Positions 1-64,000 of a stretch of 64,000 nt of DNA are shown piece by piece. Numbering within the stretch: position 1 is the first letter of the stretch; each line of letters begins with the position of its first letter. Under the pieces are notes generated by a model. The model was not told the DNA's origin and made no database searches. It was given only the letters and a program-made list of their open reading frames with translations. Position numbers and translations under genes: made by a program. Location of the stretch: the NCBI GenBank assembly GCA_043824495.1, contig JBDRSV010000010.1, positions 1 through 64,000 of the forward strand. Direction: 5' to 3'. Source of the stretch: Candidatus Aenigmatarchaeota archaeon (GTDB lineage Archaea; Aenigmatarchaeota; Aenigmatarchaeia; QMZP01).

Positions 1-1
1 G

Positions 2-820
2 CTCGAAGTTGGTGTCACTCCAGTTTTTGTTTTTGATGGAAAAGCTCCTGACTTCAAAGCTTCTGTACAAGAAGAAAGAGCAAAAATACGTAAGGAAGCA
101 GAAGTTAAGTGGAGAAAAGCTGTGGAAGACGGAGACTTGGAAAAAGTAAGAATGTATTCGCAGGGATCATCTAAACTCACATCATCTATGATAGATGAAG
201 CTAAAGAGCTTCTAGGGTTAATGGGAATTAGTTGGATACAAGCTCCAAGCGAGGGAGAAGCACAAGCTTCATATTTCGCTAAACAAGGAAAGGTTTGGGC
301 AGCAGGTTCTCAGGACTGGGATTCTTTACTATTTGCAACACCGAGGTTGATTAGAAATCTATCTATAAGCGGAAGAAAAAAAGTTCCAATGAAGGAGAGA
401 TATATCACAGTAAACCCTGAGATAATAGATCTTGAAGAAGTATTATCGCACTTGGGTATAACACAAGACCAATTGATTATTCTAGGCATGCTTGTAGGAA
501 CAGATTATAATCCAGGCGGAATAAAAGGCGTAGGGCCTAAAGGGGCTCTAAAGCTTGTTAGAGAGGAAAAAACACTGGAAAATGTTTTGAAGAAAGTGAA
601 GTGGGAAGCTGAATCTTCTCCTGAAAAGGTTTTTGATTTCTTCAAAAATCCACCAGTAGAGGACCTGGAAATAAAAAAAGAAAAATATAACTATGAAGCT
701 TTAAAAGAAATGCTTATGGATCATGATTTCTCAGAAGAGAGAATAGAAAACACACTGAAAAAGTTAGATGAGAAAAAGAAGAAGGGTCAATCAAATCTAG
801 GTAAATTTTTTGGAACTTAA
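2..820 (+). CDS. fen: Flap endonuclease 1 (5' truncated by window edge)
   Basis: Frame is open from base 2 (LEVGVTPVFVFDGKAP). Contains APSEGEAQA, SQDWDSLLF, GTDYNPGGIKGVG and a C-terminal PIP box QSNLGKFF. Confidence 0.96.
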   Translation, partial: LEVGVTPVFVFDGKAPDFKASVQEERAKIRKEAEVKWRKAVEDGDLEKVRMYSQGSSKLTSSMIDEAKELLGLMGISWIQAPSEGEAQASYFAKQGKVWAAGSQDWDSLLFATPRLIRNLSISGRKKVPMKERYITVNPEIIDLEEVLSHLGITQDQLIILGMLVGTDYNPGGIKGVGPKGALKLVREEKTLENVLKKVKWEAESSPEKVFDFFKNPPVEDLEIKKEKYNYEALKEMLMDHDFSEERIENTLKKLDEKKKKGQSNLGKFFGT

Positions 821-860
821 TTCTATTGTAATTTATAAAATCTCAGACTATTCATAAATC

Positions 861-1229
861 ATGGGTAGTTATATTGAACTCAATGATACATTACAAATAA
901 CAACAGAGCAAGGATTTCCTGTAGAATTGGATTTGAGGAAGCATAAGGAAGTTCCGTTTACAGTGGATGATTTCGAAAATAAAGTGTTCGAATTCCAGAA
1001 AAAACCCGGAGCAAGAGTGTATCACATTCCACCAAATCGAAATTTCTTGGTTCATAATACAGAAGGAAAATGGTTGTACTGGGGAAAAATATTAATCATA
1101 GAGCAAACTATACAGAGAGAAGAAGGAAGACAAACAACATCTGGAAAATTTAAAATTATTGAAATATTCGATCCTAAATATCAAGAACATACAAAACACA
1201 ATTCTCCTGAGGATCTAAGTTATTTCTAA
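861..1229 (+). CDS. Conserved-looking hypothetical protein
   Basis: 122-aa ORF with protein-like composition and an upstream TATA-like tttataaaa. No motif recognised. Confidence 0.7.
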   Translation: MGSYIELNDTLQITTEQGFPVELDLRKHKEVPFTVDDFENKVFEFQKKPGARVYHIPPNRNFLVHNTEGKWLYWGKILIIEQTIQREEGRQTTSGKFKIIEIFDPKYQEHTKHNSPEDLSYF

Positions 1230-1239
1230 TGAAAAATTA

Positions 1240-1350
1240 AGCAGAGTGGGGGAATTGAACCCCCGTGCGCCGGAATCTAACAATCATAAGGCTTGAAACA
1301 AGCCCTCTTAATTCCTGCAGCCGACTACCTAGCCACTCGGTCAACTCTGC
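1240..1350 (-). tRNA. tRNA-Cys(GCA) with 40-nt intron at 37/38 (1275-1314)
   Basis: Minus strand folds as GCAGAGT...GTCGG-CTGCAG-[intron]-T-CCGGC...GGGGG-TTCAATT-CCCCC-ACTCTGC with U73 discriminator. The intron has a GGCTTG/CAAGCC hairpin and a relaxed BHB. Confidence 0.93.
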
Positions 1351-1395
1351 ATGGTATAGGAATTGTATTATGTGTTTTAAAAAGTAATTCTTAGA

Positions 1396-2079
1396 TTAAA
1401 CTACCCATGTAAGAGCTATTATAATAGTATAGATTATTATACCAAATATAAAAAAGAATGGATTTCCTTCTCTTTCCTTTGGTAAGGATTCTACCACTAT
1501 TATATACAATAAAGTTCCAACAACAAAACCAAATAAAATGTTGTACATGAATGCATTGATCTCTAAATAAATTCCAATCAATACACCGATAAGCGTGGAT
1601 ATTGAAAGAAGGAATCTAATTTTTCTCTTTTCTGTTATGATTTCATGAATTTCCTTAAGAGAAATACTACTTATTGCTGTGAATAAGAAAATTGGAATGA
1701 ATAGAAGAACACCGCTAACCAAATCGAATCTAGTCAGAGTTACAAGAATTATACCTATTATTATGTGATATGCGAAAAACATTATTGAATGAGCTCTTCT
1801 CAAGTCTTTCTTAAGTCTAGGACCCGATTCATGTTGATATATGTATTTTTCAAGTGTGTGGAATAGAGCAAAACCGATCAATAGAGACATGACGGCAACT
1901 CTTGTCATAAATAAATTCTCTTGATATACTTGTGGAAGTAGATGGAGAATCAGATAAGTGATGAAAATACCACCTGTGAAAGAAATGGTCTTCATTCTGT
2001 GATCTCCGTGCTTGATGTGTATTTTAGAACTGAAGTAATGCGCAAAGGCGATTATCAATCCAAAGACAATTTCTATCAT
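1396..2079 (-). CDS. Multi-pass membrane protein, ZIP metal-transporter-like
   Basis: About 7 TM segments with ISFTGG..ITYLILHLLP, a His-containing loop and LLYIIVVESLP. Start moved to MIEIVF to avoid overlapping the ATPase. Confidence 0.6.
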   Translation of the reverse strand: MIEIVFGLIIAFAHYFSSKIHIKHGDHRMKTISFTGGIFITYLILHLLPQVYQENLFMTRVAVMSLLIGFALFHTLEKYIYQHESGPRLKKDLRRAHSIMFFAYHIIIGIILVTLTRFDLVSGVLLFIPIFLFTAISSISLKEIHEIITEKRKIRFLLSISTLIGVLIGIYLEINAFMYNILFGFVVGTLLYIIVVESLPKEREGNPFFFIFGIIIYTIIIALTWVV

Positions 2080-2116
2080 TGTATAATATTTATATTCTGG
2101 GATTATATGTATATCT

Positions 2117-3076
2117 ATGGCGTTGAAGGATCTTGTCAAGAAAAAAAGAGAAACCGACTTCTATTTCTTCTCAGGAAAAGGAGGAGTTGGCAAGACATCT
2201 GCATCAGCAGCAACAGCTTTATGGTTATCACAAAAGCAGAAGAAAAAAGTCTTGGTTATATCAGTGGATCCTGCACATTCTCTTTCAGACTCAGTTGAAA
2301 TGAAGATTGGTCATGAAGTAAAAAAATTAAAAAATAATCTATATGGTTTAGAGATAGATCCTAAAAAAGCAGTTGCAGAATACAAAGAGAGATTCTCTCC
2401 GCAATTAGAAAAGATTGAATTCTTGAAAGGTGCTGGATTAGAAGACATGTTTGACATGGCAGGTATGACTCCAGGAATAGATGAAATAGCAGCTTTTGAT
2501 AAATTCTTACACTACATGAACTCAGATGATTATGATGTAATAATATTTGATACGGCCCCAACAGGTCATGCTTTACGTTTCCTTTCCCTGCCAGATGTAT
2601 TAGATTCTTGGATAGGTAAGATGATCAAACTGAGAATGAAATTCTCAGGAATGGTGGGTATATTCAAAAAACTAATCCCTTTCGCAGAAGATCAAGGTAA
2701 TGATAGTATGGGAACAGAGCAGTTAGATGCTATGAAAGAAAGAATACAGGAAGCAAATAAACTCTTATCTGATCCTAAAAGAACACACTTCAATATAGTT
2801 ATGATACCCGAAAACATGAGTATTTTTGAATCAGAAAGATTGATAGGGACATTAAAGGAGTACAACATCCCTGTTAATACAATAATTATTAATCAATTGA
2901 TACCAGACAATCCTACTTGTAAATTCTGTACAGAAAAAAGAAAGATACAACAGGAGAGAGTGAAATTAATAAAAGAAAAATTCAAGGGATTGAAAATTCT
3001 AGAAATGAGTTTATTCAAAGAAGAAGTAACAGGATTTGACATGCTTGAAAAGGCAGCAGAAAAATTATACTCCTAA
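2117..3076 (+). CDS. ArsA/Get3(TRC40)-family ATPase
   Basis: GKGGVGKT deviant Walker A, SVDPAHSLSD, DTAPTGH switch II and a C-terminal CKFC. Single domain. Confidence 0.93.
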   Translation: MALKDLVKKKRETDFYFFSGKGGVGKTSASAATALWLSQKQKKKVLVISVDPAHSLSDSVEMKIGHEVKKLKNNLYGLEIDPKKAVAEYKERFSPQLEKIEFLKGAGLEDMFDMAGMTPGIDEIAAFDKFLHYMNSDDYDVIIFDTAPTGHALRFLSLPDVLDSWIGKMIKLRMKFSGMVGIFKKLIPFAEDQGNDSMGTEQLDAMKERIQEANKLLSDPKRTHFNIVMIPENMSIFESERLIGTLKEYNIPVNTIIINQLIPDNPTCKFCTEKRKIQQERVKLIKEKFKGLKILEMSLFKEEVTGFDMLEKAAEKLYS

Positions 3077-3472
3077 TTCTATTTTTTTCTCAGCTCTAGT
3101 GAGAATCACTTCAGATATTATTATTCTCTTCTTTCTTTCAGAGATTCTTTCTTGTTCTTTTTCAATACTCTTTCTTACAGTATCCAAGAATCGTGTAGAT
3201 CCAATTTTCAGGAAAACAACACTTCTTATTAGTTGAGGTATCAGAGAATCCGTTTTAGTTTCTAGATTCCTCAATTCTTTTATCTCGGGGGACATATACA
3301 GCGAATCTTCATCGTCATTTAAGGAAAATGAACCAGGAACCACACCAGATTTATACGGGTTCATTCTGCTGTTCTTTCTCAAATAAGTAGTCTTGTAAGG
3401 ATTCTTCGTAGGATTATTGTTTATATCGCCGGGATCGTCTTCATCGTGTGTTTCATAAGTAGTTTGTGACAT
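3065..3472 (-). CDS. Hypothetical protein
   Basis: 135-aa ORF filling the gap between genes, with a coiled-coil-like C-terminus. Confidence 0.55.
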   Translation of the reverse strand: MSQTTYETHDEDDPGDINNNPTKNPYKTTYLRKNSRMNPYKSGVVPGSFSLNDDEDSLYMSPEIKELRNLETKTDSLIPQLIRSVVFLKIGSTRFLDTVRKSIEKEQERISERKKRIIISEVILTRAEKKIELGV

Positions 3473-3509
3473 ACTATAAACCCTTGGTTATCTACGTTAA
3501 AAGTTCCCC

Positions 3510-3857
3510 CTAAAAGATAAACTTAACTACGACTATGATAATTAGTAAAATCAATACAACTAGAACTCCGATTAGGGGGAAGAATACATCTATACATTCA
3601 TCTACTTCTCCATCGCAGTTGTCATCTACACCATTTCCACACACTTCGGAAATCGCATCAACAGAATCGGTGCATGGACCCCAATCCCCATTATAACAAG
3701 TTCTGGTTCCAGCTTGACAGACTCCTATATTGCTTCCACAAAATTTTGTTTCGTCTCCAACACATGGTAAGAGTTCTTTCCATGCCTGAGCATCTACAGA
3801 TGCAGATAGAAGTATAGAGAAAAGAAATATCATGATAATTGTAGATTTTATCTCCAT
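3510..3857 (-). CDS. Small secreted, C-terminally anchored Cys-rich protein with MopE-like metal-binding repeat
   Basis: Signal peptide, CGSNIGVCQAGTRTC and EVCGNGVDDNCDGEVDE motifs, C-terminal TM helix. Confidence 0.75.
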   Translation of the reverse strand: MEIKSTIIMIFLFSILLSASVDAQAWKELLPCVGDETKFCGSNIGVCQAGTRTCYNGDWGPCTDSVDAISEVCGNGVDDNCDGEVDECIDVFFPLIGVLVVLILLIIIVVVKFIF

Positions 3858-3867
3858 GATTAACTAT

Positions 3868-4311
3868 TTATCTCATCATTTTTATTCCTGATATTATGTT
3901 TGCTATACCTGCAACAAAAGTAAGTAGAATTATTATGAATACAAGGAGTTGTGACATTTCATATGTAATAATAGTTGATGCATAATCAGTTGCAATTTTA
4001 GAACTGAATATTGAAATATCAACTAAAAATATGAAAACAGCGATTAATAACAACAAGAATCCTGTGAGTAAATTACCTATTCCATGAAGAGCTCCACCAC
4101 CAGAACTCTTTGATTTCTTTTTCTTATCCTTTTCTGGTTGTTCTTCTTGTGATAAACTATTCAAAGCTTCTCTAACGATTTCATCGATCTCATCTACATG
4201 CCAACCTCTTTCTACTAAAGCGTCTTTTATCTGTGCTTCAGAAAATCCGCCCCGTAATTGAGATCTTGCATAATCTATAATTGATTGATCTATCATATTA
4301 TTTATTTGCAT
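3868..4311 (-). CDS. Hypothetical membrane protein
   Basis: Soluble N-terminal helical domain plus 2 TM helices. Tightly spaced with its neighbours. Confidence 0.7.
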   Translation of the reverse strand: MQINNMIDQSIIDYARSQLRGGFSEAQIKDALVERGWHVDEIDEIVREALNSLSQEEQPEKDKKKKSKSSGGGALHGIGNLLTGFLLLLIAVFIFLVDISIFSSKIATDYASTIITYEMSQLLVFIIILLTFVAGIANIISGIKMMR

Positions 4312-4328
4312 GGACTTGCTTATAAGTT

Positions 4329-5330
4329 CTAATCAAGCTTGTTTAGCTTGATCTGTTTCAATTCTTCTATATTTCTTGCCCCACATAAGAACATAGTCAT
4401 TTTCAATTCTTTTATGATCTGATCTATCTTTTCTTTTACAGCATCTGATGATATGTTACCTGGTCTTAACATAGGCAAAGCAAATCCTGCTAAAGAAGCT
4501 CCTAAAGCAAGTGCTTTAGCTGCATCTACTCCTGTTCTCATCCCACCAGATGCGATAAGAGGTATTTTAACATTTTCTTCTCTACACTGTCTTAAACATT
4601 CTGCTGTTGGTATACCCCACTCAAAAAAATTCTCAGCATGCTTTCCGCCCCTATAGTATTCTACTTTTATCCAGTTGGTTCCACCAGCTCCTGCAACGTC
4701 TATTGCATCTACACCGGATTCTTCTAATTTCTTTGCCAGCTTTCCTGATATTCCATTACCCACTTCTTTTACTACGATAGGAAAATCAACTAATGAGCAT
4801 ACATTTTTTAGAGTGACTAAAACTCTTTCCCAGTTTGTATCGCCTTCTGGTTGTGCAGCTTCTTGTCCTGGGTTAAGATGTATTGCAAGGCCATCTGCTT
4901 TTATCATGCTTACAGCTTTCTTAATCAAATCAATTCCATACTCTTCTAGCTGTGCCCCTCCAAGATTTCCTAGCAAGAAAACATTAGGAGCTACATCTCT
5001 AACTTGATATGTGTGTTCAACTTCTGGGTGTCTTATAGCTGTTCTCTGTGATCCGACACCCATACCAATACCTTTCTCTTCTGCTGCTTTTGCGATATTC
5101 AAGTTTATTGTTTTTGATTGATCTGTTCCTCCAATCATCCCCTCTATGTATATTGGAGCTGTGAACTTCTTACCAAGAAAAGTGGTGGAGATATCTATGT
5201 CATCTAATTTCATTTCAGGTAAGGCAACATGTTCAAATTCATATTTTTCAAACCCATTTCCCTTTTCAAATTCTATAGGTTTTTCTAAACAAATCTTGAT
5301 GTGGTCTGCTTTTCTGTCTTTTAATGGCAT
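4329..5330 (-). CDS. fni: Type 2 isopentenyl-diphosphate delta-isomerase
   Basis: RKADHI, GSQR, HLNPGQE, KEVGNG, DVAGAGGTNW and SGGMRTG motifs. Confidence 0.96.
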   Translation of the reverse strand: MPLKDRKADHIKICLEKPIEFEKGNGFEKYEFEHVALPEMKLDDIDISTTFLGKKFTAPIYIEGMIGGTDQSKTINLNIAKAAEEKGIGMGVGSQRTAIRHPEVEHTYQVRDVAPNVFLLGNLGGAQLEEYGIDLIKKAVSMIKADGLAIHLNPGQEAAQPEGDTNWERVLVTLKNVCSLVDFPIVVKEVGNGISGKLAKKLEESGVDAIDVAGAGGTNWIKVEYYRGGKHAENFFEWGIPTAECLRQCREENVKIPLIASGGMRTGVDAAKALALGASLAGFALPMLRPGNISSDAVKEKIDQIIKELKMTMFLCGARNIEELKQIKLNKLD

Positions 5331-5444
5331 AAAATCTCAACTTTAAAATATAATTTATGTCTTATATCATCTAGTTATATGATAAGCTTAAATATCTACT
5401 ATCCAATTTAATCTTATTAATCAAAGCCTGCTGCGAGGTGTTTC

Positions 5445-6827
5445 ATGAAGAATTTTTTACTAATAATCTCAATTTTTATGTCGCTTTCTATCATTCTTAC
5501 ACAAGTTTATGCAATTGATTATGCTCCAATTTTAATCGAACCAGTTTCCGATTCTATAACCACACACTCAGGTAGGTACGTCGCCTATGAATTTTTTGTG
5601 ACCAACAACCAAGATACCCCAGACGATCTTGCAGTTAGGATAAGTGGTGATCGTCTGGAGTGGGTCATTTCAAGTATAATTCTCATGCACCTAGAACCGG
5701 GTCAGACGAAGAAATTAGAAATCGGATTATTACCAAGACTCATAGATGATAGAGAGCATACATACATCTTAACAATGGAATCAATTAGATCTTCTGCCAA
5801 AGAGACGCAGAGATTTCATTTAGACATTCTTGAGCCATTCAAGATAACAGCATTCGATTCTGTAAAAGAGGGTAATGCAATTAAATTTGCGTTCTCATAT
5901 GACACGTCAATTAATCAAGATGTTAATATTCAAATGAAAGTTGTAGATAAGATGGGGAATGAGATTGTATCATCATCATCTTCAGCTCTTCTGTCTGAAA
6001 CAGGCACAATCACAAAGTATTTACAGCTTCCTGACGATGCTCTTGCGGGTGATTATGATTTTAGTGTAGATTTTCAACCAACTCAGGTTGGTGAAATGTC
6101 TTCTTCAAAAGAATCTTTTATAATTGAAGAGATTCATGATGTCCAAGAAACAGAACAAAGAATTGTGACACCTTTGTATGAAGAAGTTACGGTCACAGTC
6201 GTAAATAGAGGAAATGTGAAAGAAGAGGGATATCCAATATACCAAACAGTTAGAAGCGACTTCCTTACAGGATTCTTAACAAAACCTAGTGAGTGTGACA
6301 CTTCAGGTGGTCAAACAACTTGTAAATATTTGGTAGCAGATCTTGAACCAGATGAGATAAAAACAGTTACATACAGAGTGGAATTCTGGCCTATAATCCT
6401 ACAGTTTGTAGTAGTTATTGTAATAGCAATTGCCTTAGTAACATACTCTTTTACAAGAGCAACAAGCCCTACCATAAAGAAATACAACAGAAAGAAAGGG
6501 AACACAAAGCATAGTGTGGTCTTGTATGTGAAGAATCCTTATAGACAGCATCTAAAGAATGTAATGATCAGAGATTGGGTCTCTCCTCTAGCTGTTGTGA
6601 AGAACGAAGATTTCTATAATATGAAGCCTACAATAAGAAAATCAGAAGCAGGTACAGAGCTTCTGTGGAAAGTGGATAACATAAAGCCAAAGGAAGAAGT
6701 TATAATCAACTACAACATCAATACCCTTGTAGAGGGTAACATAAAGTTATCCAGAGCAACAATGAGATACTTTGACAAAATAGGCAACAAAACAGAGATT
6801 TATTCTAATCCACTGTATATTGAGTAG
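5445..6827 (+). CDS. Secreted/membrane-anchored beta-rich surface protein
   Basis: Signal peptide, Ig-like beta composition, one TM near residue 320 and a C-terminal DUF11-like segment. Confidence 0.75.
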   Translation: MKNFLLIISIFMSLSIILTQVYAIDYAPILIEPVSDSITTHSGRYVAYEFFVTNNQDTPDDLAVRISGDRLEWVISSIILMHLEPGQTKKLEIGLLPRLIDDREHTYILTMESIRSSAKETQRFHLDILEPFKITAFDSVKEGNAIKFAFSYDTSINQDVNIQMKVVDKMGNEIVSSSSSALLSETGTITKYLQLPDDALAGDYDFSVDFQPTQVGEMSSSKESFIIEEIHDVQETEQRIVTPLYEEVTVTVVNRGNVKEEGYPIYQTVRSDFLTGFLTKPSECDTSGGQTTCKYLVADLEPDEIKTVTYRVEFWPIILQFVVVIVIAIALVTYSFTRATSPTIKKYNRKKGNTKHSVVLYVKNPYRQHLKNVMIRDWVSPLAVVKNEDFYNMKPTIRKSEAGTELLWKVDNIKPKEEVIINYNINTLVEGNIKLSRATMRYFDKIGNKTEIYSNPLYIE

Positions 6828-6883
6828 ACCGGTTGTATTGGTTCTATAAGCTTTTAAATCCTTTCAGATAAACATTTAGATAT

Positions 6884-6994
6884 CCGGTGGTAGCTCAATG
6901 GTAGAGCACTCGGCTGTAGTCGGTCTTTTTATGACTTAGGTCAGAAGAGAACCCAGAGACCGGGGTGTTGGGAGTTCAAATCTCTCCCACCGGA
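6884..6994 (+). tRNA. tRNA-Tyr(GTA) with 39-nt intron at 37/38 (6920-6958)
   Basis: CCGGTGG...CTCGG-CTGTAG-[intron]-A-CCGGG...GGGAG-TTCAAAT-CTCTC-CCACCGG-A. C1-G72 and A73 match archaeal tRNA-Tyr. Confidence 0.94.
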
Positions 6995-7107
6995 TTCTTC
7001 CTTTTTAATCAAAATAGAGTGAGTATAACCTTTATAAACCCAAGTACCTTTAATACAAGAATAACACGGAGATGTTTAGTTCTTTTGTGTTTTTAAAGGA
7101 GATTAGT

Positions 7108-7338
7108 ATGTCAGATTTCGAAAGACGCGATGGCAGAAGAGATGGTGGCCGAAGAGACGGTGGCCGAAGAGACGGTGGCGGAAGAGATGGTGGCGGATTT
7201 AGAAGAGATTCTGGACCACGAGAAGTGCACAAAACAAAGTGTTCTGAATGTGGAAAAGATTGCGAAGTTCCATTCAAGCCAGCACAAGACAGACCAGTTT
7301 ACTGCAAAGAGTGTTTCATGAAGAAAAAGAGTTATTAG
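7108..7338 (+). CDS. CxxC-x17-CxxC domain protein with RDGG repeats
   Basis: AAGGAG upstream of the ATG at 7108. Motif CSECGKDCEVPFKPAQDRPVYCKECF. Confidence 0.9.
   Translation: MSDFERRDGRRDGGRRDGGRRDGGGRDGGGFRRDSGPREVHKTKCSECGKDCEVPFKPAQDRPVYCKECFMKKKSY
7138..7197 (+). repeat. Four tandem 15-nt coding repeats (AGAGAYGGTGGCSGA)
   Basis: Units at 7138, 7153, 7168 and 7183 encode RDGGR/RDGGG. Confidence 0.85.
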
Positions 7339-7352
7339 TTTTAATTCTATAG

Positions 7353-7604
7353 TTGAGAATAATAATTTATTCTCTGTTTTTTTTATTTTATTATCCTTAT
7401 TAAACGTTAGACCAATATGATACATGGGATAAACCGGCACCTAGAACATTGTGTATACAGAAAGCAGCAACAAGTTGTAGTGTAATTGATTCTGTGCCTG
7501 CCGATTGGGACTATGTTTTGAAATATAAAGATAATGGTGTTATAAAAGAAGCTTCTTGCGCAGAAATTGTAGGTTGTAATAGTTGCGAATCCTGTGGATT
7601 CTAG
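7353..7604 (+). pseudogene. Possible interrupted small secreted Cys-rich protein
   Basis: TTG start and a hydrophobic N-terminus, then an in-frame TAA at 7401, then a protein-like frame (LCIQKAATSCSV...SCAEIVGCNSCESCGF*). Confidence 0.3.
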
Positions 7605-7606
7605 CG

Positions 7607-8053
7607 CTACTCCACACCGAGCAGCTTCCTGAAGAACATTGTTCCAGGGATTGTTATTACTATGTACCACCAGAACCAGTTAAGAGATTGAGCTAAGTAA
7701 ACGTATGGAAAGTCCCATCCAAGGAGAGGAACTCTGGTTGGTGTTAAAACCTCTAAATCTGCGTATTGTGCTCCAACGTAACCAACAAAAACTATGAATA
7801 AGATGAAAGAGACAATCATGGGCTTCATCATTAGTCCTGTTTGCTTTTGCGTTACTTTCAAAGCTTCCATCTGATGTTTCTGAGCTCCCTCAGCGTCTCC
7901 ACTTTTTCTAGCTTTACTTGCTTTGTCTTGATGGAATTTAGCTTCAGCTTTAATCTTCTTAATTTCTGAAGGCTTTATCAAGAGTCTGTAAGCTATTGAT
8001 ATGACTATAGAGAGCGCAATTGAAAACAACAAAACAATTTCAAATCCTTCCAT
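7607..8053 (-). CDS. DUF106 / EMC3-TMCO1-Get1 (Oxa1-superfamily) membrane insertase
   Basis: TM, coiled coil, then 2 TM. WFWWYIVITIP motif. Conserved position after secY-adk. Confidence 0.88.
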   Translation of the reverse strand: MEGFEIVLLFSIALSIVISIAYRLLIKPSEIKKIKAEAKFHQDKASKARKSGDAEGAQKHQMEALKVTQKQTGLMMKPMIVSFILFIVFVGYVGAQYADLEVLTPTRVPLLGWDFPYVYLAQSLNWFWWYIVITIPGTMFFRKLLGVE

Positions 8054-8054
8054 T

Positions 8055-8630
8055 TTATCTACCTAAATGATACTCCAATGTTTTTGATAATTCTTTTAGT
8101 GCGTACTTTATATTCCCATGCCTTACTTTTATTGTTTTTACAGTTGTACCAGTCAAAGTAGCTAAAGATACAGCCATGATTCTATTTGTTTCTTGATGTT
8201 TTAAGATGCCAGCAATTTCAGGCATGTCTTTAGGTTTAGGTTTATCAGGTGCTCTCATTTCTAAATTGATTATCACGTCAGGAGAGAATTTTTTAAAGAA
8301 CTTCTCTGATATCAAAGGTATGTATCCTTGTTTAGCTCTGATTGTGAAATATCCACTGATTATCAAGTTCTGAGATTTAGCAAGTCGTGTAAATTCTGCT
8401 ATTGCGTTTTTCTCAAAATTACTCTTTATATCACTAATCTGTTTTGCGTTGAAGTTATCAAAAGATGTTGCCTTTCTGATCACGTCTCTCTCTTTTGGTA
8501 AAGACTTCTTCATGATGTCGTGAAATCTTGAATATTCAAATCTAGGAAGAAGTTTTCTAGAGCCCTCTAAAACAAGATCTAGTATGGCGTCCTTTCCAGA
8601 TTCTCTTGTGCCAGTAATTAAAATTTTCAT
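8055..8630 (-). CDS. Archaeal adenylate-kinase-like protein with degenerate P-loop
   Basis: Sits between secY and DUF106. HQETNR...A.LTG.TVK tail resembles AdkA, but the P-loop reads GTRESGKD. Confidence 0.7.
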   Translation of the reverse strand: MKILITGTRESGKDAILDLVLEGSRKLLPRFEYSRFHDIMKKSLPKERDVIRKATSFDNFNAKQISDIKSNFEKNAIAEFTRLAKSQNLIISGYFTIRAKQGYIPLISEKFFKKFSPDVIINLEMRAPDKPKPKDMPEIAGILKHQETNRIMAVSLATLTGTTVKTIKVRHGNIKYALKELSKTLEYHLGR

Positions 8631-8657
8631 TCAATTATCTTTTTGGTTTTTATCCTA

Positions 8658-10223
8658 TTATCCTTTACCTAGAAGTTTTCTGATTGCAGGATGTACATCT
8701 TCCATCTGTTGTTGTGCAATTTCCTCATATAATTGGAAGATTATCATTGTTGAAAGAAGTATTCCTGTACCTGTTCCTAGTGCTCCAGTGAAATCTGCAT
8801 AAGCTGCAAGAGCTCCAACCGCAGCTCCACCAAGAACTGCTAAAGAAGGAATGTATCTATCCAGAACTCTTTCTATTATTCTTACATCTCTTCTGTAGCC
8901 AGGTATCTGCAGACCTGTTGATTCTATTTGCTCAGCAACAGCTTTAGAGCTCATACCAGCTGTTGTGACCCAGAATATAGAGAATATTACAGATCCACAT
9001 ATCATGAATGCTGCATATGTGATCATTCTAAGAATGTCAGTTGGAGCTATGTATCCAAGAGATCCTAGACCCAAAAATGGCACCATTGCAAACCATACAA
9101 TGCCACCTAGGATAGCAAATAATATAGTTAATTTTAGTGCACTTTTCTTTGTGAAGTAAGCTAATATTGCGCCTACCAAAGCAAACAGACCTATGAATAC
9201 CATGACACCACCAAGAGCCTGGTTATTCGTAGGCGCTGACAAAAAGTAGACTAGACCACTTGTTGCTTGACCGTTCGCATCAAATGTTCCTAAGAACGTT
9301 ATTCCTCTCTGCGCCAGCATATTACCCATTAATTGTACATTGGCTAACAGAGCTGCAATAAGTATAACTGGAATGTTTGAGGTGTAGAAGAACTTCAATG
9401 GCCATCTTCTTCCGAATCCTCTTACCGAACCAAATGCTAGAGGAACTTCAACCTTTATAGCATTTGCATACACAACAAGCAAGAACACTACAACTGTAGC
9501 TATGAGCGGCAGCATTGCTAAGAATGCTTGAAGTGGTTCAGTTCCAATGAAGAAGAATACTTGTGGAAGCAATCCAACAGGTGCATTGTCTATTGTAGGT
9601 AAACATAATCTTGCTCCATCGATACAGTTAGTTGCGAATGGGTTAAATGCTCTTGTTATGATACCTGAGGATACACCAGCAACAATGAACAATCCAATAC
9701 CTGAACCGAATCCCCACTTTGATATGACCTCATCCATGTAAATTACAAGTATTCCACCTAGAGCTAGTTGACCAACAACTATCCATATCAGTTCGGGAGC
9801 TGATGCTGGTACTGCACCCATAAGTACGAATACAATTGCTTCTACTATAGATAAAGTAATACCTAAGAGCTTCTGAGATCCTTGGAAAAGCATTTTACCT
9901 TCTTCTGTTTTGAGATCCCATGGTATGATCTTCGAACCTACCATCAGTTGTAGTATAATGGATGCTGTAACTATAGGTCCAATACCTAAGCTCATTAAGG
10001 AACCAAACTTAGCTCCAAGAATCAATTCGAATAAACCGAAAGCTTGAATTCTAGCTGTATCCGCACCGAATACAGTTAACTGTGACATTACGAAATAGAT
10101 TAGAAGAATTATTACTGTCCATTTTACTTTTTGTTTAAACGTCATTCTCTTTATAGGACTCGCTATTGACGGTAGTCTTTTTAACACGTTCAGATAAGAG
10201 TTCTCGAATCCCATAAAAATCAA
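8658..10223 (-). CDS. secY: Preprotein translocase SecY (Sec61-alpha)
   Basis: GSLMSLGIGPIVTASIILQL, SGIGLFI, PLKFFYTSNIPVI and GTGILL motifs. Confidence 0.97.
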   Translation of the reverse strand: MIFMGFENSYLNVLKRLPSIASPIKRMTFKQKVKWTVIILLIYFVMSQLTVFGADTARIQAFGLFELILGAKFGSLMSLGIGPIVTASIILQLMVGSKIIPWDLKTEEGKMLFQGSQKLLGITLSIVEAIVFVLMGAVPASAPELIWIVVGQLALGGILVIYMDEVISKWGFGSGIGLFIVAGVSSGIITRAFNPFATNCIDGARLCLPTIDNAPVGLLPQVFFFIGTEPLQAFLAMLPLIATVVVFLLVVYANAIKVEVPLAFGSVRGFGRRWPLKFFYTSNIPVILIAALLANVQLMGNMLAQRGITFLGTFDANGQATSGLVYFLSAPTNNQALGGVMVFIGLFALVGAILAYFTKKSALKLTILFAILGGIVWFAMVPFLGLGSLGYIAPTDILRMITYAAFMICGSVIFSIFWVTTAGMSSKAVAEQIESTGLQIPGYRRDVRIIERVLDRYIPSLAVLGGAAVGALAAYADFTGALGTGTGILLSTMIIFQLYEEIAQQQMEDVHPAIRKLLGKG

Positions 10224-10267
10224 CTTTGTATTGTATAATTATAAGTTACTTCAATAAAAAGTCTTCC

Positions 10268-10666
10268 TCAAACTTCTACTGCTTTCCCCTTTGCCTTCTC
10301 TATTTTTTCTTTAGCAATTTTAGAAAATTGGTTAGCTTTGATTGTGAGTACTTGTGTTATCTGTCCAGTTCCAATAACTTTTTGATAACCAAACTTGGTT
10401 ACATCGATTTCTGTATCGTTTGTAAGTCCTACTAAATCTCTCAGGCCAATTGATTTCTTAGCTGAAGAGAATCCCTTTTGTTTTAATGATCTGAATCCAC
10501 GACTTCCTATATGATTAGGCTCATTTTTGAATATCCAGAATTTTTTATGTTTCAAAGATCCTGCATATCCTCTTCCGCCTCTTGATCCTGCTCCTCGATG
10601 CTTCTTTTTGCTACCATAACCATGAGTTTTTGTTCCTCTCATCTTGACGTTTTTCTTTCTTACCAT
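10268..10666 (-). CDS. rpl15: 50S ribosomal protein L15 (uL15)
   Basis: RGTKTHGYGSKKKHRGAGSRGGRG motif. Confidence 0.96.
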   Translation of the reverse strand: MVRKKNVKMRGTKTHGYGSKKKHRGAGSRGGRGYAGSLKHKKFWIFKNEPNHIGSRGFRSLKQKGFSSAKKSIGLRDLVGLTNDTEIDVTKFGYQKVIGTGQITQVLTIKANQFSKIAKEKIEKAKGKAVEV

Positions 10667-10677
10667 ACGGATCCTTC

Positions 10678-11109
10678 TTAAATCATTTTATTTAGTAGAA
10701 TGTTTATGTTATCTCCTCTATATCCAAGAGATCCTCTTGGGTATGAAGATCTAACTGATTTGTATCCTTTTGATGGAGGAGATAATCTGAAAACCGGTTT
10801 CAAATCTTTAACATTTTTAGTTGATTTATTTTTCAGTATTTCTTTGACAACTTCTTTTGACATCTTTTCTTCTATCTTCTTATCACCAACTAATCTACCC
10901 CTTTTTGCTACCAGTTTTTCTAATGTTTTATCATCAATTTCGCCCCATGTGATGTAATCTTTAGTTTTTCTTAGCATGCCTGTCATGTTTAGTGTCTCGT
11001 TAATTACAACACAATGATTGACCCTGTTAAGTCTAAGCATACTTAAAGTATCTTTTATTTCTTGAGAAAGATGAACTTCACCTCTAATACGGATTACTGC
11101 CAGCATCAC
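10678..11109 (-). CDS. rpl30: 50S ribosomal protein L30 (uL30)
   Basis: AVIRIRG, TLSMLRL, YITWGE and PVFRLSPP motifs. Confidence 0.96.
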   Translation of the reverse strand: MMLAVIRIRGEVHLSQEIKDTLSMLRLNRVNHCVVINETLNMTGMLRKTKDYITWGEIDDKTLEKLVAKRGRLVGDKKIEEKMSKEVVKEILKNKSTKNVKDLKPVFRLSPPSKGYKSVRSSYPRGSLGYRGDNINILLNKMI

Positions 11110-11918
11110 AAATCACCCTTAGTTTTATTTAATTGCTTCAAGGCTTCGAAAATTGCGTAGGCAAGATTGGTTCTAGTTCCTGTTTGTCCACGTGTTTTAA
11201 CCCACACATCACTTATTCCTGATAAACCTAAAATCTTTCTCGATTCTTTGTCAGCTACAATACCAAGTCCTTTTGGTGCAGGCATTAATTTAACTGTCAC
11301 AGAACCGAATTTAACTTCTGTTTTAAATGGAATTGAGTGTGATCCATCGCATCCGCATTCCCAGCTTCCGCAACCCTTCACAACTCTAAGAACATTAAGC
11401 TTGGCTTGTTTTGTTGCTTTTTCTATTGCAACTCTGTGTTCTCTTGAAGAAGCTTTTCCTACACCGACTATGTTTCTCCCGTCGCCAACAACAATTACTG
11501 CAGTTAGTTTGAATCTTCTTCCGGATTTGTGTACTCTCACAGTTCTCTTTGTTGCAGTTCTTCTAATACCTCCGCCCTTTCCTGGGCTTCCGCCAATATA
11601 AATGACCTCTGTTTGTAGGTCAGGAACCAGAGTCTCAACGATTTCTGGTTCAAGAATAGTTTCTCCTTTCATGAGCAAATCTTCTAAACTAGCGAATTCG
11701 CCTTTCAAAACTCTATGACCAAGTTGTGTTTTAGGAATCCATTCTTCTGCGGGTGCTCTTCTTTGGTGTTTTCTGTCCCCTCTGGATGCAAATGATCCTT
11801 TACCACGAGGTTTTTTTTCTATGACATTTTCTACAATTTCTTCCTTTGTACCCATGTCTTGTTTAGGCTTTTCTTCTTGCTCTTTCACTTTTTCTTTAGT
11901 TTCTTTTTTATCTACCAT
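11106..11918 (-). CDS. rps5: 30S ribosomal protein S5 (uS5)
   Basis: WIPKTQLG, GCGSWECGC and PAPKGLG motifs. Confidence 0.96.
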   Translation of the reverse strand: MVDKKETKEKVKEQEEKPKQDMGTKEEIVENVIEKKPRGKGSFASRGDRKHQRRAPAEEWIPKTQLGHRVLKGEFASLEDLLMKGETILEPEIVETLVPDLQTEVIYIGGSPGKGGGIRRTATKRTVRVHKSGRRFKLTAVIVVGDGRNIVGVGKASSREHRVAIEKATKQAKLNVLRVVKGCGSWECGCDGSHSIPFKTEVKFGSVTVKLMPAPKGLGIVADKESRKILGLSGISDVWVKTRGQTGTRTNLAYAIFEALKQLNKTKGDL

Positions 11919-12557
11919 TTAATCACCGAGGTAACGTCGTCTTTTCTTGATCTTCTCGATTTGCTTACTCACTTCTTTGGATCTTGTATATTTATCTTTA
12001 TAAACATTTAAAAGCGTGTTCCAGGTCTCTTCTAGACGTTTGAAATGAGCTGCCTTCAGTGCTTCGTATAAAAGATGTAAATCGACAGCTTGGTCCTCTA
12101 TTTTCTGCGAGAATCTACCCAAACCAAAATCAATCAGATATAGCTCATACGCTCCAGGCTTACTGTTTTTGAGAATCATGTTGCTAGTTGTGAGATCTCC
12201 GTGGATCACACTAGAAGAATGTAGGGATGCTATGGATTCTCCTATAAGCTTATAGACTTGCATCCTCTTTGTTTTGTCATAAGAATCTAAAGTATTTTTC
12301 AGTTTATCACCTTTGATATATTCCATTATGATTTTGAATTCTTCTAATTCTAGTACTCTGGGTACATGAACACCAGCTCTTCTAGCTCGTTCAAGAAGTC
12401 TATTCTCGTTCTTAGTTCTCTGTCTTCGCATAGTCTTGTCTAAATCAGGGACTCTGTATCCCTTTTCTATCCTCTCTTTTACAAGAACTTCTTTCCCTTC
12501 AAACTTATCCAAATAAAGAATAGCTTCTGCGCCTTGCTGGATGATTTTCATAGGCAT
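11919..12557 (-). CDS. bud32: KEOPS complex kinase Bud32
   Basis: QGAEA, KERIEKGYR, HGDLTTSNM and LIDFGL motifs. Confidence 0.95.
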   Translation of the reverse strand: MPMKIIQQGAEAILYLDKFEGKEVLVKERIEKGYRVPDLDKTMRRQRTKNENRLLERARRAGVHVPRVLELEEFKIIMEYIKGDKLKNTLDSYDKTKRMQVYKLIGESIASLHSSSVIHGDLTTSNMILKNSKPGAYELYLIDFGLGRFSQKIEDQAVDLHLLYEALKAAHFKRLEETWNTLLNVYKDKYTRSKEVSKQIEKIKKRRRYLGD

Positions 12558-12592
12558 ACTATTATTTAAGACATTCTGTTTAAAAGAATGAT

Positions 12593-14041
12593 ATGGCTAA
12601 AGAGGAAGGAGTGGGACTCAAATACCCTAAATCTAATTTTTCTGAGTGGTATAATGAGCTCTTAATGAAGGCAGAGTTAGCTGATTTGAGATATAATGCT
12701 AAAGGATTCTTGGTTCATAGACCTACAGCAGTTTTGACAATGAGAGAAATGTATAAATTATACGAGGCTGCTCTTGAGAGAAAAGGACATCAGCCTGTGC
12801 TGTTCCCTGCTGTTATCCCAGAAGAAAACTTCTTGAAAGAAGCAGAACATGTAAAAGGCTTCCAGCCAGAAGTTTTCTGGATAACAGTTGGCGAAGGTAA
12901 AGACAAAGAGAGACTAGCTCTTAGGCCAACATCAGAAACTGCTATGTATAGAATGTATTCTTTGTGGATAAGAAGCTGGAGAGATTTGCCTCTAAAACTC
13001 TACCAATCTGTTCAAGTTTGGAGATGTGATACAAAAGCAACAAGACCTTTCATCCGCGGAAGAGAATTTTATTGGTTAGAAGCTCATGATGTTTTTGCAA
13101 CAAAAAAAGAATCAGAAGATCAGGTAATAGAAGATATGCAGACAACTGAAGAAGTTCTTCACCAGGAATTTGGCATACCTTTCATTCCTTTCCAAAGACC
13201 AGAATGGGACAAGTTCCCAGGAGCTGTTCATACTTTTGCAGCTGATTGTTTAATGCCTGATGGGAAGATTATACAACAGCCTTCTACTCATCTACTAGGA
13301 CAAAATTTTGCAAAATCATTTAATGTGAAGTTTAAAGACAAGAATGAGAAAGAACAATTAGCTTGGCAGACCTGTTATGGTCCAGCTGTTTGGAGAATGA
13401 TATCATCTGTAATAGCTACGCATGGTGATGATCAAGGCTTAATCTTACCTTTCAAAATTGCACCAATTCAAGTTGTTTTAATTCCAGTAGTTCTAGATAA
13501 CCAAATCCTGAAAAAATGTGAACAACTTGAAAAAAATCTAAGAGACAAAGGACTTCGTGTGAAAACAGACACTACAGATAACAGAGCTGGTTGGAAATTC
13601 AATCAATGGGAATTAAAAGGCGTGCCAATTAGATTAGAAATTGGAAACAATGAGATTAGGGAAAAGAAAATAACTCTTGCAAGAAGAGACATGAAAGACA
13701 AGATAAAAATTGACGAGAAAAAACTATACGAAACCATAATAAAGGAAGGACAAAAACTTTCTTCAAATTTGTTAGAAAAAGCAGATAAAGATTTCAATAG
13801 TAGAATTCATTCCGCAAAAAACATGAAAGAACTTGAAGAAAAATTAAAAGGGGGTGGTTTTGTAAAAATTAGCTTTTGTTCAATTGATTCTGATGGAGAG
13901 AAATGTGCAGGTAAGCTACAAGAAAAAACGCATGCACACGTAAGAGGAAGGAGAATAGACATAAAAGAAAAGGCTGCAGGTGAATGCCTCTTCTGTGGCA
14001 AAAAAGCAAAAGAAATTGTTTATGTTGGAAAGCAGTATTAG
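12593..14041 (+). CDS. proS: Proline--tRNA ligase (archaeal/eukaryotic type)
   Basis: FSEWY, LRPTSET, FIRGREF.W.EAH motifs and a C-terminal Zn domain. Confidence 0.96.
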   Translation: MAKEEGVGLKYPKSNFSEWYNELLMKAELADLRYNAKGFLVHRPTAVLTMREMYKLYEAALERKGHQPVLFPAVIPEENFLKEAEHVKGFQPEVFWITVGEGKDKERLALRPTSETAMYRMYSLWIRSWRDLPLKLYQSVQVWRCDTKATRPFIRGREFYWLEAHDVFATKKESEDQVIEDMQTTEEVLHQEFGIPFIPFQRPEWDKFPGAVHTFAADCLMPDGKIIQQPSTHLLGQNFAKSFNVKFKDKNEKEQLAWQTCYGPAVWRMISSVIATHGDDQGLILPFKIAPIQVVLIPVVLDNQILKKCEQLEKNLRDKGLRVKTDTTDNRAGWKFNQWELKGVPIRLEIGNNEIREKKITLARRDMKDKIKIDEKKLYETIIKEGQKLSSNLLEKADKDFNSRIHSAKNMKELEEKLKGGGFVKISFCSIDSDGEKCAGKLQEKTHAHVRGRRIDIKEKAAGECLFCGKKAKEIVYVGKQY

Positions 14042-15141
14042 TTTTTGTTGATCACATGATACGACATGGGCTTATTTTTTCTATATAGCCAATTCTTTAC
14101 ATTATGAATAGGCAAATCCAATTTTTGTGCTATTTTATATGCTGATAAGCCTTTTTTTCTCATTTGAAGAGATTTTTCGTATTTACTTATTTTATCCAGT
14201 TCTTTTTTGGCACAGACTCCAATCCTTCTGGAATATTTCATCATTTGATTCTTTCTTTCCGTGTTGTGCAAAAATCCTATATTCTGAATGAATTTGTTCA
14301 AATTTATGTAATTACTATGAATAACAAAATACAATTGTACCATAGTACTATTGTCTCTTGATCTAGTATATAATCGATCAATTTTTACGTCTGTAGTTGA
14401 TACACCAAATTCTGATATAAGTTTTCTTAGTTGATTTAAATAAAATATTCCCGAATCGACTTGATTTTTAGTTTTTATAGAATAGAACTTAAGGGACTGG
14501 AATGCAAATCTGTTTTTAAATATCAGTTTTATATTACTCAACTCACTGTCACATAAGCCTTGTAAAAATTTCCTTTTTAGTTCGCTCTGATTTTCTGTGT
14601 CCAATATCCATTTAGGAACAGAAAAATCAGATTTTGTTTTGTCCCCAACAGTGCAACCTAGGCACATCATAAAACGTGTGAAAGCATTATCACTAATACA
14701 CATTTTTCCATTGTGTATTTTATAAACATGTATTTGTCCTCTAACCGAGAAAGATTCAAGTAATTCATTAAAGACAGGCAAATCATCTGAATGTCCGTAG
14801 AACCAAGTATTGCATAATTTCCTATGTATATTACCATCACCTAGACAATAGCCCACTAGATAAGCAAGTTTTTCTGCATCTTTTGAAGCTCTAGAAACAG
14901 AAAAATAACCTCTTTTTTGTGCCTTTAAAAGACATTTAACAGATGATGGAACACTTTTTTCTTTCCTAATCCAATTACTTAATCTATGTTCTGATATACC
15001 TGTTTTTTGAATAATTTCCGCTCGTCTAAAGCCTCTATCCATCCATACCTTCGCACTGAAATAATCATCTAACAGACTCTGATGAAAAGAATCAAAAGTT
15101 TTAACAAAATCCTCCTTTTCCAGTAGATATTGTTTCCTCAT
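14038..15141 (-). CDS. Free-standing double-motif LAGLIDADG endonuclease-like protein with terminal HTHs
   Basis: LAYLVGYCLGDGNI and FLQGLCDSEL motifs, HTH-like segments at both ends, no intein splicing motifs. Confidence 0.85.
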   Translation of the reverse strand: MRKQYLLEKEDFVKTFDSFHQSLLDDYFSAKVWMDRGFRRAEIIQKTGISEHRLSNWIRKEKSVPSSVKCLLKAQKRGYFSVSRASKDAEKLAYLVGYCLGDGNIHRKLCNTWFYGHSDDLPVFNELLESFSVRGQIHVYKIHNGKMCISDNAFTRFMMCLGCTVGDKTKSDFSVPKWILDTENQSELKRKFLQGLCDSELSNIKLIFKNRFAFQSLKFYSIKTKNQVDSGIFYLNQLRKLISEFGVSTTDVKIDRLYTRSRDNSTMVQLYFVIHSNYINLNKFIQNIGFLHNTERKNQMMKYSRRIGVCAKKELDKISKYEKSLQMRKKGLSAYKIAQKLDLPIHNVKNWLYRKNKPMSYHVINKN

Positions 15142-15306
15142 AGATATATATTGATCTATATGTATTTAAGTATTTATTCATAAAAACCAACAGGAAAATG
15201 TGTAGTATGTGGATCCAAAAAAACAGAACACGTCGTCTACATTTCTAAAGCATATTAACTACGTGTGATCTATACATTATTAAAGTTCATTCTTGTCAGT
15301 TAAAAC

Positions 15307-15573
15307 ATGTTAATATTTGATGGAGAGGTTCCTTTGCCTGTAGTTCATGATACTACAGTTATCTATCATGTGGATCCGAAATCAGGTGATAATTCTCTTG
15401 AATGGACTCATCTTTACGCTTCTAATCTTTATGCTGATCGTAGAGAGATTGGTAAATTTCAAGTTTTTGAAGATCCAACAGACGATGATATGGTAGCAGC
15501 GTCTAGATATTTTATGAGACATATTTCACCGATTCTTATCCAGTACCTTTGGAGAGAGCGAGTTATCGGGTAG
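15307..15573 (+). CDS. Hypothetical protein
   Basis: 88-aa ORF between the endonuclease and valS. Confidence 0.5.
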   Translation: MLIFDGEVPLPVVHDTTVIYHVDPKSGDNSLEWTHLYASNLYADRREIGKFQVFEDPTDDDMVAASRYFMRHISPILIQYLWRERVIG

Positions 15574-15679
15574 TGGAGGATGATGTAACAGGTCGAAACG
15601 AAAGAGTTTTGGGTCATGGAGAGGTAAAAGATCTATTCGAGGATTAACACTTATTTAATTCTGAAACCAATTACATGAT

Positions 15680-18088
15680 ATGGTCGATACAAACGAACCT
15701 GAATTGAAAGGAAAGAGATGGGATAAAGAGTTTGAAGATCCAATAAGAGCAGCATGGAGAGATGACAAAAAATTCACTTTCCGTCCCAATACAAAGAAAC
15801 CTGTTTTTTCTATAGATACGCCGCCACCATATGTAAATGCACCTGTTCATATAGGTCAGGCTGCAACATACACTATCATGGATATGATTGCCAGATTCAA
15901 GAGAATGACGGGACATCAAGTTTTATTCCCCTTAGGCTTAGATAGAAATGGTTTACCTGTGGAAGTTGAAACGGAAAAGAAGTTCAAAGTTTCTATTCAT
16001 GATGTCTCAAGACAAGAATTCATAAACATGTGCAGGAAATTGCTTGAGAAATCAAGTATGAAATCTGTAGAGTCTTTTTACAGATTAGGACATTCTTATA
16101 ACTCCTGGAAATTGGGAACGAGTATAGGAGATGTTTATCATACTGATTCGGATGATTACAGAAAACTTACACAAAATACATTCATAGATCTATGGGAAAA
16201 GGGAATGATATATTCGGATACAAAAGTAAATAATTATTGTCCAAAATGTAGAACAACAATAGCTGATTCTGAAATAGAATATGAAAACAAAAGTACAAAA
16301 TTCAATCACATAAAATTCAAAGTTAAACAAGACGGAAGAGAAATTCTGATTGCAACTACAAGACCAGAGCTTCTTGCTGCTTGTAAAACAGTTATTTACA
16401 ATCCTAAAGATGAAAGATACAAAGATTTGAAAGGAAAGACAGCCATAGTTCCTATATACGATATAGAAGTTCCTATAATACCTCATACTTATGCAAAAAT
16501 AGATTCTGGAACAGGTCTCGCTATGATGTGTTCTTTTGGTGATTACACAGATATAAGATTGTTTAGGGAGCTAAAATTAGATCCAGTTATACTCATAGAT
16601 GAAGATGGAAAAATGAATGATAAAGCTGGTTTCTTAGAAGGAAAAACAGTTAAAGAAGCAAGAGAATCTATCATACTTGAACTAGAATCCAAAGATTTGT
16701 TATACAAGCAAGAGACCATAACACACAGAACTCCTATTTGTGAAAGAAGTAAAACAGAAATAGAATTCATAGGATTACCTGAATTATATTTGAAACAGAT
16801 GGACTTCAGAGATGATATCAGGAAAATGGGAAAGACAACCAAGTTCTTTGCTCCTAGATCTCGTAAATTCTTGATGGACTGGATAGATAACCTATCCATG
16901 GATTGGGCAATTTCTAGAAGAAGATACTACGCAACTGAAATACCCTTATGGTATTGTGGTGGATGCAATGAACCAATAGTTCCTAAGAAAGGAAAATATT
17001 ACAAACCTTGGAAAGAGAGTCCTCCTATTAAAAAATGTCCTAGATGCGGAAGCATAGAGTTCAGACCTGAGACACGTGTATTTGATACATGGTTTGATTC
17101 TTCTATTTCACCTCTATACATATTACAATATGATAAAGATTACAGATTCTTCGGAAGAACTGCTCCATGTAGTCTGAGACCACAGGGAAAAGAAATTGTG
17201 AGAACATGGCTATACTATACTCTTCTCAGAACGTACCAATTAACAAAGAGACCAATATTTGAAAATGCGTGGATTCATTATCATGTGTTAGATGAAAAAG
17301 GAAACAAGATGAGTAAGTCCCTAGGAAATGTTATAGATCCTATGGAAGTTATAGAGAAATTTGGTGCAGAACCTTTCCGAATATGGTGCTCCATAGAGGG
17401 AAACATAACAAATTCAGATTTGAAATGTTCTTTTGACAGGATAGAAGGAGCTTCAAAATTCTTAACCAAGTTATGGAATGTTGCTCGTTTCATTTCCATG
17501 TTCAAACATTCAACAAAAACCAAAACTCTAACAAAAACAGATTATTGGATACTAAAAGAAATGCACAAACTCATAGAAAAAACAACAAAATCTTACGAGA
17601 ATTATGATTTCCACACACCAATGATTGAAATAAAACACTTTATTTGGGAAACACTTGCATCACATTATATAGAATTAGTAAAGAGCAGAGCTTACAATCA
17701 GGACGGGAAATTCACAAAAACAGAACAGAGAGCTGCCATATTTACATTAAATGAGGTTCTAGACGGGTTGTTAATACTTCTATCACCGGTAGCCTGTTTC
17801 ATAACACACAAGATATACAAAGATATTAGAAACAAGATCATAGAAGATGAAGAATTTGTGAAAGTAAATAATCATTATCTAAAAGAAAAAGTAGATTTCA
17901 AAACAAAAGATTTAACCGAACTTAATAGTAGAATCTGGAAGAAGAAGAAAGACAAGGGATTGTCTCTTAAAATCCCAATTAAACATGCAATACTTCCAAC
18001 TAAATTCAAAACAATAGCAAAAGATTTACAGGCAACGCATAACATAGAGAAGCTAGAGTTCGGAGCAAAGTTCGGTATTTGGTTCTAA
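15680..18088 (+). CDS. valS: Valine--tRNA ligase
   Basis: IDTPPPY, HIGQ, DWAISRRRY, DTWFDSS and KMSKS motifs. Confidence 0.96.
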   Translation: MVDTNEPELKGKRWDKEFEDPIRAAWRDDKKFTFRPNTKKPVFSIDTPPPYVNAPVHIGQAATYTIMDMIARFKRMTGHQVLFPLGLDRNGLPVEVETEKKFKVSIHDVSRQEFINMCRKLLEKSSMKSVESFYRLGHSYNSWKLGTSIGDVYHTDSDDYRKLTQNTFIDLWEKGMIYSDTKVNNYCPKCRTTIADSEIEYENKSTKFNHIKFKVKQDGREILIATTRPELLAACKTVIYNPKDERYKDLKGKTAIVPIYDIEVPIIPHTYAKIDSGTGLAMMCSFGDYTDIRLFRELKLDPVILIDEDGKMNDKAGFLEGKTVKEARESIILELESKDLLYKQETITHRTPICERSKTEIEFIGLPELYLKQMDFRDDIRKMGKTTKFFAPRSRKFLMDWIDNLSMDWAISRRRYYATEIPLWYCGGCNEPIVPKKGKYYKPWKESPPIKKCPRCGSIEFRPETRVFDTWFDSSISPLYILQYDKDYRFFGRTAPCSLRPQGKEIVRTWLYYTLLRTYQLTKRPIFENAWIHYHVLDEKGNKMSKSLGNVIDPMEVIEKFGAEPFRIWCSIEGNITNSDLKCSFDRIEGASKFLTKLWNVARFISMFKHSTKTKTLTKTDYWILKEMHKLIEKTTKSYENYDFHTPMIEIKHFIWETLASHYIELVKSRAYNQDGKFTKTEQRAAIFTLNEVLDGLLILLSPVACFITHKIYKDIRNKIIEDEEFVKVNNHYLKEKVDFKTKDLTELNSRIWKKKKDKGLSLKIPIKHAILPTKFKTIAKDLQATHNIEKLEFGAKFGIWF

Positions 18089-18121
18089 GCGTTATTAAAC
18101 AGTAAAACTAATTCTAATTAT

Positions 18122-19030
18122 ATGATTGAAATAGTCATGCTAGGAACAGTATCAGGCATTCCTACGAAAAAAAGAAATCACCCTTCAATTTATTTGAGAT
18201 TCGAGGGAGAATCATTTTTGTGGGATTGTGGAGAAGGAACGCAAAGACAGTTAACAATAGCTCGATTGAATTTCATGAAATTAGAAAGAATTTTTATTAC
18301 ACATTGGCATGCAGATCACTGGGCTGGATTGATTGGTTTGATGCAAACAATGAATTTAGAGGGAAGAAAAAAACCTCTTTACATATATGGTCCAGAAGCA
18401 GAAAGATTTGTTGGAGACTTGCTAGATCTAGATTACTGGGGACCAGGATTTAAAATCATTCCTATCAACGTGCCTTTTGAAGGAATAGAAGAAAGTGTTA
18501 TATACAAAGCAGACAACTATGAAATTTTAAGTATACCAGTAAATCATACAGTACCTTCAGTAGCTTATGCTTTCAGAGAATATGATGTAAAGAATGTGGA
18601 CATAAAGAAAGCAACTAAACTATATGGACTAAAACAAGGACCTTTGGTGGGTCAACTAAAAGAAAAGGGAAATATAGAATACAAAGGAAAGAAAATCAAA
18701 TTAGATGATGTTGCTGTAATAAAAAAGGGAATTAAAGTTGTCTATTCTGGTGATACAAGAAAATGTGATACTCTAGTCAAGCTTTCAAAAAAAGCAGACA
18801 TACTTATTCATGATTCAACCTTTGGTGAAGATGATGCAGAAAACAAGATGCATACCGGAGCTAAAGATGCTGCATTAGTAGCTAAGAAAGCTGGGGTAGA
18901 TCAATTGATATTAACTCATTTTTCAAGAAGATATTTGGATGTAAAGCCTCTAGAAGATGAAGCTAAGAAAGTGTTCAAAAACACAAAAGCTGCATATGAC
19001 TTCATGAAAATAACTCTGAAAAGGAAATAA
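18122..19030 (+). CDS. rnz: Ribonuclease Z
   Basis: DCGEGTQ, THWHADH, YSGDT, IHDSTF and LTHFS motifs. Confidence 0.95.
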   Translation: MIEIVMLGTVSGIPTKKRNHPSIYLRFEGESFLWDCGEGTQRQLTIARLNFMKLERIFITHWHADHWAGLIGLMQTMNLEGRKKPLYIYGPEAERFVGDLLDLDYWGPGFKIIPINVPFEGIEESVIYKADNYEILSIPVNHTVPSVAYAFREYDVKNVDIKKATKLYGLKQGPLVGQLKEKGNIEYKGKKIKLDDVAVIKKGIKVVYSGDTRKCDTLVKLSKKADILIHDSTFGEDDAENKMHTGAKDAALVAKKAGVDQLILTHFSRRYLDVKPLEDEAKKVFKNTKAAYDFMKITLKRK

Positions 19031-19099
19031 TATTTACAAAAACCATAATCTTTTTATATCACGGTTTCAGAGAATCATATACCAAAATAAAGTGATCTC

Positions 19100-19417
19100 A
19101 TGAGTAAATTTAGATACATAACAAAAAGAGTCTTGAAAGATAAAGACGGTTTAGATAAAGGAAGAATTGTTGTTATAGTAAGAACTGGTTCTGATATGGC
19201 AGAAGTTGATTACACATGCCCTGAATGTGAAAAAGCAGAACACATAGAAGTGCCATGGGTGAGACCTTTCAAAACAAGATGTACTGGTTGTAACTGCTTG
19301 ATGAAAATAACAAAACTGAAAGACGATATCAAGAGAGAGAAGAAAGCTGAAGCTAAAAGAGAAGCAAAAAAAGCCCAAAAAGCAAAAGATGCCCAAGAAG
19401 TAACCCCAGAAGCTTAA
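19100..19417 (+). CDS. Small zinc-ribbon hypothetical protein
   Basis: CPEC...CTGC pairs and a Lys-rich tail. Confidence 0.75.
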   Translation: MSKFRYITKRVLKDKDGLDKGRIVVIVRTGSDMAEVDYTCPECEKAEHIEVPWVRPFKTRCTGCNCLMKITKLKDDIKREKKAEAKREAKKAQKAKDAQEVTPEA

Positions 19418-19451
19418 ACTATTTTTATTCCAGGAAATCAAATCATAAAAC

Positions 19452-20294
19452 ATGTTCAGGTATCTTTACGAAGCGTTGTTCATTGTTGTTGGTATAGTTA
19501 TACTTGTAGTAAATAACATTTTTATAGTAGAATTTGCTGAAATCATAGTCCCTATTGTTAATATGATAGGAGGACTGATAGTTGTTGTCCCTCCAACTCT
19601 TGTTTTCTATGCTACTTATAAAAAAAACAAACAAATAGAGCAGCAGTTTCTAGTTTTCATAAGAGAGTTAACAGAATCTATAAACACTGGAATGACTCTA
19701 CCAATGGCTCTTCAATACACAGCTAAGAAAAATTATTTGGCTCTCACACCAATGGTGAAAAACCTTGCAGCTCAAGTTGATTGGGGGATACCATTTGAAA
19801 GAGCTCTGGAAACATTCGCGAAAACAACAAATTCAGTTCCAATAAGAAGAGCAATAAGCACCATAATCCAGACCTATAAAATGGGAGGAAAGATATCTGA
19901 CACTCTAGCTGCTATTGGAAAATCTCTTCTAACAATAGAACGAATAAGAACGGAGAGATCCACATCTGTAAGAGCACAGATCATGACTGTATATCTCATA
20001 TATTTTGTTTTCATATTCATACTTATTACATTACAAGTTTTCTTGATACCAAGTTTACAAGTATCAGAAGATCTACCCGGTATAACAGCAAATCCTGCTG
20101 CAGTTGGAGTTACAGATCAGGTGTTTGTGGATAACTTTATCATTTTCATTATAATTCAAGGATTCTTTGCAGGCATAGTAGCAGGAAAGATGTCTGAGGG
20201 ATCTGTAGTAACAGGGTTTAAGCACTCTATACTACTCATAATAGCTGGATATACCATATTCACTCTAGCTATACAGATCCAGATACCTCTGTAA
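19452..20294 (+). CDS. Type II/IV secretion system F-family platform protein (TadC/FlaJ-like)
   Basis: G.TLPMAL, DWGIPFERALE, GGKISDTL and MSEG motifs. Confidence 0.9.
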   Translation: MFRYLYEALFIVVGIVILVVNNIFIVEFAEIIVPIVNMIGGLIVVVPPTLVFYATYKKNKQIEQQFLVFIRELTESINTGMTLPMALQYTAKKNYLALTPMVKNLAAQVDWGIPFERALETFAKTTNSVPIRRAISTIIQTYKMGGKISDTLAAIGKSLLTIERIRTERSTSVRAQIMTVYLIYFVFIFILITLQVFLIPSLQVSEDLPGITANPAAVGVTDQVFVDNFIIFIIIQGFFAGIVAGKMSEGSVVTGFKHSILLIIAGYTIFTLAIQIQIPL

Positions 20295-20326
20295 AGCATA
20301 TTAATGAGTCAGGAGAATAATATTAT

Positions 20327-20842
20327 ATGCACTCTAGGAAAGGAGTCTCACCTATAATTTCAGCTGTTCTACTTATAGCGGTTGCGGTTTCAGTTGGAAT
20401 ACTAGTTACTACTTGGGTGACTTCTTGGGTAACAACACAAACAGGCTCTAATGACATTTCTTGCGCAATAGACACTAATTACGTAATAGACAGTGCACAA
20501 TTCAAGAATACTTCAGCGGAAAATACTCTCCTTGTCAGAATCACAAACAAAGGAAAGCAATCACTTTACGGATTTGGAATGATCCTAGATAATGGAACAA
20601 ACGTATTACAAGTAAATGAAACGACAAATATGAGTGCTCATTTTACTTACGTGTCACTTAATCCTACTATTACTCAATCAAATCCTCTAAGTAGAGAAGC
20701 TTCTATGTACATTAGTATCAACTTATCTAATTCAACTCTGGGTAATACTGTTTTTGGAGGAAGTCTAACTAGTGTGAGGGTTACAAACAAAGCTTGTGAT
20801 GCGATATCAGCGGCCATAGCCAGTGTTACACAGGTTTCATAG
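20327..20842 (+). CDS. Archaeal type IV pilin
   Basis: Class III signal RKG/VSPIISAVLLIAVAV. Confidence 0.9.
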   Translation: MHSRKGVSPIISAVLLIAVAVSVGILVTTWVTSWVTTQTGSNDISCAIDTNYVIDSAQFKNTSAENTLLVRITNKGKQSLYGFGMILDNGTNVLQVNETTNMSAHFTYVSLNPTITQSNPLSREASMYISINLSNSTLGNTVFGGSLTSVRVTNKACDAISAAIASVTQVS

Positions 20843-20875
20843 TTTATAAGTAATTAAAAATAATAGTATGATATA

Positions 20876-21328
20876 ATGGAGAAGAAAAGAATGGGTTTAA
20901 AGGGAATCTCACCTCTCGTTGCAGTGATTATGTTAATCGCATTTACATTGGTAGTTGCAGGAATATTAGCAGGGTGGGCAGTTCAATTCTCTCAAGACCA
21001 AACAAGAAACATACAAAGTTGTACAGACGCAAGGGTTATAATTTATTCTGCAAGTTTTGATCAAACAAGTAACAGCATAAGTCTTGTTGTTTACAATAAT
21101 GGAAAGATTCCTCTAAATTTCAATACACTTGTTAGTTACACTAACGGTTCTGTAGAAATAGTATCAGACACATTAGATATAACAGTAGAAGCAGGTTCTG
21201 TAGAAACATTCACAATAGCAGATAGTACTGGTAATAGCTTCGGAACATTATCAGAAATTACAGTGCAAGCTGATCAGTGTAACGGAGCTCAGGACTTCAT
21301 ACAATCAAGAGACATTAGAGACTTGTAA
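20876..21328 (+). CDS. Archaeal type IV pilin
   Basis: Class III signal KG/ISPLVAVIMLIAFTL. Confidence 0.9.
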   Translation: MEKKRMGLKGISPLVAVIMLIAFTLVVAGILAGWAVQFSQDQTRNIQSCTDARVIIYSASFDQTSNSISLVVYNNGKIPLNFNTLVSYTNGSVEIVSDTLDITVEAGSVETFTIADSTGNSFGTLSEITVQADQCNGAQDFIQSRDIRDL

Positions 21329-21363
21329 GCTATTTTTATTTCACATCTACCGTATATTAGTAT

Positions 21364-21714
21364 ATGAGTAAGTATAAGCAAGTGATTGTAATACGCACTG
21401 ATTTGAAAATGGGAAAAGGTAAGTTAGCAGCTCAAGTGGCTCACGCTTCTTTAGAATCATACAAAAGAACAGATAGTAGAACACGAGAAAAATGGGAAGA
21501 CGAAGGCTCCAAAAAAGTTGTAGTCAAAGTTGGAAGCTTAAAAGAATTGAAAGAGGTTCATGAAAAAGCCAAAAAGATCGGTGTGATATCTGCTGTAATA
21601 AGAGATGCGGGTAGAACACAAGTAGCAAGAGGAACTATTACTTGCTTGGGTATAGGACCTGATAAAGAAGAGAATGTAGATAAAATAACAAGTAATTTAA
21701 AGCTGCTAGGATAA
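21364..21714 (+). CDS. pth2: Peptidyl-tRNA hydrolase Pth2
   Basis: KQVIVIRTDLKMGKGKLAAQVAHA, DAGRTQ and GIGP motifs. Confidence 0.96.
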   Translation: MSKYKQVIVIRTDLKMGKGKLAAQVAHASLESYKRTDSRTREKWEDEGSKKVVVKVGSLKELKEVHEKAKKIGVISAVIRDAGRTQVARGTITCLGIGPDKEENVDKITSNLKLLG

Positions 21715-21732
21715 TGTAAAACACTGATAATT

Positions 21733-22182
21733 ATGGATCAAAAAGAAATGCAAGAAAAGGCATTGATGTATCAGCTTCTTCAAAGACAGTTAGAAGAATT
21801 TAATGAAAAAGGAATGCTTCTCGAAAGAAAAGCAGGAGAACTTGGACATACAAAAAATGCCATGGAAGAATTAAGTAAGATCAAAAAAGGAAATAAAGTT
21901 ATGATTCCTCTCGGTGGAGAATCATATACATACGGAACAGTGGAAGATCCAGAAAATATTATGGTAGAAATTGGTTCTAATCTGGTAATGAAGAAAACTA
22001 TCAAAGAAGCACAGGATGTTGTAAATGATAAGAGAGCTGATATAGAAACTCTAACAAAGCAAATACAAGAAGATATAACAAAAATGATTGCTAAGATGAA
22101 TGAGATTGCTCAAGAAGTACAAGCAGCACAACAACAGCCACAAGTCACAGTAGACGATGAACCTGAAAAATCAAAGAAGTAA
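21733..22182 (+). CDS. pfdA: Prefoldin alpha subunit
   Basis: Two coiled coils around IPLGG.SY..G...VEIG. Confidence 0.9.
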   Translation: MDQKEMQEKALMYQLLQRQLEEFNEKGMLLERKAGELGHTKNAMEELSKIKKGNKVMIPLGGESYTYGTVEDPENIMVEIGSNLVMKKTIKEAQDVVNDKRADIETLTKQIQEDITKMIAKMNEIAQEVQAAQQQPQVTVDDEPEKSKK

Positions 22183-22273
22183 TTAATTAGTCATTTCTCT
22201 TCTACTTCATCAAACTATTTCTCATGCTATTATTAAAATAATCGAAGTTCATAGTTATAGATTCTGCTAAATT

Positions 22274-22597
22274 TTAAATAGATTGTCTAGAAGTATTTTT
22301 TCTTTCTCTTAATGCGATTCCGAGAATACCAGCTCCAATAAGATCTTCTGCGAGTTCGCGACCACCAGCTCTATGACCGTCTTCATAACCTCTTTCATGA
22401 CCAGATTCGTCACCAGCATCGAAACTAGTATTAAAAATAAGAGCATAACGCTCTAACATTGTTTGATGATCTGTTGAATTTAATCCATCTATTTTTAAGG
22501 AAGCATAGAGATTTTCTAAAGCTGATCTATATCTAATATCATCTAATCGATTCTTATGTCCTCTACTCATTACATCTGAAAATTCATCAAATTCCAT
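22274..22597 (-). CDS. Hypothetical protein
   Basis: 107-aa ORF with GHERGYEDG repeats. Confidence 0.55.
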   Translation of the reverse strand: MEFDEFSDVMSRGHKNRLDDIRYRSALENLYASLKIDGLNSTDHQTMLERYALIFNTSFDAGDESGHERGYEDGHRAGGRELAEDLIGAGILGIALRERKNTSRQSI

Positions 22598-22642
22598 GAC
22601 TATAGATTCTTCTTGAGTTTAAATGTTTATGCCAGAAATAGC

Positions 22643-22978
22643 TTACTTGTGTTCGTATTTTTCTTTTAGTTCTATGTCAATTCGAACACCTTCAGGTATT
22701 GAGATTCTCACAACTTGTCTTAGAGCTCTTTCATTTGCTCCAATATCCATTATTCTTCTGTGAATTCTCATTTCCCATTTATCCCATGTGGCATTTCCGT
22801 GTCCTGTACCGTCACCGCATGGCGTTTTCATAGCTCTGATCATTAATTTTTTTGTTGGAAGTGGAATAGGTCCTCTAACAGAAACTCCTGCTTTCTTAGC
22901 GATTTCACTAATCTCATTACATATTCCCTTTATTTCTTCAATTTTTCTTCCAGCGAGTTTAATTCTTGCAAATTCCAT
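22643..22978 (-). CDS. rps10: 30S ribosomal protein S10 (uS10)
   Basis: GPIPLPTK, TPCGDG and WEMRIHRR motifs. Confidence 0.96.
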   Translation of the reverse strand: MEFARIKLAGRKIEEIKGICNEISEIAKKAGVSVRGPIPLPTKKLMIRAMKTPCGDGTGHGNATWDKWEMRIHRRIMDIGANERALRQVVRISIPEGVRIDIELKEKYEHK

Positions 22979-23009
22979 ACAATATCACCTGATGTTCGTC
23001 CTTATTAAA

Positions 23010-23432
23010 CTACCTCTTACTTCTCTGTTTGTGTCTTCTTGGACCTTGTGAAGATCTTGAAGGTTTGTGAGGTTCTGTTCTTCTAGGATCATAAACAAGC
23101 AAATTTCTATCATATGACATGAATTTCTCTTTTGCAGTGTCTCCGAATATTTCTACGAAGCCTCTTGCCAGAGCTTGTCTTGCTGCATCTGCTTGACCTA
23201 ATACACCACCGCCTGTGGCGTTTATTTTAACATCATAACCTTTCCATTCATCACCTAGAACCAAAAGAGGTTCTTGTATTTTTAATTTTACGAGCTCATT
23301 TGTAATTTTGTCAATAGGTTTTGAGTTCAGTTTTATTATACCCTTTCCAGGTTTGAATCGTGCTCGAGCAATTGCTTTTCGTCTTTTACCAATGGTGAAT
23401 ACAATGTTCTTATCAACCTTTTTCTCTACCAT
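23010..23432 (-). CDS. rps9: 30S ribosomal protein S9 (uS9)
   Basis: GKRRKAIARA, GGG..GQADA and DPRRTE motifs. Confidence 0.96.
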   Translation of the reverse strand: MVEKKVDKNIVFTIGKRRKAIARARFKPGKGIIKLNSKPIDKITNELVKLKIQEPLLVLGDEWKGYDVKINATGGGVLGQADAARQALARGFVEIFGDTAKEKFMSYDRNLLVYDPRRTEPHKPSRSSQGPRRHKQRSKR

Positions 23433-23851
23433 ATTTTCTTAGCTCCTAGTTTCAAGGATAAATCTCCAAGTGTTATGTATTTGTCTTTGAGATTATTTTC
23501 AGTATGTTTTAATTTAACTGTCTCTTTACCTACAAATTCTTCAGGTACAGAAATGTATGCTTTAATTCTTTTAAATGCTTCCATGCCCTGTGTTTTTTTG
23601 TAAGGTAGCATTCCCCTGACCGTTCTCTTTACAATTCGTTCAGGAGATTTTGGGTAAAATGGACCATGATATGGATCTCCTCTTACTACCTTTACTTTGT
23701 ACTCTCTGATTGTATGTTCAGGATCTCCTGATATAACAGCCTTTTCTGAGTTTATGATACTGACTGTTACGCCTTTTAATGCTTCTTTGACTACTCTTGA
23801 ACCGACTCTTCCTAATATCTGATCTGCTGCGTCAACAATTATTTCTGTCAT
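23426..23851 (-). CDS. rpl13: 50S ribosomal protein L13 (uL13)
   Basis: ILGRVGS, GPFYPKSP and RTVRGMLP motifs. Confidence 0.96.
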   Translation of the reverse strand: MTEIIVDAADQILGRVGSRVVKEALKGVTVSIINSEKAVISGDPEHTIREYKVKVVRGDPYHGPFYPKSPERIVKRTVRGMLPYKKTQGMEAFKRIKAYISVPEEFVGKETVKLKHTENNLKDKYITLGDLSLKLGAKKIW

Positions 23852-24201
23852 CCTAACACCCTTAAACCAGAACCCTTAGGCTCTTTTTCCATCATATCTT
23901 CAATAGATAAGCAGTGACCTCCTGCTTTTTCTATTTTCTTTTGAGCTGTTTCTGTAAACCTCAAAGCGGCTACTGTTATCGGTTTATCTATCTCACCTAT
24001 AGCCAAAACAACACCCGGAACTATTACCTTTTCTTTAGCTTTTGTTAATTTACTTAACCTTTGAACATTCATTTCATGTCCTATTCGTGACGGTCTGTTT
24101 AACCCTTTAGCTACCGCTTTCCATACGGGAGCTTTCAAGCCTTTTTCATTCAAATCAACTAATAGGCTTTTCAATACCGGGTTTTTGTCCCTGATTTTCA
24201 T
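23848..24201 (-). CDS. rpl18e: 50S ribosomal protein L18e
   Basis: VIVPGVVL and VAALRF motifs; position before rpl13. Confidence 0.94.
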   Translation of the reverse strand: MKIRDKNPVLKSLLVDLNEKGLKAPVWKAVAKGLNRPSRIGHEMNVQRLSKLTKAKEKVIVPGVVLAIGEIDKPITVAALRFTETAQKKIEKAGGHCLSIEDMMEKEPKGSGLRVLG

Positions 24202-24260
24202 AAGATCTTTCTTACTTTTTGTATTTATATATATAAATGCCTCTATCAGAGGCTAATTTA

Positions 24261-24421
24261 TGCGGGAGGCAGGATTTCCAGTTCTTTTTGGTCTGTATTC
24301 ATACCAAAAAATCCATTCGAACCTGCGAAGGCACTAAGCCACAGGATATCTCATAGTACTAACTCGATACTCAAGTAATCAAACTTGAGTCCTGCCCCTT
24401 TGACCGCTCGGGAACTCCCGC
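24261..24421 (-). tRNA. tRNA-Leu(CAA) with two introns (37/38: 24348-24383; T-loop 59/60: 24275-24315)
   Basis: GCGGGAG...CAGGA-CTCAAG-[36 nt]-A-TCCTG, long variable arm, GCAGG-TTCGAA-[41 nt]-T-CCTGC-CTCCCGC-A. Both junctions form BHB-type helices. Confidence 0.92.
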
Positions 24422-24472
24422 ATGCCTATTATTTTGAATTTTCTCTATAAATAGTTATAAGGCTAAAATAAG

Positions 24473-24910
24473 TTATTCGTCATCAAAGGTTCTCATATCA
24501 GACTTAATTTTTTCCATTTGGTTGTATAATCCTTTAATATGATTATCTAGTTCGTCTGGAACATCATCAAGATCATTGCTTTCTACGCCCTGTATCCTCA
24601 AGAATTTGGCGTCTAATAGGGAAACAACAGAGCTGAAGTGATCTAAAGCTTTCTGAGCGAGAGACAACCCGTTTTTTAACTCATTTTCTATGTCAACGAG
24701 AGCATCTAAAGCGTCTCTTAGACCAAGAGAATATGATTTGAGTCTTTGAATTTCTTTAACAACGTCTTTGTATCTATCTATTTTGATAAAAAGTGGAGGA
24801 GAATCTCTAGGTGTTCCTGTAGGAGGTGTTGGTGGTTGTTCAGTTGGCATTGGTGGTTGAGGTATTGCAAACCCTTCATTTTCTTTTTTTAGAGATCTAT
24901 TCAGTTTCAT
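24473..24910 (-). CDS. Hypothetical coiled-coil protein with Pro-rich N-terminus
   Basis: PLFIKIDRYK motif followed by heptads. Confidence 0.7.
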   Translation of the reverse strand: MKLNRSLKKENEGFAIPQPPMPTEQPPTPPTGTPRDSPPLFIKIDRYKDVVKEIQRLKSYSLGLRDALDALVDIENELKNGLSLAQKALDHFSSVVSLLDAKFLRIQGVESNDLDDVPDELDNHIKGLYNQMEKIKSDMRTFDDE

Positions 24911-25002
24911 CTATAATATAAATTGTATTCTAATGATTAAATATCTTTATTGGAATAACCAAGATATAGAACTTATATGCTATGAATTCTTAATAATAAA
25001 CA

Positions 25003-25392
25003 ATGAAAATAACATTTTTATCTGGACTTGCTTTATTGGTTATCCTCGTCGGAATCGGATTTTCCGGATGGTTAACATCAGGAAGTTTATCTGGATCATG
25101 TCCAATAGATGAAGGTTGTCCATCATTTTTGGGATATCCTGCATGCATCTATGGTCTTGTGATGTATGCAATTCTTCTAATACTGTTCTTAGTTACATGG
25201 AAGGGTAAAATTGCACATGAGACAGGACTTAAAGCAATGCTTGCTATTTCCATAATAGGCATGTTGTTTGCAGGATCGTTATTGATACAAGAATACTTGA
25301 TACAAAGACCACTATCTGTGTGTGCAATGGGTTTTGTGATGTATTTATTAATATTCCTGTTAACTATTGTGCAGTGGATTAAGAGGAAGTAA
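25003..25392 (+). CDS. VKOR-like membrane protein
   Basis: 4 TM, loop Cys pair CPIDEGC, GYPAC..GL, and LSVC in place of the TM4 CxxC. Adjacent to a VKOR-type Trx domain. Confidence 0.65.
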   Translation: MKITFLSGLALLVILVGIGFSGWLTSGSLSGSCPIDEGCPSFLGYPACIYGLVMYAILLILFLVTWKGKIAHETGLKAMLAISIIGMLFAGSLLIQEYLIQRPLSVCAMGFVMYLLIFLLTIVQWIKRK

Positions 25393-25393
25393 C

Positions 25394-25885
25394 ATGTCCA
25401 AGAAAAATAAGAGAAAGATTCAGAAACAGCAGAACATGCAGAATGTGCAACAAAACGTGCAAAATAAACCTAAGGAATCAAAGAAAGGTAAAGGAATTAT
25501 AATCTTCGGTGTAGTTATAGTAATCTTGGTTGCTGTAGGATTTTTTGTAACAACAAATCTAGGAACTCTTCAAGGACAATATGATGAATTTGCGCAGTGC
25601 CTAAATGACAACGGAGCTGTGATGTATGGGGCTTACTGGTGTAGTAATTGCCAGAGACAAGAACTTATGTTAGGTCCTTCATTCGAATTTGTAAACTATG
25701 TTGAATGTGATGTTAATGGAGCTGGCAGAGTACAATCTCATGTAGTTCCTCAACCTGAGAAATGTACAGAAGATGGAATAACAGGATATCCTACATGGAT
25801 ATTTGCTGACGAGAGCAGAGTAGTTGGTGCACAAACCTTACAGGTATTGTCACAAACAACTGGATGCGAATTACCTGAAGTATAA
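25394..25885 (+). CDS. Membrane-anchored thioredoxin-like protein (VKOR-associated type)
   Basis: YGAYWCSNCQRQ...YVEC...C...GITGYPTW resembles the Trx domain fused to cyanobacterial VKOR. Confidence 0.85.
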   Translation: MSKKNKRKIQKQQNMQNVQQNVQNKPKESKKGKGIIIFGVVIVILVAVGFFVTTNLGTLQGQYDEFAQCLNDNGAVMYGAYWCSNCQRQELMLGPSFEFVNYVECDVNGAGRVQSHVVPQPEKCTEDGITGYPTWIFADESRVVGAQTLQVLSQTTGCELPEV

Positions 25886-25952
25886 ACATATTTCTAGTAT
25901 TAAACACAAATTATTAATACTAGTGTATGGATTATATATCCAGGTGATTATC

Positions 25953-26096
25953 ATGACAAAATGCGATAACTGTGGAAAAAATGTTGGAGACAAGAAGGTT
26001 GAAAGATTAGGAAAGAATTTCTGCGATGCTGGTTGTATGAGAGAATACGGAAAAAAACATCCGCCAGAGAACAAAAATGTTTGTGAATTTTGTTAG
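25953..26096 (+). CDS. 47-aa Cys-rich protein (TRASH/YHS-like metal binder)
   Basis: GGTGAT SD. CDNC...FCDAGC...CEFC. Confidence 0.7.
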   Translation: MTKCDNCGKNVGDKKVERLGKNFCDAGCMREYGKKHPPENKNVCEFC

Positions 26097-26103
26097 TTTG
26101 GAC

Positions 26104-27183
26104 TCAAATACCACTACCAACAGCTTCTGAGATATTCTTAAACCCATCCTTTTTTAGTAGTTCGACTAGACCTTTGTTAATGTTCTTAACTACAGCAGGT
26201 CCTTCATACACCATTCCTGTAATAAGTTGGACAAGAGAAGATCCAAGTTTAATTTTCTCATATGCGTCTTCTGCTGTGAAAACACCACCACAACCAATTA
26301 TTATATATTTGCCTTTTGTTTTCTTGTATATCTGTTTGATTAACTGATTGCTCTTTTCCCTTGTTGGTAATCCGCTAATACCACCCTCGACTTTACTCAG
26401 TTCTTTTTTAGGGGTCTTTAGATTTTCTCTGTTCTTAGACAGATTACTTACGATCAGTCCTGAAACAAAATTAAATTTATTAATTATAGCAAGTGTTTTA
26501 CCTAGCTCAGTTGAAGTGAGATCGGGCTTTATTTTCAAGAAAATAGGATTCTTTATTTTGAATTTGTTTATTTCTTTTAGAAGCTTCTGTAAATTATCTG
26601 GATGACAAAAACTTCTCCCATCAGAGGTGTTAGGACAGCTGATGTTGATTGTTGTGTAAGAACCAATACAATGAAGTTTTTTGAAAGCTTTAACGTAATC
26701 TGCTATTCCGTCCTTTGTGTTTATACCATCTTTGTTTATCTTGGCAATACTCACTCCTACAGGAAATTTGAACTTCTTGTTTTTCAGTTTATCATAAATC
26801 TTTTCTGAACCCTCGCTTTTGAGACCATAATTTACTACAAGTGATTTATCCTTTGGTAGTCTGAAAAGTCTTGGTTTAGGATTTCCTTCACATGGATCTC
26901 CTGTAACAGAACCAATTTCTTCAAATCCAAATCCAATGTAATATAAAATGTCTGTGAGTACGGCATCTTTGTCAAAACCAGCAGCAAGACCAATAGGGTT
27001 TGCGAGTTTTATTCCAAGAACTTCTTGTTCAAGCATCGGGTTCTCATATCTAAGAAAATGTCCAGCCATGTCTCTGGCACCAGGTACATGTCCAAGAAGA
27101 GATCCTGTTCTTGTAATCATGTCATGAACATGTTCAGGATCCATCCTAAATAACATTGGTCTTAATACTTGCTTATACATCAA
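26104..27183 (-). CDS. pyrD: Quinone-dependent (class 2) dihydroorotate dehydrogenase
   Basis: LFRMDPEHVH N-terminal membrane domain, NPIGLAAGFDK, GNPKPRLFRL, NISCPNT and GGISG motifs. Confidence 0.95.
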   Translation of the reverse strand: MMYKQVLRPMLFRMDPEHVHDMITRTGSLLGHVPGARDMAGHFLRYENPMLEQEVLGIKLANPIGLAAGFDKDAVLTDILYYIGFGFEEIGSVTGDPCEGNPKPRLFRLPKDKSLVVNYGLKSEGSEKIYDKLKNKKFKFPVGVSIAKINKDGINTKDGIADYVKAFKKLHCIGSYTTINISCPNTSDGRSFCHPDNLQKLLKEINKFKIKNPIFLKIKPDLTSTELGKTLAIINKFNFVSGLIVSNLSKNRENLKTPKKELSKVEGGISGLPTREKSNQLIKQIYKKTKGKYIIIGCGGVFTAEDAYEKIKLGSSLVQLITGMVYEGPAVVKNINKGLVELLKKDGFKNISEAVGSGI

Positions 27184-27986
27184 ACACCTTCTATTATATC
27201 AACCCAAACTCTCATTTCAATTTCTGGATTCAGTGGATCATTACTACCTACAAACACAGTTCTGCTGAATCTATCTATTGGTTCCTCGTGAAAATCTGGA
27301 TCAAATACCACTTTAAGTAGTGTTTCCTCACCTGGGTTTAAATTCTTTTTCTCCATTTCAGCTGTTGTGCACCCACACGACGTACTAATGTAATCTACAA
27401 TTAGATCTTCCGAACCCGTGTTTTTAACAACGAATTCAGTTGAAACAGTCCCCCCAAATTGAGGAACTTCTCCAAAATCATGACTTTCTATATCAACTTC
27501 TATCATAGCAGACTGTGTACTCGCGATTCCTTGAGGGGATGTTGAATAGCTACCAGTTTCTACTGGATATCCTTCTTCACCCCAGTGTATTATTCCTCCT
27601 CCAAGGCTCTTAACATTTGTATATCCGAGAGCTTTGAGTGTGTTGTATGCTGTTTCGCTTCTCCTCCCTGATCCACAATAAACAATTATTTCATCTGTTT
27701 TCTCAAGTCCTACTTCATCTAAATTTTCTTGAGACAAACTATTCACGGATAAGAGTAGAGTATTATAATCTATATGACTTTCTTCGTACTCATTGTCTTC
27801 TCTAACATCCAATAGCTTGAAATTTTCTTTGTTGTTTATTTTGGTAGATAGCTGGGTTGGAGATATTTCAAAGTCTTTTAAATTGTCTTGATGTCCCATT
27901 TCTTCCATCTGAACAGAAGTACATCCTGATAGAAGAATTACAGGAACAATCAATAATAATATTAGTTTTTTCGATAACATATACAA
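27180..27986 (-). CDS. Lipoprotein with rhodanese domain and DUF1573 Ig-like domain
   Basis: LLSGC lipobox, LLDVRE, YCGSGRRS and STSCGCT motifs. Confidence 0.85.
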   Translation of the reverse strand: MYMLSKKLILLLIVPVILLSGCTSVQMEEMGHQDNLKDFEISPTQLSTKINNKENFKLLDVREDNEYEESHIDYNTLLLSVNSLSQENLDEVGLEKTDEIIVYCGSGRRSETAYNTLKALGYTNVKSLGGGIIHWGEEGYPVETGSYSTSPQGIASTQSAMIEVDIESHDFGEVPQFGGTVSTEFVVKNTGSEDLIVDYISTSCGCTTAEMEKKNLNPGEETLLKVVFDPDFHEEPIDRFSRTVFVGSNDPLNPEIEMRVWVDIIEGV

Positions 27987-27988
27987 TC

Positions 27989-28552
27989 CTATATTTGATT
28001 CAAGTCAATTCTGATTACAGAAACTGGGTTCTTAGGGTCATTTGAATATACATTTACAGTTCTTGTAACTCTTCCAGTTAGATCTGGGTGGACATTAGGG
28101 TCATAATAAACTCTTAGTGTGGCTTCTTCATTTGGTTTTATTGGTGTTGACCATCCCATTGGATTGATTCCATGCCCTGCCATGCCAAATTTAGGTCCCT
28201 CTACATTATTTGTTACTATACTTGCCTTAGTGCACATACATGAAGTATCCATACCCATCATAATCAAGTCATTGTCTCCGGTATTCTTTATTTTGAAATC
28301 AGTTGAAACAATTCCATTGAATCTATTGACAGTACCGAAATTGTGTGTTGTGCTTTCTATTCCCATCACAGGAGCTCCTTCTACAGGAGCAGAGTAAACA
28401 TAAAGATAACCTGCAATAGCTATGAACACTATGATCGGTATCGTCATAATTTTTATTTTACCGAACATGTTCTTTCTTCCAATTTCTTTTTGAGCTTGCT
28501 CTTTCCTCATTTCTCTTCTTAATCTTCTTCTCTCACCTTTTGACATTTCCAT
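27989..28552 (-). CDS. Membrane-anchored DUF1573-domain protein
   Basis: TM helix, HNFG, DTSCMCT and V.YDP motifs. Confidence 0.8.
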   Translation of the reverse strand: MEMSKGERRRLRREMRKEQAQKEIGRKNMFGKIKIMTIPIIVFIAIAGYLYVYSAPVEGAPVMGIESTTHNFGTVNRFNGIVSTDFKIKNTGDNDLIMMGMDTSCMCTKASIVTNNVEGPKFGMAGHGINPMGWSTPIKPNEEATLRVYYDPNVHPDLTGRVTRTVNVYSNDPKNPVSVIRIDLNQI

Positions 28553-28584
28553 AAAATCACCTCATAAAGAGTAAGGAAGGGGCC

Positions 28585-28827
28585 TTAGCAGCCACCAACC
28601 ATACCTGCTAAATCACTTAAAGACTTTGTGCTTGTTTTTTCTGGTACATTCTTTGGGGAATCTGTTGTAGTTGCACTGGATGGTAACACTGTTTTCTGAT
28701 CTCCTGCTATTGCATTTCCTGTAAAGGAGGAGTCCAACTTTTCACTTAACGACATGACTGTGACAGCTTGTAATATTGATACAACCGTCAAAATCACAAA
28801 TAATGCACCTATTATTTCAGTTCTCAT
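28585..28827 (-). CDS. Small membrane-anchored protein ending GMVGGC
   Basis: GGTG-type SD, N-terminal TM, low-complexity linker, C-terminal MVGGC. Confidence 0.75.
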   Translation of the reverse strand: MRTEIIGALFVILTVVSILQAVTVMSLSEKLDSSFTGNAIAGDQKTVLPSSATTTDSPKNVPEKTSTKSLSDLAGMVGGC

Positions 28828-28846
28828 ATTTCATCTCCTTTTATTT

Positions 28847-29599
28847 TTAACATGCTCCTACCATTCCGCTTAACTGACCGATAGAAGATGTGTCCCCTGA
28901 TGATATTTTGGTTAATAACTCATGATCATTCAATGCATCAGGTGTTATTTCCATATCATTTTCTATCAATGCAACAGCTTTCTCAACTGTGTTTCTTGGA
29001 AAGAATAGATTTTTCCATTTTGTCATTTCCATCATTATATCTTCGTCCGAATATTCATCTCCATATTCCACTAGCAAATATTTTGCAAGTCCTCTCATTG
29101 CATACGAGTGTGCACATCCACATGCTGGTGCTCCATTGGGAAACACGATCATTTTTGCACTACAACAATATTCACATGAGATGTGTGTTCCTAGATAAAT
29201 GTATCTCTGAAGCTGGTCTTCTGTTAGAGATTCTGTTGTTATTCCAATGTCAGCTGCTTTTAATATATTAATCCCGCCAACAACATCGTCATAAGATAAC
29301 TCTCCGTTTCCATAAGGTGTTACTCCTGTAGGTATCACAGCTTCCAATGCAGCGGAAACAACATCTCCACCAACACTGAACGTAAATACGTTTTTCTTTT
29401 GTATTGTTTGTGTAGAATCAAATGACATGATTCCGGTTCGTGTGAAGCCATCGATTTTGGATTGGACCTGATTTATATTGTACTGATTAAATCCGACGAA
29501 CAATACACCAACTATCAAAAGAGCTATTAATACAACACTGGTTGTAGATTTATCGTTTTCTTTGTCTTTATTTTTTGTTTCAATGTTTTCGTTTTTCAT
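28847..29599 (-). CDS. Membrane-anchored Cys/His-cluster protein ending GMVGAC
   Basis: GGAGG SD, TM helix, HISCEYCC...ACGCAHS cluster. Confidence 0.8.
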   Translation of the reverse strand: MKNENIETKNKDKENDKSTTSVVLIALLIVGVLFVGFNQYNINQVQSKIDGFTRTGIMSFDSTQTIQKKNVFTFSVGGDVVSAALEAVIPTGVTPYGNGELSYDDVVGGINILKAADIGITTESLTEDQLQRYIYLGTHISCEYCCSAKMIVFPNGAPACGCAHSYAMRGLAKYLLVEYGDEYSDEDIMMEMTKWKNLFFPRNTVEKAVALIENDMEITPDALNDHELLTKISSGDTSSIGQLSGMVGAC

Positions 29600-29626
29600 T
29601 TTAACCTCCTTGTTTATTCAAATATG

Positions 29627-29658
29627 GTGTGAAACCGTATATATTGGTTCGTGAAACC
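29627..29658 (-). promoter_or_regulatory. 32-bp promoter/operator element, copy 1
   Basis: GTGTGAAACCGTATATATTGGTTCGTGAAACC, identical to 31830-31861. On the minus strand a TATA-like AATATATA is flanked by two GGTTTCAC boxes. Confidence 0.8.
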
Positions 29659-29659
29659 C

Positions 29660-31165
29660 TCAATGTGTGTGAGCAGCGTTCATAGGAAGCCCAAATATGT
29701 AAAGTCCCACTAACATTATTATAATGGTAAATACGATCATTGGAATGAATGTTCTAAATCTTTTTTCTCCATATCTCAGAGAGAGTTTGTGACCTATTAA
29801 CAAACTAAGGAAATATCCAGCAAACAAAATAAATGATTGAATCCAGAATACTGTTTCGTTTTGAACAGGTGAAACAGCAATTAGTTTATGTGTTGTGGCA
29901 CCAAAACTAAATGCAGCTGCTGGTATTATCTGAAAACCTTCTACTAAAAGATGTGCAACATTGTGTGCTAGATGGATTGCAATACCTAATGGCATGAACA
30001 TTAACCCATAAACAGAGAATGTTTTAGCAAAGGACTCTTTCGTTCCAGAGAGCTTGTTTGACATGAAAACGAAAATAGCATATGCTCCAAGAGGAAGACC
30101 AATTACTATCAAAAAGAAAGACAGTAGATAAACAATACTAGGATTGAATATTCCAGATACAGACGCTATGGTGTTCTGAAAAGCTGGCCATGGCCCCATC
30201 ATTGCAACTGTTTGTATGATGCTTACACCTATGATCAAGAGGGCTGCTATTGAGCCTGCGATTCCCATATTTGTAGACCAGAGATCACTACCAAAATTTC
30301 TAAACCTCAAAACAATGTTATTTTTAGGGCATGCCTTAACACAATCCATACAGAAATTACAATTATAATTAGATTTCATGTTTCCTATATATTCGCCCAT
30401 CGAACAGGATTCAAAACAATTCTTTTTTAGATGACTTTTACAAGTATCACAATCTTTTGATCTAAGTTCTATAGGTGAAACCATGGAATATAATCCTGTA
30501 ACAGCTCCTATAGGACATATATATCTACAGAATGCGCGCTTCTCAAAAATCAAAGCGAATCCAACCGCAGCTACAGAGAGAACTATTATGAAATATGAAG
30601 TGTATATGGGACTTGATAATACACCAAAAAAAACAAATGATAGAGTGAATATTAAAAATAAAGGCATTTGTATTTTCAGTCCATTTTCTCTTCTAGGAAA
30701 TTTCTTTCTTAAACTAAAGACTTTCTGCGAAATATCTCCCAGAAAACCAAAAGGACATGCTGTACACCAAAGTCTTCCAGCTAAAACAAATGTAAATATA
30801 ACAGCAGCCCACCATATTGTCCATGTCAAAATTGTATTCACATTTAAAGCTGAGTTAACAGGACCAAAAAATCCGAAGAAAAGAACAACAAGAAAAATCA
30901 GAAGTGTGGGAATTTGTAAGAATAACTTGTAGTATTTCCATCTAACAAATCTGTTTATTATTCCTATTTCAAGTAAGTTTCGATTCTTTTTTTCAGGAGA
31001 CTCCCTAAGAGCAAACAATGATGCCACAAAAACTAATCCTATTATAATAGCTACTTGTCTGAGTAATTTTGAATAGGACTCTATTGTTCCTTGTAATAGA
31101 AAAATCAGACTAATTAGTATGACAAAGAAGAGGAGAGCGATGGTGACATGAATCCTGGGGTTCAT
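29660..31165 (-). CDS. Membrane 4Fe-4S polyferredoxin (NapH/FixG/YccM-like)
   Basis: GRLWCTACPFG, RAFCRYICPIG and CNFCMDCVKACP motifs; many TMs. Confidence 0.88.
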   Translation of the reverse strand: MNPRIHVTIALLFFVILISLIFLLQGTIESYSKLLRQVAIIIGLVFVASLFALRESPEKKNRNLLEIGIINRFVRWKYYKLFLQIPTLLIFLVVLFFGFFGPVNSALNVNTILTWTIWWAAVIFTFVLAGRLWCTACPFGFLGDISQKVFSLRKKFPRRENGLKIQMPLFLIFTLSFVFFGVLSSPIYTSYFIIVLSVAAVGFALIFEKRAFCRYICPIGAVTGLYSMVSPIELRSKDCDTCKSHLKKNCFESCSMGEYIGNMKSNYNCNFCMDCVKACPKNNIVLRFRNFGSDLWSTNMGIAGSIAALLIIGVSIIQTVAMMGPWPAFQNTIASVSGIFNPSIVYLLSFFLIVIGLPLGAYAIFVFMSNKLSGTKESFAKTFSVYGLMFMPLGIAIHLAHNVAHLLVEGFQIIPAAAFSFGATTHKLIAVSPVQNETVFWIQSFILFAGYFLSLLIGHKLSLRYGEKRFRTFIPMIVFTIIIMLVGLYIFGLPMNAAHTH

Positions 31166-31174
31166 CCTATCACC

Positions 31175-31819
31175 TCAAACTCCAAAAAGTTCCATTAAAA
31201 ATGCTGTGATACCCGTGAACACATCGAATTCGGTATATATCATTTCATCATGTCCATGACCTTCGTCATGTTCGTGATAATCTTCGTCTGTCTTATCTGT
31301 ATCTGGATAGTTGCTCAAATCTGGAGTAAATACAACAGGACCTGCACCCAAACCGCATCCTACACCATAAACTTCTCCAGTTTTTGTGTCTACAAACATA
31401 GGATATGCTTTACTGTCGTATGATTCTCCTTCAACTAGGAAAGAGTAAGATATTGTTCCGTGAGTGTCTTGTATTCTTCCATGACCGTGAGTGTGTTCTT
31501 CATGACCGGGAATTTCTGTGTTTGTTGCTGTTGAGAGATGTGTCCCTTTACCGTCTTGTTCAAGATAATCTTCAAGTATGTGTTTTGCTTGATGTTCTGT
31601 TATTTTGATATCAGTCTTTTCAACAATAACTAAATTATCTCCGTCTGTTGGGAAAAATGTTTTTGAACATGCAGATTTTATCATAACAGTTTCTGCTTCA
31701 CCTAGACTATCTACTAACTTAACATCTCTCTCCCCACAGGCAAAAACACTACCTGAAAATATCAGGGCGATAGTAAATGTCAAAATTCCAACGACAAACA
31801 TTTTTTTCATAACAATCAC
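31175..31819 (-). CDS. Secreted His-rich protein
   Basis: Signal peptide, HEEHTHGHG, GVGCGLG and HEHDEGHGHDE. Start may be the ATG at 31810. Confidence 0.75.
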   Translation of the reverse strand: MIVMKKMFVVGILTFTIALIFSGSVFACGERDVKLVDSLGEAETVMIKSACSKTFFPTDGDNLVIVEKTDIKITEHQAKHILEDYLEQDGKGTHLSTATNTEIPGHEEHTHGHGRIQDTHGTISYSFLVEGESYDSKAYPMFVDTKTGEVYGVGCGLGAGPVVFTPDLSNYPDTDKTDEDYHEHDEGHGHDEMIYTEFDVFTGITAFLMELFGV

Positions 31820-31829
31820 TTAATTCTCA

Positions 31830-31861
31830 GTGTGAAACCGTATATATTGGTTCGTGAAACC
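31830..31861 (-). promoter_or_regulatory. 32-bp promoter/operator element, copy 2
   Basis: Exact repeat of 29627-29658, with a third GAAACCGT half-site at 31874. Confidence 0.8.
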
Positions 31862-31928
31862 GTCCATCGTTTAGAAACCGTAATATACAGGGCATACATT
31901 TTTAACTAGAAGAATTCAATTTAGATTC

Positions 31929-32438
31929 ATGTCAGAACAATCTCATAACAAAAAACTGATTTCATCTATAATTTTAGTTGTAGGACTTCTCATATTTATT
32001 GTTGCAGTTTCATCTGTTTTGAGATATGACCTTAATCAATCAGGATTATCTTGTGGAGAAGATTGTCCCCATGAAGGTCAAGTAGAGTTCTTACTAAATA
32101 TAATACCTCTTCTAGTAGGATTCGGAATAATGGCCGGAGCAGGCACGTATTATTTGATGTCACAAAGACTTGAAGTAAAAGAAGATTTACTAAAAAGAAA
32201 TTCTCAAGTACTTATGAAATTTCTCACACCAGCAGAAAGAAAGGTTGTAGACATGTTAATAGAGGGTCATGGAAAAATTTTACAAGCAGAAATTACACGT
32301 CTTCCAGGAATGACTAAAGTTAGTTCTCATAGAACAATAAAGAGATTGATGGAAAAGGGTGTGATAGAATCTGGTCATTTTGGAAAAACAAATATAGTAA
32401 AATTAACAAAAGAAGTAAAAGAAGGTCTTTTGTTATAA
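31929..32438 (+). CDS. Membrane-anchored winged-helix transcription regulator
   Basis: TM, loop SCGEDCPH, TM, then wHTH (LTPAERKVV...ILQAEI...TKVSSHRTIKRLMEKG). Confidence 0.8.
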   Translation: MSEQSHNKKLISSIILVVGLLIFIVAVSSVLRYDLNQSGLSCGEDCPHEGQVEFLLNIIPLLVGFGIMAGAGTYYLMSQRLEVKEDLLKRNSQVLMKFLTPAERKVVDMLIEGHGKILQAEITRLPGMTKVSSHRTIKRLMEKGVIESGHFGKTNIVKLTKEVKEGLLL

Positions 32439-32876
32439 CTTCTTCTTGGTCTTAAATCCACCATTCATGTGAATTGAAAACAACATTAATGCGATGCTTA
32501 ACAACAAGAATATAGGTCCGTAGATTGCCAGAGTTGAAACAACTCCTATTGGTAACAATAATCCAGCGAATCCTATACAACCAGGACAAACGCCAACTAT
32601 AAATGCAAATGCAGCTCCAATTCCGCCTCCGCTAGTACTCTTAATATCACAAACTTTAGGTCCTCTGTATCTGTATATAATGAATGAGACAAACGCACCA
32701 AAAAGTGCTACGAACACTACGAATAGCGCTAATTGAATCGGTGGTATTATTTGATACCACAGATCAGTTTGTAATCCAAGTGTTTGCACATAAGGCAGGA
32801 AAAAGAACATAAACACGGCAGCAACTACTGCTATTGTAAAGTATGTTCTCTGTCTAAGTGCAATAATAATTTCCAT
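32433..32876 (-). CDS. Membrane protein with CPGC motif (MerT/heavy-metal-transport-like)
   Basis: 4 TM with Cys in KVCD and GVCPGC. Confidence 0.65.
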   Translation of the reverse strand: MEIIIALRQRTYFTIAVVAAVFMFFFLPYVQTLGLQTDLWYQIIPPIQLALFVVFVALFGAFVSFIIYRYRGPKVCDIKSTSGGGIGAAFAFIVGVCPGCIGFAGLLLPIGVVSTLAIYGPIFLLLSIALMLFSIHMNGGFKTKKKL

Positions 32877-33015
32877 GGTATACCTTTCTGCTCATTAAAT
32901 AATACAGTGCTGTAGCGCTATTAATATAATGACTTTAAGCCCTAAAATATGCTTTAATTAATTGTTTTAATATTCAAGTATAATCTTTATTATAAACCAG
33001 GAGAATTATCTTATT

Positions 33016-33708
33016 ATGACAAAAATAGCATTGGTTACGGGAGCAAACAAGGGAATAGGATTCGAAATAGTCAAACAGCTAGCAGAAAAAGAAATAACAG
33101 TAATTCTCACGGCTAGAGACGAAACAAAAGGAAAGAAAGCTATAGAAAAACTAAAAAAGAAAAATATAATCTTTTGTCAACTTGACGTAAATGATCAAAA
33201 GAGTATAGACAAGGCTTTTGAATTTGTAGAAAAGAAATTTGGAAGATTGGACATTCTTGTTAATAACGCCGGTGTTTATCTTGATGAGAAAAAGACTCCT
33301 CTTAATGTGGATAGAGAGACTGTAAGAAAAACACTAGAAACAAATACAGTCGGTCCCCTATTCATGAGTCAAAAATTCATTCCTCTAATGAAGAAAAACA
33401 AATATGGCAGAATTGTTAATATCTCGAGTGGTGCAGGACAATTATCAAGTATGGATGATTACTATTCGGCTTATGCTATATCCAAAACCGCACTAAATGC
33501 TATCACACGAATGTTAGCAGCAGCAACAAAGGGGACAGATATACTAGTCAATTCTGTGTGTCCTGGATGGGTTAGAACAGACATGGGTGGGTCAGATGCA
33601 GAGAGAGACGTAGAAAAAGGAGCAGAAACTCCTGTATGGCTTGCAACACTTCCAGTTAATGGTCCTACTGGAAAATTCTTCAGAGATAAAGAAGAAATAG
33701 AGTGGTAA
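33016..33708 (+). CDS. Short-chain dehydrogenase/reductase (carbonyl reductase-like)
   Basis: TGANKGIG, NNAG, YAISK and CPGWVRTDMGG motifs. Confidence 0.93.
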   Translation: MTKIALVTGANKGIGFEIVKQLAEKEITVILTARDETKGKKAIEKLKKKNIIFCQLDVNDQKSIDKAFEFVEKKFGRLDILVNNAGVYLDEKKTPLNVDRETVRKTLETNTVGPLFMSQKFIPLMKKNKYGRIVNISSGAGQLSSMDDYYSAYAISKTALNAITRMLAAATKGTDILVNSVCPGWVRTDMGGSDAERDVEKGAETPVWLATLPVNGPTGKFFRDKEEIEW

Positions 33709-33712
33709 TTAA

Positions 33713-34852
33713 ATGCTCTTCGAAGCTTTTCTCATTTGGACAGTTTTTGTGTATTTAGTTGAGATAGTCAATTTCAGAAACGTCTTTGGTTTTGTAAGAA
33801 ATCTGGAAGAAATAACAGAACAAAAATACAAATCATATAATCCTCTAGTAAGTGTAATAATACCATTCAAAGGTTTAGATTATGAATTAGAGAAAAACAT
33901 AAAATCTATTCTAAGCCAAAATTATAAAAAAAGAGAATTCATTTTTGTTTATGATGGCGTAAAAGATCCTGTATATAAAATACTCAGGAAATTTAAGGGA
34001 AAAGCCAAACTAATAAAATCGAAACATATCAAGACATGCTCAGGAAAAGTTGCAGCTTTGATTAGTGGAGTAGAAAAATCCAAAGGGTCTGTTTTAGTTT
34101 TCGGAGATTCTGACATAAGACCAACAAAGAATTGGTTGGCAGAACTTATAAAACCCTTGAGCGACAAATCAATAGGCGTCACCACCTCATATAGATTGTA
34201 TTTTCCAATAAAAAACAAATTCATTTCAGCTTTGAAATATACTTGGGATGCAAGTCACATTGGTCTTATGATTAGTAAATATAGATTTGTGTGGGGAGGA
34301 AGCTTTGCTCTCACAAGACAAAACTTTGACAAATTAAAAATAATAAGTCAGTGGAAGACGTCTATAAGCGATGATATAGTTATCACGAAAAATATGAGAA
34401 AATCTGGTTTAGATATAAGATTCTCGCCAAAATCCATAGTTGCTACATATGAAGACACAAATTGGGAAGAATTAAAAGAATGGTCTAACAGACAAATGTT
34501 CTTTGTAAAAAATTATGACAAAAAAACATGGAAATCTGCTTTTTATATATATGGTTATTTCAATTTAGTCTGGTTGATAGGAATTGTTTCTATGGTGATA
34601 GGGATATTCACTCCAATTTATCTAGTATTTGCTTCCTTCTTGTTGTTCACTCTAGTGCTGATAATGATAAGAGATTCTATGCGTGAATCAGCGATACAGA
34701 AGGTATTGCCAGAGTACAGAGAAGAGTTCGGGAAATACAAAACTAAGAAAATATTATCTAGCATTCTCACAAAACCACTAACCATGTACAACATTTTCAA
34801 AGTGAGAAAATTAGATGAGATATCCTGGAGAGGAAGAAAATACTCTGTCTAG
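33713..34852 (+). CDS. GT2/GT21-like glycosyltransferase (ceramide glucosyltransferase/HpnI-like)
   Basis: VIIPFKG, SGKVAAL, DSD, WGGSFA, SDD and W..RQ motifs; N- and C-terminal TMs. Confidence 0.85.
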   Translation: MLFEAFLIWTVFVYLVEIVNFRNVFGFVRNLEEITEQKYKSYNPLVSVIIPFKGLDYELEKNIKSILSQNYKKREFIFVYDGVKDPVYKILRKFKGKAKLIKSKHIKTCSGKVAALISGVEKSKGSVLVFGDSDIRPTKNWLAELIKPLSDKSIGVTTSYRLYFPIKNKFISALKYTWDASHIGLMISKYRFVWGGSFALTRQNFDKLKIISQWKTSISDDIVITKNMRKSGLDIRFSPKSIVATYEDTNWEELKEWSNRQMFFVKNYDKKTWKSAFYIYGYFNLVWLIGIVSMVIGIFTPIYLVFASFLLFTLVLIMIRDSMRESAIQKVLPEYREEFGKYKTKKILSSILTKPLTMYNIFKVRKLDEISWRGRKYSV

Positions 34853-34853
34853 T

Positions 34854-34878
34854 TTATTGGCATACTGGCACGGTCCTA
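34854..34878 (+). promoter_or_regulatory. Dispersed motif TTATTGGCA-TACTGGCA-CGGTCCTA upstream of a TATA box
   Basis: Also present at 57608-57640 with one extra 8-nt unit. Lies 9 bases before TTTTAAAC. Confidence 0.6.
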
Positions 34879-34933
34879 CCCTCAGAGTTTTAAACAAAGC
34901 ATACTATTTTAATCTAAGTGCTAACAAGAATCT

Positions 34934-36139
34934 ATGATATACTCACACTCTCGTTTGAAATGTTTTGAACAGTGTCCATACAAGTTTAAGTTGAAGTATA
35001 TAGAAAAAATAAAACCCAAACTTGAGCAAAGTATAGAATCTTTCCTTGGTTCTAGAGTTCATGATACATTAGAAAAGCTTTACAATGACTTGAAATTTAA
35101 GAAATTTAATTCTCTAGAGGAATTGCTAATACATTTCAATGATGAATGGAAAAGAAATTGGAATTCAGAGATATTGATTGTTAGAAAGGATTATGTACCA
35201 GAGAATTATAGGAAGATGGGAGAACAATTCATAACAGATTACTACAAAAGATATTATCCTTTCAGGGATGGAAAAATTATTGGTTTAGAAAAAAGAATTA
35301 TGATCAATCTAGATTCAGAAGGAAAATATAAACTCCAAGGTTTCATAGACAGATTAATGACGACGGGTGACGGAAAATATGAGATTCATGATTACAAAAC
35401 CAATGCAGATCTTCCTCTAGAAGAATATATGAAAGAAGATAGACAACTAGCTTTGTATGCTCTTGCTGTCTTACATGGATATCAAGATGCAAATAAAATA
35501 AAATTGATTTGGCACTTCTTAGCTACAGATAAAGAGATTGTAGTAGAGAAAACAAAAGAAGAATTAGATAAGCTAAGAAAAGATACTATTGAATTAATAC
35601 AGAAAATAGAAAATGAAAGAGAGCATAAGACTCGAGTTTCTAAATTATGTGATTGGTGTGAGTTTAGAGAGCAGTGTCCTGAGTGGAGTCACATAGTTAA
35701 AACAGAAAATCTAGAACCAAATAAATTCTTGGATGAGCCTGGAATCAAGCTAGTGAATAGGTACGCGGAACTACAAAATGAAAAAACTAAACACTGTGAA
35801 AAGATTGATAAAGAAATGGATCAAGTAAAAGAAGCACTGATAAAAGTTTCAGAAAAAGAGAATGCTTCTGTAATCAATGGATCAGACCACATTGCAAAAA
35901 TATGGATAAAAGAGTGTTCGAAACTTCCTGGAAAAAATGATCCGACACGTGATGATCTTGAAAAAATACTAAAAGCTTTTGGTGAGTGGAATAGTGTTGC
36001 ACAGTTGGATACTTTCAAATTATCCAGAATGATTGATGATGAGCAAGTACCTCCAGACGTAATGAAAGAGATAGAGAAGTTCATAGAAAAAACAAAAGTA
36101 GAAAGGATTTACTTGAGAAAGAAGAATGAAAAAGTCTAA
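34934..36139 (+). CDS. PD-(D/E)XK RecB/AddB/Cas4-like nuclease with Fe-S staple
   Basis: CPYKF, GFIDRL, IHDYKT, QLALYA and CDWCEFREQCP motifs, plus a C-terminal extension. Confidence 0.9.
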   Translation: MIYSHSRLKCFEQCPYKFKLKYIEKIKPKLEQSIESFLGSRVHDTLEKLYNDLKFKKFNSLEELLIHFNDEWKRNWNSEILIVRKDYVPENYRKMGEQFITDYYKRYYPFRDGKIIGLEKRIMINLDSEGKYKLQGFIDRLMTTGDGKYEIHDYKTNADLPLEEYMKEDRQLALYALAVLHGYQDANKIKLIWHFLATDKEIVVEKTKEELDKLRKDTIELIQKIENEREHKTRVSKLCDWCEFREQCPEWSHIVKTENLEPNKFLDEPGIKLVNRYAELQNEKTKHCEKIDKEMDQVKEALIKVSEKENASVINGSDHIAKIWIKECSKLPGKNDPTRDDLEKILKAFGEWNSVAQLDTFKLSRMIDDEQVPPDVMKEIEKFIEKTKVERIYLRKKNEKV

Positions 36140-36190
36140 TGATGTTGGATGCATCTGTGGAATAACATTTATTTTTGGTAGAATATAATC

Positions 36191-36514
36191 CTAAGAGAAA
36201 ACGCCTGTAAATGTTTTACAGAATTGTGCTTTAGCAATCTTGAGATGTCTCTTTCCATCTTCTGTTAAAGTGTAAGTGATTGTTTTGCCCTCTTTTTTTT
36301 CATTTAGGAGCCCATACATTTTCAAGCCCTTAAGAGCTGGATAGATAGTTCCAGGACTAGGCTTTTCGCCCTTTCTTTTTTCAATCTCTTTAGCTATTTC
36401 TTGACCATTCATTGCTTTCTTAGAAAGCAAGAAGAGTATAAGAAAAGAAAGCATGCCTCTCATATCACAGTAACAACCGTGTTTCTCTCTTTCATGACCT
36501 TTCGTACTATCCAT
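36191..36514 (-). CDS. PadR-family transcription regulator
   Basis: PSPGTIYPALK...Y.LT..G motif. Confidence 0.9.
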   Translation of the reverse strand: MDSTKGHEREKHGCYCDMRGMLSFLILFLLSKKAMNGQEIAKEIEKRKGEKPSPGTIYPALKGLKMYGLLNEKKEGKTITYTLTEDGKRHLKIAKAQFCKTFTGVFS

Positions 36515-36520
36515 ATTATA

Positions 36521-36536
36521 TATTGGATATACGATA
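36521..36536. promoter_or_regulatory. Putative PadR operator TAT(T/C)G-N6-CGATA
   Basis: TATTG-GATATA-CGATA between the divergent padR and methyltransferase genes. Matches 37165-37180 and 37206-37221. Confidence 0.6.
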
Positions 36537-36568
36537 CATTTAAATGTATTGTTATCCTAGATTATCGT

Positions 36569-37162
36569 ATGCCTCGAGGATTTCCTAATTGGGACGATGT
36601 GTACAAGAATGAAGACCCAGAAAAAATGCCCTGGTTTAGCAGAGAGTTGGATTCTGATTTAGATGAGACCATTAAAAAAATGAATATAAATTCTGGTAGT
36701 TTTCTCGACTTAGGAACAGGACCTGGTTCACAAGCAATTAGATTATCCGAGAAGGGTTTCGAAGTAACTGGTTCTGATATATCAGAACATGCAATAGAGA
36801 AAGCCAAAAAGCTCGAATCTAAAATCAATTTTGTTGTAGATGACATACTAGATACAAAACTTCCAAAAGAATCTTATGATTACATATTTGATAGAGGATG
36901 CTTTCATGTTCTAGAACCTGAACAAAGAGAAAAATATATAGAAAATGTTTTGAGTATACTGAAAACTGGTGGAATATTATTCCTAAAACTGTTCAGTAAA
37001 AGGGAACCCGAGATACAAGGACCTCAAAAATTCGATCCAGATGAGATAAAAATCATGTTTGAAAAATATTTCGAGATAGAAAGTATAGAAGAAATCGAGT
37101 ATCAGAGCGATACTCTAACAGAGAAACCTAAAGCCTTATTTTGTATATTAAAGAAGAAATGA
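36569..37162 (+). CDS. Class I SAM-dependent methyltransferase (TPMT/TehB-like)
   Basis: FLDLGTGPG, GSDIS and FDRGCFH motifs. Start MPRGFPNW. Confidence 0.9.
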   Translation: MPRGFPNWDDVYKNEDPEKMPWFSRELDSDLDETIKKMNINSGSFLDLGTGPGSQAIRLSEKGFEVTGSDISEHAIEKAKKLESKINFVVDDILDTKLPKESYDYIFDRGCFHVLEPEQREKYIENVLSILKTGGILFLKLFSKREPEIQGPQKFDPDEIKIMFEKYFEIESIEEIEYQSDTLTEKPKALFCILKKK

Positions 37163-37164
37163 TA

Positions 37165-37223
37165 TATCGGGTAACCGATACATTTAAATACCTACTAAAC
37201 TAATATATCGTATACCCGATATA
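37165..37223. promoter_or_regulatory. Two palindromic operators TATCG-N6-CGATA flanking a TATA box
   Basis: TATCG-GGTAAC-CGATA (37165-37180), TTTAAATA, then TATATCG-TATACC-CGATATA (37204-37223). Confidence 0.65.
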
Positions 37224-37244
37224 AAATTCACAGGAGGTGAAAAT

Positions 37245-37406
37245 ATGAACGGAAAATGTGGTAGTAATGGTAGTTGTGGTTGTGGAACCGAAAGAAGCTT
37301 CGTAACAAAAGCAGAAAAAATAGAAATGTTAGAAGAATACAAAAAGAGTTTAGAAAATGAAGCTAAAGGTGTCGCTGAAAGGATTCAAGAGCTCAAGAAG
37401 AATTAA
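37245..37406 (+). CDS. DUF5320-like small protein (missed by the ORF track)
   Basis: GGAGGTGA SD. MNGKCGSNGSCGCGTERSFVTKAEKIEMLEEYKKSLENEAKGVAERIQELKKN. Confidence 0.85.
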   Translation: MNGKCGSNGSCGCGTERSFVTKAEKIEMLEEYKKSLENEAKGVAERIQELKKN

Positions 37407-37467
37407 TCCTTTCTTCTTTTTCTTTTCCCTGAAGGGAATTTATTATATTTATGATTAGAAGAAAGAG

Positions 37468-37588
37468 TGCGCCAGCCGGGAGTGTCGGTCTCCACCCGTT
37501 GATATAATATGTATTCATTCGGGAAGAGTCATTCGAACCCGGATCTCCACCGTGGCAGGGTGACGTCCTACCATTAGACTACTAGCGC
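37468..37588 (-). tRNA. tRNA-Gly(GCC) with 50-nt intron in the T-loop (59/60; 37482-37531)
   Basis: GCGCTAG...TCACC-CTGCCAC-GGTGG...CCGGG-TTCGAA-[intron]-T-CCCGG-CTGGCGC-A. Confidence 0.92.
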
Positions 37589-37623
37589 ATTATTGAATGA
37601 TATTATTATTGGTGATTTAAATG

Positions 37624-38445
37624 TTATTCCTCTAATCCTAGTTGAAAAAACGGTCTCATAAATTCAGTCAAAGCGTATTTTTTTTCATTCGCATCGACAA
37701 CGAAAAGAGACCCATAATCATCAGAGTATAATCTATCCCAAGGCTCTGTGCATCTCCTCATCATAACTTTTGCTATTGCATAATATGCTAAATCGAGAAC
37801 ATCAGCTCCTTTAGAGTTGTATTCGGTTTTTAATTCTTGCTGAAGAGCAATTTCATCATCCATTTCTCCATCAATCGAGTATATGAAAGAATTGACACCT
37901 TTACGCCAAACAGAAAGAACGTCTTTTTTATCAAATTCATAAAGAGCTTCTAGGAGCGCGGATTCATATTCCCCTACCAACTGTCTCACGCGATGATTTT
38001 TCATCCAACCATCTTGAAGAATTTCAGCTACATCTGGCCTTTCTGTATAAAAAGTTCCAGCAGAATTTAGATCTATTATAAGTCCCTCGCTCATTACTAC
38101 AGGGGTTACTAAAGTAGAAGGACTAGTATCTATCAAAGAAATTGAACCTCTTGCAATTTCTCTGGCTCCTTGTAGAAATGCTAAATGCATCATCGTTTCT
38201 TTTCTAAGCCATGTTGGTCCTAATACACCCATCATGGTTTGTGGATCGTCTCCGTCAAAATAACAACCATCATTTAGAAGTACTCTTCTAAGAAATTCGC
38301 TCTTAGGAAAATTATCGAGTATCCATTCTACTCTTTCATCCATAGCTACAACTTTGTCCATTAAAGCTTCAGCTACGTCGTCGGTTGTACCTCCTGGTAG
38401 ATCTAGCATAATTGGATACTTAGCTAAAAACTTATCTCTGTCCAT
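37624..38445 (-). CDS. Hypothetical protein
   Basis: 273-aa acidic ORF, no motif recognised. Confidence 0.65.
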   Translation of the reverse strand: MDRDKFLAKYPIMLDLPGGTTDDVAEALMDKVVAMDERVEWILDNFPKSEFLRRVLLNDGCYFDGDDPQTMMGVLGPTWLRKETMMHLAFLQGAREIARGSISLIDTSPSTLVTPVVMSEGLIIDLNSAGTFYTERPDVAEILQDGWMKNHRVRQLVGEYESALLEALYEFDKKDVLSVWRKGVNSFIYSIDGEMDDEIALQQELKTEYNSKGADVLDLAYYAIAKVMMRRCTEPWDRLYSDDYGSLFVVDANEKKYALTEFMRPFFQLGLEE

Positions 38446-38477
38446 ATCAGAAAATTAAAACTAACTTTTATAAACGC

Positions 38478-38597
38478 TTATTCCTTCTTGATTTTCTTAA
38501 CATTTATACTTCTACAATTAGGACAAAGTCGTGTAGCTGGTTCCATGAATAATGGTTTTCCAGTCCATCCACAACTTTCACATTCATATTTAGCCAT
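38478..38597 (-). CDS. 39-aa zinc-ribbon protein (missed by the ORF track)
   Basis: MAKYECESCGWTGKPLFMEPATRLCPNCRSINVKKIKKE. Confidence 0.7.
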   Translation of the reverse strand: MAKYECESCGWTGKPLFMEPATRLCPNCRSINVKKIKKE

Positions 38598-38626
38598 ATA
38601 TATCACTAGATTGTAATTTTTATAAA

Positions 38627-39952
38627 TCAACCACTCATACCGAATTGTTTAGCAATGTTTGCAAGAGGTCCACGCTTCAAGCCTTTTCCACCCTTTGTCA
38701 TCTTCATAATTTTCTTAGATTGCTTGTAGTGCTTTAGGAGATCGCGAACTTCAGATTCTGATATTCCTGATCCCTTTGCTATTCTTTGTATTCTCTGTGC
38801 CTTGATTAAATCAGGCTCTCTTTTCTCTTTAGGAGTCATTGATTGTATAGCAAATTCCCATTTCTTCATTTTTTCTTCTTGAACATCAAGCATACCCTTT
38901 GGTATCTTCATCTTGCTTGCGCCTGGGATCATTTCCATGATACCGGATAAAGAGCCCATTTTCTTAACAGATTTGATCTGATCAAAGAATTCCTCTAAAG
39001 TGAACTCTCCTTCAAGCATTTTCTTTGCAGTTTCGCTATCAACACCAAGTTCCTTTGCTTTATCAAGCAATCCCTGTATATCTCCATAACCAATAAGCTT
39101 GGATACGAATCTCTTAGGATCATATACCTGGAAATCATCGGTTTTCTCTCCTAGACCAATAAACTTGATCTTAGCTCCTGAAACAGATGTAGCTACTAGA
39201 GCTCCACCACCTTTAGCTGTACCATCGAGCTTGCTAACGATTACACCTGTAATACCTACAAGTTTTGTGAATTCTTCGCTCTGTCTCCTAGCTGCTTGAC
39301 CTATATCAGCTGGTATAACTAGGATGACCTCGTCTGGCTTGATTATATCGCTCAGATTCTTGAGTTCTTTGGCTAGATCTTTGTCTAGAGCGTCTCTACC
39401 TGCAGAATCAAAGATGATTACATCGTCCTTACTCTTCTCCAGGGCTTTCTTGGCTATATCCTCGGGCTTTTTACCCTCTCTATAAACAGGGACTTCGAGT
39501 TTATCTCCCAATTGGTTGAGCTGGTCTTGAGCAGCTGCTCTGTGTGTATCACAAGCAACCAAACCCGGTTTCAAACCTCTAACCTTAAACCACTTGGCTA
39601 GCTTGCCTATGGTTGTGGTTTTTCCTGAACCGAAAAGGCCAATAACAAGGATTTTCTGTTTTTTGAGCTCTATTTCACCTTTTTCTTCACCTAAAAAGCT
39701 AACAAGCTCGTCATATAAAATTTTGACAAAATGCTCTTTCAGAGTCATTCCTACTGGAGGTTTCTCATCTAGAACTTTCTTCTTAATTTTTGTAGATAAT
39801 TCAGAAACTAGGGCTACGTCTACGTCTGCTAGTAGTAATGCTCTTTGTAAATCCTTAACAATTTCCTCTACAGCAGCCTTATCCACGATACCTAAGCCTG
39901 TGATTCTCTTGAGTGTGCCTTTCAAAGATGAACCTAGATTTTCTAAGACCAT
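38627..39952 (-). CDS. srp54: Signal recognition particle protein SRP54
   Basis: GLFGSGKTTT, DSAGR, KLDGTAKGGGAL motifs and an M-domain. Confidence 0.96.
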   Translation of the reverse strand: MVLENLGSSLKGTLKRITGLGIVDKAAVEEIVKDLQRALLLADVDVALVSELSTKIKKKVLDEKPPVGMTLKEHFVKILYDELVSFLGEEKGEIELKKQKILVIGLFGSGKTTTIGKLAKWFKVRGLKPGLVACDTHRAAAQDQLNQLGDKLEVPVYREGKKPEDIAKKALEKSKDDVIIFDSAGRDALDKDLAKELKNLSDIIKPDEVILVIPADIGQAARRQSEEFTKLVGITGVIVSKLDGTAKGGGALVATSVSGAKIKFIGLGEKTDDFQVYDPKRFVSKLIGYGDIQGLLDKAKELGVDSETAKKMLEGEFTLEEFFDQIKSVKKMGSLSGIMEMIPGASKMKIPKGMLDVQEEKMKKWEFAIQSMTPKEKREPDLIKAQRIQRIAKGSGISESEVRDLLKHYKQSKKIMKMTKGGKGLKRGPLANIAKQFGMSG

Positions 39953-40001
39953 ATATAATCCTGTCTATGCTTATTTAAAAAGGCTAAAATAAGAGTAAAA
40001 G

Positions 40002-40760
40002 CTATTCAGCGAGCTCGAAGCTTGCTTCTCCGCCGTTCTTGTTAATATCTCTTACTATGTTCTTGCTAACTTCTGTTACTTTGGCTTCAATTTCTTTGTA
40101 GTTTCCACCAGTTCCCTGAAGAGTGTACCTAGGAGCTGATACATACTTGATCGTCAATTCATCATCTTTGATTTTAGATAAAACATCCTTGATTATGTTT
40201 ATGCCATTTGGTTTGTAACAGACTATATTCAAAATAGATGTAACTATGTAGGTTTTACTTCCTCTGTTCTTTTTAGCTACTTCCTCTATGAATGATAACC
40301 ATTCACTCTTAATTTTTTTAGTCTTCAAAAGATCAGGATTTTTCACAGCCATTTCAAAAGCTTTTGTGAGAGAACCAAATCCGTCCTGTAGATCATAACC
40401 AATTTCATCATATGCTTGATCCAATGTTTTATTCATTTTCTTTGCAATAATCTCAAGCATTTTCTCTGCTTTTCTTTCTCTTTTGAATTCATTCAGCTTG
40501 CTGTTTACCTGTTCTTTATGAACCCTCTTAATAGATAGGTTTATACCGTCTTTATCAACTCCCATTACCTTACAAACAACATACTGATTTTCTTTTAAGA
40601 AATCTCTAATGTTTCTTACCCATTTGCTTGCAACTTCAGAAACCTGGATCAATCCAGTTTTATTATACTCTACGAGATTTGCTATAGCAGAATTAGGATG
40701 GATTTTTAATATTTTACAGACTACAATTTCGTTGAATTGTGGACTTCCACTCTTCTTCAT
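40002..40760 (-). CDS. eif2a: Translation initiation factor 2 alpha subunit
   Basis: S1 domain ([11 protein letters not shown]), DLS.KRV-like and YVSAPRY motifs. Confidence 0.93.
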
Positions 40761-40921
40761 TTAGCTTCTCCTAGTACCGTGGCTAAGATTTTAGCTTTAC
40801 CGCCTGTTGGTTCTGCAAGTGTCTTACCACAAACCAAACACTTCACTTCTGAAGATGGTTTTTCAAATATCACTTGTTCATTTTTGCATTCACACTTAAC
40901 CTTCAAAAATTTACCTGTCAT
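40757..40921 (-). CDS. rps27e: 30S ribosomal protein S27e (missed by the ORF track)
   Basis: [45 protein letters not shown]. Confidence 0.93.
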
Positions 40922-40923
40922 AA

Positions 40924-41319
40924 TTATCCTTCCCCTTTTACGTAATTACTATAATTTCCGATCTCACCATCCACAAATGAATGATGAGGTAGGGTGTCTC
41001 CGTCATTCCCATATATGAAATGACCGAAGTCCATATCTCTAAATTTCATCACTCTGTTTTCAGGTCCTAATTCAGTCTGCAATATCTTGTAATCATGAAT
41101 TTCGGAATCTAATATTCTCAATGATTCGTTTTCCCCATCCAAAACGGATATGACACCGTTGCCATACCCTGAGACCATATAAATTTCTGGGAACATATTA
41201 ACCCCGTCCCAGTTTCTAATACGGGAAGTTGGTATTATCAAAGCTCCTATTCGAATATTATCCATGGATAGCATTTCTAATTCTTTGCCCCTGACCTGAT
41301 ATCCTGCAAACATAATCAC
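40924..41319 (-). CDS. Hypothetical protein between rpl44e and rps27e
   Basis: 131-aa ORF abutting both neighbours. Confidence 0.6.
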
Positions 41320-41607
41320 CTACGTTAATTCTAACTTTTTTACTCTGAAACCCTTCTTGGTGTGCATTTTCTTACATTCATTACACTTGAATCTTAAATC
41401 AACCTTTTGTGTAGGTTTTTTAGCTACAGCAGGTTTTGAATATTTACCATGACCACCATATCCCCTCTTGATTCTGTCTTTTCTTTTGTTGCTTTGTGAG
41501 TTAGGGTGAGCAGTTCCTCTACCTCTTTGCTTTCCCTGTTTCACTACGTGTTCTGTGTGTTTCTTGCACTTTGGGCAATATGTGTTTACATTCTTTGGAT
41601 ACTTCAT
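41320..41607 (-). CDS. rpl44e: 50S ribosomal protein L44e
   Basis: TYCPKCKKHT, GYGG and RFKCNEC motifs. Confidence 0.95.
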   Translation of the reverse strand: MKYPKNVNTYCPKCKKHTEHVVKQGKQRGRGTAHPNSQSNKRKDRIKRGYGGHGKYSKPAVAKKPTQKVDLRFKCNECKKMHTKKGFRVKKLELT

Positions 41608-41668
41608 ACTATCACTTCTAATATCTGTTATTAAGAGATATTTATATATAAAAAGATATGTGCAGGGC

Positions 41669-42178
41669 CTAAATATCCATTTTTCTGGCTATTTTCTTAT
41701 CTATTAATAGATTTGCATTCTCTTCAGGTATGTTAGCAACATCCCCTTTCCTGAATGGGCCATAATTCTCCATATCTATACCAACAAATTCGGGTAAATC
41801 ATCAAGTAATGCTATAGATCCTAATTTTCTAGGTTCTCCCTCTGTCGATACCTTTCTCTTTTTCTGAAAATCTTTTATATTTTTCACAACAATTTCGAAG
41901 AACTCTTGTTCTTCTGATGTCATATTATCTGAAATTACACCAGATCTTATGAAAGATAAGCTAAGAGAAAGAAGCTTTCTCTCCCTCACTTCCAATAAAT
42001 CTTGAACTATTCTTTTTATAGATTCAAGCTCCCACACTTCTTCTTTTCCTGAGATTTTAGATTTATTTTCTATATAACTCTTTACATCAGTAAAGAAGCC
42101 TTCTGGAAGACTTGTTAGGCTTTTTGCAGCCTTTTCATCATTTACGATTTTCATTATTGTTTCGTACGTTAGAAGCAT
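41669..42178 (-). CDS. GINS complex protein (Gins51-like)
   Basis: LTSLPEGFF, R.RKL and FVGIDMENYGPFRKGDVA motifs; next to the primase. Confidence 0.85.
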   Translation of the reverse strand: MLLTYETIMKIVNDEKAAKSLTSLPEGFFTDVKSYIENKSKISGKEEVWELESIKRIVQDLLEVRERKLLSLSLSFIRSGVISDNMTSEEQEFFEIVVKNIKDFQKKRKVSTEGEPRKLGSIALLDDLPEFVGIDMENYGPFRKGDVANIPEENANLLIDKKIARKMDI

Positions 42179-43451
42179 ATTTTCTCCTCTTTTTAATTGG
42201 CGTTGCTTTTTTAATAGAGTAATTTACAGGATTTTTAATTGTTTTCTTGTGGCCTCCACATTGCGAATCTGGTTTACATACCCCAAAGTCAGTGTACCAT
42301 CCCTTATATTCACAGTTTGGTGGAAGTAATATCTTATTTCTGTTTTTATGCCATCTTACCTGCATTCTTATGTAATTCTCATTGATTGGTGGATTATTCT
42401 TTGTGTTCCACTCAAAAATCTTAGCTTCTATTTCTTCCCAGCTCCACTTCAGCGAAGAGAAGAAATTTATCAGTGTGAAAACAGATCGCTTTTTCCCATC
42501 AGATAAACCATTCAGAATATTATGAATGCATGGTGGAGCAAAGTCCAAAGGAATTTTTTTAGTTATCTGAGCTCTTTGTACTAGCTCTTTTGTTTTTTGT
42601 TTTTCATATTTAGAGCTCCAATCAATTGCCTCTGCGACTAAAACTTGGGCTTCGTTTTCTTTTTTATGAATTAGAAAGTTTTCTTTTACTTTTATTTTAG
42701 CTGGATCAGCTGTTTCTCTTTTGAATCCTGGAAGATCATGAACTGAGAGTGGTAAAGAAAAGAATCCGCTTGTTTTGTGTAGAGAATATGGCATGCGAAC
42801 TAAATGTCTAGGTGAAATCATTACAGGATCAACGTCAACTATTTCATATGGTTTCAGTTCCTCGCCATCCAATATTTCTTCTTTACTTTTTCCTGTTTTT
42901 TCTACGAGTTCTTCTATAGAAAAACTCTTTAAAATAGCGTCTCTAAGAATGTCTTTTGTAAAATCTTTCAAATAAGAAACTATGCTTCTAGGCAAATCTG
43001 GATACATTTCAACTGTTGGTTTGTAGTCTATTTTATCAGGAATTGCTTCCCATGGAATACCCAGATGAAATCCTTTATTTCCAGAGAATTTAATAGAAGG
43101 AATGATACCATGTTTTTTCAATACTTGAACAAAAACTAAAGCGCCTATTTTTCCATGCTCAAAGTCCTTACAATCGAGATCAAGTAATAGGTCCCATCCA
43201 GATCTCATTTTTGAATAATTGTCAGTTTTTAGAGCCATTGGATTTGACCATCTTTCAATAGAATAGTGAAATTCAACTACACCCGATCTAGCCATGGATA
43301 CAATATCTTTTGGGTATCTGATTGTGTTGGGTCTTGTTCCAAATCCCCCATTCCTGAAAACACCCACAACTTCTCTGCCTTCAGCTGATTTCAGCATAGC
43401 TTGTTGTACATCATCTCTAGAATAGTATTCATAGATCTTTCCAAGATTCAT
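42138..43451 (-). CDS. Fused DNA primase PriS-PriL
   Basis: WDLLLDLD and SGNKGFH (PriS) followed by APPCI...LPPNC...CKPD..C (PriL Fe-S domain). Confidence 0.88.
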   Translation of the reverse strand: MNLGKIYEYYSRDDVQQAMLKSAEGREVVGVFRNGGFGTRPNTIRYPKDIVSMARSGVVEFHYSIERWSNPMALKTDNYSKMRSGWDLLLDLDCKDFEHGKIGALVFVQVLKKHGIIPSIKFSGNKGFHLGIPWEAIPDKIDYKPTVEMYPDLPRSIVSYLKDFTKDILRDAILKSFSIEELVEKTGKSKEEILDGEELKPYEIVDVDPVMISPRHLVRMPYSLHKTSGFFSLPLSVHDLPGFKRETADPAKIKVKENFLIHKKENEAQVLVAEAIDWSSKYEKQKTKELVQRAQITKKIPLDFAPPCIHNILNGLSDGKKRSVFTLINFFSSLKWSWEEIEAKIFEWNTKNNPPINENYIRMQVRWHKNRNKILLPPNCEYKGWYTDFGVCKPDSQCGGHKKTIKNPVNYSIKKATPIKKRRKYASNVRNNNENRK

Positions 43452-43483
43452 GTAGAAAAATTGTAATAAAGAAATAAAAGAGC

Positions 43484-44647
43484 TTATTTTCTGAAAATCA
43501 TGAAGACAAGTCCAGATATTACAATAAAGGTTATAATTGCATATACGTACATGCTTTGCACTCCAATCAAATCTGCAGTTATACCAAATACAAATAGTAG
43601 AGCAGCTAGTAAAGGCTGCTTTGTGAAACTAGATATTGATAAAATAGTGGTTCTGTTATTTGATTTTATATTCTTATTTATCTCGTCCTCGAGAACTATT
43701 CTATTAAATCCTTCAGCAAATCTAGTTATAATCACAGCTATGATAATTATTAATCCAAATCCAAATGCCTGGCCTAAGAAGCTGAGTAGAATCAAACCAA
43801 AGCCCAAAAATAAGAGGCCCTTGAATCCGATATGTTTTTCTAATCTGTGAATTGTCTCTCCGCCTAATCCCATAACTACTCGCATAATAGCGTATATAAC
43901 ACCGAAATAAATAACACTTAGGCCTGAGATTAGAAGTAATGGTTGTGTAAATGTAGCACTCATGAAAATGAAAGAAGCTACAATCGTATTCACCAATAAA
44001 GCAAATAATAATTTTTTATTTGAACCAATTTCTTTGAAAGATTCGAGTAATTTCTTATTGTAAAGGGAAAGAGTATCTTTCTGTTTCTTCAGTTTTGTAG
44101 GTTCAACAAAAAGTGATGCAGATATGAAAGATCCTACAAAAAAGAAAATTCCTATCAAGAAAGGAAGTTTAGTATCAATCACATAAATTACAGGAATGGT
44201 AAGCAGAACAAGCGCATTTATGACATGAGAATATAGCACAACCCGTCCATTGAATTTCTTAAATTCTGATGTTCTTTTCAGTTTAACTAGAGTGTCATAA
44301 AGTAGAGCATTCCTGGTTCCTGTTACAAAGGCTCCTGCAATGCCATATGCGAGGGCTGCTAGCAAGAAATAAGCAAAAGAATCTCCTATGAAATAGAGAA
44401 ACATTGTTAATGCACCGAAAACTGAATGAAGAAGAAGGGATTTTTTCTTTCCATGTAAATCAGCGAAAACTCCTCCATGAAGTTCTGTGCTTAGAACAAC
44501 AACAGCTGTAACAGCTAATAATATTCCTATTTGTGTATAGTTCAGGTTGTTTAATAAAAAATATATAATAATTATAGGCATCGAGACTCTTTTTATCAAA
44601 GCGCTGTATACGTAGAGTAACGGTATATTCCTATAATAATTAACCAT
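43484..44647 (-). CDS. MFS transporter
   Basis: About 12 TM, G.FADLHGKKKS motif. Confidence 0.9.
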   Translation of the reverse strand: MVNYYRNIPLLYVYSALIKRVSMPIIIIYFLLNNLNYTQIGILLAVTAVVVLSTELHGGVFADLHGKKKSLLLHSVFGALTMFLYFIGDSFAYFLLAALAYGIAGAFVTGTRNALLYDTLVKLKRTSEFKKFNGRVVLYSHVINALVLLTIPVIYVIDTKLPFLIGIFFFVGSFISASLFVEPTKLKKQKDTLSLYNKKLLESFKEIGSNKKLLFALLVNTIVASFIFMSATFTQPLLLISGLSVIYFGVIYAIMRVVMGLGGETIHRLEKHIGFKGLLFLGFGLILLSFLGQAFGFGLIIIIAVIITRFAEGFNRIVLEDEINKNIKSNNRTTILSISSFTKQPLLAALLFVFGITADLIGVQSMYVYAIITFIVISGLVFMIFRK

Positions 44648-44677
44648 AACATAGGTTTGGTTCTCTGAAAATAAAAA

Positions 44678-44995
44678 CTACTTGTGAGCTAATCCAAATA
44701 GTATGGAGTAAACCCCTTTCAGTATTACAATTATTCCGATGTATAGGAAGAAGTGGAAATGCATGCCTGTGAATACTAAATACAAGAATATTCCTGCAAC
44801 AAGATCAAACACTCCTAGAAGATCAAAGTAGAATCCAGCGCCTGCTGCTGTTAATATTGAATATACTCCTTTCAAAATAGCTATGATGAATAAGAAGAAT
44901 ATGAGAGAATTTCCAGTGAAATCAATAATTCCACTAAGGGCTAACGTGAATCCTAACAATAAGTCCAATAATCCTAGTATCATCAGTACAGCCAT
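44678..44995 (-). CDS. Small 4-TM hypothetical protein
   Basis: Internal duplication GLLDLL.G...KGVYSIL. Confidence 0.7.
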   Translation of the reverse strand: MAVLMILGLLDLLLGFTLALSGIIDFTGNSLIFFLFIIAILKGVYSILTAAGAGFYFDLLGVFDLVAGIFLYLVFTGMHFHFFLYIGIIVILKGVYSILFGLAHK

Positions 44996-45025
44996 AACTG
45001 TGTTTTAACAGAAGTATTAATAAGT

Positions 45026-45703
45026 TTACCTGTGATTGTAAGCATCAACAAGTGCTATACTCTGAGTAACACGAGATCCTAGTCTTTTATGTAAAGGAAC
45101 AGGAAAATCATCATCTCCGAATGCGTGATACATGCCGCCTGTGTGGAATTGGGAATCAACTCGAATAATTTCACTAGCTTGAATGTTTTCTCTCTCTTCT
45201 TGGAAAGCTGGATCATCTAGAGGATTGTCACCGATAATTTCAGGTCTTAACATTTCATCAAACCAAGCTGCAATTTCAGGATTTGTATAACTAGCGTCAG
45301 CAAGACTGACAAATAGAGCTCTGAAAGTTTTATAGTCTAGTCTTTCACCTATCGAATTTGAAAGATCAGGAATATTGAAAACAGGAAGAGGTAACTTTGG
45401 ATGATCTACGAAATGAACTTCTGCTCCAGTACTTCTCGCATAATCTATGGCTGCTATAACTTCGTATCCTCCATTACGTTCAATGTCTAGAACCATTTTC
45501 TCATAACCAGGATCGAGTCCATAACTTCTAATTTGTCTTGCTTTCTGATCTCTGATATTCATTATTGTCTCTCTGGCCTGTTCAGGAGAATCTCCTTTAG
45601 GAAATTCAACAGATATAACTTTAGGGCTGTATACACCTAAGAGATAACTAATTCTATTGTATCCTTCTAAGTCAATCTTATGATGTGTTCCTACTATTAT
45701 CAT
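45026..45703 (-). CDS. Hypothetical protein (possible TraB/ChaN-like fold)
   Basis: IIVGTHH, ISVEFP and GGMYH motifs only loosely suggest the fold. Confidence 0.55.
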   Translation of the reverse strand: MIIVGTHHKIDLEGYNRISYLLGVYSPKVISVEFPKGDSPEQARETIMNIRDQKARQIRSYGLDPGYEKMVLDIERNGGYEVIAAIDYARSTGAEVHFVDHPKLPLPVFNIPDLSNSIGERLDYKTFRALFVSLADASYTNPEIAAWFDEMLRPEIIGDNPLDDPAFQEERENIQASEIIRVDSQFHTGGMYHAFGDDDFPVPLHKRLGSRVTQSIALVDAYNHR

Positions 45704-45740
45704 GTGTAGCGGTACACGCGCTTACTTTTAAAGTTTATAC

Positions 45741-46259
45741 TTAATTCTTCAGAACTTTGTAATGAAGCTGAAATTCATCTTCAGAAATAATCTTAGTTTC
45801 TAGTAACTTCATTTTAATTTCAAAATCCTCATCTGCTGATATCTTAATACCATTTCCTATTAAGACAGGTTCAACATCAAAATATACTTCATCTACAAGA
45901 TTCTCCTTCAAGAAAGATGCATTTATTTTTCCTCCGCCTCCAACAAATGCGATTTTAAATCTCTTTTCTTCAAGAAGCTTCAAAACCTCTTTTGGAGATT
46001 TGTCAGTGAAAATAACATTGTCTCCCCATTTATTTTTTATTTTTTTATTTGTCATAACTACATTAAGGCGATCAGGATACGGAAAATTACCATCCTTAAC
46101 ATCACGATCAAATGTTCTTTTCCCTACAATTATATTACCTGCTTTTCTAGTCATTTCATCAAAACATTTCCAAGCGTTCTCAGAAATAAAGCTTGTATCA
46201 TCGTTCTTTGTTGCAATCATGCCATTGGCACTAATTTCCATATATAGTATTACTTTCAT
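45741..46259 (-). CDS. Dihydrofolate reductase/RibD C-terminal family protein
   Basis: [24 protein letters not shown] and PVLIGNG motifs. Confidence 0.88.
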
Positions 46260-48910
46260 ACAACCTCTATACCAGGTTTCCCTGGCTCGGCTCTTAATGC
46301 TTTTAGGGCGCGAGATTCATAACCATGATGAACTTCTATTTTACATTTGAATTCTTTCTCGAGCAATCCTTTTGATTCATCTAAAGCAGTGAATTCTTCA
46401 TTTTCTGATAGAATTTCCTTCATCTTTCCTAAATCTTTTGTGAGGGTTTGAGCAAATCTTAGTGTATCCTTTCCATATTTATTGAATTTAGGATTCTTCA
46501 TTATTGTTGAAACAATTTCTTTAGGATCTTTAGATTCTAGAATTTCTTTGTGAACTTCATATTTCCATGTTGGGCTTACGTATATGATTATTTTTTCATG
46601 TTTCTTATTGACAATTTTTAGTATGTCGTATATGTCTGATTTTGTTTGTTTTACTAAATCTTCCATTTTCATTATTCTATTGTCTATGAGTTTTACATCA
46701 GCTTTAGGCCATGATTCTTGTGAAACAAATCCCTTTCCTATTTTCTCCCAAGATTCTTCCATCATGTGAGGAGCAAATGGAGAAAGTAGTATCACAAAAT
46801 TTTTCAATGCGTAACCAAGTACATTTTTATCCCCGTCAAATTTTTGTAAATCTCCAAAGAATCCCATCAAGCTTCCAACAGCTAGATTGAACTTGAAATT
46901 ATCCATGTAATCTGAAATGTCTTGTATCAGCTTGTTGGTTTTGCTTAATAATATCTTCTCTTTATTTCCAATTTTATTTACATCAAATTTACCAAATGAA
47001 AAATTATTGTCCTGTACGTAGCCATATACACGCATCAAGAATCTATAAGATCCTGCAACACCTTCATCGTTCCATTCTAGTTCTTTTTCTGGAGAAGCTA
47101 AAAAGAGCAAGAAGATGCGAGCAGTATCTATTCCATATTTTTTAGAAATATCTTCTTGACTAACAACATTACCAAATGATTTACTCATCTTCTTACCGTC
47201 TTTTATCACCATGCCCTGAGTGAATAATCTTTTGAAAGGCTCATCAACTTTAGATAAACCAAGTTCTTGGAGAACCTTTGTAATGAATCTAGCATACATA
47301 AGATGTAATATGGCGTGTTCTATTCCGCCTATATATTGATCTACTGGCATCCAATATTTTGCTTTCTCTTTGTCAAACATCGCGTTCTTAGTTGCGCCTG
47401 TATATCTAAAGAAATACCAAGAAGAATCAACGAATGTGTCCATAGTATCTGTTTCTCTTTTTGCTTTTCCACTACATTTTGGACACTTCACATCAGCAAA
47501 AGAAGCAGAAGTTTCTAAAGGGTTTCCTTTGCCAGTGAATTTAACATCTTCTGGAAGCATCACAGGAAGCTGGTTTTCAGGTACAGGAACGATTCCGCAT
47601 TTATCACAATATATGATTGGTATTGGTGTTCCCCAATATCTTTGTCTTGAAATCAGCCAATCTCGAAGCTTGTATTGAGTTGTTTTAGCTCCGAATTTCC
47701 TATCTTCCAACCAGTCAGCCATTTCAGGCAAAGCTTTCCTGTTATTCATTCCGCTGAAATGACCAGAGTCAAATAATATTCCATCGTCTGTGAATGCGTC
47801 TTTGTAATCCTTAGGGTCAATTGATTTACCTTCAGGACTGATAACAAACTTTAATGGAATTTTGTATTTCCTTGCAAATCTGAAATCTCTTTTATCGTGA
47901 GCATCACACATGACTATACCAGAACCATACATGAGAGCAAAGTTTGCAATGTAAATAGGAACTCTTTCTCCATTCACAGGATTAATTGCATATCTGCCTG
48001 TAAAGAACCCTTCTTTCTCTTTTTCTTCATTTACTCTATCTTCAACTTTCTGTTTCAACATTTTCTTTACAAACTCTTTTGCACTCTTTTCATACTTAGT
48101 TCCACCCACAAGATTTTCTATTAAAGGATGTTCAGGAGCTATTCCAAGAAATGTAACACTGTATATAGTGTCACATCTGGTTGTAAACGTAGGTAAAACA
48201 ATCTTGGAATTCTCGAGTTTGAAATGAATATCAATCCCACGACTTCTACCAATCCAGTTTCTTTGCATTGTTTTGACGTTCTCAGGCCAATCTAGCTTAT
48301 CTAAATCGTCTAAAAGTTGATCTGCATATCGGGTTGTTTTGAAGAACCACTGGCTGAGGATTTTCAACTTAACTTTGCTTTTACATCTCCAACATTTTCC
48401 TTGTTCAACTTGCTCATTAGCTAGTACAGTTTTACAATGATTACACCAATTCACTGGAGCTTCTTTTTTGTAAGCTAGTTCTTTCTTATACATCTGTAAA
48501 AATAACCACTGATTCCATTTGTAGTATTGAGGATCACATGTGGATACTTCTCTTGTCCAATCATAACTTAATCCAAGAGCCTTTTGTTGTGCTCTTATAT
48601 TGTCAATTGCTTGCAGAGTGTATTTTTTTGGGTGAGAATTGTTCTTAATTGCAGCATTCTCTGCTGGTAAACCGAGAGCATCATATCCCATTGGATATAA
48701 CACATTAAATCCTTGCATTCTCTTGAATCGAGCAAAACAATCTCCCATTGCATAATTTCTTACGTGACCCATGTGTAATCCGCTTCCAGATGGATACGGA
48801 AACATCTCAAGAACATAATATTTCTTTTTCTTAGAATCTTCTTTCACTTGAAAAATATTAGCTTTCTCCCACTTGTCTTGCCATTTCTTCTCAAGTTTTT
48901 TGAAGTCCAT
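46256..48910 (-). CDS. leuS: Leucine--tRNA ligase, bacterial-type core
   Basis: [36 protein letters not shown] and KMSKS motifs. Confidence 0.96.
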
Positions 48911-49002
48911 GTAAATCCTGTTATTATATTGTGTTTAGTATAATATTACTGCTTCTCCTGAGGATTTATACAATTTATATTGGAAAAAACACAAATAAAA
49001 TT

Positions 49003-49131
49003 ATGGAGAAAGCACAATCAACTAATAGTATGGTCTGGTTCGCTATAATATTCATAATAGCAGCTGCAATTGTTATCAGCTTTCAAATGGCAGATCCTGT
49101 TGGTTCTTTTCTAGCATTTCTAGGAATTTAG
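49003..49131 (+). CDS. Small membrane peptide with class-III-signal-like start
   Basis: MEKAQ followed by a hydrophobic stretch. Confidence 0.4.
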   Translation: MEKAQSTNSMVWFAIIFIIAAAIVISFQMADPVGSFLAFLGI

Positions 49132-49173
49132 CATGATATTTATTCTTTCAATGCAAATCGTTTAAAGGGTAAA

Positions 49174-51135
49174 ATGAGTTTTAAAGATCAGAGTCAGGCT
49201 TCAACAATAGTTATCTTCATAATTCTGATAATTGTGGCTACATTCTTCACTTTATTTCAAGCTTCATCCCCTTCTGGATATTTTAGGTCAGTTTTAGAAC
49301 CTATTGATAGCGGTACAGTAAATAAGCAAATTCAGTCCATTGAATCATGGGATATGAGAATGGTAGACGGTTTCCCAAAAACCCTATCGGGTGGAGAGAT
49401 TGTATACTCTGGAATCCCAGAACAAAAAGCTGAAGTTTTTGTTACTGAACATTCTTCTCTTTTTGGAATTGGGTATGTAGAAAATGTTTTAGAACAAAAT
49501 ATTCCGGGAGGAAATAAGATCACTTTTAGACAGATGGAAAACAACCTCCCTGTTATAGATTCTTATATTGGTGTTATTGTCTCGGGTGAGGGCGTGGTAT
49601 ATGCTGTCTCGTCCACAAAAGAAATTCCGAGAGTAAGCCCCTTTCCTAGCATAACTCCTGAGCAATCTTTAGAATTTGCCCTTGCAGATATTGGAGCAAG
49701 CGAAGTTTTAGGAAAAAAAGTAACACTCTCTATATTCCCATCAGATCCACCTAGACTATCTTATGAAATATTCTTATCAGTTGACAACGGGTACATAGAA
49801 CCCTGGAGATTTGTTGTAGATGCACATGACGGTTCCATATTATTAAAGAGTAAATTGGTGCTAGAAGTTGATGGTCAAGTGTTTGATCCAAATCCGATCG
49901 TAAAATTAAATGATGATGATTTAAGGGACACTGATCCTGATGAAGATTTTGAGAATGCTTATTTTGTGAGAGAACTAAAAAATTTAGATCCACCAGTTGG
50001 GGGGTTGTACAGTCTGACAGGAAAATATGTGAATATGACGAATATGATGATTCCAACCAATTATCCACCAACGTCTCCAGACAATTTCATATTTCCTAGA
50101 AGTGATAAAGGTTTTGAAGAAGTGATGGGTTACTATCACATTAATAGAAATCAAGAGTATATACAGAGCCTGGGTTTTGAGATATTAAATATGCCAATAA
50201 GAGTAGATGCTCATGGCCTTTTTAATATGGATAGTTCTTCTTACTTCGGAGAACCTTTTGGGGCAGGATACATTGCCCTAGGAGATGGAGGAGTGGACGA
50301 TGCAGAGGACGCTGATATAATTATTCATGAATATGGGCATGCTATACAAGACAATCAGACAGTTGGTATTTATTTTGGTCGTAATAATAATGGATATGGT
50401 GATGAAACAGGAGCAATGTCCGAGGGGTTTGGTGATTACTGGGCCTTTAGTGTTGGTTATGAAAAATCTCAAGGAACAACATTTGAGACATATATAGGAG
50501 AGTGGGATGCCAAGGGATACACTGATCCGGACACAGATGAACTAACACCCGGAGATTATTTGAGAAGAGTAAATGAAAATAAATACTATCCAAGTAGTAT
50601 GGTTGGTAAAAAACATAATGATAGTGAAATATGGTCTAGATCATTATATGATATATTCACTCAGATAGGAAAAGAAAAAACTGACAGAATTGTTTTATAT
50701 TCACATTATCTTGTTCCAACAAATCCTGATTTTGAGGACGGCGCATTTGCAATAGTTGATGCAAATGAGATATTATATCCTGCATTTGAGCTTGATGGAA
50801 GTGTAATAGGACTGCATCATAATGAAATATGTATTTCTTTTGTTGCAAGAGGAATTCTAACCTCCACCGAGTGTCCTAATATTGATGATATTTCATTATG
50901 CTATGCTGATGAAGTAGGATGTACTGATACTAGTGGATTGCCTTATGATCATTTTTGTAGTGGTCATTCAAGTAAGATATGGGCATGTTCTGCAGAAGAA
51001 ACATGTGTTGTGACAGATGGAGAGTTCTGTGAGCATGGATGTATAGATGGAGTATGTCAAGAAACATCTACTGAAGGAGAGATAGAACAAGACTGTGTAT
51101 ATGATAAGAGACTAGGTATTTGGATCTGCCATTAA
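49174..51135 (+). CDS. Secreted M4/M36-type zinc metalloprotease with FTP/PepSY propeptide and Cys-rich tail
   Basis: HEYGH...GAMSEGFGDY, H.DSEIW and VDAHDG motifs. Confidence 0.9.
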   Translation: MSFKDQSQASTIVIFIILIIVATFFTLFQASSPSGYFRSVLEPIDSGTVNKQIQSIESWDMRMVDGFPKTLSGGEIVYSGIPEQKAEVFVTEHSSLFGIGYVENVLEQNIPGGNKITFRQMENNLPVIDSYIGVIVSGEGVVYAVSSTKEIPRVSPFPSITPEQSLEFALADIGASEVLGKKVTLSIFPSDPPRLSYEIFLSVDNGYIEPWRFVVDAHDGSILLKSKLVLEVDGQVFDPNPIVKLNDDDLRDTDPDEDFENAYFVRELKNLDPPVGGLYSLTGKYVNMTNMMIPTNYPPTSPDNFIFPRSDKGFEEVMGYYHINRNQEYIQSLGFEILNMPIRVDAHGLFNMDSSSYFGEPFGAGYIALGDGGVDDAEDADIIIHEYGHAIQDNQTVGIYFGRNNNGYGDETGAMSEGFGDYWAFSVGYEKSQGTTFETYIGEWDAKGYTDPDTDELTPGDYLRRVNENKYYPSSMVGKKHNDSEIWSRSLYDIFTQIGKEKTDRIVLYSHYLVPTNPDFEDGAFAIVDANEILYPAFELDGSVIGLHHNEICISFVARGILTSTECPNIDDISLCYADEVGCTDTSGLPYDHFCSGHSSKIWACSAEETCVVTDGEFCEHGCIDGVCQETSTEGEIEQDCVYDKRLGIWICH

Positions 51136-51411
51136 TTATCTTCCTCTGATTTCAAAATTAGTGAATTCTCCTCTGTATGGGCTCTCTTTTGTTTCAACAG
51201 CTTTTACTAATGCTCCATTAGGACCAATTCTACAAAAATCGAGAAGTTCTGTTATTACGTCATCGTCGCCTTCAAAAACAACCTCTACACCTTCTGGTAT
51301 GTTCTTAACCCAGCCACGTACGCCCATAAGATTAGCTTTGCTCAGGATGCCCATTCTGAAGAAAACACCCTTTACATCACCTTTTATTAGAGCTTGAACT
51401 CGAGTTTTCAT
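51136..51411 (-). CDS. acyP: Acylphosphatase
   Basis: G.VKGVFFR, GWVKN and GP.GA.V motifs. Confidence 0.9.
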   Translation of the reverse strand: MKTRVQALIKGDVKGVFFRMGILSKANLMGVRGWVKNIPEGVEVVFEGDDDVITELLDFCRIGPNGALVKAVETKESPYRGEFTNFEIRGR

Positions 51412-51459
51412 ACCTTTATCTTTATAATAGTAAATTTTAAATTATTGTTATGAGTTTTC

Positions 51460-53610
51460 ATGGATCCTGTCAATAAAGTTCTAGAACTTTCTGGTTATGA
51501 AAAATTGAATCCCGCACAAGAACTAGCTGTTAAAATGGGTTTAGTTGGAGATAAAAATTTAGTAGTGGCGGCTCCAACAGCTTCTGGTAAAACTCTGATG
51601 GCTGAAATAGCTGCTTTAGATACAATACAAAAAGGTGGAAAGGTTATTTACATTGTTCCTTTGAAAGCTCTGGCAAGTGAAAAATATGAAGATTTCAAAA
51701 AGAAATATGAACCTCTAGGAACAATGGTTGGAATGAGTATAGGAGATTCAGATTCTTCAGATACTTGGTTAGCTAAATATGATCTAATAATTGTTACAAG
51801 TGAGAAACTAGATTCTTTACTAAGACATGGAATTTCTTGGTTAGATCAGGTAAAGCTAGTTGTAGTAGATGAAGTTCATCTACTAAATGATCCATCAAGA
51901 GGTCCAACACTAGAAATGGTTTTGACAAGATTGAGAAAATTTATAAACCCGCGTATATTGGCCCTGTCTGCAACAATAAATAATTACAAAGAGTTAGCAG
52001 ATTGGTTAGATGCTGAAACAGTCAAGTCAGATTATAGACCTGTCCAGTTGTATAGAGGTATCTCTTTTGAGAAGAAAATTACTTTTATTCCTCAAAGAGT
52101 TGTTGAGATCACAGCTAAAAATGATTTAGAATTCATAGTTGAAGATACTCTAAAAAAGAAGAAACAAGTTCTGTTCTTCGTTTCAACTAGAAGAAGTACA
52201 GAAGCTCTAGCAGAAAACTTAGGAAAATTTTTACAACCTAAAATTAAACCAGATGAATTAGAAAAACTATCGGAAATTGCAAATAAAGTTTTGAAAGCAG
52301 TGGAGAGTCACACAAAACAATGTGATCGTCTTGCAAGATGTATAGTAACGGGAACAGCTTTTCATCATGCAGGTTTAGTTAGTAAACAAAGAAAATTAAT
52401 TGAAGAAGCATTCAAAACAGGTCTGATAAAAGTTCTAACAGCTACACCAACTTTAGCAGCTGGAATAAACTTACCAGCTTATAGAGTTGTAATTCGCGAT
52501 CTCAAAAGATTTAATTCAATTAGGGGAACTGATTACTTACCAAACTTAGAAGTTGAACAAATGGGTGGACGTGCAGGAAGACCAGCTTATGATACAGAAG
52601 GAGAAGCCATTATTATAGCAAAAAATATGGCAGATGCTCAATATGCTTGGGAGAATTACATAAATGGGGAACCAGAGAAAATCTACTCAAAACTTGGAGT
52701 AGAACCAGTACTCCGCACACATGTTTTAGCTTTGATAGCTTCTGGTACAACTCCATCTAAACCAGCATTATTCGATTTCTTTTCCAAAACTTTCTATGCT
52801 CATCAGTATCAAGATTTGACACAACTAAACTTCAACTTAGAAAAAGTTCTAACTATGTTAGAGAAGTTCAAGTTCATAGAAATGACAAATTCTGTATCAG
52901 ATACGATGCCTAACAGTGAGTTCAAACCAGCTAGTCTAATAGACGATGACATAAAACTTAATGCAACAAAAATTGGAAGAAGAGTTTCTGAATTATATAT
53001 AGATCCAATAACTGCAAATAATATAACATCTTCTTTGACTAAGATGACTCCTACTCACATAGCTATCCTACAAACCATATGCGATTGTCTAGAAATGAAA
53101 CCTTTACTAAATATGAGAAAAGGTGATGCAGAAGAAATAAACGAATTCTTGATAGAGCATCAGGATGATTTTGTAAAGAAACCACCAAATGAATGGGAAA
53201 TAGAATATGATGAATATTTCAGATTAGCTAAAACTGTTTCCATGTTTAAATCCTGGACAGAAGAAGATGGAGAAAATAAACTTCTAGATAAATTCAACAT
53301 AGCTCCTGGAGAGCTGCGTGTTAGACTAGAAAACGCAGACTGGCTTCTTTATTCAACACAAGAACTAGCTCTACTCATGGGTTTAATGGACACGATTAAA
53401 TATATAAGAAAAACAAGATTGAGAGTAAAACACGGCATAAGAGAAGAACTTTTGCCACTCATAAAAATCAAAGGTATAGGACGAAAAAGAGCAAGAAAAT
53501 TATACGGCTCTCAAATCAAATCAGTTTTAGATCTTAGAAAAGTCCCGCTAGAAACTCTATCGCGCCTAGTCGGTCCAAAAACAGCGAGTGAAATAAAGAG
53601 ACAAGTTTAA
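51460..53610 (+). CDS. hel308: Ski2-like helicase Hel308/Hjm
   Basis: APTASGKT, DEVH, LSATI, HHAGL, QMGGRAGRP motifs and a C-terminal HhH. Confidence 0.93.
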   Translation: MDPVNKVLELSGYEKLNPAQELAVKMGLVGDKNLVVAAPTASGKTLMAEIAALDTIQKGGKVIYIVPLKALASEKYEDFKKKYEPLGTMVGMSIGDSDSSDTWLAKYDLIIVTSEKLDSLLRHGISWLDQVKLVVVDEVHLLNDPSRGPTLEMVLTRLRKFINPRILALSATINNYKELADWLDAETVKSDYRPVQLYRGISFEKKITFIPQRVVEITAKNDLEFIVEDTLKKKKQVLFFVSTRRSTEALAENLGKFLQPKIKPDELEKLSEIANKVLKAVESHTKQCDRLARCIVTGTAFHHAGLVSKQRKLIEEAFKTGLIKVLTATPTLAAGINLPAYRVVIRDLKRFNSIRGTDYLPNLEVEQMGGRAGRPAYDTEGEAIIIAKNMADAQYAWENYINGEPEKIYSKLGVEPVLRTHVLALIASGTTPSKPALFDFFSKTFYAHQYQDLTQLNFNLEKVLTMLEKFKFIEMTNSVSDTMPNSEFKPASLIDDDIKLNATKIGRRVSELYIDPITANNITSSLTKMTPTHIAILQTICDCLEMKPLLNMRKGDAEEINEFLIEHQDDFVKKPPNEWEIEYDEYFRLAKTVSMFKSWTEEDGENKLLDKFNIAPGELRVRLENADWLLYSTQELALLMGLMDTIKYIRKTRLRVKHGIREELLPLIKIKGIGRKRARKLYGSQIKSVLDLRKVPLETLSRLVGPKTASEIKRQV

Positions 53611-54293
53611 TTTATTTTCCTGTGTTTTTCGCTCCACTGCGTATATTTTTTCCAGAACCCTGCAGCTTGTCCTGTTACACTGACTTTTCCTATTTTTCCA
53701 TATTTTGCATAAGATGTTATTAAGCCACGAAGTCTTGTCTGAGTCGCTTCAAATTGTGCGTTAGCTCCCCTTCTAGCTTCAGTCCCTTTGGGATTTCCTT
53801 TTATTTCATTATAATCATGTTCAAGTTGCATAAAAGCATCTTCTATTTCTTTTCGCATATCTTTCTGATCGTGTGTAAATACTTCAGTTAATTGGCCCTT
53901 TGCAAATTGACCAATTGCCCCTCCACCTACGCCAGGCATACCACCAGAGGATCTACCTCCTCCCATAAATTTTTTGAAGAAGACGTATGTACCGAATATT
54001 ATGATTACTGCTATATACCAGAATTGGCTTATCGTTAGTATAATTGAATACCAATTTGAAAGAACAATGAACATGTAGAAAGCTATTGCTAAAATGAGTC
54101 TGATTCCTTTGTTTGTGAAGCTTCCTATGGCATCGCTCAGTATGAATATGAAAAGTATAATGAAAACTGTGGGAAAGAAGAAGAAAAAGAATAACTGATA
54201 CAACTCATTTGGTTGTTGTTGTATAAACTGAGTACACGTAGAAACTGTGTTCCCTTGGCATAATAGGTTAACAAGTACATCAATTATAGCCAT
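53607..54293 (-). CDS. Hypothetical membrane protein
   Basis: 3 TM, Gly-rich linker, helical tail. Confidence 0.65.
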   Translation of the reverse strand: MAIIDVLVNLLCQGNTVSTCTQFIQQQPNELYQLFFFFFFPTVFIILFIFILSDAIGSFTNKGIRLILAIAFYMFIVLSNWYSIILTISQFWYIAVIIIFGTYVFFKKFMGGGRSSGGMPGVGGGAIGQFAKGQLTEVFTHDQKDMRKEIEDAFMQLEHDYNEIKGNPKGTEARRGANAQFEATQTRLRGLITSYAKYGKIGKVSVTGQAAGFWKKYTQWSEKHRKIN

Positions 54294-54336
54294 ATAATAG
54301 TTTTGGTTAAGAACGCTTATATTTGGATTATGAAAC

Positions 54337-55254
54337 TCAAGCTGCTTGGCTTGCAGGAGTAATATCTATTGTTTCTGCTTCTTGAGTTCTATATCCTCTC
54401 AGTTCTGTTAAGTCGAATGTAAGTGGTGTTGATGTTCTAGGGTTAAACAAGCTCCTTCTAATACCCGCAATCATTTTATATTCTTCCTTTGTCAAATATT
54501 GCCTGAATGCAGGAGGCGACTTAGCTATTAATTGTTCTTGTATTGTATCGAAAGGTGCGTCTATAATATCGTATATCTTGTCACCGATAGCCCAGTACCA
54601 GAAAGAGTTCCATTTATCTGGTAAACTATATTCTCTTACAGTAAAGTCACCACCTTCAGCAGAAACTTTTCTCTCTTTCATTTCTCCGTATTGTTGCATT
54701 CTCCACATATCATCTTTTATAAACCATCCTCTAAATCTAAGAGGCTCAGGGAAAAGTTTTTCATTTTCAATATCACCTCTTGTAAATTTAGGAGCAGCAA
54801 CAGCACCAAATTCTGAATCATAGAAATTCTCTACTTTAGCTCTTTGATCATAAGGAGATACATCAGTATCTCTTACAACCTTAATGTTATCTGCAAGCAT
54901 GCTATCAGTTGGTCTTGGATCATTTGAATCTCTGAGATAAATAGGAAGTTCATGACCTTTATGAACCACAGTATACATGGTCTCTAAATTTGTCGGATTG
55001 TTAAAAAATCCTCTATAAGCACTGAGTTTAGGGAAGGTTTTGTTAAATCCTGTAAGTGCTCTCTGAAAATATTGTTCTTCAATCCAGTCTAGACCAGCAT
55101 GAAGAGCCTTATCAAATTTGCTTATTCTTTCTTCTGGAGGCTTGGAAAAACCTTTCGCTGCTATATGAATAGCATAATGGAACGGAACTTGCCAACCGCC
55201 ATCATCAAATAATTCTTTTGTATCAACCAAAGGATATTTTTTTAGTTCTATCAT
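54337..55254 (-). CDS. Hypothetical protein
   Basis: GGAGGT SD before MIELKK at 55254. Confidence 0.65.
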   Translation of the reverse strand: MIELKKYPLVDTKELFDDGGWQVPFHYAIHIAAKGFSKPPEERISKFDKALHAGLDWIEEQYFQRALTGFNKTFPKLSAYRGFFNNPTNLETMYTVVHKGHELPIYLRDSNDPRPTDSMLADNIKVVRDTDVSPYDQRAKVENFYDSEFGAVAAPKFTRGDIENEKLFPEPLRFRGWFIKDDMWRMQQYGEMKERKVSAEGGDFTVREYSLPDKWNSFWYWAIGDKIYDIIDAPFDTIQEQLIAKSPPAFRQYLTKEEYKMIAGIRRSLFNPRTSTPLTFDLTELRGYRTQEAETIDITPASQAA

Positions 55255-55255
55255 T

Positions 55256-55813
55256 TTAATCAACCTCCGCAAAAGCATAAGCATGATCAGGTATATCATC
55301 TTCGAGTATTGATTTTGCATAATTTTTGATGTCATTCCATAGTGTACCATATTTCTTTGCTGCGTCTCTTACGTTGTCCTTTATTTTGAAATATCCATCA
55401 ACTGCTTTACTGAAACCACCACCGTTTCCATATCTCATGTCATGTAAAGCTAGTCCTGTGAGATAACTCATTAAGCTATCACCTTCTATTCCTCTATCTG
55501 CATTATACTTCAATTCTTTCATATATGCCGCTTCTAAAGGAATTTCTGCTTTGTCTGTTTCTGGTCTTCCATACCATTCAACTTGAAGCTCATGACCAAG
55601 TAAATATGATTGTATACCTTTAGCTACACTTGCTAGGAATGTATCTCCGCTGTTTTTAGCAGTTTGATAAGCTCCTGAAAAATCTGGTATCTTAATTACA
55701 CCATCGTTGAATCTAGCTTCAGCTAGTCTGTCTTTGTTTATCCTGTTCCCCGAAACCATTTGAATTTCAGGCTCTTCGTATAGTTCATTTTGTCTGCTCA
55801 TATCACTCGCCAT
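55256..55813 (-). CDS. Hypothetical protein
   Basis: 185-aa ORF coupled to the next gene. Confidence 0.65.
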   Translation of the reverse strand: MASDMSRQNELYEEPEIQMVSGNRINKDRLAEARFNDGVIKIPDFSGAYQTAKNSGDTFLASVAKGIQSYLLGHELQVEWYGRPETDKAEIPLEAAYMKELKYNADRGIEGDSLMSYLTGLALHDMRYGNGGGFSKAVDGYFKIKDNVRDAAKKYGTLWNDIKNYAKSILEDDIPDHAYAFAEVD

Positions 55814-55953
55814 AATTTCCGCTTAACTTGTAGTTTTTAATAGTCTAAGTGCTGCAATTAGTTGTCACTGATAAATAGTTACAATAAGGGTATTTAAAGC
55901 TTTCTGATGGTCTATATATAGCGCTTTTGGACCAAAAATAGCTCATTTTTGGC

Positions 55954-56475
55954 TTATTTTTGCCTTTTTTTCACATGTTTCCAAATAAAGAAGGTAATTA
56001 AGAATCCTAGAGCAGAACCAGCAACAACGTCGCTTATTGTGTGAACTCCTAATATAACTCTAGACGCAGCTACTAGCGCTGGTATTATGAATAGAGGAAT
56101 TAGCTTCTTTCTCCTAGAAGCTAGTATTACAGAAGTGAATATGACAAAAGCTATTGTAGAATGTCCTGAAGGGAACGAGTAATCCTCAGTACAGAAAGGA
56201 TTACATGCGCTTATAGTTTCTGTTAAACATGGAGTGCATGGTCTTGGAATCTCAGTTATGGCCTTAATACCACCCACAGCAATATACGCGATGAGGAGAC
56301 TTGCTACTAAAACTATTACAAATTTCTTGAAATTCTTCTTTCTTTTCTGTAGTTTCTGGTTCTTGAATACAGTGTCCAGAGAGATCAAAAAGAAGAATAT
56401 GAATACCCCTATCAATACGGTCCATATATAGGGATCTCCTATCAATGTAATAATATACCATGGATTACCAATCAT
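55954..56475 (-). CDS. PAP2-family membrane phosphatase
   Basis: K....PRP, SFPSGHS and SRVILGVH..SDV motifs. Start uncertain. Confidence 0.9.
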   Translation of the reverse strand: MIGNPWYIITLIGDPYIWTVLIGVFIFFFLISLDTVFKNQKLQKRKKNFKKFVIVLVASLLIAYIAVGGIKAITEIPRPCTPCLTETISACNPFCTEDYSFPSGHSTIAFVIFTSVILASRRKKLIPLFIIPALVAASRVILGVHTISDVVAGSALGFLITFFIWKHVKKRQK

Positions 56476-56532
56476 AATTATACTTCCTTTGGGAACAATA
56501 AAAATTAAGCATTTGCTTACCAATAGAATGTT

Positions 56533-57567
56533 ATGTATGAAGATAAGCCAATAATCAAGAATTCAGAAGTCTTTACAGACGAATTTCTCCCAAACACAAT
56601 TAACCATAGAGATGGGCAAATGAAAGCAGTGAGAGATGATCTAAATCCACTTCTAAATAATAAACCAGGAAGAAGCGTGTTCATTTTCGGTGCTCCAGGG
56701 ACAGGAAAGACTTCAACATCTAAATACATAATAAATGAGCTAGCTTCACAGTCTGTTTTTACAAGTTACATAAATTGTTGGAATACGAGTTCAAGATTCA
56801 AAATATTATACACAATTCTTCAGAATTTTGGAGAATCTCTGTCTATACACACAAAAGGAACTCCAACGCATGATCTTTTAGAATTACTTAAGAAAAAAGT
56901 CCAAGAAAAACAAGCAGTGATAATCTTAGATGAAGTGGATCAATTAGAAGATGATAAAATTTTGTATGATTTAATTATGATAGCAAATGTTAGTGTAATT
57001 CTAATAGCTAATTCAGAAACAGCATTACATGACAATGATCCTAGAATAAGAAGTAGATTAGCGTCTGCAGATACAATAGAATTTCCTAAATACAAGTCAG
57101 ATGAAATAACAGAGATACTCAAAGAAAGAGCAGAACTAGGTCTAGTTCCTGGTGTTGTGAAAAATGCACAACTAGAGAAAATAGCAGAGAGATCTTTAGG
57201 TGATTCTAGAATTGCAATTAATATTCTTAAAATAGCTTCGGAAGAAGCTGAGAAAAAAGATGAAGGAAAAATAACCGATGATGACGTAGAGAAAGCTTCT
57301 CCAAAAGCGATAGAACAAGGAAAGAAAAAGAGTATAGAAACATTGAATGATCACCAGAAATTGATATACTCTGTAATTAGTATGGGTGTCAAAACAGAAC
57401 CTTCTGAACTATACACAAAATATCAAGAAGAGTGTAAAAGAAAAGATATAGAACCTGTGAAAGACAGAACAATCAGAAAATATTTAGACAAAATGATACA
57501 ATATAAGTTAATTCTAGCTGAAGGCGAAGCTCGTTGGAGAACTTATTCTATCCAGAAAGCGCAATAA
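56533..57567 (+). CDS. cdc6: Orc1/Cdc6 replication initiator AAA+ ATPase
   Basis: GAPGTGKTS, YINC, LDEVDQL and DPRIRSRL motifs, C-terminal wHTH. Confidence 0.93.
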   Translation: MYEDKPIIKNSEVFTDEFLPNTINHRDGQMKAVRDDLNPLLNNKPGRSVFIFGAPGTGKTSTSKYIINELASQSVFTSYINCWNTSSRFKILYTILQNFGESLSIHTKGTPTHDLLELLKKKVQEKQAVIILDEVDQLEDDKILYDLIMIANVSVILIANSETALHDNDPRIRSRLASADTIEFPKYKSDEITEILKERAELGLVPGVVKNAQLEKIAERSLGDSRIAINILKIASEEAEKKDEGKITDDDVEKASPKAIEQGKKKSIETLNDHQKLIYSVISMGVKTEPSELYTKYQEECKRKDIEPVKDRTIRKYLDKMIQYKLILAEGEARWRTYSIQKAQ

Positions 57568-57570
57568 ACT

Positions 57571-57640
57571 CTTATTGGCACGAGTATCTAAACCACATCA
57601 ATAGAGCTTATTGGCATACTGGCATACTGGCACGGTCCTA
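57571..57640 (+). promoter_or_regulatory. Two copies of the TTATTGGCA-(TACTGGCA)n-CG motif upstream of the dead recombinase
   Basis: CTTATTGGCACG at 57571 (n=0) and 57607-57640 (n=2), then TTTATAT at 57649. Confidence 0.6.
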
Positions 57641-57685
57641 GGATCCAGTTTATATCTGATGAAAATCTACTCTAAAGTGATCCCT

Positions 57686-58423
57686 ATGCGTCTAGTACCC
57701 CAACTCTTAGATAAAATCGAACCCTTCGTTGATGAATTTAGGCAGTGGCCTAAAGGAGACATTCCTTCTTCCAAAGAAGGTAAGTGGCTTCAAGTTCAAA
57801 TGTCTCAATTCACACCACCTTTTGTCATTGAGAAGAATTATGAAAATAGTTTCATATCTTCTTCACATGTGGTAGATACAGAATTACTTGATGCTACCTT
57901 GAAGAGAAAAACAAATCTTCTCTCCAAGCAAGAAATAAGAATACTTATTGGTTCAACAAAAAACTTGAAACATAAAATATTATTACAACTATTGTATGGT
58001 TGTGGTCTTCAGATATTCGAAGCTATTGAGCTAAAGATAGATGACATCAACCTGAAAGAGTGTAGAGTCAACGTAGGAACGAGAACAGTTCCTTTATCAA
58101 CAAAAATGGTTCCACAACTGGAATTCTTGTTTAGATACACACAAAAACCAGATAATAATCACCTGTTTCCCAACTGGAACGGAGGTCACGTAACACCAGA
58201 AGATGCAGAACAGATCGTGAAATATGCATTCGCTGCTGCTGGGTTGAGACCAGTTTCCCCACACGCTCTTAGACACAGCTTTGCTTCACACCTCCTCGAA
58301 TACGGCGTCAGAATAGGAATAATACAAACACTTCTAGGAAATTATGATGCAACAAAAATGAGACACATGAAAATTTCAGAAGAAATGATCAAGAACGTGA
58401 AGAGTCCTCTGGATAAACTTTAA
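57686..58423 (+). CDS. Catalytically inactive tyrosine-recombinase paralogue
   Basis: GLQ replaces GLR, GKGxK loop deleted, LLGN replaces LLGH, no nucleophile Tyr. HALRHS and KSPLD retained. Start could be 57659. Confidence 0.85.
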   Translation: MRLVPQLLDKIEPFVDEFRQWPKGDIPSSKEGKWLQVQMSQFTPPFVIEKNYENSFISSSHVVDTELLDATLKRKTNLLSKQEIRILIGSTKNLKHKILLQLLYGCGLQIFEAIELKIDDINLKECRVNVGTRTVPLSTKMVPQLEFLFRYTQKPDNNHLFPNWNGGHVTPEDAEQIVKYAFAAAGLRPVSPHALRHSFASHLLEYGVRIGIIQTLLGNYDATKMRHMKISEEMIKNVKSPLDKL

Positions 58424-58430
58424 TTTTCAT

Positions 58431-58649
58431 ATGAGTCACAAAATCATAAGATATAGCAAACATACCATTAGAAGAAAATTAGAAAGAAACATTTCAGAAG
58501 AAGAGATAGAAGAAACAATCAGAAACCCTAATTATGTTTTATCTTCATTTGAAGAAAGAAAAATAGCTGTTAAACAAATAGCAGAAAGAACTATTCATGT
58601 AATCTACAATGAGGAAAAAACCCATATAAATATAATAACCGTATATTAA
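58431..58649 (+). CDS. DUF4258-like putative toxin
   Basis: YSKH..R..ER.ISEEEIEETI..P...IITVY pattern. Confidence 0.8.
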   Translation: MSHKIIRYSKHTIRRKLERNISEEEIEETIRNPNYVLSSFEERKIAVKQIAERTIHVIYNEEKTHINIITVY

Positions 58650-58656
58650 ATGTAAT

Positions 58657-58863
58657 ATGAAAATGACATATGACAAAGAGGTGGATGCAGCATACATTTA
58701 CCTAAAAGACACAATAAAAAAAGGCGAAGTAAAAAGCACACAAACCATGAACGAAAACATCATCCTAGACTTCGACAAAGATAAAAAACTCATCGGAATC
58801 GAAATTCTTTCTGCAAGTAAAGTAATACCCAAAAAGTCAGTAAAAGCACTACAAACAGCCTAG
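58657..58863 (+). CDS. DUF2283-like putative antitoxin
   Basis: YDKEVDAAYI...IILDFD....LIGIEIL.AS pattern. Confidence 0.88.
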   Translation: MKMTYDKEVDAAYIYLKDTIKKGEVKSTQTMNENIILDFDKDKKLIGIEILSASKVIPKKSVKALQTA

Positions 58864-58883
58864 TTTCTTTCTCACACGATAAT

Positions 58884-59720
58884 ATGAAAGAACTCTTAAT
58901 ACGCTTGGAAAATGAACTAAAATCTCGCGGCTTCAGCAGAAAGACCGTAAAATCCTATTTATTTCACGTTTCAACTTTCTTGCGTCACATATCAACAGAT
59001 TCCACACAAGAAGAGATACAAAGATATTTCATACAATTAGCAGAAAACGCAGATCCCAGAACAGTTAATCTGCGCATAAGCGCAGTTAAATTCTTTTACA
59101 AGAACATCCTACACAGAAACCTCTACATAAACTACATGAAGAGACCCAGAAAAATACCTGAAGTTTTAACTGTACAAGAAGTCATGTATATGATATCGTC
59201 CACGACTAACCCAAAACACAGAACTATAATTGAAATGTTATACGGCTGTGGACTCCGGGTATCAGAAATAACTAAAATAAAAAAATCTGACATAAACATT
59301 CCAGAAAGAATAATATTCATAAGACAAGGAAAGGGAATGAAAGACAGAATTGTTCCTCTTCCTCTTACACTAAAAGAGATTGTATATAATTTCAGTGTAG
59401 ACGACTGTCCATATGTTTTCCAATCAGAAAGAGGAGGAAAGCTAACGGAAAAAACAATACAGGTGATAGTGAAAAATGCAGCCAAGAAAGCCGAAATAAA
59501 AAAGCGCGTATCTCCACATACTCTCCGTCACAGCTATGCAACCCATCTCCTCGAATCAGGAACAGATATTCGTATAATTCAACGTCTTCTAGGTCATTCC
59601 TCGGTCAAAACCACAGAACTCTATACTCATGTTTCAAGAGCTCTTCTGAAAAACATAAAAAGTCCTCTAGACTTCGTAAAAACATTCAATATAGAACATT
59701 CTAATCCAAACAATGCGTAG
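58884..59720 (+). CDS. Xer/IntI-like tyrosine recombinase (intact) without the IntI-specific insertion
   Basis: N-terminal SAM-like ELKSRGFSRKTVKSY. GLRVSE, GKGMKD, HTLRH and LLGH...TTELY all present. Short YVFQSERGGKL segment where IntI carries its extra domain. Confidence 0.93.
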   Translation: MKELLIRLENELKSRGFSRKTVKSYLFHVSTFLRHISTDSTQEEIQRYFIQLAENADPRTVNLRISAVKFFYKNILHRNLYINYMKRPRKIPEVLTVQEVMYMISSTTNPKHRTIIEMLYGCGLRVSEITKIKKSDINIPERIIFIRQGKGMKDRIVPLPLTLKEIVYNFSVDDCPYVFQSERGGKLTEKTIQVIVKNAAKKAEIKKRVSPHTLRHSYATHLLESGTDIRIIQRLLGHSSVKTTELYTHVSRALLKNIKSPLDFVKTFNIEHSNPNNA

Positions 59721-59737
59721 AAACACTAGTTATAAGA
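59716..59737 (+). other. attI-like site (core GTTATAA at 59729-59735)
   Basis: GTTATAAGA pairs perfectly with TCTTATAAC at 61685-61693. No upstream R''/L'' arm found. Confidence 0.7.
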
Positions 59738-59791
59738 AATCGTTGGTCTTGATTGGTTAAAGGAGATCGCCGCCATTTGGCTTCGCCAAAG
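59729..59791 (+). repeat. Cassette leader repeat, copy 1
   Basis: Identical to 63578-63630 apart from a 10-nt insertion. Contains TAAAGGAGATCGCCGCC and the hairpin TTTGGC-TTC-GCCAAA. Confidence 0.9.
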
Positions 59792-59923
59792 ATAGCCTGC
59801 CTTCGGCAGTATATAGAAAGGGTATTCTTTGTTTTCGAGGACATAGGGAAGTAGTACTCATAAATGGGCATAATAAAGATTAAAAATAACACAACACCTA
59901 TATACTACTAAGGGATTGATAAT

Positions 59924-60845
59924 ATGAATCAAATAGAAATTAATAGAGAAAATCTTGAAAAGAGACTTAAGCAAGTAGGGCTTAGTTCAGATATATACAG
60001 CGTCAAACCAAAAAAATTTATTAGAATTAATACGAGACATCCAGTGAAAATAAGAGAATTACAGGAAAGACTTAATAGAAATTATGGAATCGAAGTAGAA
60101 TTTATAGAAACATGTATTGAGGAAATTTATGAATCAACAAACTCGGATATTGGAGGGTGGATTAGTGGTAAAAAGAACGAATTCTTTAATAAAAATTATT
60201 TTATTCAAGATTTAGCAAGCGTTATTTGTGTTAAAGAACTTGATTTAAAAGAGGGTCAATCTCTTCTTGAAACATGTGCAGCGAGAGGTTTCAAGTCTAT
60301 TCTGGCTCATGATTTAACACATGGAAAATTAAGAATAACAGCATTAGATATAGATCCTAAAAAAATATCAAATAATGATGGGATTCTTTAAAAAATTTGG
60401 AATAAATGCAGAAACCCGATTAATGGATTCCACAAAATTTCAAGGTCAAAAATACGATAGAGTACTGGTTGATGCTCCTTGTTCTGGTGAAGGTGTGACT
60501 GTGGTGTATGATGAGAAATTGAGAAGAGATGTTAGTGGATTTGATAATGTTGTGCAATATTCACAAGAAGATGTTGAAAGATTTTCAGAATTACAAGGAA
60601 AACTTTTACAAAGCGGTTTTGACCACTTAAAGAAGAGTGGAATCCTAAATTACGCCACCTGTACCTTGAATAAGATTGAAAATGAAAGCGTAATCCACGA
60701 ATTTCTTCAAAGAAACGGCGATGCTTCAGTTGTTAACTCTAATATTGATAAATATGGTATCAAGCACAAGGTTTCTAATCTAGGGGTAAGAATCTTGCCT
60801 GGAAAAACTAAGGGCTTTTACTTTACAAAAATTATAAGGAGATAA
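59924..60845 (+). pseudogene. RsmB/NOP2 RNA m5C methyltransferase split by a +1 frameshift in an A7 run (60359-60365)
   Basis: ORF1 has motif I-like ETCAARGFKS. ORF2 has VDAPCSG and YATCT. Removing one A gives ...DPKKYQIMMGFF... Confidence 0.85.
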
Positions 60846-60877
60846 TCTTCAAAAGAAGACAAAGAATCTATCACCGA

Positions 60878-61210
60878 TTACCTTGTCCTAAAACCAAACC
60901 TTTTTTCATAATTCTTGTGGTCTAGCCATTCTAGAATAATTGCGATGACTTCAATCTTGTCCCTTCCAAGAGAGTATAATAATCTCCACCCATTTGGTAA
61001 ATCATACTTCCAGAGATTGTCTATTCCATATTTCTTGATATATTCCTTTGGAATCAGTTTTTGTTTTATATGAATGAAAGCATTCGGATTCTTCTCAATT
61101 TCCTTAAAGGCGTTGCTTATACTATCATATAACCATTTCTCTCCAGGAGAATCCTTAAGATTGTCATACGCCTTCTTCACATTTTCGTCTGCGAAAACTA
61201 ATCGTGTCAT
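60878..61210 (-). CDS. RelE-like putative toxin
   Basis: NLWKYDLPNGWRLLY motif, translationally coupled to the upstream gene. Confidence 0.75.
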   Translation of the reverse strand: MTRLVFADENVKKAYDNLKDSPGEKWLYDSISNAFKEIEKNPNAFIHIKQKLIPKEYIKKYGIDNLWKYDLPNGWRLLYSLGRDKIEVIAIILEWLDHKNYEKRFGFRTR

Positions 61211-61485
61211 TTAATCAACAGATGTGGTTTACTCATGTACTTCTTTACAAGTTCTGGATTCCAAATCCAAACTACATGTCCTTCTTTGTCTGTGACAATC
61301 TTACCTGAATCCATAAGGTAATCGAAAACTACACAGAATGTTTGGTACATCATTTTCTTTGGGAGATGTTCCCAAAGCTGCCTTTTCTTGTACTCTCCAC
61401 TGTTATTTTTGATAAACTTCTCTACCATAAGTACAGTATCCAACTGTGGATAATGCAAAATTCCTTTCTCCATTAATTGTGGCAT
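61207..61485 (-). CDS. Putative antitoxin (winged-helix-like)
   Basis: Small gene upstream of the RelE-like gene, with a palindrome over its promoter. Confidence 0.65.
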   Translation of the reverse strand: MPQLMEKGILHYPQLDTVLMVEKFIKNNSGEYKKRQLWEHLPKKMMYQTFCVVFDYLMDSGKIVTDKEGHVVWIWNPELVKKYMSKPHLLIK

Positions 61486-61493
61486 AAAATCAC

Positions 61494-61519
61494 CTTGTTA
61501 TATATATTTATATAACAAG
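61494..61519. promoter_or_regulatory. Perfect 11-bp palindrome over the TA promoter
   Basis: CTTGTTATATA-TATT-TATATAACAAG. Confidence 0.75.
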
Positions 61520-61578
61520 TATTTATAAAGGTTTCGGTTGAGCCTAAAACATATCATAAGACAAAGAATCTCGTCCGC

Positions 61579-61595
61579 GGCGGCGATCTCCTTTA
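61579..61595 (-). repeat. Inverted copy of the 17-bp leader motif
   Basis: GGCGGCGATCTCCTTTA is the reverse complement of 59758-59774 and 63597-63613. Confidence 0.9.
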
Positions 61596-61795
61596 TTAGT
61601 TATGTGCACAACGACTCTGCGGCTGCTTCGCAGCCTTGCCTCGCATGGCGAAACCATTTCAGAATAGGAGAAATCCATGCTCGGTCTTATAACAAGCAGC
61701 TTGGCGGTTCGCTGCTGCTCTCCCAAATTCGATCTTTGCTATGAAGGCGGTCTCTTAAAACTAAAACATTTATAAACTGGATACAAATTATTGTT

Positions 61796-61993
61796 ATGAG
61801 CGAATTGAAGATGCATGGAAAACACCAAACTCAATGGGTTACTATATCCCTTGATGAATATGAGAGCATGAAGGCTACTCTCGAGATTTTATCTAGCCCT
61901 AAGGCGATGGAGAAAATTAGACGCGGTGAACAGGAAAGACTAGCTGGAAAGGGGCAGAAACTAGAAGATGTGAAGAAAGAACTTGGAATTTAG
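61796..61993 (+). CDS. Phd/YefM-RelB-like antitoxin
   Basis: ISLDEYESMKATLEILSSP..M..I motif. Confidence 0.8.
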   Translation: MSELKMHGKHQTQWVTISLDEYESMKATLEILSSPKAMEKIRRGEQERLAGKGQKLEDVKKELGI

Positions 61994-62244
61994 AAATCAT
62001 CTTTATGTAATATAGTATCTATTTGAACTAATTTCTCTTTTTCAATGATTACGTAGATGATTCTCCATCGCTTTTCAAATCTTAATTCCCACTTTCCCAC
62101 CAGAGGCCATCTTAGTGGCTTACCATAAATATCTGGATATTCCTTTAACTTTTCAATTTTCTTGAAAAATCGTCTTTGCATTTCTGCATCAAATTTCTTC
62201 AGATCCTTCTTGGCCTCTGGCATTATCTCGATATCATAACTCAT
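61990..62244 (-). CDS. RelE/ParE-family toxin
   Basis: GKPLR..L.G.WELRF...WRIIY motif. Confidence 0.9.
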   Translation of the reverse strand: MSYDIEIMPEAKKDLKKFDAEMQRRFFKKIEKLKEYPDIYGKPLRWPLVGKWELRFEKRWRIIYVIIEKEKLVQIDTILHKDDF

Positions 62245-62328
62245 GAAATATAATTAAATTCTATACTAATAAATCGGCCGCCCTTTAAAAGACCGGACTT
62301 TGCCAACCTGCTGATGTTAAATAACATA

Positions 62329-62883
62329 TTACTCGGCAGACCGCATTTTGAATTCAGAATCTAAAATACTCATTATCAAATCATTGTAAAACTTCCCATC
62401 TATATAGGCGTTGTCTCTGAGAATCCCATCCACCTTGAAGCCGCATTTTTTATAAGCGGCAATTGCTCTTTTATTGAAATCTAAGACAACTAAGCTGATT
62501 TTATGGAGTTTTAATTGTATAAATCCGAATTTTAGAATGCAATTAATTGCATCGGTTCCATATCCCTTTCCGAAATAGTCTTGAAGAATTCCTATTGCTA
62601 ATCTGACATTTTTATCTTGTTTATTGATTTGATGGAGACGACAACTTCCAATATATTTGTTATCTGATTTTTTGATGATAGCAAATGACAATTCCGATTT
62701 CTGAGCAATTGCCTCTTTGAATCTTTCTTTTACTTTATTTAGTGGGGTAGGTTTCCATTTCTTTGAGCCTCCACACATTATAGTGAATTCTTTGCTTTCT
62801 CTTGTCTTTGCAAAATCTTTGAAATCGGATTCATGTAACTGTCTGATATAAACATTATCCCCATTAATTTTTGGAAGTTTCAT
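62329..62883 (-). CDS. RimJ/RimL-type GNAT acetyltransferase (cassette 62317-62988)
   Basis: YFGKGYGT..I, N.RAIAAYKKCGF..DG motifs. Confidence 0.92.
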   Translation of the reverse strand: MKLPKINGDNVYIRQLHESDFKDFAKTRESKEFTIMCGGSKKWKPTPLNKVKERFKEAIAQKSELSFAIIKKSDNKYIGSCRLHQINKQDKNVRLAIGILQDYFGKGYGTDAINCILKFGFIQLKLHKISLVVLDFNKRAIAAYKKCGFKVDGILRDNAYIDGKFYNDLIMSILDSEFKMRSAE

Positions 62884-62981
62884 GTATTTTAGTGGATTTT
62901 AGAGGTTATATGATTAACGGTCTGCCTCCGTCATACGCTTCGTCGCTTCGCTCCTCGGTCTCAAACCAAGGTTTTCGACTT

Positions 62982-63064
62982 ATTTAACAGAAGTTTAAAG
63001 GTTCCGCTACGCTGCACCCACATTTTTTCTAAAAGAAAAACGTCTTATAACCCTAACGTTAAGT
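62982..63064 (+). other. attC-like site 2 (83 nt)
   Basis: ATTTAAC-AGAAG-TTTAAA-GG ... TTTTTCT/AGAAAAA hairpin ... TC-TTATAA-CCCTAAC-GTTAAGT. Confidence 0.8.
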
Positions 63065-63111
63065 GAAATTGCTACGAGCAAATTTAAATGTCTATTCTCT
63101 TTACATTAATT

Positions 63112-63522
63112 ATGGTTGATTTTATCAGAAAGAAATCCGAAAAGCCCACATTTTCACAGAAAGGGCTTGATGGATATCAATTTCTTTTAGAAAACAAGAA
63201 TGTAGAAGTATATTTCGTGGACGTGAAAATGGGGCATGATAATTACATTATTAGTAAAAAAATTACTCACATCTATTTTGTTATAGAAGGCGAAGGATTT
63301 TTCGATATAAGCGGAACTAAATTTGATGTTAAACTTGGAGATTTCATAGAAGTTCCGCCAAATAAGGAATATTGTTATTCAGGAAAAATGAAATTGTTAC
63401 TTATCATGAACCCGCCGTGGTTTGAAGGAAACGAAGAGATTACTAAGAAAAATCTTCTGTTGAATAGTTTGCCCTCCGCAACTCTCCCTTCGGTCGTCAC
63501 GGATCACTTAACAAAAGATTAA
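63112..63522 (+). CDS. Cupin-domain protein (cassette 63059-63512)
   Basis: H.YFVIEGEG.F.I.G...GDFIEVPPN cupin motifs. Reads into the att site; stop lies in the L'' arm. Confidence 0.85.
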   Translation: MVDFIRKKSEKPTFSQKGLDGYQFLLENKNVEVYFVDVKMGHDNYIISKKITHIYFVIEGEGFFDISGTKFDVKLGDFIEVPPNKEYCYSGKMKLLLIMNPPWFEGNEEITKKNLLLNSLPSATLPSVVTDHLTKD

Positions 63523-63584
63523 GACACTCACTACGTTCGTCCTAATTTCCTAAAGGAAACTAGTCTTAACCTCGAATGTTATAA
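63506..63584 (+). other. attC-like site 3 (79 nt)
   Basis: ACTTAAC-AAAAG-ATTAAG-AC ... TTTCC/GGAAA hairpin ... GT-CTTAAC-CTCGAAT-GTTATAA. Confidence 0.85.
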
Positions 63585-63630
63585 GAAATCGTTGGTTAAA
63601 GGAGATCGCCGCCATTTGGCTTCGCCAAAG
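63578..63630 (+). repeat. Cassette leader repeat, copy 2
   Basis: GTTATAAGAAATCGTTGGTTAAAGGAGATCGCCGCCATTTGGCTTCGCCAAAG. Confidence 0.9.
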
Positions 63631-63669
63631 AGGTTTAATATAAATATGAATTAAAACAAAGTTTAATTT

Positions 63670-64000
63670 ATGAGTTGGAAATACAAAGTGCTTCAGCATA
63701 AGAATTTACTCTCCGTTCTTATGATAGTAGCGGTTGTTGTGATCAGTGGATGTACAACTCAACTCGAACCTACACCAACACCAGAACCAATTCCTACTCC
63801 AGAACCGGCACCTGAACCAGAAATTATAAATCAAAAACAAGTTACTTTAGCAAATGGAGTTATTGAAGCAAATAGCCTATTTGCATCAGATATTTATGAT
63901 AAATACAAATCAGAAGATGGAAATCTATTTTTCTCACCTTATAGTATTTCATCTGCACTGTCAATGACTTATGAGGGAGCAAAAGGACAAACAGCAGAAG
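63670..64000 (+). CDS. Serpin lipoprotein (3' truncated by window edge)
   Basis: Read manually: ISGC lipobox, PTPEP linker, NLFFSPYSISSALSMTYEGAKGQTAE serpin motif. Confidence 0.92.
   Translation, partial: MSWKYKVLQHKNLLSVLMIVAVVVISGCTTQLEPTPTPEPIPTPEPAPEPEIINQKQVTLANGVIEANSLFASDIYDKYKSEDGNLFFSPYSISSALSMTYEGAKGQTAE

Follow-up and report, generated by a model that had tools for sequence, protein, structure and literature searches.

A convergent toxin-antitoxin unit apparently lodged within an attC-like site of a Xer-linked archaeal cassette array

The attC sites of integron cassette arrays are interrupted by IS1111-attC insertion sequences. Interruption by group IIC-attC introns is also known (PMC3001079). 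In such cases a mobile element sits in an attC-type site of an array and enlarges it by 0.5-2 kb, carries its own mobility enzyme and targets attC specifically. Undisturbed attC sites are short, at 57-141 bp, as the sequence-only reading of the present locus had stated, and large centres lower their recombinogenic folding (PMC5371416). In bacterial integrons and the archaeal integrons of Ghaly et al. (2022; PMC9668308), attC has an inverted R''-L''...L'-R' layout with GTT-type crossover boxes, the head of each cassette is complementary to its own closing box, and the L boxes vary but pair; toxin-antitoxin (TA), acetyltransferase and methylase cassettes are typical cargo. TA cassettes are common in the archaeal examples, the integrases of which carry the IntI domain (PMC9668308). 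In sedentary chromosomal integrons such as the Vibrio superintegron, to go by the account cited in PMC9668308, TA systems with their own promoters are thought to stabilise arrays against deletion; in that account they are ordinary cassettes with their own attC. A different arrangement is that of the pdif modules of Acinetobacter plasmids (PMC13141974, PMC6449649), which are bracketed by inversely oriented Xer sites of 11-6-11 form alternating between two registers, are acted upon by a XerC/XerD heterodimer, may be empty, and very commonly encode TA systems.

The stretch of DNA analysed here, termed the window, comprises the first 64 kb of a 106-kb contig from a genome of 1.0 Mb, 35% G+C and approximately 80% completeness, which includes a tRNA with an intron; its relatives are labelled Aenigmatarchaeota or uncultured archaea. 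A cassette-like region begins 9 nt past the stop codon of a Xer-type tyrosine recombinase gene and ends at 63631 (Table 1). The recombinase scores 225.8 against the NCBIfam model XerA_Arch (NF040815), above the curated equivalog cutoff of 220, and 208.6 against the integron-integrase model TIGR02249, below the cutoff of 265; the latter match falls into two stretches, with the IntI-specific middle of the profile unmatched. Hence, unlike integron integrases, this enzyme lacks the IntI-specific domain and scores as XerA, and its gene is directed towards the array, not away. Directly upstream (57611-58863) lie a further recombinase gene, a shorter paralogue, and a DUF4258/DUF2283 pair; a DUF2283 gene likewise precedes the recombinase in a related genome, G039.

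Table 1. Positions of the recombinase gene, recombination site components and TA unit in the window.
Feature	Position	Strand	Remarks
Xer-type tyrosine recombinase, 278 aa	58884..59720	+	Pfam Phage_integrase and SAM_4; points into cassette array
Cassette 1 head box GTTATAAGA	59729..59737	+	Crossover between G and TT; exact complement of box at 61685
R'' box TCTTATAAC, 9 nt, closing cassette 1 and opening left half-site	61685..61693	+	9/9 complement of 59729-59737
Left arm: spacer and L''-type box (AAGCAGC TTGGCGG)	61694..61707	+	Pairs with 62300-62315
Residual inner att segment left of TA unit	61708..61745	.	Absent from TA loci elsewhere
TA unit left end: GGCGG, inner repeat CGGTCTCTTAAA (61748-61759), antitoxin promoter	61746..61795	+	
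Antitoxin candidate, 65 aa, Phd/YefM-like C-terminal part	61796..61993	+	PF02604 20.9 bits, cutoff 29.8
RelE/ParE-family toxin, 84 aa	61990..62244	-	Pfam ParE_toxin PF05016 35.4 bits, cutoff 23
TA unit right end: toxin promoter (minus strand GGCGGCCG ATTTATTA) and inner repeat TTTAAAAGACCG (62284-62295)	62265..62295	-	
Right arm: L'-type box and spacer (TTGCCAAC CTGCTGAT)	62300..62315	+	
R' box GTTAAATAA, GNAT cassette head	62316..62324	+	Crossover between G and TT; complement of 62980-62988
Compact att site e: R'' TTATTTAAC ... L' GTCTTATAAC ... R' GTTAAGTGA	62980..63066	+	
Compact att site b	63504..63586	+	'Empty' counterpart of the TA-bearing site of G027

Cassette 1, which lies upstream of the TA genes, is 2.6 kb long. 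It includes an RsmB/F-type methyltransferase present as two overlapping ORFs (59924-60845), the second of which covers profile positions 74-198 of 199, followed by a pair of genes encoding proteins of 92 aa and 110 aa (60878-61519); the latter protein has a C-terminus that looks RelE-like by eye and no family match. The same pair directly follows the recombinase in G039, in the same orientation as that gene (L020 1277-1894, counted in recombinase orientation), and is inverted in the window; the body of cassette 1, with a perfect inverted repeat of 9 bp at its ends, may have flipped. A palindrome preceding the pair (61494-61519) was considered as a recombination site and rejected, a similar one being found before the same genes in G039; it is more likely an operator or promoter of these genes. 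From the crossover box onwards, cassette 1 begins with a 108-nt leader, of which there are two full copies with 96% identity (window 59729-59836; contig C4 of the same genome, 29600-29707) and a third, 54-nt copy with a 10-nt deletion (window 63578-63631). A 17-mer of the leader, TAAAGGAGATCGCCGCC, is also found inverted at 61579-61595, and chaining this inverted copy (61693-61561) to 59729-59836 aligned the 17-mer alone. Integration of a simple element between the 54-nt direct repeats at 59729 and 63578 was set aside as an explanation of the region, as it leaves the internal box logic unexplained. Further downstream, a cupin ORF (63088-63522) extends through a GC-rich cassette tail into an R'' box, and its annotated C-terminus may not be real; the tail motif CTCCCTTCGGTCG also occurs in a cassette tail of another genome, G052.

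The sequence-only reading had proposed that a complete TA module is enclosed in the loop of a 636-nt att site. On re-reading, the arms are as it described them, TTATAAC AAGCAGC TTGGCGG at 61687-61707 on the left and TTGCCAAC CTGCTGAT GTTAAAT at 62300-62322 on the right; the antitoxin and RelE-type genes do lie between them, and the inner repeat is complementary at 11 of its 12 positions. The two compact sites to which it likened this structure share the same arrangement, although their coordinates needed correction (to 62980-63066 and 63504-63586), as did the start of the R' box (to 62316). GTTAAAT at 62316 fits the consensus GTTRRRY and TTATAAC at 61687 is its inverted R'' counterpart. The R' box at 62316 is the complement of the closing box of the next cassette, TTATTTAAC at 62980 (in longer form, TGTTAAATAA at 62315-62324 was matched against 62980-62989), and GTTAAGTGA at 63058 is the complement of TCACTTAAC at 63504. 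As head and tail boxes are complementary in this manner, the first box of the left arm closes a cassette and the last box of the right arm opens one, just as in both compact sites. The two half-sites, 61685-61707 and 62300-62324, share one arm-spacer-arm layout in inverted orientation, with L''/L' pairing of AGCAG with CTGCT and TTGGC with GCCAA; the spacers are unequal on the left and right, at about 8 and 10 nt, and are 7-9 nt in the compact sites. Between the R''-L'' and L'-R' halves, the TA genes occupy the place of the 55-60-nt inner segment of the compact sites, which here extends to approximately 620 nt, in contrast to the 57-141 bp of entire attC sites (PMC5371416). They are therefore enclosed in the unit that the crossover boxes at 59729 and 62316 delimit, whereas the TA systems in the account of the Vibrio superintegron given in PMC9668308 do not lie between the halves of another cassette's site.

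Two site architectures are found in related arrays, namely single dif-like sites of 8+6+8 form (arm-6 nt-arm; L020 in G039 and L048 in G052) and doublets. The inner segments of the doublets span 55-190 nt across the window, L045 and L046 of G027, L053 and L084; two of those in G027 are mutually homologous, and a similar motif occurs in L053. The 6-nt spacer of dif is found in the G039 and G052 arrays only.

The TA unit has an unusual structure. Its toxin belongs to the RelE/ParE family, with a score against TIGR02385 (RelE_StbE) of 26.1, slightly below the cutoff of 27.9. The antitoxin candidate matches positions 40-70 of the PF02604 profile through its residues 17-47, corresponding to the C-terminal toxin-binding motif of Phd/YefM proteins; the remainder is unmatched, and a comparison with NCBIfam gave no match. 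Unlike typical members of that family it is only 65 aa long, with a match confined to those residues and below threshold. The genes are not an operon: in contrast to the single co-directional operon of type II systems of the RelE/ParE - Phd/YefM kind, they are convergent with separate promoters, and their stop codons overlap by 4 nt. An N-terminally truncated antitoxin or a rearranged operon was discounted, since homologues keep both the convergent layout and the length of 65 aa; the candidate is kept at full length in 18 aligned homologues, and the toxin alignment has a mean column identity of 70%. A structural model of the complex reached an ipSAE of 0.87 (best control 0.00), with a partner pLDDT of at least 84 and contact agreement between runs of at least 97%; the mark used is reached by 58 of 80 solved complexes and by two of 110 mismatched pairs, and the pass may reflect likeness, as RelE-type complexes have already been solved. 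The model supports binding between the predicted 65-aa and 84-aa partners.

Each gene has an archaeal promoter at its outer end. The antitoxin TATA box, TTTATAAA, lies at 61769-61776, and the promoter block cATTTATAAAC..ATACAAATTAT..ATG is kept in L035, L036, L039 and L040; GGCGG(C/T)CTCTTAAA at the left end is shared with G027. At the toxin end, TAATAAATCGGCC(GCC) is kept in L035, L036, L048 and L088, and both promoter blocks, the right-hand one reading GGCCGATTTATTA on the minus strand, accompany the unit wherever it occurs. Several copies also end in GC-rich inverted repeats (GCGGCGGCC...GGCCGCCGC). The inner inverted repeat, which the sequence-only reading had seen to bracket the two genes, is thus for the most part made up of the symmetric promoter ends of the unit itself, found again in G027, L048 and L088, and is not a feature of the att site. 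The same applies to a candidate right half-site hidden at 61749-61777 (GTCTCTTAAAAC..TTTATAAAC): both blocks are found elsewhere as the conserved end and TATA box of the unit, GTCTCTTAAAAC being common to the TA end in G027 and TTTATAAAC at 61769 being the TATA box that is conserved wherever the unit occurs. Candidate cassette boxes at 61790 (GTTATGAGC) and 62234 (TCATAAC) were also rejected, since they overlap the two start codons and these motifs, GTTATGA and TCATAAC, are not kept in homologues. No hidden half-site is recognised within the enclosed segment.

A second example, in which the TA unit splits a recognisable site, was found in G027, a member of the same family but of another genus. 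It has the same convergent 65-aa and 84-aa pair, with 76% DNA identity, at the end of contig C13 (L045 12890-13554, minus strand); its recombinase gene and first doublet sites are on contig C11, which breaks off just beyond them, and the two contig ends probably join. The unit is flanked by GGACTTAAC-AAAAA-GTTATGAC on the left and TCATAAC-TTCGAT-GTTAAGTG on the right, and the closing box complements the head of the cassette before it, which contains a gene for a 74-aa protein. Site b of the window aligns to both flanks, 63506-63549 to the left one with a score of 40 and 63551-63581 to the right one with a score of 33, neither of which was reached by any of 2000 shuffles. The break thus falls between positions 63549 and 63551 of site b, and the 559-nt insert carrying the TA genes lies exactly at the apex. 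Cofolding of the G027 flanks gives a ddG of -23.2, against -7.2 +/- 1.9 for shuffles. Judging from this alignment, the TA unit is able to sit at the apex of an att site.

The proposal had suggested looking in other genomes for the same arms around an empty loop. Such a counterpart exists across genera for the G027 site, of which site b is the unloaded form, but none turned up for the arms of the split site itself (AGCAG/TTGGC), a scan for an unsplit site in 91 genomes of the order, allowing up to three mismatches, giving only chance-like matches inside genes. The R'' box and inner segment of site b are conserved between the two genera beside unrelated genes, and L'' and L' boxes differ from site to site yet stay complementary; these comparisons suggest that doublet sites behave as units.

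The pairing of the arms is, taken alone, borderline evidence. When the 1500 nt upstream were scanned freely for a complement to the right arm, the left arm was equalled or beaten in 36 of 1000 dinucleotide shuffles, and other places in the window score as well against the right arm; when pairing was anchored at the two R boxes, p was 0.016. Against shuffled controls the claimed pairing exceeds chance only modestly, 3.6% of shuffles being as good in the free comparison. The compact sites gave p = 0.30 and 0.23 in the same anchored test. Cofolding the flanks of the split site as DNA gave a ddG of -10.5 against -7.1 +/- 1.7 for shuffles (p ~0.03), with the best cofold using pairs other than those of the proposed arm register. 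Nor is the register used in the best single-stranded fold of the 649-nt region (z = -1.1), contrary to the folding originally envisaged, and for the left arm a local hairpin, AGCAGC..GCTGCT, competes with this register and is preferred. The compact sites fold like shuffles (z ~0); hence, unlike integron attC, the sites in the window fold no better than expected of shuffled sequence. What lifts the observation above chance, in our comparison of sequences, is the position of the boxes together with the independent homologous case in G027.

The TA unit is by no means confined to att sites. A DNA search of the order identified it in six other genomes, with 69-77% identity and always convergent with the 4-nt overlap, and a degenerate-pattern scan of metagenomes yielded 44 further loci, at least 25 of which have the same pair with overlapping stop codons. 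It is an ordinary cassette in L084, and in L053 and L048, each of which includes a second gene. Chromosomal copies outside arrays, in the metagenome and G039 loci, lie between long direct repeats of the target, which measure approximately 100 nt (L077), 75 nt (L088), 45 nt (L081 and L098) and 35 nt (L042). No recombinase, transposase or intron is found within the unit; in this it differs from the elements known to interrupt attC sites, as it does in lying mostly outside att sites. Only two of approximately 30 readable TA loci are in split sites, so its position in the att site may be incidental. The idea that the TA genes are a built-in part of the recombination site is not supported by these distributions, the unit being self-contained and mobile with at least 25 other loci, mostly outside split sites. 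The conservation of the pair across these loci indicates a real mobile TA system, which is best read as a promiscuous module that on two occasions came to lie in the centre of an att site, a dispensable place, not as a designed part of it.

We consider it somewhat better than an even bet that 61685-62324 is a single attC-like doublet site of a Xer-linked cassette array, split near its apex by a self-contained TA unit. On this explanation a unit of approximately 550 bp would have inserted into a pre-existing compact site. With two convergent genes, an archaeal promoter for each and short GC-rich terminal inverted repeats, it would work in either orientation and could move among many genomic places. 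The outer R' box probably still serves as the crossover point. Cassette 1 and the TA unit would then be excised or lost together, because the crossover boxes between G and TT at 59729 and 62316 enclose both, and post-segregational killing would disfavour such loss. The TA cassettes of bacterial integrons offer an analogy that makes it plausible that the TA pair would punish loss of the site.

An explanation that we hold to be possible, though distinctly less probable, has no folding in it. The array would be a two-register row of modules between inverted double-stranded Xer sites, resembling the pdif plasmids, with the compact sites as empty modules and the TA unit as a loaded one; recombination between inverted sites would flip modules, and that between direct sites would move pairs of them. 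The match of the recombinase to the archaeal XerA model, with no IntI region, agrees with this, as do the single sites without foldback in the G039 and G052 arrays and the lack of a fold signal in the compact sites. Gene orientations are also mixed, the GNAT gene being on the minus strand and the 92/110-aa pair inverted relative to G039, and the TA unit is independent of orientation; the pdif plasmids themselves offer precedents for alternating modules, empty modules, near-universal TA modules, and inversions and deletions at the sites in experiments (PMC13141974). The L boxes, however, share no sequence (TTAAGAC, TTGGC, CGATTTACCG, GGGCTAAACG) although each of them pairs with its partner, so that recognition of structure fits better than a sequence-specific double-stranded arm. 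The spacers, at 7-10 nt and unequal between halves, also depart from the 6 nt of dif, and the R'' box and inner segment are conserved as one unit across genera. The window array further differs from pdif modules in being chromosomal and archaeal, with a single Xer-type enzyme and non-conserved inner boxes. The topology is the same on either account: if the array is integron-like, the TA unit would travel with the upstream cassette (59730-62316), and if it is a row of modules, the unit could also leave with the GNAT module or flip.

We think it unlikely that the split sites are still active in the stronger sense that the terminal repeats of the TA unit zip the ends together, with the site carrying an addiction module and the unit being a transposase-less selfish element with a preference for palindromic apices. 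Were this so, the att hairpin or synapse would re-form round a 0.5-kb loop, and removal of the site or cassette would kill the cell.

Slightly more doubtful still is that the complementarity of the arms is fortuitous, the left arm being the tail of cassette 1 with a decayed right half-site and the TA unit an ordinary cassette with a decayed left half-site, as which it would resemble its copies in L084, L053 and L048. The probabilities of 0.016 to 0.036 are only modestly small, and the right arm finds equally good matches at several unrelated places in the window. An L'-like block, GTCTCTTAAAAC, does lie 65 nt past the R'' box, against 61-63 nt in the compact sites, and is followed after 9 nt by TTATAAAC, but this block and TTATAAAC are the conserved left end and promoter of the TA unit in G027, L088, L035 and others. 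No R''-L'' half-site is found to the right of the toxin gene, and G027 is a clean split of a known compact site. Finally, it is very improbable that an att site has been caught capturing a gene pair as an intermediate of cassette genesis, which the sequence-only reading had offered as its alternative, for beyond the topology of genes flanked by two half-sites no evidence was found for it: the same TA pair already exists in finished cassettes and chromosomal insertions in many genomes, no duplication of a site is seen and no mechanism is indicated.

Within the literature library that was searched, no paper describes a TA pair lodged between two att half-sites, nor XerA-linked cassette arrays. 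If the split site is still used, the TA pair welded into it would protect a cassette or array against loss in a new manner, and Xer-type sites would tolerate a half-kilobase centre, which bears on whether they act as folded single-stranded or as double-stranded DNA. The convergent RelE-type pair with two promoters is in itself an unusual TA layout, widespread in environmental archaea. If the insertion is merely tolerated, the centre of the site would be dispensable, and G027 and the window would provide a natural pair of loaded and empty sites for these undescribed archaeal arrays.
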